Sequence record: LC727699.1
Reading direction: 5' to 3' (one strand)
Length of the DNA stretch: 64,000 nt
Shown: piece by piece, positions 1 through 64,000 of the stretch
Position numbering within the stretch: the first letter of the stretch is position 1
Layout of the letters: every line of letters starts with the position of its first letter
Translations under genes and position numbers: made by a program
The notes under the pieces: generated by a model
Databases searched by the model: none
What the model was told of the DNA's origin: nothing
The model's input: the letters and a program-made list of their open reading frames with translations, nothing else

Positions 1-1
1 A

Positions 2-1075
2 TCAAAACCAGATGTTGATGGTATTCGAGCATTAGTTAAGCGCATGAGCACTGAAGGGTTTGAAGCTCCTAAGAAAGCAGTAGCTTCACTTGAGCAATAT
101 GCTTCTATGTTTACACCAACCCGTAGTACTCTTAATGTGACTATTTCTCAAGAGGCAGTGATGGCTACCATCATTAATACTCTTAAGACTTGGTTTGAGA
201 AACTAATGGAACTATTTGCTAAGCTGATGCGTTGGATTAGTGATTTTAAGAAGCGCGATGTTGTTGTAGCAACTCGTTATGGAAAGATTGTCCGGGCAGT
301 TGATCAAGCACGTACTCTCTTTCAAGAGTTACTAGTTAAAAATCGATTAGGTAATCGAAAGGATGCGCTACTAGAAAAGTTTGATGCAATTGCACAATCA
401 ATCATTGATGATCCTAAAATCCTAGCTAGTCGTGTATATGCTGCTGCATTTGGTAGTGTATACTACCAGAAAGAAATCATTAATATTAATAATGAAGCAC
501 GTACTGAACTAGGTACAATGGAAAAGCTAGTTGGCACTATCATTGAATATGTTAATTACAATGGTGATGATTATCGTGCACTTATGCCTATCGCTAATAT
601 CCGTGAGATTGGTAAACTAGCTACCCGGTGCAATGAACTATCTACAGTGTATCCTGATCGTTCAAGCATTCCAGATTTCCCTGATAAGAATTTCTGGAAA
701 AACTCACATCTGTTAAAAGATCGTTTTGTCGCACCACTTGATGATTTGTTAAAAGCATATCGCAATAGCAGTGATACTCTACGTAAGTTAAAGCAACTAT
801 CACGTAATTATAGTCAAGAAACTATTGATGCTATTGGTGAGTCTGTTCAATTAATCAACACTTCCCTTGAAGGTATGCGTCGTATTACTGATACGATGTT
901 TGAATATTCTCAAGCACAATATCTAGCAGCTAGTTGCGTACTTAACTATTATGGTAAGTGTGCACAAGTAGTTAGTGAAGATTATAAGATCCATGGCTTC
1001 AATGATGCTATTCGCGAATGGCAGCGTCGATTTGATAAAGTCATCGATGACTTTAAACGTGGTTATGCAATGTAA
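2..1075 (+). CDS. Head/inner-head structural protein, probably 5'-truncated by the window edge (phiKZ gp86-like)
   Basis: Frame is open from base 2 (SKPDVDGIRALVKRMSTEGF...), so the ATG at 44 is probably internal; S/A/G-x-E protease-type motifs (STE, SLE, SQE); position by synteny. Confidence 0.7.
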   Translation, partial: SKPDVDGIRALVKRMSTEGFEAPKKAVASLEQYASMFTPTRSTLNVTISQEAVMATIINTLKTWFEKLMELFAKLMRWISDFKKRDVVVATRYGKIVRAVDQARTLFQELLVKNRLGNRKDALLEKFDAIAQSIIDDPKILASRVYAAAFGSVYYQKEIININNEARTELGTMEKLVGTIIEYVNYNGDDYRALMPIANIREIGKLATRCNELSTVYPDRSSIPDFPDKNFWKNSHLLKDRFVAPLDDLLKAYRNSSDTLRKLKQLSRNYSQETIDAIGESVQLINTSLEGMRRITDTMFEYSQAQYLAASCVLNYYGKCAQVVSEDYKIHGFNDAIREWQRRFDKVIDDFKRGYAM

Positions 1076-1082
1076 AATACAA

Positions 1083-1113
1083 CATAATGCCCTCCCCTAG
1101 GGGAGGGCTTATG
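1083..1113. terminator. Bidirectional terminator, CATAA-hairpin-TTATG type
   Basis: GCCCTCCCC TA GGGGAGGGC between convergent genes. Confidence 0.8.
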
Positions 1114-1116
1114 ACC

Positions 1117-5088
<3,972 letters not shown>

Positions 5089-5124
5089 TTATAACTCTCT
5101 GCAAACCCATATAGGAAGAGAAAA

Positions 5125-6288
5125 ATGCCATTACCTGTAATCGCCGGAGCAGTAAGTTCTGCTCTGATGACTGTTGCTGCTGATCAAGGTGTACGTGGTC
5201 TAATGCAGACTGTCCTACAAGCCACTAAAAATGGTGTAGAGATTTCTTCTCTAACCGATCTAGCACGTCCAACTCGTGTTGAACCATTGGTCATCGTAGA
5301 CCAAACCTTAGTTGATCAACCTTACATGAAAGACGTTATGAAATTTGTTTCATCGTCTTTTACTGGTTATTATCTACAAGCTGTTAATATGCTTCTAGGT
5401 GTGGATAAGATTGATACTTTAAAAGTATTCGATACTATTAATCCTAACCGTACAGGTGTAACTCGCACTAGTGTATTCTCTGCCGAAGAGTATTCTGATG
5501 GTCTTCCTTCATTAGAGTCTTTTGAGAAGCCTGTGCATTTACCAAATATCGTCGCTGAACACTCACATGAGCGTTGGGTAGCTTCAATGGAAGCGAATGA
5601 CGAAAGTACAAGTGCACAAAGTATTTCTAGTGGTGATACACAAAAGATTTATGAAGTTGAAAACCTTGCCGTTGGTAAGCTGGTTAACGTTGATGTTAAA
5701 TCAGGAAAGCAGAAAGCTAAAATTCCTGTTATGATCCGTTTAATTCCAGCCGCTGTTAGTCCTCAGATTATTGCGCACATCTTTAGTGCTGGTGGACGAG
5801 ATACTTGGCTACATCGCCTATTTCTAGTAAAAACTGGTCAAATTAAATTCTGGCGTGACTTCGTTCTAGGTCAAGATATGATCGATGAACATTATCGCAT
5901 TCTAATGAATGATAAATCAGGTGTTTATAAACAAATCACCGATCGCCGCCGTAACAACTGGAAACAATCAGTTCGCAGTGGTACGGTTTCATTAGCAGAT
6001 GCATCAAATATCGCGATTGTATCAACTTCAACTCTTAAAGCTGCTTCTAATTCTCTTTATGGTCGTATTGATGATTTCGCCACTCGGCAAAAGATCTTTG
6101 ACAATAGCTATCTAATGATGCTTGTTGTTATTGATGACCGTTATGAGCGAGTAACTATTTATCATCGTGGGGTTGATCTATCTACATCTCACCGACTTGA
6201 TGAAATTAAAATGGCTGAAAAGAATAAAGGTCCGGATATCACTGAGATCTTTAAAATGATGAATAAAACCATGTCTACCAATATTTAA
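5125..6288 (+). CDS. Major inner-head (inner body) protein (gp89-like)
   Basis: 387 aa; SAE, SLE, SME cleavage-type motifs after an N-terminal segment; high-expression codon style; synteny. Confidence 0.75.
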   Translation: MPLPVIAGAVSSALMTVAADQGVRGLMQTVLQATKNGVEISSLTDLARPTRVEPLVIVDQTLVDQPYMKDVMKFVSSSFTGYYLQAVNMLLGVDKIDTLKVFDTINPNRTGVTRTSVFSAEEYSDGLPSLESFEKPVHLPNIVAEHSHERWVASMEANDESTSAQSISSGDTQKIYEVENLAVGKLVNVDVKSGKQKAKIPVMIRLIPAAVSPQIIAHIFSAGGRDTWLHRLFLVKTGQIKFWRDFVLGQDMIDEHYRILMNDKSGVYKQITDRRRNNWKQSVRSGTVSLADASNIAIVSTSTLKAASNSLYGRIDDFATRQKIFDNSYLMMLVVIDDRYERVTIYHRGVDLSTSHRLDEIKMAEKNKGPDITEIFKMMNKTMSTNI

Positions 6289-6295
6289 GGACTGA

Positions 6296-7228
6296 GTGAT
6301 GAGAATTATTGATTATGTACGTGAACTCGCACCAGTTACTGAACGTCGTGAACTATTAAATCAAATCCGTTCATTACGTGAAGAATATGATGCAACTCTC
6401 GCACCAATTATTGACGATGTAGGTGAAGTATTTGGTAATATGCAACTTAAATCAGATTTAGGTATGCGGTTATCTACTGAACTACGGCGAGCGATTAGTT
6501 TTAATACTGAACCGATTAAACTAGTACTGGATACTCTTTCAAATATTCGTGGTAGTTTTGATATGATCGAAAGCGAAATCCGGCGTTTATTTGCTATTCA
6601 GTTTACTAACTCTAATCTAACCTTTGACCGTGCAAACATGTTACGTTTTGTTGATGGTCTTAGTTTCTATATTCGTTATGGCCGTAAACTACTACTAAAT
6701 CTAATTGCACAAGAAGCAATGAAATTAGGTAAGGCTACTGAATTAAAATCATCTCGTGCTGAGAAAGAATGGCTATACACTAATATGGCGCAATTCATTA
6801 CTCTGTATCCAGCAATGAGTCTTAAGACTAATGAACTGAAACAACGCTTAAGCCGTGCATCTAGTGCTGAAGTCAATGAAGGTACTTATGATGTAGCTGT
6901 GAGTGCTCTCTCTATAGCTCAACGTGATCCACTTAACATGGATGGCTTCTCACCTCGTCAGAACCCGTTCGTGCTATTTGGCAAGTTCTTAGCTGAGTAT
7001 CAGGTTGAACGTTTTAAAGAAGCTGAGCAAGAATTCCTTGCACTTCAGCTACGTTTACAAGAAATGCGGGAAATGCAAAGTAATGGTAAAGTGGATGCAC
7101 GCCTACAGAAGCTTATTAAAGAGTATGAAATTCGTATCTCTGATTATAACTATCGCCTAGGTATGATCCAAGATCGCGCATCTGAGTTCTTTGCTAACCA
7201 TCGTGATCTACTATCTCTTGGTCACTAA
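6296..7228 (+). CDS. Inner-head structural protein (gp90-like)
   Basis: 310 aa helical ORF with SD (AAGGA), in operon with the previous gene. Confidence 0.7.
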   Translation: MMRIIDYVRELAPVTERRELLNQIRSLREEYDATLAPIIDDVGEVFGNMQLKSDLGMRLSTELRRAISFNTEPIKLVLDTLSNIRGSFDMIESEIRRLFAIQFTNSNLTFDRANMLRFVDGLSFYIRYGRKLLLNLIAQEAMKLGKATELKSSRAEKEWLYTNMAQFITLYPAMSLKTNELKQRLSRASSAEVNEGTYDVAVSALSIAQRDPLNMDGFSPRQNPFVLFGKFLAEYQVERFKEAEQEFLALQLRLQEMREMQSNGKVDARLQKLIKEYEIRISDYNYRLGMIQDRASEFFANHRDLLSLGH

Positions 7229-7773
7229 TGGAGGGCATTGATATGCCAGCAACTAATGCTGTACGCCCATTTGGTCGTAATTACTCAGGTGGTCAACAAC
7301 AGGCCATTTCACGGTTCACTGCTCGTCCCGGTGATCCTCAAGTTGAAGAACTATATCTTATCTTTACCAACTTTCCTGCACAAACTGCATATTGGGAATT
7401 CCATAAGAAAGTTCTAGCTTGTGCTATTCGTCTTTTTAGCGGAAACTATAATTGGTTTATTCTACAGGACAATAATAGTAATATTGATAGTTATAATTAT
7501 CAATTCCTATTAGATACTGTTCGATACATTGCTACGGGTCATCGACGTATTTCAATTACCCAATGGCCAATGTTACTAGCTACTGAACCAGATGCTGGTG
7601 CACAACTCATTGAACCGCGCGCTGAAATTGCTACTCTCTTTAATGAGTTAAAATTAGATCTAGATACTGTTTCAATGATCCAGAATTGGGTTAAACACAA
7701 AAACGGTATGAATGATCTAATGTATACCCTACATCTACTATTTGGATCTGTAGAAGTAATAGATAAGGACTGA
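7228..7773 (+). CDS. Minor head structural protein (gp91-like)
   Basis: 181 aa, TAATG stop/start overlap. Confidence 0.6.
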   Translation: MEGIDMPATNAVRPFGRNYSGGQQQAISRFTARPGDPQVEELYLIFTNFPAQTAYWEFHKKVLACAIRLFSGNYNWFILQDNNSNIDSYNYQFLLDTVRYIATGHRRISITQWPMLLATEPDAGAQLIEPRAEIATLFNELKLDLDTVSMIQNWVKHKNGMNDLMYTLHLLFGSVEVIDKD

Positions 7774-7782
7774 GGACTATCT

Positions 7783-9105
7783 ATGACTAATAATTCACTT
7801 AGTCATTCGGTCTTACTTGAATCAATCGACGGGGACAGCCCCGTCGATATGATCGCTACATGCGATGGATATCTAAAAGAATTATTGCCATCAATTGAAG
7901 ATATTCAAAGTAGATTAGAATGCACTGAAAAAGACATTTTAGTTAAAACCTATACCGATGGCTTATTTCAAAAATATGCAGATAACCAAGATGTTGTTAG
8001 TGAACACATTCTAAAAACTGAGAATGTGTCATTAGAAGACCTATCTAAGACAGCACGAAATACCTGGGATGAAATGAAAAAATCCCAAGCAAAGCATCGA
8101 GATGAGTTAAAAGAGTATGCACGTGTTATTACACAAGGTAATCAACGTACTCTTGAACGAATAAACATGCTTTTAGAAAGAGCTGAAAATATTAAGCATG
8201 GGCCATTTAAGCAAGAATTAAAATTTAAAAATACTAAACGATTTAGTATTGATGGTAAATTCGAACCGACTACAGTTGATCCGATACTCATGCAAGTTAA
8301 CAACTTGATAGCTTTCTATGATAAATCCCTACTCTTGTATATCCAATCTGTAGCGGATATCCTTAGGAAATTATCATTTGATGAAAAATGGACTGATAGA
8401 GCTGCACAAGACTTTAGTAAGTTTAATGTTAAGAACTGGATGAAGGGTGCAGTACCTATTAAGAAAGATGATAGATTTAGAGTAAGTTCTACAGTTTATC
8501 GTAGTATGCCAGTTCAAGGTAATAAGACTTTATTTGGCGCAGGGCCAACTGAAACACAGACTGAAGAGATCAGGGATTGGGATTTTTTAGTAAATACTGT
8601 CCGTGATTTTGCCTTTAAGTTTTATACTATTCCTACTATGAAGGATGCACCTGAAGGTAACAATACCTTTAAGGTTAATGATACGAGTTCAATTGGAAGA
8701 CGGTTAGTATTATTAAGCGAAATGGCTAAACGTATAGATGCTAGAAAAGATTATGCAACTAAACTAGATTTTGAATTTGGTAGGTTAATGCAGTTAGCCG
8801 AGACTAATCGTCAACAAGCTGGTAGGATTCGGGCACAACAATCTAATATGCGAAATCGTCAAGCAAAAGTTCAAGATCCTGATGCACCTGATGGCATCCC
8901 TGCTATCTCAAATATCATTAATTCAATTACATTAATGATCAATAATGTAAGTCGCGTTGTAACAGATTTTAGTAATGCTCTTGCTGGTTTAGTCAGAGTA
9001 ATGGGTCGACTAGTATTCGTGACCGAGTTAGAATTAAAAGCTTACCAGCGTCCAATTCAAAGACCTACGCAAGAACAAGTAAATAATCCCTCCCAGGTAA
9101 GGTAA
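7783..9105 (+). CDS. Head structural protein (gp92-like)
   Basis: 440 aa, GAGGA SD, SIE/SLE motifs. Confidence 0.65.
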   Translation: MTNNSLSHSVLLESIDGDSPVDMIATCDGYLKELLPSIEDIQSRLECTEKDILVKTYTDGLFQKYADNQDVVSEHILKTENVSLEDLSKTARNTWDEMKKSQAKHRDELKEYARVITQGNQRTLERINMLLERAENIKHGPFKQELKFKNTKRFSIDGKFEPTTVDPILMQVNNLIAFYDKSLLLYIQSVADILRKLSFDEKWTDRAAQDFSKFNVKNWMKGAVPIKKDDRFRVSSTVYRSMPVQGNKTLFGAGPTETQTEEIRDWDFLVNTVRDFAFKFYTIPTMKDAPEGNNTFKVNDTSSIGRRLVLLSEMAKRIDARKDYATKLDFEFGRLMQLAETNRQQAGRIRAQQSNMRNRQAKVQDPDAPDGIPAISNIINSITLMINNVSRVVTDFSNALAGLVRVMGRLVFVTELELKAYQRPIQRPTQEQVNNPSQVR

Positions 9106-9110
9106 TTAAC

Positions 9111-10418
9111 ATGTCTCTACTTAAAATGCTAGACAAACTATCACTTGAATCAATTGAAGATCAAGGCACTACGATTCATGGTGATGTTGAATTAGTCGTT
9201 GAAAATAAAACTTCTGCTGATGTATCATCCGTTTTAGCAGAAGTAGATCAGATTGAAAATAATCCCGTAGAAGAAGTTCTTGATGCAGATGATGCTATTC
9301 AACCAACTGCATTAGATACTGAAGTAACTATTGTTCAAGCTGAAGATGAATTAGGGCTAATTGAAGATGCTAAAGAAGCACTTGAAAAGTTCCAAGGTCT
9401 TTTACTTCAAGCTGGTGAAGATGGTATCTCTCGACAAGCAGCTGCCTTCATGCATGTTGGCATGGAATCAATCGATCGTATCCTAGGTATTGAAAAATCT
9501 GGACTCACTGCCGCGCTTGAGAATTACGATGCTTCTCCACGCAGCGCTATTCAGAAAGCAGCTGTTATCTCTCTTGAGGATCTCAAAGAGAAACTAAAAG
9601 AAGCAGGTAAGAAAGCTTTAGAGATTATCAAGAAAATTGTTGCAATGATAAAGCAGAAGATTAAAGATTTTAATCCTAAGCTGATTGCACTCGATATGCG
9701 TATTACTAAAACTATTGATGCTATTAAATCACTCAAAGCCGGTGATCTAAAGAAAGAAGAGATTAAGTTCACTCCTTCTGAGTATATGGTATCTAGTAGT
9801 GGCTTTATTGCAAATAATCCGAAGACTATTGCAGACTTCATGACTGTATTCTCAACTCAGTATGTATCTGCTCTTAGGAAATATGGCGAACTTGGAGTAC
9901 GTTATCTCAAAGGTGACAAGTCTATTGATATTGATCAAGTCACCAGTGATTTACAAGCTAAGATGGCTGAAGATATTAATAAAGCCGTTGAGAAAGCTCC
10001 TGGTAATGTTAAGTTAGAAGTTACTTCTTCTAAGTCAGGTGTGAATAAGTGGGAAGTTGTTGAGGGTGATGGGGAAACGGATCTACATGAAGTTGAAGTT
10101 GATGTCCGTGCACCGAGTAAAATCTTAGCACATCTTAATATTCTTAAAGGTCTTGTTATTAAACTACAGGACTTTAATAAGATTGATTACAAGATTGCTG
10201 AGAATCTTGAAAAGGCCCTAGCTGATTGGAATCCTGACGAAGCAGGCATGTCAAAAGAAACAGCGCGTGATGCACTGAATATTGGTGGTATTGATAATAG
10301 TGCACTAGTTAACTATATTGCTAAATGCATCGCTGCGCAGTATACATTTATTGTTAAACATGAATTAGCTGCGTACGGCAAAGAAACTTCTAAAGCACCT
10401 GAGAATGATGAGAAGTAA
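9111..10418 (+). CDS. phiKZ internal head protein family member (gp93-like)
   Basis: Acidic propeptide, motif GISRQAAAFMHVGMESIDRILG shared with the next two genes, SLE/ALE sites. Confidence 0.8.
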   Translation: MSLLKMLDKLSLESIEDQGTTIHGDVELVVENKTSADVSSVLAEVDQIENNPVEEVLDADDAIQPTALDTEVTIVQAEDELGLIEDAKEALEKFQGLLLQAGEDGISRQAAAFMHVGMESIDRILGIEKSGLTAALENYDASPRSAIQKAAVISLEDLKEKLKEAGKKALEIIKKIVAMIKQKIKDFNPKLIALDMRITKTIDAIKSLKAGDLKKEEIKFTPSEYMVSSSGFIANNPKTIADFMTVFSTQYVSALRKYGELGVRYLKGDKSIDIDQVTSDLQAKMAEDINKAVEKAPGNVKLEVTSSKSGVNKWEVVEGDGETDLHEVEVDVRAPSKILAHLNILKGLVIKLQDFNKIDYKIAENLEKALADWNPDEAGMSKETARDALNIGGIDNSALVNYIAKCIAAQYTFIVKHELAAYGKETSKAPENDEK

Positions 10419-10422
10419 CAAA

Positions 10423-10455
10423 CATAATGAGGAACCCTTCGGGGTTCCTCTTATG
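10423..10455 (+). terminator. Intrinsic terminator, CATAA-hairpin-TTATG type
   Basis: GAGGAACCC TTCG GGGTTCCTC. Confidence 0.8.
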
Positions 10456-10487
10456 CTATGTAATTAAGTATTCTTGAGGAATTGTAA

Positions 10488-12005
10488 ATGAACTTAAATA
10501 AGTTACTTGATAGTTTAGAAGGTTATGGTGTTGTCGAAGTAAAAGAAAAAGTCGCGAAAGCCAAACTAAAGCACGCTGCTACAGACGACAAGCAAATATC
10601 TAAAGAACCAGAAGAAGCTGCCAAATTAATTGATGAATTACCAAATGATGTAAAAGCAACTAATAATGGGTTAGATGTTGAAGAAGCACATAAACCTAAT
10701 ATCCATTGGAAATCAGATCGTGGTTTAGTTACTGAAGTTGATTCATTTGGTAAAACATACGTCGCATCAGAAGAATATCCAGCATCACCCCATGATACCC
10801 GAGAAAGTCCTGATAATAGACCTACACCAGTGGATGGTAAAGATTTAGATAGTGATGATGATCATTTAAATATCTTTGCGTATGATACACCTCCATCTCA
10901 AAACATGACATATCAGCTAAATCAATTACTGCATGCGCGTACTAGTTTAGAATGTTTTATAGATTTATTAAATACCGCTGGTGATAGAGGTATTACTAAA
11001 CAATCAGCTGCTTTTATGCACGTTACATTAGAATCAATTGATAAGCTTATCGGCTTTGAAAAGATTAGTATTGAAGATTTTAATGCAACCCCTAGCAGCG
11101 CTATGCGTTTTGTAAATATTTCTCAAGAAGAAATAAAAGAACGTATTGAAAGTATAGGTAAAAAGATACTTGCTTTAATAGTCCATGTTATTGAACAAGC
11201 TAAAGTAGCGGCACAGCGTGTACTAACTGGAATCAAATCAGTTGAAGATAAAACTGATGAGTTAATTGAAAAAGCGAAAAGTTTAATCAATAAGCCAACT
11301 GTATCAAATGAAAGGGTAACACCTGATTTTGATATGTCAATTAAAATTGACAATCCTAAAATGTTATTCATTGGTGATGAATTTGTTTTAGACGATTTAA
11401 CTAATGAAACAAAAGTTAGTCAATTTCTAGCTAAAGAATGGCCAAATATAGCTAGATCAAACATTGATAAAGTAGTTAAATTAATTAAAGACTACGACTT
11501 AGAAGATAATGAACTAGATAAGTTTAAAGAGGCTTTTGAATTTATTGGTGAAGCTAATCAGTTAGATAAAGTAAAAGATACTTCTCTACCTGGTAATAGT
11601 AAACTTATATTCCAGAAAGATAAATATGCTCCACGACTTGGTGAAGATAAACATGGTGATGGTCCAGATACAATCACGATCGAGCCAAGGCCGCCTGTTG
11701 AAGTGCGTAAAACATTAGAAGTTAATAAAGAAGCTATTCGTCGTTTAGGTGATCTATTTAAAGCTGAAAAAGATGTCCTTGAACAACTGAAGAAGGTTGC
11801 ACAGGGCATTGAGGACATGGAGCTACGTAGGTCTAAAGCTATTTGGAAAGGTGCTCGTGATGATGCAAATGAGATTATATCTTTAGTTAATGGCTTTATT
11901 ACCGATATGTCACCAGAATACGCAACACTAATTAGTTACCTATTACGTATTGCAAAGCAACGAAATGCTGTTTGTAATATGGAATTAGAAAGATATGGCC
12001 AATAA
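10488..12005 (+). CDS. phiKZ internal head protein family member (gp94-like)
   Basis: Motif GITKQSAAFMHVTLESIDKLIG; SLE/SIE/SQE sites. Confidence 0.8.
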   Translation: MNLNKLLDSLEGYGVVEVKEKVAKAKLKHAATDDKQISKEPEEAAKLIDELPNDVKATNNGLDVEEAHKPNIHWKSDRGLVTEVDSFGKTYVASEEYPASPHDTRESPDNRPTPVDGKDLDSDDDHLNIFAYDTPPSQNMTYQLNQLLHARTSLECFIDLLNTAGDRGITKQSAAFMHVTLESIDKLIGFEKISIEDFNATPSSAMRFVNISQEEIKERIESIGKKILALIVHVIEQAKVAAQRVLTGIKSVEDKTDELIEKAKSLINKPTVSNERVTPDFDMSIKIDNPKMLFIGDEFVLDDLTNETKVSQFLAKEWPNIARSNIDKVVKLIKDYDLEDNELDKFKEAFEFIGEANQLDKVKDTSLPGNSKLIFQKDKYAPRLGEDKHGDGPDTITIEPRPPVEVRKTLEVNKEAIRRLGDLFKAEKDVLEQLKKVAQGIEDMELRRSKAIWKGARDDANEIISLVNGFITDMSPEYATLISYLLRIAKQRNAVCNMELERYGQ

Positions 12006-12092
12006 ATATATCTAAGTGTTCATTTTTATCTAAGTACCTAATTCTATGGTTTATTGTTAAACGCGCGCAAAGAAATTCCTTGAGGAAATAAC

Positions 12093-13736
12093 ATGACATT
12101 TAAACTCAATGAGTATCTAGATAGTCTAGAAGACTATACTGAGGTACCTATTCCTGAAACAGCAGTTGATAAAGTAGCAGCCATGACTAGTGGCGATTGT
12201 ATTTCTGAAGACGCTGTACCTGAAAATACTATTCAAGATGTGACTGACAATAATGTTGGTGTAACACCAACTGCACCAGTGGATGCAGATACCACTATTG
12301 TTAATACTCCTAATAATGGCGTTATTGTTGAGACTCCAGCTGCTACTCTAGTTGAACAACCAGCTGTACCAGTTACCGTAGTTGAAACAGATGTAGTAAC
12401 AGAAGTACCCCCTATTCCTGAACAACCTAATATTGCTGTTGAAACAGTTATTCCAGCAGGTGCCGAAGGAGAGGAACCACAAGGTGGTGAAACAGTAACT
12501 CAGCAAATCGCTGATCAGGCTGCCAAAGATAGTTCTATTCCACTAGCGCATAATGGCGTGGTGCCACAGATCGCTGTTGCAGTGGATATGGATAAACCTA
12601 CTGATTTCATGGACATTGGTAATGCACAAGTAGTTACTACAGCAGTGCAAGATATTAATCAAGGTCTAAATACCGCATATGCCCTAGAGTCGATTAAAGC
12701 TCTTGTTCGACAAGCTGGTATTAATGGTATCAGTCAAAGTACAGCTGCATTTATTCATTCTGCACTCTTACCACATCGTCATGTACTTGGTGATAATACT
12801 TTAACTAGCTCATTAGAAAACTATACGACTGGTGGTAAAAGTCATTTATATCCAGTTAAGATTTCAACTGAGGATATTAAAGAGTTAAGTCGTAAGGCGC
12901 TTGCTTATATCAAGAAAGCTATTGCTAAACTACGTGAAATTATTAGCCACGTATGGGATAGTCTTAAGAATAGTGTACCGCGTGTGAGCGTAAAAGTTGA
13001 TGAACTCATTTTAGCTATCCAAAATGCTAAGTTTGAAAATATACCCAGTGAATTAACGGTTCCTGTTAAAAATGGTGGACCCGTATTTGCTAATGGTAAA
13101 TTCATTCAGCCTTCAGCTAACGTTGGATATGGCCCTATTGTTAAATGGATGGCATCTGTATATGCAAAAGACTATGCTACCTACCTAACGAATATTGGCA
13201 CTGTGCTTAAAGCTTGGGATCCAGAGCGTAATGATGCTAGCGAACTAGTTGAGAAGATGGACAAACTTCAAGATGGGCCTCTCAAACACTACGCTAGTAC
13301 ATCTAACACTTTACCGGGTAATAAGCTTGTAACTACGACTGCTACTCAAGTATATCTAACGGATGATGAGACAGCCGCAGAACCTGGCGCTGAAGTGACT
13401 TTAAAGAACTTTGATAAGAGTCAAGCTAAGAAAGAAGCAGTAGCTCTACGTAATCTGGTTGATGATGCAGCTAATGTTATCACTGGCGGACGGAACATTG
13501 TTAAAGCCATTAAGCAACTTGAAGATGATGTTGATCAACTTTCACGGAAACTAGAGAGTGATAAAATCGACGATGTTTCTAAAGAACAGATCGAAGAAGT
13601 ATCACGTAAGGTAGCATCTATTATTACAGATAGTGCACCTAAACATGACTCCATTATTCGTGAAGCAATGCGTTACGCAAATACTGCAACTGGACTTTAT
13701 AATAGTGTAATTAACACTAAATTCCAAGCAGAATAA
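12093..13736 (+). CDS. phiKZ internal head protein family member (gp95-like)
   Basis: P/V/T/E-rich propeptide, motif GISQSTAAFIHSAL, SLE/ALE/STE sites. Confidence 0.8.
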   Translation: MTFKLNEYLDSLEDYTEVPIPETAVDKVAAMTSGDCISEDAVPENTIQDVTDNNVGVTPTAPVDADTTIVNTPNNGVIVETPAATLVEQPAVPVTVVETDVVTEVPPIPEQPNIAVETVIPAGAEGEEPQGGETVTQQIADQAAKDSSIPLAHNGVVPQIAVAVDMDKPTDFMDIGNAQVVTTAVQDINQGLNTAYALESIKALVRQAGINGISQSTAAFIHSALLPHRHVLGDNTLTSSLENYTTGGKSHLYPVKISTEDIKELSRKALAYIKKAIAKLREIISHVWDSLKNSVPRVSVKVDELILAIQNAKFENIPSELTVPVKNGGPVFANGKFIQPSANVGYGPIVKWMASVYAKDYATYLTNIGTVLKAWDPERNDASELVEKMDKLQDGPLKHYASTSNTLPGNKLVTTTATQVYLTDDETAAEPGAEVTLKNFDKSQAKKEAVALRNLVDDAANVITGGRNIVKAIKQLEDDVDQLSRKLESDKIDDVSKEQIEEVSRKVASIITDSAPKHDSIIREAMRYANTATGLYNSVINTKFQAE

Positions 13737-13749
13737 TGATAGGTGACGA

Positions 13750-13784
13750 CATATTGACGGGGCTCGGAAGAGTCCCGTCTTATG
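13750..13784 (+). terminator. Intrinsic terminator, CATA-hairpin-TTATG type
   Basis: GACGGGGCTC GGAA GAGTCCCGTC. Confidence 0.8.
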
Positions 13785-13797
13785 TTAGGAGTTAGCA

Positions 13798-14913
13798 ATG
13801 GAATTAATTGATATTTATAAAGATACACCAGATGAAATGATTATTGATCTTGATGAACCTAAAAGACTTGCAGATTTATTATCAGGCGATGAAGCATTAG
13901 CTAGGCGAGTGATGGATCTATTAGGTGGTATGGAAGATTATAATCAGATCCAAGGGGTTATCAAAGAATTAGAGGATGTGGTATCTACTGAAGATATTAG
14001 TGATACTATTAAACATGTCATTGATCGAGTTATTAAACTATTTGTCACCACTATTGAGAAACTAATGGATAGTGGAGTAGTATTAGCAGCTACAGCTGAA
14101 TATGTTGCAATTCGAGCAGAAAACTTACGAGTTAACAGTCGTGCTAGAACTCGTAAAAATAAGAATCCTACATTCCTAATTACAACTCGTATTCAGAACC
14201 TAAGTGTTAGATATAAACCCATTACCAATAGTGCTAATTTGCTATCTCACTTACGTGTGTTAGAGACAGTAGTTGATGGGTATATTAATGGATTAGACAA
14301 TGTCATCCTAAGACCAGCTAGTATCATACCCTCGTATATGACTCCAAATGCTAGTCCAGATGCATTAGCAGAACTACTATTAAACAGTGCTCCAACTAAA
14401 ATCACCACGCCATCTATTTATCGTGATCAAGGTAATCGATTTGTATCGTTGCATTTGCTAGGCAATCATCAGATTGTAATTAACTATAATCCTGATAAGA
14501 ATGCAAGTGCTTATGATCAGTGTAGGGATATTTCTTCACGGTTAGTTCCATCTGAAGAAACCCCTAGACCACTACCAGTCGAAATAGAATTTGAACATTT
14601 CAACCATCAAGTTACTGAAAGTATTATTGATCGAGTTGTTAAGGTAGTTGATAAGATCAATCGTGCAAATGCTGCATCGATGCGTACTCGTCGAAATGAA
14701 CGGTTAAGGACTCTTAAAGGTGCATTAATCAGGTTTAGAGATGAACTAACACGTGCTCGTAATGAAGGGCGACCTGATAGAGAAATACAAGAACTTGTTT
14801 CATTGGTAGAAACATATGTTGATTGGTTGGCTATTCCTTATCACGACCTATTTAAATTAACATGTCGTAATTTGACTGCCATACTCAATGTATGCGATGA
14901 AAATCTAAAGTAA
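13798..14913 (+). CDS. Head structural protein (gp96-like)
   Basis: 371 aa, AGGAG SD, GME/STE sites. Confidence 0.65.
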   Translation: MELIDIYKDTPDEMIIDLDEPKRLADLLSGDEALARRVMDLLGGMEDYNQIQGVIKELEDVVSTEDISDTIKHVIDRVIKLFVTTIEKLMDSGVVLAATAEYVAIRAENLRVNSRARTRKNKNPTFLITTRIQNLSVRYKPITNSANLLSHLRVLETVVDGYINGLDNVILRPASIIPSYMTPNASPDALAELLLNSAPTKITTPSIYRDQGNRFVSLHLLGNHQIVINYNPDKNASAYDQCRDISSRLVPSEETPRPLPVEIEFEHFNHQVTESIIDRVVKVVDKINRANAASMRTRRNERLRTLKGALIRFRDELTRARNEGRPDREIQELVSLVETYVDWLAIPYHDLFKLTCRNLTAILNVCDENLK

Positions 14914-15012
14914 GATTCCAGCGCAATATTTTGAATGTTAACGTTCGTCGCTTGGAGTTATGACTAAGACGAATAGCATAACTCATAAACTCTGTACAGA
15001 AGGTATATTAAC

Positions 15013-17463
15013 ATGATGGTAAATATTCACAAATATGTAGCCAGCCTTGAGAACCAAGATGGTACGGCTGTGGAACAGGATGTATCCAAAGTCGAGACAT
15101 CTGTTAAAGATGATCATGAACTAGTTCAAGATTTAAAGAAAGATAATGATGCATCTGCAACTATTGAGAATGAAACTGTTAAAACAGATACTGATATTAT
15201 CTCTGCTGAAGAACATGAAGAAACAGCACATGCTGCTGATAAGTCAGCAGTAATTGTTGAAGAAGTTGTACCAGAAGAAACTGTTGTTGAGGAAAGTATT
15301 CCTGAACCGCTAGCTACCACTAGTGTCGAAGAAGGCGAAGAAGCAGTTAAAGTTGCTGAAGCTGAAATCGCTGAAGAAATCGGTACAATTTCTGAAGGCG
15401 GTAAAGAGGTTTTAGATTCAACCACTGAAATTATTGAAGCTGCACAAGATGCGGCTGATGATACTGAACTAGTGCCTGTTGCAGAAGCACCTGGTGAAAC
15501 AGCAGTGGAATTAACTCCCACTGAAGAAACCCCACTTGGTGACGAAACTCCGCCTCCTGCACCACTGTCTGAAGAACTTCCAGCTGGTGATGAACCCGTG
15601 TCATCCACTATGGATACACTACCGGATGAAGTATTAGATGCTGGTGAAGTTGTAAGCGAAGCAGTTCCTGGTATCGATGATGATGTAACACCGGAAGAAG
15701 CCGGTGCTGAACAGACAACTGCTGATGAAAGTTCCAATGATGAACCTGATGCAGAGATTACTGAAACTGAAGAAGTCGATGTTACTGAACCAGCTGTAGC
15801 TGATGCTGAAACAGAAGTTGTTGAAACCGTGGAAGACACGCCGGATACAACTGATAGTGAAGTAGCTGAAGTAGTAGAGACGGAATCTGAAAGTATCCCT
15901 GCTGAAGCTGAACCGGATGAAATCGTAGCAGTTGATGAAGAAGTAGCTGTAACTGATCCAATTGTAGAAGAAGCTGCCGAAACAGCAGAAGTAGCTGAAG
16001 ACGGCTTAAGCGAATTGGAAGAAGTTCGGGATGAAGCTGAAGAAGAATTAACTAATGATGACAGTGATTCTACTGATGTATTAATTAATGAAGCTGAAAC
16101 TGAAGAAACAGTTGCTGAAACTGAAACAGCATCTACTATTGCTGAACCAACAATTGAAGAAGGTGCAGTTGAAGATGATAGTGAAACAATTGTCGCTGAA
16201 GCTGATGATGATGTCTCTGAAGATGACATCGAAGAGAAACTAGCTGAAGGTGAAATTGATATTCCAGATGTCGATGTAGAAGTAACTGAAGATGATGTTG
16301 AAGAAGCAGATGAAGCTGCTGATGAGGCAGTTGCTGAAGCTGATGATCTTGAAGATGAAGTTGAGGACAGTAAGAAGACCATTGGTCAATTACTTGAAGA
16401 GCAGGCATCAAATGAATCAATGCTTGAGATTCTGCATTATGGACTAGAACATAAGCAGTATAGCCCTCAGTTCATCGTTCATGCTAATAGCTGCTTAGAA
16501 CGTCTACACAATGCCTTTGATGTCTATTCACCTGGTATTCCAGCAATGGAAGATTATGGTTATGGTAATCTAGAAGATTACTATAAGGCGATGGTTACTT
16601 CACTAGAATCATTTAATAGCACTATTGGTAAGTTTGTTCGAAATATTATCGACAATATTGCTGAAGGTGCAAATGCATCCATCCATGTTAAAGCTAACCA
16701 AAAAGAACTCGCCGCAGCTAATACTAAAGCTGACCAACTTCTAGTTAAGCTTAAAGACACTGATAATTTTGAAAGTAAAGAAATCAAAATTAATGGTATT
16801 CTAAAAGGTGATGATAATCTAGTGCGTGGTGTTGCTGGAGAGGTTCGTCGTATTAGCGATATTATTAACAAATGCTTTAAAATCGATGGTGAATACATCG
16901 AACGTTTAGTTGGTCATCTAGCAACTGCTATTGAAGCTGATAGTGAAGAAGCTATTGATAAGGCTCTAGAAGAAGCAACTAAATTAGAAGTACCTGTTAA
17001 GAAATATCCTGAAAGCGCATTCATTAGTGGAAAACTAGAAGGTAGTTTTACCTTCGAGAAGTCTGGCCGTGATGTAACTGGTCGCACTAGTAAAGATATT
17101 GAACGATTAGCTGCTATTGCACTTCCAACTGGTGAATGGGGTGCTACCGGTACTGCTACTGCTAAAGTTAGCCGTAAGGACGTTACTGAACTAATGAAAC
17201 TTTCTAAAGTTCTAATTGGTCTTGGTAATGCCTCTCTAAAAGTTAGCGGTAACCGCGGTGTACGTCGTCTTGACCAAGCTAACCGTGATATCTCTAAAGT
17301 GGCTAGCATGGATAGTAAAGCCGGTAAAAAGAAAGTCCGGCAACTAGCTAGTGCAGTATGGGAAGTTGTTGGCCAATCGGCTGAAAACCACACCGTTCTA
17401 GTTGATTACATTGTAGCTCTTACCAATGCAATTAACACTGCTGTGAATCGTGCCATTAAGTAA
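15013..17463 (+). CDS. Inner-body protein with very long acidic propeptide (gp97-like)
   Basis: 816 aa; ~450 residues rich in E/D/A/T/V, then AME/SLE sites and a basic mature domain resembling the gp93-95 family. Confidence 0.75.
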   Translation: MMVNIHKYVASLENQDGTAVEQDVSKVETSVKDDHELVQDLKKDNDASATIENETVKTDTDIISAEEHEETAHAADKSAVIVEEVVPEETVVEESIPEPLATTSVEEGEEAVKVAEAEIAEEIGTISEGGKEVLDSTTEIIEAAQDAADDTELVPVAEAPGETAVELTPTEETPLGDETPPPAPLSEELPAGDEPVSSTMDTLPDEVLDAGEVVSEAVPGIDDDVTPEEAGAEQTTADESSNDEPDAEITETEEVDVTEPAVADAETEVVETVEDTPDTTDSEVAEVVETESESIPAEAEPDEIVAVDEEVAVTDPIVEEAAETAEVAEDGLSELEEVRDEAEEELTNDDSDSTDVLINEAETEETVAETETASTIAEPTIEEGAVEDDSETIVAEADDDVSEDDIEEKLAEGEIDIPDVDVEVTEDDVEEADEAADEAVAEADDLEDEVEDSKKTIGQLLEEQASNESMLEILHYGLEHKQYSPQFIVHANSCLERLHNAFDVYSPGIPAMEDYGYGNLEDYYKAMVTSLESFNSTIGKFVRNIIDNIAEGANASIHVKANQKELAAANTKADQLLVKLKDTDNFESKEIKINGILKGDDNLVRGVAGEVRRISDIINKCFKIDGEYIERLVGHLATAIEADSEEAIDKALEEATKLEVPVKKYPESAFISGKLEGSFTFEKSGRDVTGRTSKDIERLAAIALPTGEWGATGTATAKVSRKDVTELMKLSKVLIGLGNASLKVSGNRGVRRLDQANRDISKVASMDSKAGKKKVRQLASAVWEVVGQSAENHTVLVDYIVALTNAINTAVNRAIK

Positions 17464-17467
17464 CAAA

Positions 17468-17500
17468 CATAACGGGGAGCCTTCATGGCTCCCTTTTATG
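17468..17500 (+). terminator. Intrinsic terminator, CATAA-hairpin-TTATG type
   Basis: GGGAGCC TTCAT GGCTCCC then TTTTATG. Confidence 0.8.
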
Positions 17501-17528
17501 CTGTTAGACCATGATCTTATGATCTTAA

Positions 17529-20584
<3,056 letters not shown>

Positions 20585-20588
20585 TACC

Positions 20589-22570
<1,982 letters not shown>

Positions 22571-22578
22571 GGTGTATT

Positions 22579-23001
22579 ATGGAACAACTATTTATACGAG
22601 TTGATGTGAGGTGGTCACAACAATTCTTTTCTGAATTAAAACAATACTTTAATTATACCGCAAAAGATGAAGATGATCTTAACTACTTGATCATTCTTTA
22701 TATTAAAGAACGACATAATTTCTTTTGGACATGTGTTCCAGATAGATACAATGATGTAATGTGTAGTTTCTATAAATCAATTTGTGGTTATCCAATAAAT
22801 CCTAATATCATTGCAAATAGATTTGATCAACTCTATCGTGAGATTATGAATAGCTTATTACAAATAAAAGGTATTATCAAAGATATAGTTGCTGTTAAAA
22901 CAAAAGAAGGGGATATCGAGGGATTCATTATACATTCTGAATCACTACCTAGGTCCTATCCAAGACCTACTAATTGGAAAGGTGTATTTGAAAGATCTTA
23001 A
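22579..23001 (+). CDS. Hypothetical protein (start moved to MEQLFIRV)
   Basis: The listed start at 22555 lies inside a terminator hairpin; ATG 22579 follows TAGGTG. Confidence 0.6.
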   Translation: MEQLFIRVDVRWSQQFFSELKQYFNYTAKDEDDLNYLIILYIKERHNFFWTCVPDRYNDVMCSFYKSICGYPINPNIIANRFDQLYREIMNSLLQIKGIIKDIVAVKTKEGDIEGFIIHSESLPRSYPRPTNWKGVFERS

Positions 23002-23013
23002 ACAGTATATTAC
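22998..23013 (+). promoter_or_regulatory. phiKZ early (virion RNAP) promoter motif TTAAACAGTATATTAC
   Basis: Contains the TATATTAC early consensus; 16/16 identical to 24186-24201. Confidence 0.75.
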
Positions 23014-23040
23014 ACATATGAACTAATGTGGAGTATATAC

Positions 23041-23166
23041 ATGGAAAACATCCCTTTAAATAAACCTAAACAACCGGTAGTACCTGAAACATGGATAAAA
23101 CTTCATCATGTGGTCGTGTTATTCATTCTCTCACTAATAGGAACTTTAATCTTCAATGGTATTTAG
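23041..23166 (+). CDS. Small 41 aa membrane protein not in the ORF track (MENIPLNKPKQPVVPETWIKLHHVVVLFILSLIGTLIFNGI)
   Basis: GGAG SD, first gene after an early promoter motif, hydrophobic C-terminus, stop abuts the next SD. Confidence 0.6.
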   Translation: MENIPLNKPKQPVVPETWIKLHHVVVLFILSLIGTLIFNGI

Positions 23167-23174
23167 GAGGACAT

Positions 23175-23567
23175 ATGTCATTTATAATTGCTATATGTCT
23201 AGCAGTAATGGTAATAGGTATTTTTACTATTGGATCTAAAGTTAAAGCTTTATGGAATCTTATAAATGGTAAAACTTTAAATGAGCATAGGAAATGGCGC
23301 GCAGACTTTAATGAAGTAATTCAATGGCTTCATGAAGGTGCCTTCTTTACTAAATCAGGTTTATTTAAAGATCAAGCTATCTCGATTAGATTGTGTGAGC
23401 TATCGCGCAGTAAGAAATTATTCCCAATGCTACGGCGTTCTAAGTTCGAAGTTATAACTGCTAAGGTATTTAGGGAAATAACTGGTGAGCCTTCAGAGTA
23501 TAATTATTACTTGAAATTTAATAAGGCTTATATTGGCTTCTACAACGCTAATCCAGAAATCCAATAA
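23175..23567 (+). CDS. Membrane-anchored hypothetical protein (start moved to MSFIIAICL)
   Basis: AGGAGG SD before ATG 23175; N-terminal hydrophobic helix. Confidence 0.7.
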   Translation: MSFIIAICLAVMVIGIFTIGSKVKALWNLINGKTLNEHRKWRADFNEVIQWLHEGAFFTKSGLFKDQAISIRLCELSRSKKLFPMLRRSKFEVITAKVFREITGEPSEYNYYLKFNKAYIGFYNANPEIQ

Positions 23568-23647
23568 GCCTGGAAATGCACCCAATCTAATGAGAAGGTC
23601 TATGTTTTGATCTTCTCATTAGTACTCTTGTAGAAGGAGCCATTATC

Positions 23648-24136
23648 ATGGCTGAATTTATTATAGGTAAAGATATATTCAATGTACCTGGTGATCTTTA
23701 TCTAATCACTGTTAATGTTGTTGGCGTCATGGGCGCTGGTTTAGCTAAATCGTTTAAAGAAAAGTATCCTGAACTTTTTGAAAGATACAAACACGATTGC
23801 AAAAAGAGAATTATTACTATTGGTAATCCGGTTATTTACAAAGCATCCGATGGCAAACGTTTTATGATGTTTCCCACTAAGGATAATTGGCGGAACCCAT
23901 CTCAAATTAGTTTCATTGAACGTGGACTAGAGTGGATGATGGAGAACGTATCGGATTCTGCGGAAAATGAAGAAGACTGTATTCATCCAGATTGGAAAAT
24001 TATCATACCACCTTTAGGATGTGCTAATGGCGGACTAGATTTTTCTGATGTTAGAACTATCATTGAAGACTGGTCTAATCACATGCCTAACCAAATTGTG
24101 GTTGTTTATCCGCCGTGGATGGATTCATCGGTTTAA
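23648..24136 (+). CDS. Macrodomain (Appr-1-p processing; DarG/TARG1-like ADP-ribosyl hydrolase) (gp104-like)
   Basis: Motifs TVNVVGVMGAGLAKSFKEKYP, FPTKDNWRNPS, IPPLGCANGGLDF are typical of DarG-type macrodomains. Confidence 0.85.
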   Translation: MAEFIIGKDIFNVPGDLYLITVNVVGVMGAGLAKSFKEKYPELFERYKHDCKKRIITIGNPVIYKASDGKRFMMFPTKDNWRNPSQISFIERGLEWMMENVSDSAENEEDCIHPDWKIIIPPLGCANGGLDFSDVRTIIEDWSNHMPNQIVVVYPPWMDSSV

Positions 24137-24167
24137 CATTAGCCTTCCCATTAGGGAAGGCTTTATG
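24137..24167 (+). terminator. Intrinsic terminator, CAT-hairpin-TTATG type
   Basis: AGCCTTCCC ATTA GGGAAGGCT TTATG. Confidence 0.8.
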
Positions 24168-24185
24168 CCGTGTATTCAAAGCATT

Positions 24186-24201
24186 TTAAACAGTATATTA
24201 C
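24186..24201 (+). promoter_or_regulatory. phiKZ early promoter motif TTAAACAGTATATTAC
   Basis: TATATTAC consensus right after a terminator, ahead of the small-gene cluster. Confidence 0.75.
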
Positions 24202-24259
24202 ATTTGTGATATTACTGTAAACCATATCATACAACTTAATGTAAATAGGGGCTTTTATA

Positions 24260-24598
24260 ATGAAATTCAATACGATTGCAAAAGGTGTATCTTTTCTTCT
24301 GGCCACTGCATCACTGGCTGGAACTGGGTATGTTATCTACAAGAAGGCTAAGGAAACTAAAGCTAACTTTGACAAACTCATGGGTTTCAGGGATCAGTTT
24401 AAAAGTATTTCAAAAGAGTATGGCGAATCAGATGAGTTCATGATGTTCGTCAATACTGCAATGACCGAGACAACGGACAGTGCTGTTGCTGAGAGCAATA
24501 TTGAAAAACATCGACTGGATGTAATTCGTAATAAACTGTCGATCATTTATGGTGATGGCTATACGAATCAAGTATTCGATACAGTTCGTAAGATGTAA
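24260..24598 (+). CDS. Early small protein with N-terminal membrane anchor
   Basis: 112 aa; VSFLLATASLAGTGYVIY followed by KK; downstream of a TATATTAC motif. Confidence 0.7.
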   Translation: MKFNTIAKGVSFLLATASLAGTGYVIYKKAKETKANFDKLMGFRDQFKSISKEYGESDEFMMFVNTAMTETTDSAVAESNIEKHRLDVIRNKLSIIYGDGYTNQVFDTVRKM

Positions 24599-24707
24599 AA
24601 ATGGATAGGGCCTCACTGAGGCCCCATTCAAATATGATTACGATAATAAAATTATATTTGAATGAGTTTGTTAAACCTTTAATTAATGTAAAAAAGGAAA
24701 ATACAAA

Positions 24708-24869
24708 ATGAATATTGATAAAGTTAAACTTCAAAAACTTATCGCGGATGTACCTGAGGCACCTAAACCTAAGAAGATCGGAAATGTCATCACCAAATAT
24801 GTGGAGATAGCGTTAGGAGTATATGTTGGTATTGTAATAGCTAAACGTGTTCTAAATATCAAGTTTTAA
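24708..24869 (+). CDS. Small 53 aa membrane protein not in the ORF track (MNIDKVKLQKLIADVPEAPKPKKIGNVITKYVEIALGVYVGIVIAKRVLNIKF)
   Basis: AAGGA SD, hand-translated open frame, C-terminal hydrophobic segment. Confidence 0.65.
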   Translation: MNIDKVKLQKLIADVPEAPKPKKIGNVITKYVEIALGVYVGIVIAKRVLNIKF

Positions 24870-24914
24870 CATAATCAAAATAAATCTACATTCATTAACT
24901 AATAGGGTATTATC

Positions 24915-25232
24915 ATGCTTTCCATTATCGGTAATGTTGTAAAAACTGGTCTCATGCTGGCCGGCACCATCTACGTGTTCGAAGTCGGTGTGACTGTTTA
25001 TAATGAGATTAAATTAGAAAAGAATATCCGTGAAAAAGTAAAGGGCTATTCTGATTATATTAAATCTAATTCAGGTGATTGCACCGTGGAATTAATGACG
25101 GACTTTATTGAAGTAGAGCTCATGTACATCATTAATGATGGATTGGATATGTTTAACACCATCAGTGATAAACATCGAATTAAATCAAAAATCCGTAACT
25201 GGATTAAGGATGCAATTAACAATGAACTCTAA
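24915..25232 (+). CDS. Early small protein with hydrophobic N-terminus
   Basis: 105 aa ORF. Confidence 0.65.
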   Translation: MLSIIGNVVKTGLMLAGTIYVFEVGVTVYNEIKLEKNIREKVKGYSDYIKSNSGDCTVELMTDFIEVELMYIINDGLDMFNTISDKHRIKSKIRNWIKDAINNEL

Positions 25233-25662
25233 GCTATCTCTTACATTAGGGATGGTAAGTGGAGCCGTACTCGGTAAGCTTGCTTGGGATTCTAGAGAAA
25301 AACTTTATGAATTCTATTATGGACGAATTATTATACATAGATTAAAAGCCTATCAGAAAACGATCGATGTAGATAAGCTACCTTTTCACCCTGCAACTGC
25401 AATGATTCATTATCTTAAAGCTAGTATTAATGCTTCCAAGGAGACACTTGTGTCACTGGATCTTCTTGAGAGTATTAATGAAGTAGGGCTTAAATATATT
25501 GAGTCAGTGCGATGCCGTTATGATACTGCATGGCATATGAGTCTGCACAGGCGGCTTGTTAAACGGCAGAAAGAGATTGAAGAAGAGAATCGTCGTATCG
25601 AAGAAGAAGAACGACGTAATCGGAAACAACTTGATCTGTTCGATGATGTGTCAGATGTGTAA
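25222..25662 (+). CDS. Early small protein with hydrophobic N-terminus and charged coiled tail (start moved to MNSKLSLTLG)
   Basis: AAGGA SD before ATG 25222, overlaps the previous stop. Confidence 0.65.
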   Translation: MNSKLSLTLGMVSGAVLGKLAWDSREKLYEFYYGRIIIHRLKAYQKTIDVDKLPFHPATAMIHYLKASINASKETLVSLDLLESINEVGLKYIESVRCRYDTAWHMSLHRRLVKRQKEIEEENRRIEEEERRNRKQLDLFDDVSDV

Positions 25663-25670
25663 CTGATAAT

Positions 25671-25697
25671 GGGAGTCTTCGGACTCCCTTTTATTTT
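25671..25697 (+). terminator. Intrinsic terminator
   Basis: GGGAGTC TTCG GACTCCC TTTTATTTT. Confidence 0.8.
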
Positions 25698-25749
25698 CTG
25701 CATCGTAATATTTTTTAATCACTTCAATAAACGTAAATAGGTATACAAA

Positions 25750-26106
25750 ATGAATATTGATAAAGTATCACTCTGTCTTGGTATTTTTGTTGGTTCAGTT
25801 ACCATGTGCGCAGTTGGTAAAATCTATCACAAAACTGTTATTGATGTGAAAATCAATAAGTTGCGTAATGCTGCTTCAGTGTCTAATGAAATTCTTACAA
25901 TGCTTTCTAAGCGTGCCTCAGTCATTCGTGCTGAGGTCATGCCGGCCGCAGAAGACTTTATCGATTGTGAAGGTAAAGTACACAACAAACTCACTGAAGA
26001 GTTACAGGACATCGTTGCTGGTTTTAAAGTAGCGCCTGAACACGGGGCTAGTGTTAATACACGTATTAATGATTGGTTCCTACAAACGTTCCCAACTGTT
26101 TACTAA
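25750..26106 (+). CDS. Early small protein with N-terminal membrane anchor
   Basis: 118 aa; VSLCLGIFVGSVTMCAVG segment. Confidence 0.7.
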   Translation: MNIDKVSLCLGIFVGSVTMCAVGKIYHKTVIDVKINKLRNAASVSNEILTMLSKRASVIRAEVMPAAEDFIDCEGKVHNKLTEELQDIVAGFKVAPEHGASVNTRINDWFLQTFPTVY

Positions 26107-26116
26107 TAGGTGATAT

Positions 26117-26539
26117 ATGTCAAAAGTAGTATTTCCTAATGGTCTACTAATAGCGCTCATGCAAAACTTCGATCACACTCTCGAATGTTTTGATCATGAT
26201 GTTAGTGTTTTTAAAAAGGCACTCAGTGACCTAGATAATAAAATTAAAGGTGGTATTAAGTCACTTGATAATGATTACCCTAATGCTAAAATTGCATTAG
26301 AACGCATTCTTGAAGAACTTTTTAAAAGAGGATTACATATCCCTGGGCCTTCTGGAAAAGCATTTGTCATTGAAAAAGTTCACATTGTAGATAGCACAGG
26401 TGTGGCTAAGGCATACCGTGTCAGTTACAATGATGAAAAAGCTATGCCTGAATATGTATCAGCCGATAATGTATGGGGTGCACTAATTTCATATCAAAAA
26501 CGTAGTCGTAGTGCAAATCCATTCAAACCAACTGCGTGA
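26117..26539 (+). CDS. Hypothetical protein
   Basis: 140 aa ORF, TAGGTG SD. Confidence 0.65.
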   Translation: MSKVVFPNGLLIALMQNFDHTLECFDHDVSVFKKALSDLDNKIKGGIKSLDNDYPNAKIALERILEELFKRGLHIPGPSGKAFVIEKVHIVDSTGVAKAYRVSYNDEKAMPEYVSADNVWGALISYQKRSRSANPFKPTA

Positions 26540-26610
26540 AAAGGATCTGATGGTTAAAGCCATAATCCATTATCGTATTACATAATACCTGCAAAAGAAG
26601 GAATAAGTCA

Positions 26611-26862
26611 ATGAGCGAATCTAAAGAAGTTATCAACATGGTGGAATGTTTTATCAGTGAATCTTACATGGAGCCAGGTGTTGACCACAATCGTCGGATT
26701 TTGATGCGTGAATACGGGATCAACCCTAACAGCGGTATACCACTTCGGGGGAACTGGGTTCTGCGTAACATGCTCACTGGGGAATTTATCGACAATGATA
26801 AATACCTCAACGATATTGTTGAACGTAATTCCATCCAATTCGAACGCAATACCTTCGTCTAG
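26611..26862 (+). CDS. Hypothetical protein, REYGINP family copy 1
   Basis: 83 aa, AAGGA SD, paralog at 27856. Confidence 0.7.
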   Translation: MSESKEVINMVECFISESYMEPGVDHNRRILMREYGINPNSGIPLRGNWVLRNMLTGEFIDNDKYLNDIVERNSIQFERNTFV

Positions 26863-26897
26863 CTATAATTAATCCAAATCTGAAAATAGGTCAAACC

Positions 26898-27281
26898 ATG
26901 AACGAACACATTCAAAAGAAAATCAACCAGGGTACTGGCAGACTGGCTATGTGCAACTTCGACAAAATGAACTATGTTCAGGGTCGTGAGTACTATGCCA
27001 TCTCAGATAGTGGTTTACTTGAACAAATCGTTGCTCTATGCGCAGTTCAGTGGCCTCAGGAAATGGCCAACTACCTGCATGATGAAAGCGCTCTGTTCTG
27101 GGCTCTTTTCGACCGTGGTATCGTAGCTGATGGTAAACCTCGCGCCGACCGTAAAGACTTCATCTACGAACGCCTTGGTTTCATCCACAAGAAGAAGTTC
27201 AAAAAATACGGCTTGTCTATTCTACAGCGTGCGCGCACCCGCTCGATGGCTAGTTTTGAGAAAGCTCAAGAGACTTGCTGA
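26898..27281 (+). CDS. Hypothetical basic protein
   Basis: 127 aa, C-rich third codon positions suggest high expression. Confidence 0.7.
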   Translation: MNEHIQKKINQGTGRLAMCNFDKMNYVQGREYYAISDSGLLEQIVALCAVQWPQEMANYLHDESALFWALFDRGIVADGKPRADRKDFIYERLGFIHKKKFKKYGLSILQRARTRSMASFEKAQETC

Positions 27282-27316
27282 GCTATGCTGCAACACCAAT
27301 ACGAGGATCGTTAATT

Positions 27317-27814
27317 ATGAACCGCATGATTCCTGCAAATGAGCGTGACAGTGAACTCAGTCTCTATGGCTATTTGACCTCTGTTGTAACTGGTGGGGTT
27401 GCTTGGGATTATAACCCTATCGTTCTGCTGGAGAAGATGTGTAATCGTGATGATGAGGCCATCTGCATGGGTGAACCCAATTACGATCAATTACGTTTGA
27501 TCGGTGCAAGGGGTATGTTCGAACAGATCTCTGAAAACATCCTGTCTCGCAATGAACAAATCATGGATGGTGTTCGTGATTTCTTCAAAGATGGTCTCCA
27601 GTTGAAAACCAATGTAGATGACATGTTGGTGAGACTGAATTATCAAACTGTGCATAACGGGACTGATATGGATGAGGTGATCATGGTAAACTTGTTCAAA
27701 AAAATTGATGGTGATTATGTGGTTGCTCATAAGTGCACATATGACCCTCAAGATTGGAAACATGCGTTATATTACTTCACCAATGCCTCCATGATCAGTC
27801 AAAAACAAAAATAA
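27317..27814 (+). CDS. Hypothetical protein (start moved to MNRMIPAN)
   Basis: GAGGA SD before ATG 27317. Confidence 0.65.
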   Translation: MNRMIPANERDSELSLYGYLTSVVTGGVAWDYNPIVLLEKMCNRDDEAICMGEPNYDQLRLIGARGMFEQISENILSRNEQIMDGVRDFFKDGLQLKTNVDDMLVRLNYQTVHNGTDMDEVIMVNLFKKIDGDYVVAHKCTYDPQDWKHALYYFTNASMISQKQK

Positions 27815-27855
27815 ATATCATGCATATCCCTTCAGGTAATTTTAGAGAGGTTATT

Positions 27856-28131
27856 ATGAGCAATAAAGATGTATCAATGATCCCAGTTTATGAAAATCAC
27901 TTTGTCACTACTGGTGCTACTCCACGACATGAAGCAATTGTGGTATGTCGTGAATATGGTATTAATCCATTAGATGATGCACCATTTCGGGGTTCATGGG
28001 TGATGCGCTACCGAGAGACTGGCAAATTCATTGATTGTTCCAGGGATATTGATGATTTAGCTAAGAAATATAATCTGACCATTCATAAACCAACCATTGA
28101 ATTATACACCAGCACGTATATTGGTCAATAG
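27856..28131 (+). CDS. Hypothetical protein, REYGINP family copy 2 (start moved to MSNKDV)
   Basis: GAGAGG SD; paralog of 26611. Confidence 0.7.
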   Translation: MSNKDVSMIPVYENHFVTTGATPRHEAIVVCREYGINPLDDAPFRGSWVMRYRETGKFIDCSRDIDDLAKKYNLTIHKPTIELYTSTYIGQ

Positions 28132-28165
28132 AAAAAAAAACCACCCTATATAAGGGTGGTTTATA
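28132..28165. terminator. Intrinsic terminator, possibly bidirectional
   Basis: A-tract, AACCACCCT ATATA AGGGTGGTT. Confidence 0.7.
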
Positions 28166-28178
28166 AAAGAGGTGAAAT

Positions 28179-28442
28179 ATGCATAAACTTAATCCTGGTT
28201 GTTATCCATTAACTATAAATCCTAATGGTAAGTTTCTGAATAAAGACGATTTACGGAATCTTCCCAATGGGATTTATGTAACTTCTCCGTTACATGGTCC
28301 TAGGGTATATAGCCATGATCGACGCGTTATGGTTGATGGTGATTATTGTTATCTAATCACTGCACCGAACATAAAATTCAAGGTAAGTGATTTCTTTAAA
28401 TATAATGTAGTTTATTATCCGAGCATTTACCTCAAGAGGTAA
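28179..28442 (+). CDS. Hypothetical protein, LPxGxY-HGP-DR family copy 1
   Basis: 87 aa, GAGGTG SD; paralog at 28798. Confidence 0.65.
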   Translation: MHKLNPGCYPLTINPNGKFLNKDDLRNLPNGIYVTSPLHGPRVYSHDRRVMVDGDYCYLITAPNIKFKVSDFFKYNVVYYPSIYLKR

Positions 28443-28449
28443 TAAATAA

Positions 28450-28734
28450 ATGGCAAACGAATGCACTCCCGGTGTCTGGGATACACTAGTTGACTCGACA
28501 AAAGAAACTGAAAACCTACGTATCCGTTCCCAACTCATGCGGGCTCTCACCCGTACTATAAAGGGCTGGGATCTTCCGCAAAAAGACGCTGCTGCTCGCC
28601 TACATGTTACGCAACCGAGATTGAATGATCTTCTCAAAGGCAAGATTGACAAGTTCTCTCTGGACGCCCTGGTAAACCTACTGGACGCGGCTGATCTGAC
28701 TCTTGAGATATCAGTGATCCCACGTGCAGTATAA
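28450..28734 (+). CDS. XRE-family helix-turn-helix regulator, HigA/HTH_37-like antitoxin
   Basis: QKDAAARLHVTQPRLNDLLKGKIDKFSLDALVNL matches the XRE HTH_37 pattern; ~49% G+C by hand count. Confidence 0.85.
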   Translation: MANECTPGVWDTLVDSTKETENLRIRSQLMRALTRTIKGWDLPQKDAAARLHVTQPRLNDLLKGKIDKFSLDALVNLLDAADLTLEISVIPRAV

Positions 28735-28797
28735 ACCATGGGGACGCAGCTTGATACGGCCACCGGGTGGTTTCATGACAGCAAGGAAATAAAGAAA

Positions 28798-29025
28798 ATG
28801 ACAACTGATAAAAAGTTTAGCATTAAAGAACTCGGATGGGAAAAAGCCACTAATCTACCCGATGGTGAATACTACACTATTCCTAAACATGGACCACAAA
28901 ATTGGCGGGATGATCGTAAGATTATCAAAATAAAGAACAGTGTCAAGCTGGTTGATGCACCAGATTATAGCTGGTCAGCCCCATTCTTTTTCGAGGCAAA
29001 TAACTTGTTAATCGAAGAACCATGA
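28798..29025 (+). CDS. Hypothetical protein, LPxGxY-HGP-DR family copy 2 (start moved to MTTDKK)
   Basis: AAGGA SD; paralog of 28179. Confidence 0.6.
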   Translation: MTTDKKFSIKELGWEKATNLPDGEYYTIPKHGPQNWRDDRKIIKIKNSVKLVDAPDYSWSAPFFFEANNLLIEEP

Positions 29026-29183
29026 CTATGAAGCGATCATCAGGTTATTTTAAAAGAGTAGTAAAAGAACTAACTGAGCGAGAGAACATTATACATCAGA
29101 AAGTTCTTAAATACATCAATGATAATCCGAATATTTCTTATAAAGAAGCACGTCAAATAGTAACTAAGGAGATTATAAAGTGA
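29022..29183 (+). CDS. Small 53 aa basic protein not in the ORF track (MTMKRSSGYFKRVVKELTERENIIHQKVLKYINDNPNISYKEARQIVTKEIIK)
   Basis: ATGA overlap with the upstream stop and GTGA overlap with the downstream start; fills the gap exactly. Confidence 0.6.
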   Translation: MTMKRSSGYFKRVVKELTERENIIHQKVLKYINDNPNISYKEARQIVTKEIIK

Positions 29184-29392
29184 CTATTTCAATTCCTGCA
29201 TCAGTTCGTGGTGAGTTTGGAATTTATTACAAAAATAATAAGAATCTTCGACTGGGTCAGGCATGGCATAATTACATGCGTCTTGAAAATATCCAAAATG
29301 AAATGGATAAAGAATGGGCTGATAAACTCTGGAATGCTTCTGATAAAGAAGCAGCTGATATGGTTGATGAAGCCACTAATTGGACTATGTAA
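29180..29392 (+). CDS. Hypothetical protein
   Basis: 70 aa, GTG start, AAGGAG SD. Confidence 0.65.
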   Translation: MTISIPASVRGEFGIYYKNNKNLRLGQAWHNYMRLENIQNEMDKEWADKLWNASDKEAADMVDEATNWTM

Positions 29393-29431
29393 CTAAACAA
29401 TATTTACTATAGTAAATAAGGAGAAATACAA

Positions 29432-29575
29432 ATGACTAATGAAGAAATTATCGTAGATGAAAGTAAATGGGCCGATGACAGCGAGATGGTTGGCTGTAAA
29501 CCAGTTGATCTGTTTATTGATTTTTACTGGGTAGAGCCCACTCATCATACTCAAGAAGGAAAAGAGGATAATTAA
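29432..29575 (+). CDS. Small 47 aa acidic protein not in the ORF track (MTNEEIIVDESKWADDSEMVGCKPVDLFIDFYWVEPTHHTQEGKEDN)
   Basis: AAGGAG SD; stop 1 nt before the next ATG. Confidence 0.6.
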   Translation: MTNEEIIVDESKWADDSEMVGCKPVDLFIDFYWVEPTHHTQEGKEDN

Positions 29576-29576
29576 C

Positions 29577-29852
29577 ATGGGTGAATATACACAGAATGGT
29601 ATTCGTCATTTTCGTCCGGATGATACCGAAGATACCTTTTATATCTTGGGTGATTGTTATGTAGCCAATACTATCGCCGATATTATCGAGATGGCAACTA
29701 AGAAATGGGGTGATGGTATTACTCTTGATATGATTAATATCAGTACTGAATATATTCATACAAGTTGTCTAGGGTATGATGAGTACGACCCCAGCGATTA
29801 CAGTAATTATTTATGCATCTCTCGTGTTAGGGAAACATCGCTGGTTAAATAA
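29577..29852 (+). CDS. Hypothetical phage protein
   Basis: 91 aa, GAGGA SD, followed by a terminator. Confidence 0.7.
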   Translation: MGEYTQNGIRHFRPDDTEDTFYILGDCYVANTIADIIEMATKKWGDGITLDMINISTEYIHTSCLGYDEYDPSDYSNYLCISRVRETSLVK

Positions 29853-29860
29853 ATTAACGA

Positions 29861-29952
29861 CATAATCCCTCTCCTTCGGGAGAGGGCATTTATTCAGTTA
29901 AACTTTTAAGAATAAAAGAATTAGCCCTACTGTTACAGCAGTAGGGCTATAT
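29861..29952 (+). terminator. Two tandem terminator hairpins
   Basis: CCCTCTCC TTCG GGAGAGGG and TAGCCCTACTG TTA CAGCAGTAGGGCTA. Confidence 0.65.
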
Positions 29953-30017
29953 GCCGTTGAGTAAAAAATACTCAACATTTTCGCCCAAGTGGGCTTGGAT
30001 TAACAAGAGGAACAATC

Positions 30018-30323
30018 ATGTTAATTCCAGTTACCGCTAACAATGTTAGCCCTGACCTGCACAGAATGCAGGAAGTAGGTTTCTTTTTCAAGAGACCCGA
30101 TGGATCAACCCATAGCATGTCGGTTGCGAAAACGCAAGCCGATAATGTTATCCAATGTCGAGATCGTAGAGGTAACTTCATTGGTTATTGGGCTGGCCCT
30201 ACAATAGGATACGTCAACAACGCAGGTTTAGCCGTATCCATCAACCCCTTCGACAATTTCATAGTAACATACACTGACATGGATCAGAAGAAGTTCTATG
30301 TAACCGAAAGGAGAAGCCTATGA
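30018..30323 (+). CDS. Hypothetical protein
   Basis: 101 aa, GAGGA SD, followed by a terminator. Confidence 0.65.
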   Translation: MLIPVTANNVSPDLHRMQEVGFFFKRPDGSTHSMSVAKTQADNVIQCRDRRGNFIGYWAGPTIGYVNNAGLAVSINPFDNFIVTYTDMDQKKFYVTERRSL

Positions 30324-30965
30324 TAAACAACCCCTCTCCTAAAGGAGAGGGACTTATCTGAATTCTTTTTTTGTTTAAGTGAGAGCCGCCCGCTAAAGCG
30401 GCTCCCAAGTGGAGTTAAGTCTCCCGCTAAAGAGAAACTCCAGAATACATGGGGTAGCGACTCCTCATGTAGATATCCTAATTAATCTCTTTAGCTAGTA
30501 ATCAATACCCGTTATCACTCGTTGATAATTGATTTGTTTATTAACTAATTTGACTTAATCAGAATGATCAATACATATTGTTAATAATCTAGTATATTAT
30601 TACCAGTATCATTGAGTAATACTGGTAATCAAATATTACTCATGAATCTTACCTAATGTGGAACTGAGGAATCGGATCGCCCCGTAGGGGCTTTTATTTC
30701 ATAATAAACTATACCGAAGGTATATCCTTATTCTAATAATAAACAATATTAGCATTATTCTAATAGCGTTAGCTAATACATACTGTCTCCCTAAAAGGAG
30801 ACACAGTATAGATTATATTTTTTTTAATTAAAAATAATAAGTCTAGAGATAGACTTTCTTTATGCCTTTAATACCTTCTAATTTGCTCTATAATCGATTT
30901 TATTCGTTATTCACTAGCATATTAGCCATACGACATAAAAGCCCTCCTATGAGGGCTTAAATGCT
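30324..30965. other. ORF-free, hairpin-dense intergenic island (candidate ncRNA or replication/packaging element)
   Basis: About 12 inverted repeats in ~630 bp at a + to - strand convergence point. Confidence 0.6.
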
Positions 30966-31202
30966 TTATTTTTCATTAGTCGGATATAGGAGTACAATAG
31001 ACTCTGCGCATACTTTAATAACTTGGATATTTTCACTGTCATTATTTTTTGATTGTTTATTTTTAACGCAGTATTCAAATTGTTGGGATTTGAGTTTATA
31101 TACGTTATTGTTCTCTTCTCCCAGTATTCCTCCAAATACCAATCCTAGGATAAATATTAATAAACCACCAATAAAGATAATATAAATATTACCATAGTAC
31201 AT
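30966..31202 (-). CDS. Small membrane protein
   Basis: 78 aa; IYIIFIGGLLIFILGLVFGGIL transmembrane segment. Confidence 0.6.
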   Translation of the reverse strand: MYYGNIYIIFIGGLLIFILGLVFGGILGEENNNVYKLKSQQFEYCVKNKQSKNNDSENIQVIKVCAESIVLLYPTNEK

Positions 31203-31203
31203 A

Positions 31204-31572
31204 TTACATTAACTCCTTTACATCATCTGGAATAGATTCACACCGATCTAAATCCCAGTATATATGCGTGTAATGATCTTGATTTACAATACTGATGAAA
31301 TCCCCATTAGGATCAGGTAAAGGTTTACGGATCACATCGACATAGATAGTGTAGTACAGATATAGATCACTGATAAGTTCATCGATATTGAGGTTATTAC
31401 CTTCTGCATATTTACCATATTTAAAATAATGGGCTTCTTCTGCCACAGCATAACGGATTTTATCGTAATTTTGTGATGCGGCATATACACGTGCAAATAG
31501 GGGTCGATTAAACTTTCTACATTCACTAATATTCTTTCTTAAAGTATTTACTAAATTATCAATTGCACTCAT
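31204..31572 (-). CDS. Hypothetical protein
   Basis: 122 aa ORF coupled to the downstream gene. Confidence 0.65.
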   Translation of the reverse strand: MSAIDNLVNTLRKNISECRKFNRPLFARVYAASQNYDKIRYAVAEEAHYFKYGKYAEGNNLNIDELISDLYLYYTIYVDVIRKPLPDPNGDFISIVNQDHYTHIYWDLDRCESIPDDVKELM

Positions 31573-31597
31573 TTAGATTACCTATTAAAATTATAGT

Positions 31598-31623
31598 GCT
31601 CTCCCCGAAGGGAGAGCTTTATG
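31598..31623. terminator. Terminator after the helicase gene
   Basis: GCTCTCCC CGAA GGGAGAGC TTTATG. Confidence 0.75.
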
Positions 31624-31626
31624 TTG

Positions 31627-33174
31627 TTAATATCCCCAGTCATCTCCACCAGTTGCTTGCATATTACTAAGACTTGGTACGAAATCCATGTAATTGTTTT
31701 CTTCTTTATCGATATCCCATCTAATGCCACCGATACGGTCTGGATCAAACGGCATAACAAAATAGTGATGCTTACTATCACTTACAACGTTACGGTGTTT
31801 ACCACGTTGTACAGTTAGATAATACTTACCACTTACTTTAACAATGTGGAAGAAGAATTCCAGATCAGGTTCTTGTCCAAGTCGACGACAACCATCATAG
31901 TAACCTTTGTTAGCAACTTGTTTAACAAAGTCTTCTGGTGGGATATTATCCCTGATTAGTTCTAATGCCTGAGAACTTAACTGATGCGGACTAAAGAATG
32001 TGATACCACGTGGTGCAGTATAGTTACGCATTCGCCTAAATAGGAGACGAACGTCATCACCTGCTACACTGGTCACTAATCCAGTTTTAGGCAACATGTT
32101 TAGATAATCTACGCAGAGATATTGTAGTTCATAACCACGTGCTTGATATGTATCTAGGTAGTTAACTAAACCAGCAATCGTAAATTCAGTTGGGTCAAAA
32201 CGATACATTACTGGTTCAAAACCATTTTCACGGAGACGAGCTGATACATATTCAGCTGCTTCAGCTTTACTAATAGAACTACGATCTACCTTGATACCTG
32301 TTTCATTTTCGTAAATATACTCATAAATGAAAATAAGGTTATCCGGAATCTCATTCTCAAGAGTAATAAACATTACTAATGGTTTCTTATTGATATCACG
32401 CATGTATGGTTTATTAAATAGACACACATGGCAAAATAGACTCATAGAAACGCCAGATTTATATTGATGTTGTAGGCCACCACCGATAATAAATTCACCA
32501 CGTTTTAATGCACCCAGATCACCAAGCATCCTGTTAAAACCTTTCCATCCAGTTCGGAAAGCACCATTTGGTGAAAGAATGGTTTTAGCTTCTTCGAAGA
32601 AGCCTTCAATAGAGTCTAGATTACCAAAATCAAGTGCACCCATTTCAGCTGGGTGTTTCTCTTCAGCACGCGCGCGAATATATGGGTCAGCTCTGGTTGC
32701 CATTTCATTAATGATTGCCGGAATATCAGCAGAGCCCCTATTGAAAAGAATTTTTGATGAACATTCTTTTACAATAGCTTTTACCTTCTCATCAGCTAAG
32801 TAGCTATTTAGATCACGACGATATGAAGTTACACGCATGGCCAATGCCATGCCATTTGGAAATTCTTCTTCTACTGCATTTTTAACAGCATCGTATAGAT
32901 AACTTTCTTCACGACAACATACTTGTAGTGATTGTAATACCTGTTGGGTAGCTGGGAAATATGCTTTCTGTTTCTTATTTAGATCCACTAGTAGATTACG
33001 AAGATCTAAAAATGTTTGTCGACCATGATCTACATCTAATGTACCACCCTTATCATTTAGAGTATCAAGAATCTCGGTAACCAATTCATTGGATGATTCC
33101 ACAGGAGAATCTTCTCGATTTTCTAAACATAATAGAGTGATACATGAAACGAGTAATTGTTTTGGACTTGACAT
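31627..33174 (-). CDS. dnaB: DnaB-like replicative helicase (gp118-like)
   Basis: FRTGWKGFNRMLG, variant Walker A (GGGLQHQYKS), FITLEN, Walker B LCVDYLNML, HQLS, QRGKHR. Confidence 0.85.
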   Translation of the reverse strand: MSSPKQLLVSCITLLCLENREDSPVESSNELVTEILDTLNDKGGTLDVDHGRQTFLDLRNLLVDLNKKQKAYFPATQQVLQSLQVCCREESYLYDAVKNAVEEEFPNGMALAMRVTSYRRDLNSYLADEKVKAIVKECSSKILFNRGSADIPAIINEMATRADPYIRARAEEKHPAEMGALDFGNLDSIEGFFEEAKTILSPNGAFRTGWKGFNRMLGDLGALKRGEFIIGGGLQHQYKSGVSMSLFCHVCLFNKPYMRDINKKPLVMFITLENEIPDNLIFIYEYIYENETGIKVDRSSISKAEAAEYVSARLRENGFEPVMYRFDPTEFTIAGLVNYLDTYQARGYELQYLCVDYLNMLPKTGLVTSVAGDDVRLLFRRMRNYTAPRGITFFSPHQLSSQALELIRDNIPPEDFVKQVANKGYYDGCRRLGQEPDLEFFFHIVKVSGKYYLTVQRGKHRNVVSDSKHHYFVMPFDPDRIGGIRWDIDKEENNYMDFVPSLSNMQATGGDDWGY

Positions 33175-33313
33175 TTTTATAGATTTCCAATTGTGAAATT
33201 AAGAGATGTACAGTGTATCATTTAGATAGCTAGTAATTTTAGTGAATGTATTTGCTATATTGCTATGTAGACAGTTCCCAAAAGCCTAAAGTTACAATAT
33301 AGGTACTTTCACA

Positions 33314-33847
33314 ATGACCCAAGTTCTGGTTATGCCAAAAGCTGTTTTTGAATCATATAAAACAGCAGGTGTACAATTTAACAAATTGTTAGACACCAAC
33401 TATATAGTTTCCGAAACCTCCGTAAATGATCTTGCGGAGATACATCAGGCTTTAACTGCTTTCCCCTTTCTATTACCAGAAAAACTAGATATTAAGTTAG
33501 CAGTAAGCCCGATAATCAAAGTTGCTGAGCTAGGTGAAATAGACGGTCCTGACCAATTTAAGATGAAGGATTTACACAATCGTTTAGAGAGCCGCCTAGC
33601 GACTAATGAACTTAGGGATGCAGGTAACCGTAATTTAGTGTACGATTATTACCTATATCCTGTAGATGAGAATCTGTGGGTTGCGGTGCAGCAGAGTGCG
33701 CACATTGCAAGTAGCGATCCTAGACGTGTCTCAATTCAACTTAACCATACTTTCTTTGATAGTATGATAAATGAAATGTTGAACACCCGCCCACGTGAAT
33801 CCGTGGCGTCAACACAAATTTTTACCTATTATTTGGAGAGCTGCTAG
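33314..33847 (+). CDS. Minor capsid protein (gp119-like)
   Basis: 177 aa directly upstream of the major capsid gene; synteny. Confidence 0.65.
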   Translation: MTQVLVMPKAVFESYKTAGVQFNKLLDTNYIVSETSVNDLAEIHQALTAFPFLLPEKLDIKLAVSPIIKVAELGEIDGPDQFKMKDLHNRLESRLATNELRDAGNRNLVYDYYLYPVDENLWVAVQQSAHIASSDPRRVSIQLNHTFFDSMINEMLNTRPRESVASTQIFTYYLESC

Positions 33848-33919
33848 GTTGATTCCGGAAAAGATGCTTAGTAGACCCAAATTTTTAAACCAAAAACTCA
33901 TCCTACGTAGGAATAAAAA

Positions 33920-36163
33920 ATGAGCGTACATGCCCTAAGAGAACTGTTTAAACACAAAGGCGAAAAGAATTACGAAGTCTTCTCAATGGAAGATTTCATT
34001 GGCCGCCTAGAAAGTGAAATTGGTCTAAATGACAGCGTTGTTAGTCAAGGTCGTTCCCTTATTAGCAGCATTTCACATGAAAACTTCGGTACCGTGCAAG
34101 CTACCGACATTCAAGATGCCGCTGCAATTTATAACAAAATGCAAATGCTCGTTAACGACTATGGTTTCGAACGAGTAAGTTCCAGTGATCCTCAAGTACG
34201 TGCTCGTGAAGAACGTGTCCGTGAGAACCAAATCACTGCTGCTACCATGGCTGCTATCGCCTGTGCTGATGAAACTAAATATATCCGTGCACTACGTGGT
34301 ATTACCAAAGCTAAAGCTTCTAATGAAGATCATGTTAAGGTTGTACAGCATCAGTTCAATGGCCCTGCTGGCGGCATTCAAGTATTCGAAAATGGTGTTG
34401 GCCTAGAGAACTATAACGAGAAGTCACAGCGTGATTTCCGTGTTGTAACTATTGGTTATAACCTAGCTGCTAGCCGTCAGGATGAATTCGCTGAGCGTAT
34501 CTATCCGACCACCGTTATCAACCCGATTGAAGGTGGTGTTGTTCAGGTTCTTCCTTACATCGCTGTAATGAAAGACGTTTACCACGAAGTATCCGGCGTT
34601 AAGATGGATAACGAAGAAGTGAACATGGTAGAAGCCTATCGTGATCCTTCCATCCTCGACGACGAAAGCATTGCACTAATTCCTGCCCTAGATCCGGCTG
34701 GTTCCAATGCTGACTTCTTCGTAGACCCGGCTCTTGTTCCTCCGTACACCATCAAGAACGAGCAGAACCTAACTATCACTACTGCTCCGCTAAAAGCGAA
34801 CGTACGTCTTGATCTAATGGGTAACTCCAATGCTAACCTACTCATTCAGCGTGGCATGCTTGAAGTTTCTGACACCATTGATCCGGCTGGACGTCTAAAG
34901 AACCTATTCGTTCTACTCGGCGGTAAAGTTGTTAAGTTCAAGGTTGACCGTCTACCTCGCGCTGTGTTCCAGCCCGATCTAGTTGGTGATACCCGGAACG
35001 CAGTTATCCGTTTCGATAGCGATGACCTTGTTGTTAGTGGCGATACCACTTTCATCGACGGTTCAGCTGATGGCGTTATTAACGACCTTAAGACTGCTAA
35101 ACTAAGCCTACGTCTAAGCGTTGGTTTTGGTGGTACTATCAGCCTATCCAAAGGCGATTCTAAGTTTGGTGCTACCGACACTTACGTCGATAAAGTTCTA
35201 AACGAAGATGGCCAGGTAATGGATAATGCTGACCCGGCTGTTAAAGCTATTCTAGATCAGCTAACTGACCTAGCTGTTATCGGTTTCGAACTAGATACTC
35301 GCTTCACCAACACTAACCGTCGTCAGCGTGGTCACCTACTACAGACCCGTGCACTACAGTTCCGTCATCCGATCCCGATGCACGCTCCTGTAACTCTACC
35401 GATGGACACCATGACCGATGAAGGTCCGGGTGAGGTTGTTAAAGCTCTAACTGTTAACACCAACATCCGTAACAGCAACAACGCTGTTAAGCGCATGCTT
35501 AACTACCTTGCTCAACTACGTGAAGTTGTACACAATGGTTACAACCGTCCGAAGTTTGGTATCATCGAAGGTGCACTATCCGCTGTAATGCGTCCGACCT
35601 ATCGTTACAAAGAACTAGATCTTGAGAAAGTCATCGACACCATCAAGTCTAAAGATCGTTGGGACGACGTTTGCGCTGCGATCCTAAACTGTGTTAAAGC
35701 TGAGCTATTCCCGGCTCACCGTGATTCCAACATTGAAGCTGCCTTCCGTGTTATCTCCGGTAACCAGGATGAAACTCCGATGTATCTCTTCTGCTCCGAC
35801 AAAGAGATTGCTAACTATCTAATGACTAAAGGTGACGACCGTACTCTAGGTGCTTATCTCAAGTACGATATCGTTTCCACCAACAACCAGCTATTTGATG
35901 GTAAGCTAGTTGTAATTCCGACCCGCGCAGTACAACAAGAAAACGACATCCTCTCCTGGGGCCAGTTCTTCTACGTATCTACTGTTATCGCTGACCTACC
36001 GATCACTCGTGGTGGTCACCAGGTTACTCGCGAAATCGCGGCCATTCCGTTCAACCTACACGTCAACAACATTCCGTTCGCGCTAGAGTTCAAGATCACT
36101 GGCTTCCAGAAAGTCATGGGCGAAACTCAGTTCAACGGTAAGCTTGCTGATCTTAAGCCGTGA
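33920..36163 (+). CDS. gp120: Major capsid protein precursor (phiKZ gp120)
   Basis: 747 aa, strongest codon bias in the window, propeptide with SME/SHE/GLE sites; ends in TGA. Confidence 0.92.
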   Translation: MSVHALRELFKHKGEKNYEVFSMEDFIGRLESEIGLNDSVVSQGRSLISSISHENFGTVQATDIQDAAAIYNKMQMLVNDYGFERVSSSDPQVRAREERVRENQITAATMAAIACADETKYIRALRGITKAKASNEDHVKVVQHQFNGPAGGIQVFENGVGLENYNEKSQRDFRVVTIGYNLAASRQDEFAERIYPTTVINPIEGGVVQVLPYIAVMKDVYHEVSGVKMDNEEVNMVEAYRDPSILDDESIALIPALDPAGSNADFFVDPALVPPYTIKNEQNLTITTAPLKANVRLDLMGNSNANLLIQRGMLEVSDTIDPAGRLKNLFVLLGGKVVKFKVDRLPRAVFQPDLVGDTRNAVIRFDSDDLVVSGDTTFIDGSADGVINDLKTAKLSLRLSVGFGGTISLSKGDSKFGATDTYVDKVLNEDGQVMDNADPAVKAILDQLTDLAVIGFELDTRFTNTNRRQRGHLLQTRALQFRHPIPMHAPVTLPMDTMTDEGPGEVVKALTVNTNIRNSNNAVKRMLNYLAQLREVVHNGYNRPKFGIIEGALSAVMRPTYRYKELDLEKVIDTIKSKDRWDDVCAAILNCVKAELFPAHRDSNIEAAFRVISGNQDETPMYLFCSDKEIANYLMTKGDDRTLGAYLKYDIVSTNNQLFDGKLVVIPTRAVQQENDILSWGQFFYVSTVIADLPITRGGHQVTREIAAIPFNLHVNNIPFALEFKITGFQKVMGETQFNGKLADLKP

Positions 36164-36244
36164 GCTGGAAAGGGTTACCGTTATCTAGAAAATGGGACTA
36201 TCCGTTATTTGGAAGACGGTAATGCCCGGAAGTTAGAAGAGTAA
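36161..36244 (+). other. In-frame C-terminal read-through extension of the major capsid protein: [TGA]AGKGYRYLENGTIRYLEDGNARKLEE[TAA]
   Basis: 26 sense codons in the MCP frame; peptide repeats match the C-terminus of the gene at 61338-61871; terminator follows the TAA, not the TGA. Confidence 0.7.
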
Positions 36245-36248
36245 CAGA

Positions 36249-36279
36249 CATAGGCCCTCCCTTCGGGGAGGGCTTTATG
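36249..36279 (+). terminator. Capsid-operon terminator, CATA-hairpin-TTATG type
   Basis: GCCCTCCC TTCG GGGAGGGC TTTATG; CATA begins 4 nt after the TAA of the read-through extension. Confidence 0.85.
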
Positions 36280-36300
36280 TTGTATTACATTAAAAAAAGT

Positions 36301-36316
36301 TTAAGATCTATATTAC
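36301..36316 (+). promoter_or_regulatory. phiKZ early promoter motif TTAAGATCTATATTAC
   Basis: TATATTAC consensus after the capsid terminator, ahead of the operon containing the nvRNAP subunit. Confidence 0.7.
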
Positions 36317-36359
36317 AGTAATGATCATGATCTTCTAATTTAAAAATAGGTTAATCCAA

Positions 36360-36812
36360 ATGAACGTTCAATTATTTCCAGAAGTCATCGAAAGATGGCA
36401 AGATGCCCTAAGGGTATCTCTTATAGAAAAAAATACCATGGTAGATAATAAGATGTCTACCGTAGATGATGATAAATACATTAATACTTTCTTTGAAGAA
36501 TTCCATCCTGTTCAGGATGCCTTTATGCCCAAAGGGCTAGAGGACTTTATTACTGATTATGCCAAGAAAAACATTGAGGAGATCCTTCAAGAAAAACAGT
36601 TTAAGCGGGCCACCGAAAAGTTATATTGTTCGAGTGACCCGCATAAATGGCAGAAATCAAGTAATAAGGAAAAGAGTGAATCCTTTAAGGGAAGGTCCGT
36701 ACATCAAACTAAAAAGAGGCTCCCCAACATTGTAGATTTGGAGGCCGTTGTGATTAAGGTAGATTTCAATGGTAACACTAAAAATTGCGGGGCTTACTCA
36801 AGTATCAGTTAA
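36360..36812 (+). CDS. Hypothetical protein (gp121-like)
   Basis: 150 aa, downstream of a TATATTAC motif. Confidence 0.6.
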   Translation: MNVQLFPEVIERWQDALRVSLIEKNTMVDNKMSTVDDDKYINTFFEEFHPVQDAFMPKGLEDFITDYAKKNIEEILQEKQFKRATEKLYCSSDPHKWQKSSNKEKSESFKGRSVHQTKKRLPNIVDLEAVVIKVDFNGNTKNCGAYSSIS

Positions 36813-37851
36813 GCCTACTATCGATCACCCGTATGATAAGAAATCGGGAACTGCATACACTAAGGGTGATCCATACGCTAATTGGAATCTCCCTGTCTCA
36901 CGTTTTGTTGAGTATCGGAATGAATCATTTCATCGTATTACTGTAGTCGATTCATCTGGTCACGCTATCAATATTGGGACATCCCGTAAGTATGTAATGT
37001 CTAATAGACTAGTAGTTAAGGTCATTTACCGATGGAGTGGTGATGATAGTTTTAACTATGAAGTTATGGCTAAATCTATTCCAGGTTTTACACCTGAGGA
37101 AATGTTAGAATATATTCAGTCATTTAGTCGACAGACATTCGATCAGTTTAATAACCAGCTATCTGAGATTACTATTTGGTATTCAATTGACTTATCAAAA
37201 CTAGTAGATCAGTATCATGGTGGTTGGATTCAGAGTTTAGGTATCCAAGTATTTAAAACTGAGTATAGTCAGTATTTTGAATTTTATCCAAATAGAAATA
37301 TTAGTCCTCCTGGTTACAGCGGACTTAGTCCAGAAGAAGAAGCACTTTCTAATCAAGTATGGAATGAAACATATTCTTTAACGTATAATACTGACATCAA
37401 TAAACCAGATAAATTGTTTTATGTAATGGCTGGCAGAATTATGGCCATTGAGTCAATCTACAATCCATCATTAGATCCTGGTCTTATTGTTAATATCCGT
37501 GGTAAGCATGGATGTATTAGTCATAATGGCGAAAAGAGATATGTAATACCTCCTGAACAGTTCCATGAAAATGGTTTCTTTAGAACACATGAAGAAGCTG
37601 CTGCAATGGTTGGAATTAAAGATAAGAAAGTTATTGAACGTCTTAAGACTGCACTCTTAACAGCGGCTGATATTAAGGAAAGGGAAGCCCAGGAAAAAGC
37701 AGCTGGTACGTTTGATAAAGAATTCAAACCAAAAGATGTTGTATTGATTCATGGTCTAAAATGGGGTGATCTAAACTCCATTGCCTCTGATCTAGTATCA
37801 TCCATTAAAATTGTAGGTTCACTGATGGATTTAATTTTGCCAAAAGTTTAG
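36769..37851 (+). CDS. Conserved hypothetical protein (gp122-like)
   Basis: 360 aa ORF overlapping the previous gene. Confidence 0.65.
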   Translation: MVTLKIAGLTQVSVKPTIDHPYDKKSGTAYTKGDPYANWNLPVSRFVEYRNESFHRITVVDSSGHAINIGTSRKYVMSNRLVVKVIYRWSGDDSFNYEVMAKSIPGFTPEEMLEYIQSFSRQTFDQFNNQLSEITIWYSIDLSKLVDQYHGGWIQSLGIQVFKTEYSQYFEFYPNRNISPPGYSGLSPEEEALSNQVWNETYSLTYNTDINKPDKLFYVMAGRIMAIESIYNPSLDPGLIVNIRGKHGCISHNGEKRYVIPPEQFHENGFFRTHEEAAAMVGIKDKKVIERLKTALLTAADIKEREAQEKAAGTFDKEFKPKDVVLIHGLKWGDLNSIASDLVSSIKIVGSLMDLILPKV

Positions 37852-37860
37852 GAGTTTATA

Positions 37861-39492
37861 ATGCCGGATCCATTTCTAATTGAAAAGATTCGTGAAAATA
37901 CGCCTTGCATGAATCCAACACTAGCAAATGGTATCACAGTCGAACACACCATGACTCGTGATCCAAATACTGGTGTTAATATGACCAGGCGTTATATTGA
38001 TTCTTTATTTGATATCAGTTCAGTTCTATTTCCCGATGGCTTCAAATATGAAGGCAATCGTGCATGTACACCGCTTAAGCATTTTGAAGAGATTACTCGG
38101 GAATATAATGCTAAGCGTATTGCCAATATTGCTCCAACTGACATGTACATGATTGACCTAATGTTTAGTTATAAAGGGGAAATGCTTTATCCTCGTCCAA
38201 TGTTGTTACCAGCTTTTAAGAGAGGCAATATGGTAACTATCAATGGTGCGAAATATATCGGTTCACCAGTATTAACTGATGTTGGGTTCTCTGTACTTAA
38301 TGATAGCATCTTCATCCCGTTTCGTCGTACTAAGCTAACCTTTAAACAAACTGACCACCATTACATGTGCAATGGTCAGCGTAAAATCATGTATGTGATC
38401 TGGTCACAGATTCACAATGAAATGGCTAAGCGTACTAAACGAGATCTGGATAATCGACCACATATTGAGTCATGTTTAGCTCATTATTTCTTCTGTCAGT
38501 TTGGAGTAACTCAAACTTTCAAACAATGGGCTAATGTAGATGTTAAGTGTGGACTGCTGTCTGATTTTCCTGAAGAAGAATATCCACGTGAAAAGTGGAA
38601 TATTTATTCCAGTGCAACATTAAAAGGCAAACATCCCACCGGTGAAATGGTTCTTGTTATACCTCGTCATCAAGAATCTATTTTTGCCACACGACTTATC
38701 GCTGGTTTCTGGTATGTAGTCGATGCATTTCCAATGCGATTCACTCGACCTGAATATGTAGATAGTACCAACTTATGGCGTGTTATCCTAGGTCACATGG
38801 TGTTTGGTGATTTTGAACACCAAGGTAAGGTAGAGGAAAACATTGATTCACACCTACACAGTTTCTGTAATTCACTAGACGAAATGACTATTGAAGAACT
38901 TAAAACAGTTGGTGTCAATGTAAGTACTATTTGGGAACTTCTTTACGAGATCATGACTAGTTTGGCTCACCATCTTTATGCTACTGATATTGATGAAACT
39001 AGTATGTATGGTAAAAGGTTAACAGTACTGCATTACTTGATGTCAGAGTTTAACTATGCTGTAAGTATGTTTGGCTATATGTTCCAGTCTAGGCGTGATC
39101 GTGAATGGACTGTACAAGAGCTAAATGAAGGTTTAAAGCGTTCCTTTAAACTACAGACAGCTATTAAACGATTAACAGTGGATCATGGTGAACTCGATAC
39201 AATGAGTAATCCAAACTCTAGTATGCTGATTAAAGGGACATCTATCCTAGTTACACAGGACCGAGCTAAAACAGCTAAGGCGCATAATAAGTCTCTAATC
39301 AATGACTCATCTAGGATTATTCACGCATCTATTGCTGAGGTAGGTCAATATAAAAACCAACCCAAGAACAACCCGGATGGTCGAGGTAGGCTTAACATGT
39401 ATACCAAAGTGGGTCCAACTGGACTAGTTGAACGTCGTGAAGAAGTACGTGAAATAATTGATAATGCTCAATTAATGTTCCGTGCAAAATAA
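37861..39492 (+). CDS. gp123: Non-virion RNA polymerase beta subunit, N-terminal fragment (phiKZ gp123)
   Basis: 543 aa; beta-like C-terminal motifs (HASIAEVGQY...PDGRGRLN); size and position as recalled for gp123. Confidence 0.8.
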   Translation: MPDPFLIEKIRENTPCMNPTLANGITVEHTMTRDPNTGVNMTRRYIDSLFDISSVLFPDGFKYEGNRACTPLKHFEEITREYNAKRIANIAPTDMYMIDLMFSYKGEMLYPRPMLLPAFKRGNMVTINGAKYIGSPVLTDVGFSVLNDSIFIPFRRTKLTFKQTDHHYMCNGQRKIMYVIWSQIHNEMAKRTKRDLDNRPHIESCLAHYFFCQFGVTQTFKQWANVDVKCGLLSDFPEEEYPREKWNIYSSATLKGKHPTGEMVLVIPRHQESIFATRLIAGFWYVVDAFPMRFTRPEYVDSTNLWRVILGHMVFGDFEHQGKVEENIDSHLHSFCNSLDEMTIEELKTVGVNVSTIWELLYEIMTSLAHHLYATDIDETSMYGKRLTVLHYLMSEFNYAVSMFGYMFQSRRDREWTVQELNEGLKRSFKLQTAIKRLTVDHGELDTMSNPNSSMLIKGTSILVTQDRAKTAKAHNKSLINDSSRIIHASIAEVGQYKNQPKNNPDGRGRLNMYTKVGPTGLVERREEVREIIDNAQLMFRAK

Positions 39493-39527
39493 ATTAAATC
39501 TTTAACTACTTAATAGGTAATATTCAC

Positions 39528-41693
39528 ATGAACTATGCACAGTACAATCTACCTGTCGATTTTGAGAGTGTAGATACCAGTACTTTCGATCCTAACCTAC
39601 CCAATGGAAATTATCTGTTTAGCCTACCGCTACAGTTATCACCACATCAACAGCATCCTCAACTACAACCATATTTCAATGGCGTAATTGGGTTGTTCCG
39701 GCTGAATGCTCAAAATGCTGCTACTACCACCCAGCTTCATGCATTTGCGTATAATCTGCTATCTAGTAATGGTTTCCAGAATAACTATTATCAACAGTGG
39801 GCTCAGAAAGTTATTGACTTTCTAGAGTTTCTATTTGTTCATCGCCAGATGGTGAATAACCCACAGCAGGCAATGCAACAAGCTGCATCTTTAGTATGGT
39901 CTGGTTTTGTTGGTAAATGTGCTCAAACCTACCCACAGCTACAAAGTCTAGTTCAACATCTAATGCCGAATATCCAACAGGCACTTGGTGTAATCGGGCA
40001 GATTGAATCAGATATCCAAAAGATGCGTATGGGTGGTAATACCATGATGCAGGGTGGATATCAACAACCTGGTGTGCAGCCTGGAGGTTTTCCTGGGATG
40101 GGTGCAGCAATGGGTCGTCCTGGCATGGGTTCACAACTACCTCCAATTAATGCTGGTATCCAACAGACTTATGGTCAACCGGCTACCATGGCTAATCCAC
40201 AGCTGAACATTCCAGGGGCATATACACCAACAACTAATCATGACACTGGTGCATCAATTGCAAATGCTGCATATGACGTACCTGGTTCTTCTCCTTTCCT
40301 GGAAAATAAACCAGTCATGCAACCTAAAGACTCTTGGGGCGCTACTGTTGAAGTATCTCCAAATAGCAGTTATGATACAATCCCTGGTGGAGGTGATGTA
40401 ATGATTCTACCTGAACTACAACAAAATGCAAATACTGTAACTAATGATAATACGGATCTACCCATCCCTCAAGATGTGAAAGAACTCGTATTCGATCCGA
40501 ACTATTATGTACCCAACGGATTTGTAATTAATAAAGATCGTCCGATGGATGTTATCTATAATCCGGGCGGTATTGAAATCCGACCTGCTCATCTAGTTGC
40601 AGATAAACCTGATTGGGTACGTACGGCTAGTTCAGCTAATCCATACAGCATCCTAATGGACCCGGCAGTATATTGTCGCTTCCTTGCTAAATGGCCTGAT
40701 AACACTGTACATGAAGTATATCGTAAGTGGGAGAATCACATGGAAATGGATTATCTAAAGCATGAGCTTCAAGATGATCTTCGTCGTCAAGCACATCGTG
40801 GTGGCGGTGCACGCACTGTAACTAGTTATAAGCTATCTACCATTATGGGTGATGCCAAACCGGTTAAAGAAGTAGCTGAAGAGTTTTCACCAAATGATGC
40901 TGGGCTAACTGATAATCGTGAGCATGATCCAGTTATCCTGGAAGGTTATATTGCATGCGCAAATAACCTTGAAGCAGAAGCTGGTGCACTCAATGCAGTT
41001 CGTGAAGCACTTGAACTAAGTGAAGATGATGTAGTTCCGGCACATGAATATCGTGCAGCATCGTCCCATCCCTTTGATGCTTCAACTGAAGTCATGTATG
41101 AGATCGAGGATATTCGAAAAGAACCCGATCCGCATCTAATTGCAAAGCGCCTTAAGCAACTAATGCTAGATGGTAAACTGGCTCAACGCTACTATCGGTT
41201 CCTAGTTGAAAGGCTCACCAATGCAGTTAATGAGTTCCTGGCTGATTCAATGAGTCAGAAGGTAACTATTGATGACTTCTGTGAGGATATCGGTGATCTT
41301 ATCGCATATCTGATCGGTAAGAAGGGTAAGTCAGTAGCTGATAAATTTATTGCTAGTATTCCGTTTATTGTTGGGCGGAGTATGTGTGTTAATATTGATC
41401 CAGAAGAAGGTAATTCTATTCTAGATCTATCAGTGCGTTTCCAAACTGGCTGGCGTCTTGAAGAACTGTCCTGCTTAAATATTTACACTGAGAAAGCAGT
41501 ACTTATCAGTAAACTTACCGAACCTAAGATTACTCAAGTAATCATGGGAATGGCAAAACGTCTAAATAGCTCTAAAGATTCAGATGATGCACGTACACAC
41601 AAAATGTACATTATCACTGCTGATGGATCTTATCTACAAGTTATTCGTGGCGCTCTTGTTGATAATGCTGTTCTACTTAAGCTTGTTAAATAA
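39528..41693 (+). CDS. Conserved hypothetical protein with Q/G/P/M-rich region (gp124-like)
   Basis: 721 aa ORF in the RNAP operon. Confidence 0.7.
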   Translation: MNYAQYNLPVDFESVDTSTFDPNLPNGNYLFSLPLQLSPHQQHPQLQPYFNGVIGLFRLNAQNAATTTQLHAFAYNLLSSNGFQNNYYQQWAQKVIDFLEFLFVHRQMVNNPQQAMQQAASLVWSGFVGKCAQTYPQLQSLVQHLMPNIQQALGVIGQIESDIQKMRMGGNTMMQGGYQQPGVQPGGFPGMGAAMGRPGMGSQLPPINAGIQQTYGQPATMANPQLNIPGAYTPTTNHDTGASIANAAYDVPGSSPFLENKPVMQPKDSWGATVEVSPNSSYDTIPGGGDVMILPELQQNANTVTNDNTDLPIPQDVKELVFDPNYYVPNGFVINKDRPMDVIYNPGGIEIRPAHLVADKPDWVRTASSANPYSILMDPAVYCRFLAKWPDNTVHEVYRKWENHMEMDYLKHELQDDLRRQAHRGGGARTVTSYKLSTIMGDAKPVKEVAEEFSPNDAGLTDNREHDPVILEGYIACANNLEAEAGALNAVREALELSEDDVVPAHEYRAASSHPFDASTEVMYEIEDIRKEPDPHLIAKRLKQLMLDGKLAQRYYRFLVERLTNAVNEFLADSMSQKVTIDDFCEDIGDLIAYLIGKKGKSVADKFIASIPFIVGRSMCVNIDPEEGNSILDLSVRFQTGWRLEELSCLNIYTEKAVLISKLTEPKITQVIMGMAKRLNSSKDSDDARTHKMYIITADGSYLQVIRGALVDNAVLLKLVK

Positions 41694-41699
41694 GAATAA

Positions 41700-41726
41700 A
41701 AGCCCCTCTTCGGAGGGGCTTATTTA
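41700..41726 (+). terminator. Intrinsic terminator
   Basis: AAGCCCCTC TTCG GAGGGGCTT ATTT. Confidence 0.8.
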
Positions 41727-41773
41727 TGAATAGTGTATCATTTAATCAAATATTGTAAAAAAGGAGTAATACA

Positions 41774-42406
41774 ATGCTAGCTAAAATGAATAAATTCTTC
41801 AAAGAACTACTAAACAAAAATACGGTGAATATGGCAGGACTATTCGATGATGTGGTATTGATGAATAGTTATAATAACTATAAACCAGATTTCAATGACA
41901 CTGTAGAAGTAAATACAAAATGTGATCTACCGGCAAATGGTAAAGTCCTAGTTCTATATGTCGTTCAAGATACAATGGATATGTATATTTGGGATGGACA
42001 ACAGTATCTTTCTTATAATCCATATTCTACCGAGCAATTAGCACCAATGATTGACGACCCATCAGCATTTATTCCATCAACCAAAGCTAATACCTCTCTA
42101 AAAGTAACTTATGGTATCTGGGCACTTAAGAAAGATCTAGAAACTATCCAGAAGTATTCAATTGGAATGCACACTCTTCTTGATAAACATTCACTAGCAA
42201 GAGTTAACGATAAGAATCCTATTAATAAGGTATTCTTCGAAACATGTCATAAAGCCCTATATACTGCACTTCGTGAATCATACAAAAATAATATGGTTAA
42301 ACCACAAATTGCAGATGCAGTCACCAAGGAAGGATGTTGGTTTGGGCGAGATCATCGATCTAATAAACTGTCATTTAAATGCGGTGAATTTAAGGTTGAA
42401 TGGTAA
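41774..42406 (+). CDS. Hypothetical protein (gp125-like)
   Basis: 210 aa, AAGGAG SD. Confidence 0.65.
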   Translation: MLAKMNKFFKELLNKNTVNMAGLFDDVVLMNSYNNYKPDFNDTVEVNTKCDLPANGKVLVLYVVQDTMDMYIWDGQQYLSYNPYSTEQLAPMIDDPSAFIPSTKANTSLKVTYGIWALKKDLETIQKYSIGMHTLLDKHSLARVNDKNPINKVFFETCHKALYTALRESYKNNMVKPQIADAVTKEGCWFGRDHRSNKLSFKCGEFKVEW

Positions 42407-42420
42407 TAATTAAGTAATGG

Positions 42421-42453
42421 CATAAACCCCTCTCCGTATGGAGAGGGGCTATG
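42421..42453. terminator. Bidirectional terminator, CATAA-hairpin-CTATG type
   Basis: CCCCTCTCC GTAT GGAGAGGGG between convergent genes. Confidence 0.8.
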
Positions 42454-42469
42454 TCTTTATTTTTTTTAT

Positions 42470-42913
42470 TTAACTGCTTTCAAATTCAAGAGTTACTGGT
42501 ATTGTTGGTATCCATGACAAGTTATTAAAGTATGGATGTATCGTAACCGTATTCCCAGTAATAGGTTGCGGTTGTATTTCTTCTATAATAAATGGAATAC
42601 CGTAAACATCTCTTAATTTTTCAGCTACTTCTAAATTATCAGTATAGTCAGTTGGTTTACCCGGTACTTTTATACCAAGACAGTACTCTGGTAAAGAGCG
42701 TCTATTAAAGTAAATAACTGTCTCACCTTTAAAATAAAGTGAACTGGTCTTCGTTCTCATTGTTGTTTTGGCATTTGTACCAGTTGCTAAGAATGTGTCA
42801 GTTCCTATGAATTCAACATCATCAACAGTTAAATCCCTAGGCTTACCATTATTATCTTTAGGTTTATTAGCCACATTCCAAGCAGCTATTAATTCAGCTC
42901 TTGTATCAGCCAT
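42470..42913 (-). CDS. Virion structural protein, paralog of the 42922 and 61338 genes (gp126-like)
   Basis: LTVDDVEF...VIYFNRRSL resembles TVTFEDMFF...LTYRRLDF. Confidence 0.6.
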   Translation of the reverse strand: MADTRAELIAAWNVANKPKDNNGKPRDLTVDDVEFIGTDTFLATGTNAKTTMRTKTSSLYFKGETVIYFNRRSLPEYCLGIKVPGKPTDYTDNLEVAEKLRDVYGIPFIIEEIQPQPITGNTVTIHPYFNNLSWIPTIPVTLEFESS

Positions 42914-42921
42914 TACACACC

Positions 42922-43794
<873 letters not shown>

Positions 43795-43804
43795 CTATCG
43801 CTCC

Positions 43805-45985
<2,181 letters not shown>

Positions 45986-46005
45986 TTACTCACTTTAAAA
46001 TTTAG

Positions 46006-48699
<2,694 letters not shown>

Positions 48700-48710
48700 T
48701 TTCTAAACAA

Positions 48711-48742
48711 CATAATGCCCTCCCGTAATGGGAGGGCTTATG
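48711..48742. terminator. Bidirectional terminator, CATAA-hairpin-TTATG type
   Basis: GCCCTCCC GTAAT GGGAGGGC; near-identical to 1083-1113. Confidence 0.8.
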
Positions 48743-48745
48743 ACG

Positions 48746-50029
<1,284 letters not shown>

Positions 50030-50126
50030 CTATTAGTCTCCATGGAATGATTGGACAATCCTATGTGAATTTCACATCATTACGCTAACAAATTGCGCAA
50101 TAGCGTTTTATTAAAGGAGGGCAACC

Positions 50127-52442
50127 ATGGCCCACGGTGAAACTGGGTTATATCCATTCGACCCCAATGGAACAAATCCCCAGAACTTTATTAAAGGTGA
50201 GCGCCAAACTCTCCAGGTACCAGATGGTGATGATTATTATTTCATTATACCATTTGCTGCACCTTTCTTTGTAGATTCATTACGACTATTTAACCCACTG
50301 ACCAATCAGACTTATGTAGAAGGTGTTGATTACCTTATTGGGCATTGGTTTATTGAAGCTATGGAATCGATAGGTAGACCTATCGCTGGATCTATACGTA
50401 TCATGAAGCGTTCGATAAACGCTATGATTGGTATGGATTATCGTACAATAGGTGGGCAATGGGGATTTAGTAATCAACAGATCCTGGCTGAGCTTGCACG
50501 CAAACAGTATAACCCCTTGATTCGGTCATGGGGTGCAATTGGTCCATTACCTGCTTCTTTCCCACCTTTAGAACACAATCAACCTATTGATTCATTAGTA
50601 GGTAGTAAAGAGATTCTTGAAGGTATCGAAGGTATTATAGAAGCTATCCGTGCTGCGGCTGCCGGTACAACTGACCAACATATTCGTGATTATAATAACC
50701 CACACAGGGTAACTAAAGCACAAGTTGGCTTGGCACTAGTTCCAAACTATGCGATGGCAACTGATCAACAGCATTTAGATGCTAATCGTAATGATCTATT
50801 TACGAACCCACGTGGTACATTAGCATTAGTTAATAAGTTTGCCGTAAATCCGCTTAATGATCACATAGCGGCCAGGGGTAACGTACACGGTCTAACAGCT
50901 GCTGATATTAATTTAGGTAATGTTCCTAACTATCCGGCTGCAACACCAACTACCGCGGTAGATGTAACTAATGATTCGGTATTATTAACACCTTATACTG
51001 CATCTATTCTCTATAGTCGAATTGGTGATGCTTCTAGAATTAATGAACTAGAAGAGAAACTTAATCAACATATTAGTAATGAAAATAACCCACACGTTGT
51101 AACTGCCGACCAGGTTAATGCATATACTAAAACACAAGTTGATCAACTGCTAGCAGGATTAGGTGGTGGTGATGCTTCTACCTTTGGTGGATTAACACCT
51201 GAGCAATGGAAAGATGAATTCCCATCATTCGGTGATATTGAAAGGATGGCAGCTGGCTATAACGCTAACTGGGATGATGTACAATTAAAGATAGATACAT
51301 TACCAGTTATTGTGGATGATACTAGTGAATATGACCGGATGGAATTAATTCAAGGTGTCATGGCAGGTTTCCATGCTTATGCTGGATTTAATAGTTGGTG
51401 GGATTGTACAATTGTCAGAGATGACTGTGTAGTCCATCCTAAATCGCCAGCTAACCCTTATGCTGTTATACCAGAGCGTTTAGGATATGCTCAGGAATCT
51501 TGGGTGTCTCACCGATATGGTCAGTATTGGGTAGAAAATGGTGTAGTCAAGTCAGCATGTATCGATGAAACTAAAGTCGATGAGATGATACCAATTCCAG
51601 TAGAATGGACTGCACCTATAGATGGGAATATTCCTTCGAGTATCTGGGCGAATAAAACATCTCTGTATATGTTAACAGGTAAGTTCATCTTTAGTTCAAC
51701 AGGTGCATCAGCTATCTTTGAACACCAAGATCTTTATCGTTGTGTTAAAGGTGGTACATCTGAACTATTAGTACCTGCTGCTAATAAACCATGGGCTCTA
51801 TTTACCAATACTGAAGATACCTACCCTGGTGAAATGACAGTTGTTGTAAACATAGGTCCAGATAGCAGTGCTGATTATGTATATACAGCTTATGGTATCC
51901 CAAGCTTCGTTAGTGCTTTTAATGATTTTGTCAACAACACAATTAAACCATTGAATCATGTTATTGATTCAATGTCAATTGGTTGCACCCACATCATCAT
52001 GCATTCGATAGATCCATTAGTTGCCCCTGAAGATTATACATCTGAATCTAGTAAAGTGCATGTCATGGAAATCATCCGCAATGGTAATGATACAACCTTT
52101 ACGGTTATCTCACCATTATGGTTCGATGGACGTGGTAACGATGTAACTGCTAATGTATATAGTAATCCAATTGTTGGTGTATCAGGATTGTATACACATT
52201 ACACTGTGATATATGGTGATGGCCAAATCGCTTTCTTCGGAAATAACGATAATGGACAATGTGACGTGGATGATCATGCTGGACCATATATCCAATTGGC
52301 AGCAGGGCATAATTTCACTGTGACGGTAAATACTTTGAATCAAGTCATGTTTTGGGGAGATTCACCTGATAACTCCTTATTATGGAATGGCAGGGGTACA
52401 CGTGTGAAACATATTGAACCAACTCCACCCACTGGTCCATAA
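50127..52442 (+). CDS. Tail tip/fibre-associated protein (gp131-like)
   Basis: 771 aa; NPHxVT repeats; C-terminal RCC1/beta-propeller-like GxNxxGQ and LAAGHNFT motifs. Confidence 0.75.
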   Translation: MAHGETGLYPFDPNGTNPQNFIKGERQTLQVPDGDDYYFIIPFAAPFFVDSLRLFNPLTNQTYVEGVDYLIGHWFIEAMESIGRPIAGSIRIMKRSINAMIGMDYRTIGGQWGFSNQQILAELARKQYNPLIRSWGAIGPLPASFPPLEHNQPIDSLVGSKEILEGIEGIIEAIRAAAAGTTDQHIRDYNNPHRVTKAQVGLALVPNYAMATDQQHLDANRNDLFTNPRGTLALVNKFAVNPLNDHIAARGNVHGLTAADINLGNVPNYPAATPTTAVDVTNDSVLLTPYTASILYSRIGDASRINELEEKLNQHISNENNPHVVTADQVNAYTKTQVDQLLAGLGGGDASTFGGLTPEQWKDEFPSFGDIERMAAGYNANWDDVQLKIDTLPVIVDDTSEYDRMELIQGVMAGFHAYAGFNSWWDCTIVRDDCVVHPKSPANPYAVIPERLGYAQESWVSHRYGQYWVENGVVKSACIDETKVDEMIPIPVEWTAPIDGNIPSSIWANKTSLYMLTGKFIFSSTGASAIFEHQDLYRCVKGGTSELLVPAANKPWALFTNTEDTYPGEMTVVVNIGPDSSADYVYTAYGIPSFVSAFNDFVNNTIKPLNHVIDSMSIGCTHIIMHSIDPLVAPEDYTSESSKVHVMEIIRNGNDTTFTVISPLWFDGRGNDVTANVYSNPIVGVSGLYTHYTVIYGDGQIAFFGNNDNGQCDVDDHAGPYIQLAAGHNFTVTVNTLNQVMFWGDSPDNSLLWNGRGTRVKHIEPTPPTGP

Positions 52443-52454
52443 GAGGATTTAAAA

Positions 52455-52787
52455 ATGGCAGAAGTTACGCGTCAAGAGATGGATGCTCAAATAAATGCTT
52501 CTATTAGTAATCAAGGTTTATTTACTAAGGCAGTCCTTAATAAATTCATAGCCGTTATTAATAGGATCAATGGGCATATTGCAGCTAGAGGCAATCCACA
52601 TAATCTGCAACCATCAGATATTGGTCTTGGTAATGTGGCTAACTATCGCCCAGCTACTAAGAAGCGTGCACAAGAAGGTTTCAATAACACTACGTACATG
52701 ACTCCTAAACGGACAGATGATTATAATCGAGTGCACATATACGGTCCACTTGCGAAATTATTTAATGACGCAGCAGACCGTCTATAA
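52455..52787 (+). CDS. Short tail-fibre family paralog (gp132-like)
   Basis: HIAARGNPHNLQPSDIGLGNVANY repeat. Confidence 0.7.
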   Translation: MAEVTRQEMDAQINASISNQGLFTKAVLNKFIAVINRINGHIAARGNPHNLQPSDIGLGNVANYRPATKKRAQEGFNNTTYMTPKRTDDYNRVHIYGPLAKLFNDAADRL

Positions 52788-52800
52788 ACATCTGACCCGG

Positions 52801-52836
52801 CATAAGAGACACAGCCAAAAGCTGTGTCTCTTTTTG
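52801..52836 (+). terminator. Intrinsic terminator
   Basis: AGAGACACAGC CAAAA GCTGTGTCTCT TTTT. Confidence 0.8.
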
Positions 52837-52861
52837 CTGTTTCAGTTAAAAGGTATTTCTT

Positions 52862-54250
52862 ATGTATAATCCTATTTTACAATTACCATTTGATCCATTA
52901 GGTACAAATCCAGATTGTTTCATTGGTAGCGAGCCACATACTCTAGTTCAGTATCAGGGGTTCGACTATAGAATCATCAAGTTATATCATGGTGGATTCT
53001 ATACAAAAGGGTTAGAAGTTTATGATGGTAAATATAATCGTTTAGTTAAAGATATTGATTATATTGTTACTTATTATCACAAAGATGCTAGTGCATATGT
53101 TGGTCAAGAAATATGCTCAGCAATTGTTTTCTTAAAAACACCTAGTACACCAATAGTGTATACTTCAGCTCACATGGTTGGGGGTGACCTAGCTTTTAGT
53201 TTCACAGTTATTGATGATTATATTAACTGGTGGAAAACAAATGGTAAGCCAAAGCCAAAGGATCTTGACTACACTGGTAATGAACCATATTGGAAAGATG
53301 GTGAGTTAGTTGGTGAGCGGTGGCATCTTGATACATATCAGCCTTACAATAATGAGATGGAGTGGATAACACAAGCACTCATGGCTGGTGATACAAATGG
53401 TGAAGATGACTATCGTAGTAAAGTTAAAGAAATCTATGATGAATTCTTAAAGAAATTTAATGATCGGCTAGAAAAGCATATTCAAGATAAAGCCAATCCG
53501 CACAAGATCACTCCAACCAATGTGGAACTAGGTTTAGTTAATAACTTCCCATTAGCTACTCCAGCCATTGCTCAACTAGGTCAATCTAATGCACATTATC
53601 TAACACCACAATTAGCATATGGTGTATTAGATGAAATAGCTATAAAACCACTCAATGCTCACATAGCACGTCGAGATAATCCACATAAAGTCAAAAATAC
53701 ACATGTACAGTCGTATTTGAAAAGTGATTTCGATGCACGAATTACTGGTAAGTATTTAAAGACCGATACGGTAGCTAATACCAATATGGTTTATTATAAA
53801 CCTAAAGGACAACCTACTGCTACTTTAATGGGTTATAGCGATCTTATTTGGTGGATGCGTAAGAACTTTGACACCGATGTGAACTTTACAGCTGGTGATG
53901 GCCAGAGTAATGTCATCAATATAAATCGGATTGGTTCTGGCACAATGGGACAATGGAAAGCACCACTCCGTGGGAATGGTATATTTACACATTTTGATCA
54001 ATTAGCCGCCGAGTATTCATTTCCGGTTAAGTTAAAGTTTTATGCACTAGGATTACAACCATCCGTGCAGGCAGCATTAGATTTCTGTAGAACTAACTTT
54101 ACTAATCTAGATACATGGCCTATTGGATCTACTGTATTCTTTACTATTAAAGAACAGAAAATCCAGGCAGCTGGTAACGGATTGATTTTCGTTGATTATA
54201 CTCCTAACTACGTGTGTTTCCGTTCACAAGGTGGCTGGGTAATTCCATAA
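52862..54250 (+). CDS. Tail-fibre family paralog (gp133-like)
   Basis: Shared LPFDP N-terminal module, NPH repeats. Confidence 0.7.
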   Translation: MYNPILQLPFDPLGTNPDCFIGSEPHTLVQYQGFDYRIIKLYHGGFYTKGLEVYDGKYNRLVKDIDYIVTYYHKDASAYVGQEICSAIVFLKTPSTPIVYTSAHMVGGDLAFSFTVIDDYINWWKTNGKPKPKDLDYTGNEPYWKDGELVGERWHLDTYQPYNNEMEWITQALMAGDTNGEDDYRSKVKEIYDEFLKKFNDRLEKHIQDKANPHKITPTNVELGLVNNFPLATPAIAQLGQSNAHYLTPQLAYGVLDEIAIKPLNAHIARRDNPHKVKNTHVQSYLKSDFDARITGKYLKTDTVANTNMVYYKPKGQPTATLMGYSDLIWWMRKNFDTDVNFTAGDGQSNVININRIGSGTMGQWKAPLRGNGIFTHFDQLAAEYSFPVKLKFYALGLQPSVQAALDFCRTNFTNLDTWPIGSTVFFTIKEQKIQAAGNGLIFVDYTPNYVCFRSQGGWVIP

Positions 54251-54261
54251 GGATAGTTTAG

Positions 54262-55635
54262 ATGAATCCATTACTTTTACCTCTTCCATTTGATGAGACT
54301 GGAGAGAGTTATAGTAACCGAACAAAGGGTGAATACCATTCACTAGCAAAACAGAAAGGATTCCCCTATCGCATCATCGTGATGGATAAGGGTTACTTTT
54401 ACACTAAAGGAATGGTTATCAGAGATGGTAGGCAAAATGAGTTAAATCCAGAGATGGATTATCAGTGCACTGGTATTAATCCAGAGGTAATCGAGAAGAC
54501 TGGACTTGAGGCTTGTTCAGTAATTGTCATTACAAAACAAGATGTCCACGAGGATATTTACATTGATGCTCAGATGTGCGGTGGTATATACTGTAACCTT
54601 GCGCCTTCCATTTCTGAGCATGCTAATGCTCTTTTAAATAATACCCGTAAACCACATTGGTCTAATATCTTAGATATTCCTGACCAATTCAAACCTAATG
54701 GACATATGCATGCCTATTGGGAACTATATGGTTTTACGCCTAGAGTTGTTAAGTTAAAAGAAATAACTGACTTATTAAAGAAAAGCTCATCCGACGCATA
54801 TGACTCCATTTTAGATGAGTTTAAATATCAGTTAAGTCTAATAGAAGCTGATCTGAATACAATTGAAGCACGGCTTACTACACACATCAGTGATACCACC
54901 ACTAACCCGCACCAAACACGTAAAGGGCAAGTGGCATTAGGTAATGTTTATAACGCTGGTATCGCAACTGAAACACAAGCCAAACAGCCAAATGGCGCTA
55001 TCATGAATGTCTATGCTACGCCATGGTCAATGAAGTTATCAGTTGATACCAATTATACAGTACAGTATTTAGCCCACGTTAACGATATTACCACTAACCC
55101 ACACAGGGTAACAGCTGAACAATTAAATACGTATACTGTTACCCAAGCTAATATTTTACTAAATCAAAAATTAGATAAAGGTAAAACAGCTAATACATCT
55201 AAACTATTATTTGGTCAAGATGTTTATAGCATGGGTGAAACGGTACGTGCTAAAATGCCTTTAAGTGTATTGACAACTGGTCGGCTAGCACCTGGTCGAA
55301 TAGGTAACTCAGCAACTTGGCCAGGCCGTGATTGGACATTAATGCCTAATGGTCAATGGACACACTTTGGATTTATATTCAATCGTTTCCAGAAAACAGG
55401 AACGATGGTTCACTGGAACAATACTAACTTCAAGTCTATCCAAGAAGCAATTGCTTTCCATAATACATACTTCTCAGATCCTGAACAATGGTGGCCTGGT
55501 TCACTAGCTATCTGCCATTACGAACAAGAATTCGTGATTGGACATGGTAATGGTACAACAGCTACTTCCTATAGGAATACTTTATTCTTACGCAAAGTGG
55601 GATCAACGTGGACCAATATAGGGGAACCGGCATAA
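54262..55635 (+). CDS. Tail-fibre family paralog (gp134-like)
   Basis: LPFDE N-terminal module, NPH repeats. Confidence 0.7.
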   Translation: MNPLLLPLPFDETGESYSNRTKGEYHSLAKQKGFPYRIIVMDKGYFYTKGMVIRDGRQNELNPEMDYQCTGINPEVIEKTGLEACSVIVITKQDVHEDIYIDAQMCGGIYCNLAPSISEHANALLNNTRKPHWSNILDIPDQFKPNGHMHAYWELYGFTPRVVKLKEITDLLKKSSSDAYDSILDEFKYQLSLIEADLNTIEARLTTHISDTTTNPHQTRKGQVALGNVYNAGIATETQAKQPNGAIMNVYATPWSMKLSVDTNYTVQYLAHVNDITTNPHRVTAEQLNTYTVTQANILLNQKLDKGKTANTSKLLFGQDVYSMGETVRAKMPLSVLTTGRLAPGRIGNSATWPGRDWTLMPNGQWTHFGFIFNRFQKTGTMVHWNNTNFKSIQEAIAFHNTYFSDPEQWWPGSLAICHYEQEFVIGHGNGTTATSYRNTLFLRKVGSTWTNIGEPA

Positions 55636-57026
55636 TGATTACTTTTCTACCATTAGATCTAAAAGCTAAATTAGCTTCTAATTACATTGTAGATGAGGAA
55701 CATACACTCATTCAAGTCGCTAATAAAGCACACCGTGTACTGATATGTACGCATGGTGGTTTTTATACAAAGGACTTTAATCTACGTGATAAGAAGACTG
55801 GTTTATCTTTAAATAAAGATCAATATAAAACAACCTACCTTTATTCACAGTTATCGGAAATGACTGGTTTAGAAGTAATGGGTATTGTTGTAGTAACTGA
55901 TCCTAATGTTAGTCCTAATGTACAAGTTACATATAGAGCAGTTGGTGGCTTCTTTAGTATTTCAGCGTTAGAGCTTAAAGCTGTTTTTGATAAACTTGAA
56001 TTAGATGAATTAAGTTTCACTTGGGATGATATTATTGGTAAACCCGACGCATATCCACCTGCGCCTCATGGTCATGAATATTGGCAGATTTATGGCACAG
56101 ATACAATGGTAACCGAATTAAACCGAATAGCACACGCTTATCGGGTCGGTAGAAGTGCTATGGATAATGCTGCTGATGATTATTATAAAGTTTATCTTAC
56201 TAATGCAAAAACGGCTGTAGATGATTATAGAGATCGAGTTACAGCGCACTTAACTGATTATAATAACCCACATGCTGATGATCGATTCAAGTTAATTCCA
56301 CCGCTTGATAAGATATCTAACTGGGGTTTTGCTACTGAAGCTGAATCAGTTAATAGAAACGTAAATAATAAATACATGCCAATTGGTGGTATTTATCGCA
56401 TTCTTAATATTGATACATTGGCTAAACTTGCAGCACATATTAAAAACTTTAATAACCCTCATGTTGTCACAGCTGAACAAGTTGGATCATATACAAAACC
56501 AGTAATGGATTCTAAAATATCTCCATTATTAGGTATCAATGAACAAGCAGCTAATGCAACCACTATTGGTGCTACTACTAATAGTCAGGGTTATCCAGTT
56601 GCTGGAACAGGTAAGGTATATCAGAATTTCTGGAATGATGTTCGAAAAGATATCCCAGCTGAAGAAGTAACTAGCGGTGTATTTAAATGGGGTGCATTAG
56701 GTAAAGGTAACGCATCAATATTAAATGACCCTGAAAGATATTATCTAGCAAGCAATGGTACTTGGCAAGACTGGGTTGAAGCTTTTAAAGAGTGGAACAA
56801 AGATAAGATTAAAGCCATTACCTTAGGTCAGGTGAATAGTGAAGCAGAAGCATTAAACACGTTAAATACGATGTTTACAGATAATACCAAATATCCTGAA
56901 GGCACTTACGCTGTTGTAGGTGTTAGAACTAATACCCCCTTTGAAGCCTATTATTACCAGCAATATGTAGCAATTAGAAATAACGGTACATGGCGTTGGA
57001 TGATCCGAGCTGGAGCACTTGTATAA
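55635..57026 (+). CDS. Tail-fibre family paralog (gp135-like; start moved to MITFLPLD)
   Basis: TAATG coupling at 55633-55637; NPH repeats. Confidence 0.7.
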   Translation: MITFLPLDLKAKLASNYIVDEEHTLIQVANKAHRVLICTHGGFYTKDFNLRDKKTGLSLNKDQYKTTYLYSQLSEMTGLEVMGIVVVTDPNVSPNVQVTYRAVGGFFSISALELKAVFDKLELDELSFTWDDIIGKPDAYPPAPHGHEYWQIYGTDTMVTELNRIAHAYRVGRSAMDNAADDYYKVYLTNAKTAVDDYRDRVTAHLTDYNNPHADDRFKLIPPLDKISNWGFATEAESVNRNVNNKYMPIGGIYRILNIDTLAKLAAHIKNFNNPHVVTAEQVGSYTKPVMDSKISPLLGINEQAANATTIGATTNSQGYPVAGTGKVYQNFWNDVRKDIPAEEVTSGVFKWGALGKGNASILNDPERYYLASNGTWQDWVEAFKEWNKDKIKAITLGQVNSEAEALNTLNTMFTDNTKYPEGTYAVVGVRTNTPFEAYYYQQYVAIRNNGTWRWMIRAGALV

Positions 57027-57628
57027 TGAATAATCCGTTATCACTCCAAGAACTATCTTTAGCTACTGCACCTACTGAAGATAAAGTAAAAGTACTACTA
57101 ATGTTTAACCGTACTTCTGAGGTATTCCTACAAAGCGTAGGTTATCTACCTCTAGATGCATTTGATGCTAAGTCACGTGAGCACACTATTTTTGTTGAAG
57201 CAGAGATGGGTACTTATGATGTAGTCGTAAGTAATACACCTGGTAAACAGCCTACACTTTCTGATTGGAAGATTGTTCCTAAAGAAGAAGCGCCACAAGT
57301 GATTACTGAAGATCACTTAAATAGTAAAGTAGCTTACAAAATTACTGAACGCTATCCTGTGACTGAGCAAATCAATATCCTTGCACGTGCAATTAAAAAG
57401 CTAGCTGAAAAATATGGTCAAGAGTTAAATGAACTAGAAGAAATGCTTGATTATATTGATCTTGTTAAACGAACTAATCGCGCGCATAAGGAGGCCCTAA
57501 TTGAGAGCCCAGACGTTATCTATAAATCCAGGGAAGATCTCGACGCTGAGAAAGCACATCGATATGCAGGTGGCCTGCATGAGCTTATCGGCCCACGAAA
57601 GATCGACCAAGGACGTGTTTTCAGCTGA
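57026..57628 (+). CDS. Hypothetical protein, possible fibre assembly factor (gp136-like; start moved to MNNPLS)
   Basis: TAATG coupling, GGAG SD. Confidence 0.55.
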   Translation: MNNPLSLQELSLATAPTEDKVKVLLMFNRTSEVFLQSVGYLPLDAFDAKSREHTIFVEAEMGTYDVVVSNTPGKQPTLSDWKIVPKEEAPQVITEDHLNSKVAYKITERYPVTEQINILARAIKKLAEKYGQELNELEEMLDYIDLVKRTNRAHKEALIESPDVIYKSREDLDAEKAHRYAGGLHELIGPRKIDQGRVFS

Positions 57629-58061
57629 ATTTGCAGCTGACCTTGTATCTTATCTGGATACACTGGGCGATTCTTGGTGGTTTAATCGGAAAAAAATTAA
57701 TAGTATCCCAACCAAAGGCATCACTGAATGTGATTATTGGTTCTTAGGTCATAACCAAATGCCAGTAGAATTACGGGAATTACTATTTCATATTGCACCT
57801 AAAGTAGAAGGTGCTTGGTTAGGTGAAGTTCTAATCAACCGATATGAAATTGGTACAGGTATGCCTGAACATATCGACCAAGCTGTTTATCGTTACAACA
57901 TGGTTATTGCATTAAATGACAATGGTGATGGTATAACGATCAATGGCAAGTTTTATCAGGATGTACCAGGTAGGGCTACTATTTTTCCAATCCGTTCAGA
58001 GCCACATGAAGTCCCTCCAGTTAAAAATAAAAGATACGTTCTTATATATCTCTACGAGTAG
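57579..58061 (+). CDS. 2-oxoglutarate/Fe(II)-dependent dioxygenase (start moved to MSLSAHE)
   Basis: INRY..G..MPEHID (HxD), distal PHEV His, KRY Arg; AGGTGG SD. Confidence 0.8.
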   Translation: MSLSAHERSTKDVFSAEFAADLVSYLDTLGDSWWFNRKKINSIPTKGITECDYWFLGHNQMPVELRELLFHIAPKVEGAWLGEVLINRYEIGTGMPEHIDQAVYRYNMVIALNDNGDGITINGKFYQDVPGRATIFPIRSEPHEVPPVKNKRYVLIYLYE

Positions 58062-58069
58062 GGTACAAC

Positions 58070-58558
58070 ATGGCAATTAAACTTAAGACTCTATCTAAGA
58101 CCGAACTAAAAACATTAACAAAGCTTAAAGGTGAAGTTTCATTTAGAGACTCATATGGCCATCGTATGCGAGTTGGCACTAATGGCCTTAAAGCATGTAG
58201 TGTTTATAATACTTCAAAATGGTTTAATTGGACTGCTAAACAGCGTAAAGAAATTAAACCAATTTTAGGTGAAGAACTATTTAACAAAGCACTGCAAGTA
58301 TGGTTTTTAGACTTCCCCAAAATAGATGGATTTCTAGATGAAATGAATTATTGGGTAGATAAACCCGAGTCCGGTACTATTCTTGCTTGGAATATTGGAC
58401 CTGATGCTAAGTTCATTTTAGATGGTGAGGAACTATTAATTGGAAAAGGTGAAGGATTAGTATTCCATCTATCCCAATTACATGAAGTAAAACGTTCCCA
58501 TAATGGACAATCATGGATCTGTGTAATGGTACGTGGTGCTCCTGAAAAATTTGCGTAA
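58070..58558 (+). CDS. Degenerate 2OG-Fe(II)/cupin-fold paralog
   Basis: GEGLVFHLSQLHEV matches the distal His strand; proximal HxD appears replaced. Confidence 0.55.
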   Translation: MAIKLKTLSKTELKTLTKLKGEVSFRDSYGHRMRVGTNGLKACSVYNTSKWFNWTAKQRKEIKPILGEELFNKALQVWFLDFPKIDGFLDEMNYWVDKPESGTILAWNIGPDAKFILDGEELLIGKGEGLVFHLSQLHEVKRSHNGQSWICVMVRGAPEKFA

Positions 58559-58561
58559 CAG

Positions 58562-58592
58562 CATAAATCCCCTCCACATGGAGGGGAACTCT
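58562..58592 (+). terminator. Intrinsic terminator
   Basis: CATAAAT CCCCTCC ACAT GGAGGGG. Confidence 0.7.
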
Positions 58593-58623
58593 TACAAATT
58601 TACTCAATAGTACAGTGTACTAA

Positions 58624-59550
<927 letters not shown>

Positions 59551-59552
59551 AT

Positions 59553-60116
59553 ATGCTTAAGCTTCCAGCGAGTGATGAGTCATTTCGGGTACTAGCATTA
59601 GACCCTGGTTCACAAAACCTCGGCATAGCTATTCTGGAAGATAAGTTGGATGGAAGTAATAAGGTGGTACGTAATGCATTTACTTGCCACCTTAAAGATA
59701 CAAATCCGGCATATGCTGCCATCTCCGAGGTTCATGGTAGTAGATTTACTAGAATGCAGCAAATGAGTGATGCGGTGCTGAATATACTACATACTGAAAA
59801 ACCACATGCAGTTATTGTAGAGTCTAACTATCTCGGTAAGTTTGCCCAAAGCTTCGCTGTACTTGTAGAGTGTGTAACTTATGTACATAGAGCATTATAC
59901 GAGTATGATAGATTTATACCTTTATACATGATTGATCCTACTACAGTTAAAATCAATGCGGGTATGAAAAAAGTAAAGGGCACTACTAAAGACGATGTTA
60001 AAGAAGCAATGCGTTCTCGTACTGATATCACATGGAACATCGATATAGATAGTCTAGATGACCACTCTATGGATGCTTGTGCGATAGCTTACTACTACCT
60101 TACTAGGATTGTTTAA
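59553..60116 (+). CDS. ruvC: RuvC-like Holliday junction resolvase
   Basis: RVLALDPG, VIVES, IDPTTVK, DDHSMDACAIA acidic catalytic motifs. Confidence 0.85.
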   Translation: MLKLPASDESFRVLALDPGSQNLGIAILEDKLDGSNKVVRNAFTCHLKDTNPAYAAISEVHGSRFTRMQQMSDAVLNILHTEKPHAVIVESNYLGKFAQSFAVLVECVTYVHRALYEYDRFIPLYMIDPTTVKINAGMKKVKGTTKDDVKEAMRSRTDITWNIDIDSLDDHSMDACAIAYYYLTRIV

Positions 60117-60131
60117 CAATTCGAGGTAACA

Positions 60132-60638
60132 ATGTTCCTATTAGCAGGTATACGAAAAATAATTGGTAGTGTGCCATTGCATATATGGCTACTATTGGTT
60201 ATTCTGATAGGTGCCTTAATTGGTATCATATATTACAAAAATAGTTATGAGACGGAACTTGTTCGCTCTACGGATTTAATTGGAAAAATTAAATCTTATG
60301 AAGCGGCAGAAAAGGTTAGGATTGAATCAGATCGTATCTCCGATAAAATTCAAGCTGAACTAATTACTAAAAAGAAAGAGATACAAAAAGAGCAGGCGCA
60401 ATCACGCACTGAGGTGATTGATGAGTACATTAGTTTATCAGGTCGTGGATATACACCACCTGTATGGCCTGAGGTTAAAGCTAAAACAACTAATGGGGAA
60501 AGTACCACTACTGAGATTAAACATGAAACTGACACTAAAAAAGATAACATTAATAAGTCTATTAATGCTATTGCTAAACGGATGTACGAGCACTACTGTG
60601 CCGCCTCCCGTGAAAATACCAGTTGCAATCCCAAGTAG
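60132..60638 (+). CDS. Inner-membrane spanin (Rz-like)
   Basis: N-terminal TM helix followed by coiled coil; overlaps a lipoprotein gene. Confidence 0.7.
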   Translation: MFLLAGIRKIIGSVPLHIWLLLVILIGALIGIIYYKNSYETELVRSTDLIGKIKSYEAAEKVRIESDRISDKIQAELITKKKEIQKEQAQSRTEVIDEYISLSGRGYTPPVWPEVKAKTTNGESTTTEIKHETDTKKDNINKSINAIAKRMYEHYCAASRENTSCNPK

Positions 60639-60885
60639 TTTGCTTCTCCCTTGCGATGTGGAAGCCCCACCTACAGCTAATGAGATCATCAATGCATTAG
60701 ATAGATATAAAGCTGTTGGGGTTACTGATGAGAATGAAGCACGTTTCTTACTTATGACCGAACATTGGCTTTTACAAACTGATGCACTTGGACTCTGTAA
60801 TATCCAAGTAGACAAATTGCGTGAATGGAACGAACGTCAACGTAATTTGGAGAATAGTCATGACCCTAGAGGACGTTCTGATTGA
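60523..60885 (+). CDS. Outer-membrane spanin lipoprotein (Rz1-like; start moved to MKLTLKK)
   Basis: Signal peptide MKLTLKKITLISLLMLLLNG-C (lipobox LNGC), Pro-rich linker; overlaps the i-spanin 3' end in another frame. Confidence 0.75.
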   Translation: MKLTLKKITLISLLMLLLNGCTSTTVPPPVKIPVAIPSSLLLPCDVEAPPTANEIINALDRYKAVGVTDENEARFLLMTEHWLLQTDALGLCNIQVDKLREWNERQRNLENSHDPRGRSD

Positions 60886-61255
60886 GATCGATGGTAATCC
60901 TTTATCTTCTTCTAAAGACTATGGAAAGAAGATACGTACCTATTTAAATAGTGTATTGGAAAAGGAACAACGTATAAATCTAAGTATAACTGGTGAGGAA
61001 GTACTTAGTCGAATTTATGCTATTACCGATTCAGATCTTCAATATAAAATTCTCAGCCGGGAAATTGCTGAAGTGAAGGCTAAAGATTCTTACCGTAATG
61101 CGGTATTGGTCTTAGCTGGTGGCGTTACTCTTATTGGGGCATCAGTATCTACTATGGTAGTTTTATCTGGTGCGCCTATGTCAGAAGAAAGTGCCAATGT
61201 GTTAAAGACTATTGTGCAAGGTACTTTTGAATTAATAAAGATGCTTATGCAATAA
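60860..61255 (+). CDS. Membrane protein, holin candidate (start moved to MTLEDV)
   Basis: GGAG SD; C-terminal hydrophobic helix; position after the spanins. Confidence 0.4.
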   Translation: MTLEDVLIEIDGNPLSSSKDYGKKIRTYLNSVLEKEQRINLSITGEEVLSRIYAITDSDLQYKILSREIAEVKAKDSYRNAVLVLAGGVTLIGASVSTMVVLSGAPMSEESANVLKTIVQGTFELIKMLMQ

Positions 61256-61265
61256 AAACTATAAT

Positions 61266-61293
61266 AGCCTTCCTCTTCAAGAGGAAGGCTTTA
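61266..61293 (+). terminator. Intrinsic terminator inside the lysis region
   Basis: AGCCTTCCTC TTCAA GAGGAAGGCT TTA. Confidence 0.75.
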
Positions 61294-61337
61294 TAATGCT
61301 ATGTGGATTAAACATTTTACCACTATAGAGGTTTGAC

Positions 61338-61871
61338 ATGCATGATATCTTTCCGTATGACATGGTGTCGAGGGATGCGCTAGTAAAACTTGCGCGGGAT
61401 GATTTAAAAATAAACTTCAAACCAGAAACAGTTACATTTGAAGATATGTTTTTTAGTCCAACCACGATTGAGCCTGGACGTACATTTATTGAAATGATCG
61501 ACATTACTACTGACATTAAGTACATGTTAACTTACCGTCGGTTAGATTTTGCTGATCCACGAGCTATTGGTGAAGGATCTATCCTTAAGATAGTTGGTAC
61601 TTTAACACCTAAAGCAATTGCTGAAGAAATCAACCGTTCACGAGGCTGGAAGCTTGGACCAGATGATGTTTCATTTGATACAACACCAATCAATGCAACT
61701 ACGGATGTTGTTCCATACACGATAGTAGCTATGTCGAGTAGTTATGCTTACTATGGTGAATGTAATATACTGATTCAACGTATTGATGATACATCAGATA
61801 CTATCCGGCTATTAGAGAATGGTGCAGCACGTTATTTAGAAAATGGCCAAATCCGTTATCTAGAAAGTTAA
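61338..61871 (+). CDS. Virion structural protein with C-terminal RYLENG repeats (gp143-like)
   Basis: 177 aa; paralog of 42470/42922; ends IRLLENGAARYLENGQIRYLES. Confidence 0.7.
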   Translation: MHDIFPYDMVSRDALVKLARDDLKINFKPETVTFEDMFFSPTTIEPGRTFIEMIDITTDIKYMLTYRRLDFADPRAIGEGSILKIVGTLTPKAIAEEINRSRGWKLGPDDVSFDTTPINATTDVVPYTIVAMSSSYAYYGECNILIQRIDDTSDTIRLLENGAARYLENGQIRYLES

Positions 61872-61893
61872 GTAATACCCTCAGTGAACCTAA

Positions 61894-62715
<822 letters not shown>

Positions 62716-62798
62716 GATGTAGCAATAGAATGGAGTCTATGGTATCATGTGAAACTTCCCCTCATGATAAACCACATCTTGTGCCAATGTAACTTTTT

Positions 62799-62823
62799 GA
62801 GAGTCCTTCGGGACTCTCTTATG
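62799..62823 (+). terminator. Terminator after the endolysin gene
   Basis: GAGAGTCC TTCG GGACTCTC TTATG. Confidence 0.8.
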
Positions 62824-62920
62824 TTGTTAAAATATTACTCATTAGCAATAGTACATTACTGTATGAGTCTTCTTCGAAAGACTAACATGTTAGTGTTTCT
62901 TATACAGCAAGGAAATAAAA

Positions 62921-64000
62921 ATGGCAAATGTTACAGACAAAGGCAAGATCAGTCAACTGCCGGATCTAGCTACTCTTAACGATAGCGAGTATATTGAATT
63001 AATTCATACCGATGCAGCTGGTCAAGTCGATAACTATAAGTTTCTGCTGTCAAAACTACAGACTGGAGCACCCGGTCTTAGTGCGTACGAGATTGCCGTT
63101 AAAAATGGTTTCCAGGGAACTGAAACCGAATGGCTTGATTCGCTTAAAGGTAAATCTTCTTATCAAATCGCAGTCGATCTAGGTTTCGTTGGTACTGAAG
63201 AAGAGTTTATAGCGTCCCTTAAAGGTGATGCTGGTAAGAGTGCATATGAAGTAGCTGTGGAAAACGGTTTCCAAGGTACTGAACAGGAATGGTTAACATC
63301 ACTGCATGCAACCATGACTGCTGAACTACTCCAGTCGCTCTTAAATCAACAAGGTTACACAGTTAAAGATGTACTGCGTGTAACTGGCAAGAATGGTGGA
63401 TTATCATCCAACGCTGCTTTCCATAACTTTGCTTTCCTGTTTGATAAGCGTCTAAATCAAGACGACTTAACTGCTGGTGATAAAATACCTCAGCGTATGA
63501 TGGAACAAGGTCGTATGGAAGCAGAAGGTTATTCTTATCTAAAGAACGCTTCTGCGCCCACTACGCAAGGTGCATTACCCGAATTACCTGAGTCTGAAAT
63601 TCGTATTTATGACAATGGTGAATTCCAGATTGGTAGTTTAACTGATTACATTGCATTCAAGAATGACGGTAATATCCGTATTGTTGAAGGCGTTGATGAA
63701 ACGACCGTTGATCTTAAGAACCTTCCTAAAAATGAAGGTATTAGTGGCGGTGTATTCGTCAAAGATGTACAAGCAACTGACCCCAGTCAGAACGTAGGTA
63801 GTATTGTGCGTACCCCCGATGGGCACAGCGTACAGTCATGCCTATCAACTACTAGTAATGTTCGAGTTATCGTTGATGCAATAACTGGACATTCTAGTTA
63901 TGTACCTAGTGTTAAAATCAATAACATAGATGCAGTTGTAACTCCTGGCGTTAATCCACCTATGTGGATTGCTACTGCCGATATTGATCTTGGTGCACCC
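62921..64000 (+). CDS. Tail-fibre-like protein, 3'-truncated by the window edge (gp145-like)
   Basis: Not in the ORF track; AAGGA SD; hand translation MANVTDKGKISQLPDL... with three SAYEIAVxNGFxGTExEWLxSLKG-type repeats. Confidence 0.75.
   Translation, partial: MANVTDKGKISQLPDLATLNDSEYIELIHTDAAGQVDNYKFLLSKLQTGAPGLSAYEIAVKNGFQGTETEWLDSLKGKSSYQIAVDLGFVGTEEEFIASLKGDAGKSAYEVAVENGFQGTEQEWLTSLHATMTAELLQSLLNQQGYTVKDVLRVTGKNGGLSSNAAFHNFAFLFDKRLNQDDLTAGDKIPQRMMEQGRMEAEGYSYLKNASAPTTQGALPELPESEIRIYDNGEFQIGSLTDYIAFKNDGNIRIVEGVDETTVDLKNLPKNEGISGGVFVKDVQATDPSQNVGSIVRTPDGHSVQSCLSTTSNVRVIVDAITGHSSYVPSVKINNIDAVVTPGVNPPMWIATADIDLGAP

What the first reader, a model, noticed from the sequence alone, without database searches (positions are those of the whole stretch)
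36161..36244. Leaky UGA at the end of the major capsid gene: hidden in-frame extension with RYLENG repeats
Seen in the sequence: (1) The MCP ends CCG-TGA, whereas most genes here end in TAA. The same frame continues for 26 sense codons, AGKGYRYLENGTIRYLEDGNARKLEE, to TAA at 36242-36244. (2) The peptide is three imperfect repeats of R-x-L-E-[ND]-G. (3) The same repeats form the C-terminus of the annotated virion gene at 61338-61871 (IRLLENGAARYLENGQIRYLES). Over the aligned 12 codons RYLENGxIRYLE, the substitutions are synonymous (CTA/TTA, GGG/GGC, TTG/CTA) apart from T/Q. (4) Terminators of this family usually start 4-13 nt after a stop; this one starts 4 nt after the extension TAA and 85 nt after the TGA. 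(5) There is no in-frame start or SD for a separate mini-gene. Established: UGA is the leakiest bacterial stop, and minor extended coat proteins exist (Qbeta A1 by UGA read-through, T7 gp10B by frameshift). Inference: a minority of capsid subunits carry a C-terminal RYLENG tag, perhaps a docking site for fibres or decoration proteins. I do not recall this being described for phiKZ gp120, but I cannot search the literature.
Basis: partly seen in the sequence, partly recalled or inferred. Interest (0 to 1): 0.92.

Follow-up and report, generated by a model that had tools for sequence, protein, structure and literature searches.

The report
Conserved leaky-stop extension of phiKZ capsid protein
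The major capsid gene of the jumbo phage phiKZ and its relatives in at least seven genera ends in a UGA stop followed by a short, evolutionarily conserved in-frame coding stretch, so a small share of capsid subunits very probably carry a hidden 26-residue tail that nobody has annotated.

Summary

- **Window:** it is a Phikzvirus. The MCP gene (gp120, 33920-36163) ends in TGA, followed by 26 in-frame sense codons (36164-36241), TAA, then a terminator.
- **Relatives with the extension:** 27 distinct relatives have it, including PS119XW, PhiPA3, Phabio, 201phi2-1, Psa21, Noxifer and metagenomic phages with MCP identity down to about 58%. In all of them the MCP stop is TGA and is followed in frame by 24-30 codons with the same three-fold 8-residue repeat (Arg, Glu, Gly).
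- **Coding signature:**
  - Indels are multiples of three.
  - The invariant Arg and Gly columns use several synonymous codons.
  - Independent sister pairs show excess synonymous change (pN/pS 0.46, p 8e-8).
  - There is no conserved start codon.
- **Relatives without the extension:** 18 of 19 distinct relatives that have no long in-frame stretch after the MCP stop use TAA. Two of these are independent losses inside the tagged clade.
- **No fusion:** none of 269 MCP clusters has the tag joined through a sense codon.
- **Second copy of the tag:** the same tag ends the gp143 family, which regulates the holin.

Best explanation: low-level UGA read-through makes a minor extended MCP. No protein-level data exist yet, and I found no published description. 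The function of the tag is unknown.

The parts
33920..36163 (+). Major capsid protein gene (gp120, 747 aa), including its TGA stop
   Evidence: ORF list. 100% DNA identity to phiKZ PHIKZ120. Homologs carry Pfam PhiKZ_MCP.
36161..36163 (+). UGA stop proposed to be read through at low frequency
   Evidence: TGA in all 27 distinct relatives that carry the extension. The following base is A in 17, G in 9, C in 1 and T in none. Relatives without the extension use TAA in 18 of 19.
36164..36241 (+). In-frame extension of 26 sense codons: three 8-residue periods (36179-36196, 36203-36220, 36227-36241)
   Evidence: Translation. Conservation of frame and motif, and synonymous codon variation at invariant Arg/Glu/Gly columns. 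pN/pS 0.46 in 11 independent pairs. Unannotated in nearly all phage records.
36242..36244 (+). TAA that ends the extension
   Evidence: In relatives the second stop is TAA, TGA or TAG. In 8 Phikzvirus records the last sense codon is itself a stop, one residue earlier.
36172..36227 (+). Predicted RNA hairpin inside the extension, starting 8 nt after the UGA (possible read-through stimulator, or a by-product of the repeat)
   Evidence: MFE -28.6 kcal/mol, z -3.5. Three nested helices are 73% paired across 19 relatives, against 40-53% in slid controls. Folding is not stronger than in synonymous recodings (mean z -0.18). C-ending codons before Arg and GAC-GG are enriched relative to gp143 tags.
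36252..36275 (+). Intrinsic terminator-like hairpin of the MCP transcript, followed by the conserved T-rich motif
   Evidence: Scan. Compensatory changes in 7 stem pairs across relatives. It matches the terminator motif class reported for 201phi2-1 and phiKZ (PMC11512511).
61338..61871 (+). gp143 gene (177 aa; holin regulator / virion-associated protein). Its C-terminus (61806-61868) carries the same three-period tag.
   Evidence: phrog_2935. The tag is present in 113 of 120 homolog clusters. Function from PMC12894885. AF2 model pLDDT 89.5 overall; tail pLDDT 69-80 with beta bridges at a period of 8.

Best explanation
The extension is a real coding sequence that can only be reached by ribosomes translating the capsid gene.

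Proposed mechanism:
- Most ribosomes terminate at the UGA and make the normal 747-residue MCP.
- A small fraction decode the UGA with a near-cognate tRNA. In other bacteria this is usually tRNA-Trp. They continue for 26 codons to the TAA.
- The product is an MCP about 3 kDa longer, ending in a three-period Arg/Glu/Gly tag.

Where the tag would sit: the MCP C-terminal arms meet at the centre of each capsomer, so the tag would emerge there, probably on the outside. A capsid has about 1620 MCP chains, so even 0.1-3% read-through would give a few to a few dozen tagged subunits per head.

The stop is kept, and kept as the leakiest stop, because a minority product is what is selected.

Shown: conservation of frame, motif and stop type, and absence of a start codon.
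Inferred: the read-through mechanism, the inserted residue, the stoichiometry, the outward display and any function of the tag.
For: 1. **Breadth.** 27 distinct extension sequences were found, from isolates of seven named genera plus unclassified isolates and metagenomic contigs. All have TGA followed by 24-30 in-frame codons with the same periodic motif.

2. **Protein-level selection.**
 - The first Arg column is 19/19 and uses four codons.
 - Two Gly columns are 19/19; one uses all four Gly codons and the other three.
 - The second Arg column is 18/19 and uses both CGN and AGR codons.
 - All indels are whole codons.
 - The other five frames mostly carry stops.
 - Eleven phylogenetically independent sister pairs give pS 0.374 and pN 0.170. 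85 of 199 changes are synonymous against about 25% expected (p 8e-8).

3. **No independent initiation.** 10 of 19 sequences have no in-frame ATG/GTG/TTG, and none is conserved.

4. **Stop type tracks the extension.** The split is 27 TGA with the tag against 18 TAA without it (Fisher p 2e-10, uncorrected for phylogeny). L066 and L068 are independent losses nested in the tagged clade, and both have TAA.

5. **No fusion.** No MCP cluster has the tag joined by a sense codon: 0/120 clusters at 90% identity and 0/149 representatives at 50%.

6. **A real peptide module.** The same motif is the C-terminus of the annotated gp143 family. Its 201phi2-1 homolog is annotated as detected in virions by mass spectrometry.

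7. **Structural context.** The MCP C-terminal arm (728-747) forms a central six-helix bundle in hexamers and contacts the outer protein gp244 in pentamers. The model has 1620 MCP chains (PMC11297242).

8. **The mRNA includes the extension.** The only terminator lies after it.
Against: - **No protein-level evidence.** The two extension tryptic peptides occur in no paper of the library. The two phiKZ cryo-EM papers do not mention an extension.
- **No recognised read-through context.** No phage suppressor tRNA was looked for outside the window, and the window has no tRNA.
- **Possible nucleotide-level constraint.** The extension also folds into a hairpin. Some positions are conserved at the nucleotide level while the amino acid varies: the third base before Arg is C in 53 of 77 cases. 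Part of the conservation could therefore be RNA-level.
- **TGA is not exclusive to the tag.** One relative without the extension also ends in TGA (L096, followed by T).
- **Moderate selection.** A dN/dS of about 0.45 is only moderate purifying selection.
Confidence: 0.78

Rival explanations
1. The stretch is an untranslated 3' RNA element of the MCP mRNA, such as a hairpin for stability, processing or regulation. The open frame is a side effect.
For: - The hairpin folds with z -3.5 in phiKZ and z -3.9 in L022.
- The nested helices are kept in relatives.
- Some positions are conserved as nucleotides while the amino acid varies, and C is enriched before Arg codons relative to gp143 tags.
Against: An RNA element does not explain:
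- 27 of 27 open frames,
- indels only in whole codons,
- synonymous variation at invariant Arg/Gly columns,
- the excess of synonymous change,
- identity of the peptide motif with the C-terminus of a real protein,
- the link between extension and TGA.

In addition, folding energy is no better than in synonymous recodings of the same peptide.
Confidence: 0.08
2. The extension is a separate mini-gene, translated by its own initiation or by termination-reinitiation, giving a free peptide of about 26 residues.
For: A purine-rich SD-like run follows the TGA in many relatives. Automatic annotation placed small ORFs over this region in two records.
Against: There is no conserved in-frame start codon, and 10 of 19 sequences have none at all. 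The two annotated small ORFs are in another frame, and that frame carries stops in most relatives.
Confidence: 0.04
3. The UGA is decoded as selenocysteine, directed by the downstream hairpin acting as a bacterial SECIS.
For: A hairpin lies shortly after the UGA. From my own knowledge, not tested here, Pseudomonas hosts have selenocysteine machinery.
Against: Only short helix segments tied to conserved codons are kept. The apical part is variable. There is no RNA family match. Sec insertion is normally efficient and would not explain why the stop tracks a minority product.
Confidence: 0.03
4. The extension is a decaying relic of a formerly longer capsid gene and has no present function.
For: Non-motif positions evolve fast. 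The extension is about 55% identical between phiKZ and L087, while the last 300 MCP residues are 90% identical.
Against: A relic would have accumulated stops and frameshifts over a divergence at which synonymous sites are near saturation (pooled pS about 0.6). Where the extension was lost, it was removed cleanly and the stop became TAA.
Confidence: 0.03

Closest known systems
Qbeta A1 (read-through) protein of Leviviricetes RNA phages
   Same: A coat gene ends in a leaky UGA. An in-frame extension without its own start gives a minor, C-terminally extended coat protein built into the capsid in a few copies. This comparison rests on my own knowledge, not on a tool result.
   Different: - Qbeta is an unrelated virus (ssRNA, T=3) with an unrelated coat fold.
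- The A1 extension is about 200 residues, against 26 here.
- Here the host is Pseudomonas and the phage is a 280-kb dsDNA jumbo phage with an HK97-fold MCP.
- No protein evidence exists yet for phiKZ.
Capsid-protein extensions made by programmed frameshifting in tailed phages (T7 10B, T3, Lactobacillus A2, Listeria A118/A500/PSA)
   Same: Two products come from one major capsid gene of a tailed dsDNA phage, with the minor one carrying a C-terminal add-on displayed on the head (review PMC5009743).
   Different: Those use -1 or +1 frameshifting into another frame at a shift site. Here the extension is in the zero frame behind a stop, so read-through is needed, not frameshifting. The add-on is a short repeat tag, not an Ig-like domain or a long tail.
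Read-through stimulated by a 3' stem-loop about 8 nt after the stop (described for several eukaryotic RNA viruses; Firth et al. 2011, listed in the reference list seen)
   Same: A long imperfect hairpin is predicted to start 8 nt after the UGA.
   Different: That class is eukaryotic, and no bacterial example is known to me. Here the hairpin is not more stable than the peptide and codon usage alone would give, so a stimulatory role is unproven.
C-terminal tag of the phiKZ gp143 family (holin regulator; homologs annotated as virion structural proteins)
   Same: It has the same three-period Arg/Glu/Gly motif at the extreme C-terminus. In a joint alignment of 22 tags, two Arg and two Gly columns are invariant and two Glu columns nearly so.
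   Different: - It is part of an ordinary ORF with no recoding.
- It is also present in phages whose MCP lacks the extension (L053 with L031; L062 with L027).
- There is no co-evolution with the MCP tag of the same genome.

Membership tests
Programmed stop-codon read-through giving a minor extended coat protein (Qbeta A1 type, by mechanism) | The coat gene ends in a leaky stop (UGA), and this is conserved | tested here: met
   TGA in 27 of 27 tagged relatives. TAA in 18 of 19 untagged relatives.
Programmed stop-codon read-through giving a minor extended coat protein (Qbeta A1 type, by mechanism) | A downstream ORF in the same frame, without its own start, under protein-level selection | tested here: met
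   no conserved start, whole-codon indels, synonymous variation at invariant columns, pN/pS 0.46 (p 8e-8).
Programmed stop-codon read-through giving a minor extended coat protein (Qbeta A1 type, by mechanism) | The extended protein is present in particles at minor stoichiometry | not testable with these tools
   No raw proteomics are available. Literature searches found no report.
Programmed stop-codon read-through giving a minor extended coat protein (Qbeta A1 type, by mechanism) | Sequence or fold homology to Qbeta coat/A1 | tested here: not met
   The MCP belongs to Pfam PhiKZ_MCP (HK97-type). The extension has no Pfam or PDB match. The relation is analogy only.
Programmed ribosomal frameshift extension of a capsid protein (T7 10B type) | The extension is encoded in the -1 or +1 frame and reached at a shift site | tested here: not met
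   The extension is in frame 0. The +1 and +2 frames carry stops.
Selenocysteine recoding (bacterial SECIS) | A conserved hairpin with a conserved apical loop at a fixed distance after the UGA | tested here: inconclusive
   A hairpin is present, but only codon-linked helix segments are conserved and the apical part varies. No Rfam match.
Stop-codon reassignment (TGA as sense, e.g. code 4) | In-frame TGA within genes; TGA not used as a stop | tested here: not met
   TGA ends 8 of 56 long ORFs in the window. The long ORFs, including the 747-codon MCP, contain no internal TGA.
Ig-like domain added to a phage structural protein by recoding | The appended module is an Ig-like domain | tested here: not met
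   The phiKZ extension is 26 residues with no domain match. Only L020/L092 has a Big_2 ORF in frame after the TGA. That ORF has its own ATG and is called as a separate gene.

The most novel reading that the evidence does not exclude
The Arg/Glu/Gly tag is an address label shared by a few capsid subunits and by the holin regulator gp143. Both would bind the same, still unknown partner, or the tag would bring gp143 to heads. Accumulation of assembled capsids could then feed into lysis timing. This would be a capsid-counting link between morphogenesis and the holin clock, set by the read-through frequency.
Probability: 0.1. Interest if true: 0.92.

Novelty: new variant of a known kind. Interest (0 to 1): 0.8.

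Why it matters
phiKZ is the model nucleus-forming jumbo phage. Its capsid has been solved at near-atomic resolution and its virion proteome published, yet this product is neither annotated nor mentioned in what I could search.

If confirmed, it would matter in several ways:
- It would be the first conserved programmed stop-codon read-through in a capsid gene of a tailed dsDNA phage. The only known parallels are Qbeta A1 (an RNA phage) and the frameshift-made extensions of T7-like and Listeria phages.
- It shows that low-occupancy features are invisible to icosahedral averaging and to searches restricted to annotated proteins.
- It gives a defined, surface-placed minority tag on a 1620-subunit shell.
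- It ties that tag by sequence to the lysis regulator gp143, which opens a testable question about its partner.

The claim can be checked quickly with existing mass-spectrometry and cryo-EM data.

Tried and rejected
**Dead ends and negative results**
- **Co-evolution of the two tags.** In 13 genomes, cognate MCP/gp143 tag pairs are no more alike than non-cognate pairs (10.54 against 10.59 identities of 16; p 0.68). Specific tag-tag pairing and gene conversion are therefore unsupported.
- **Co-occurrence.** gp143 keeps its tag in phages whose MCP has no extension. The two are not mutually dependent.
- **RNA structure beyond coding.** The synonymous-recoding control gave mean z -0.18. MFE alone gives no evidence for a selected structure. 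Only position-specific codon choices hint at one.
- **Database matches.** Rfam found nothing above threshold. The window has no tRNA. The tag has no Pfam or PDB match.
- **Tag in other protein families.** A search with the last 40 residues of a gp143 homolog returned only the query itself. tblastn of the extension hit only phiKZ-like Pseudomonas phages.
- **Sense-codon fusions.** None in 120 plus 149 MCP clusters.
- **Small ORFs annotated over the region.** Those in HPP-Temi and Viktualia are in another frame and are not conserved.
- **Goslar.** Its MCP also ends in TGA with 28 open codons but no motif, and the database holds no close relative to test it against.
- **Literature.** Eight searches found no description of MCP read-through.

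Full report
**What is in the window.** The window is a Phikzvirus.
- Region 35700-36420 is 100% identical to phiKZ AF399011/NC_004629.
- The gp143 ORF is 98.3% identical to the reference and 100% identical to phage 'sp. LC'.
- The MCP ORF is 33920-36163 (747 aa) and ends CCG-TGA.
- The same frame continues for 26 sense codons (36164-36241) to TAA at 36242-36244.
- A terminator-like hairpin follows at 36252-36275.
- The extension has three periods of eight residues, each starting with Arg and carrying Glu at position 4. The first two have Gly at position 6.
- The ORF at 61338-61871 (gp143) ends with the same three periods.
- A six-frame pattern search finds the motif only at these two places in 64 kb.

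In one genome this is not significant. 21% of long ORFs in the window have at least 26 open codons after their stop, and base composition alone gives P about 0.15.

**Comparison with relatives.** I collected the MCP 3' end and the sequence downstream from three kinds of source:
- annotated phage records,
- IMG/VR and metagenome contigs found with an MCP alignment,
- contigs encoding MCP homologs from the protein collection.

Reading the MCP frame past its stop gives 27 distinct sequences with a TGA stop followed in frame by 24-30 codons carrying the same periodic motif. They include:
- phiKZ, PS119XW (Pawinskivirus), PhiPA3 (Miltoncavirus), Phabio, 201phi2-1 (Serwervirus), Psa21 (Tepukevirus) and Noxifer,
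- the isolates RVTF4, D6 and Viktualia,
- many uncultured relatives with MCP identity down to about 58%.

The base after the TGA is A in 17, G in 9, C in 1 and never T.

**Is it coding?** In the 19-sequence alignment:
- The first Arg column is 19/19 and uses four codons.
- The first Glu column is 19/19.
- Two Gly columns are 19/19; one uses all four Gly codons and the other three.
- The second Arg column is 18/19 and uses both CGN and AGR codons.
- All indels are whole codons, including in a plain nucleotide alignment.
- The other five frames mostly carry stops.
- Ten of the 19 sequences have no in-frame ATG/GTG/TTG, and none is conserved.
- Pooled pN/pS is 0.64 in frame 0, against 0.82 and 1.01 in the shifted frames.

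Eleven phylogenetically independent sister pairs give pS 0.374 and pN 0.170. 85 of 199 changes are synonymous where about a quarter is expected (p 8e-8). Selection is moderate overall and strong on the motif columns. phiKZ and its nearest distinct relative L087 are 90% identical over the last 300 MCP residues but only about 55% identical in the extension, with the motif and frame kept.

**Stop type follows the extension.** Eighteen distinct relatives without the extension end in TAA, with the terminator close behind. On an MCP tree:
- L066 and L068 are independent losses nested inside the tagged clade, and both have TAA.
- In the sister clade, L022 keeps TGA plus the tag while its relatives have TAA and no tag.
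- Uncorrected for phylogeny, the association gives p 2e-10.

Exceptions and special cases:
- L096 has TGA followed by T and only five codons.
- Goslar has TGA and 28 open codons without the motif.
- L020/L092 has TGA followed in frame by a 203-codon ORF with a Big_2 domain. That ORF has its own ATG two codons after the stop and is called as a separate gene.

No MCP has the tag fused through a sense codon: 0 of 120 clusters at 90% identity and 0 of 149 representatives at 50%.

**Mechanism.** The simplest reading is low-level read-through of the UGA by a near-cognate tRNA. This is established for UGA in other bacteria and for Qbeta A1 (my own knowledge).

I found no recognised read-through context. 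The extension RNA is predicted to form a long imperfect hairpin:
- It starts 8 nt after the UGA (36172-36227; z -3.5).
- Its three nested helices pair the codons before and at each Arg with the Asp-Gly or Lys/Pro-Gly codons.
- They are 73% paired across relatives, against 40-53% in slid controls.
- Native sequences fold no better than synonymous recodings of the same peptide (mean z -0.18). The structure may therefore be a by-product of the repeat.

Against a pure by-product:
- The third base of the codon before Arg is C in 53 of 77 cases, while the amino acid there varies widely. In gp143 tags encoding the same motif it is C in 30 of 66.
- GAC-GG is preferred over GAT-GG 27:12, against 9:12 in gp143 tags.

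I treat the hairpin as a candidate stimulator, not a finding. Other points:
- Selenocysteine is unlikely. The apical part is not conserved and there is no RNA family hit.
- The window has no tRNA.
- Phage tRNAs elsewhere in the genome were not examined.

**Where the tag would sit.** The published capsid structure (PMC11297242) models 1620 MCP chains.
- The C-terminal arm (728-747) forms a central six-helix bundle with a pore of about 9 A in hexamers.
- In pentamers it moves outward to bind the outer protein gp244.

An extra 27 residues would therefore emerge at the capsomer centre, probably outside (inference). Six such tails per hexamer may not fit. That would explain why the stop is never lost (inference).

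Neither that paper nor the 2026 structural atlas mentions read-through. Low occupancy would be averaged out by icosahedral reconstruction. Searches against annotated proteins would miss the peptides.

**The second copy of the tag.** gp143 is reported as a cytoplasmic regulator of the holin gp142. It acts through its N-terminal domain and is non-essential by TnSeq (PMC12894885 and bioRxiv 10.1101/2025.11.23.690004).
- Its 201phi2-1 homolog gp228 is annotated as detected in virions by mass spectrometry.
- The tag is present in 113 of 120 homolog clusters.
- It is also present in phages whose MCP lacks the extension.
- An AlphaFold2 model (pLDDT 89.5) gives a confident globular body. The tail has pLDDT 69-80 with beta bridges every eight residues, which suggests a small beta meander.
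- The body resembles the baseplate protein PHIKZ127.
- The two tags of one genome do not co-evolve.
- The tag has no Pfam or PDB match.

Its function is unknown. A shared partner is the most economical guess.

**Literature.** Eight full-text searches and the targeted reading of seven papers found no description of this extension.

**Verdict.** The read-through interpretation is strongly supported by comparative evidence but is unproven at the protein level. It is a new variant of a known kind of recoding.

Noticed in passing
L020:3996-4607 and L092:3466-4080: In one uncultured lineage the MCP ends in a Thr-rich linker and TGA. It is followed in frame, with no spacer, by a 203-codon ORF with a Big_2 Ig-like domain (E 4e-9). 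That ORF has an ATG two codons after the stop and is called as a separate gene. It could be a second, different read-through add-on or simply an adjacent decoration gene.
   Followed up: partly
L084:1086-1175 (Escherichia phage Goslar): The Goslar MCP also ends in TGA-A, followed by 28 open in-frame codons without the Arg/Glu/Gly motif, ending just before the terminator. The phage collection holds no close relative to test conservation.
   Followed up: partly
window 36274-36285, and the same place in all relatives (alignment A3, columns 208-220): A strongly conserved T-rich motif containing TATG directly follows the terminator stem in nearly all relatives. It appears to be the shared phiKZ/201phi2-1 terminator motif reported from ONT-cappable-seq (PMC11512511).
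   Followed up: partly
window 36307-36316: The sequence TCTATATTAC upstream of the next gene (36360-36812) is conserved in several relatives. From my own knowledge, it resembles the phiKZ early promoter consensus.
   Followed up: no
window 61338-61871: The globular body of gp143 is a remote structural and sequence relative of the baseplate protein PHIKZ127 (PDB 9xqd chain 0, Foldseek E 1e-6). It also resembles a phage 'Triplex 2' baseplate protein (9gb2). This is an odd ancestry for a cytoplasmic holin regulator.
   Followed up: partly
window 36239-36241: In eight Phikzvirus records (for example NK1) the last sense codon of the extension is a stop, which shortens the tag by one residue. Otherwise the extension is invariant within the genus.
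   Followed up: yes
window 7228-7773 and 36769-37851: Two other ORFs are followed in the same frame by long open stretches: TGA then 443 codons, and TAG then 546 codons. Most likely the next gene simply lies in the same frame. Conservation was not examined.
   Followed up: no
P0241-P0267 and P0196-P0240 (MCP homologs): Many more distant MCP homologs end in long Gly/Thr/Ser/Asp-rich low-complexity tails, often ending in Pro. In those phages the MCP C-terminus thus carries a different, directly encoded appendage.
   Followed up: no
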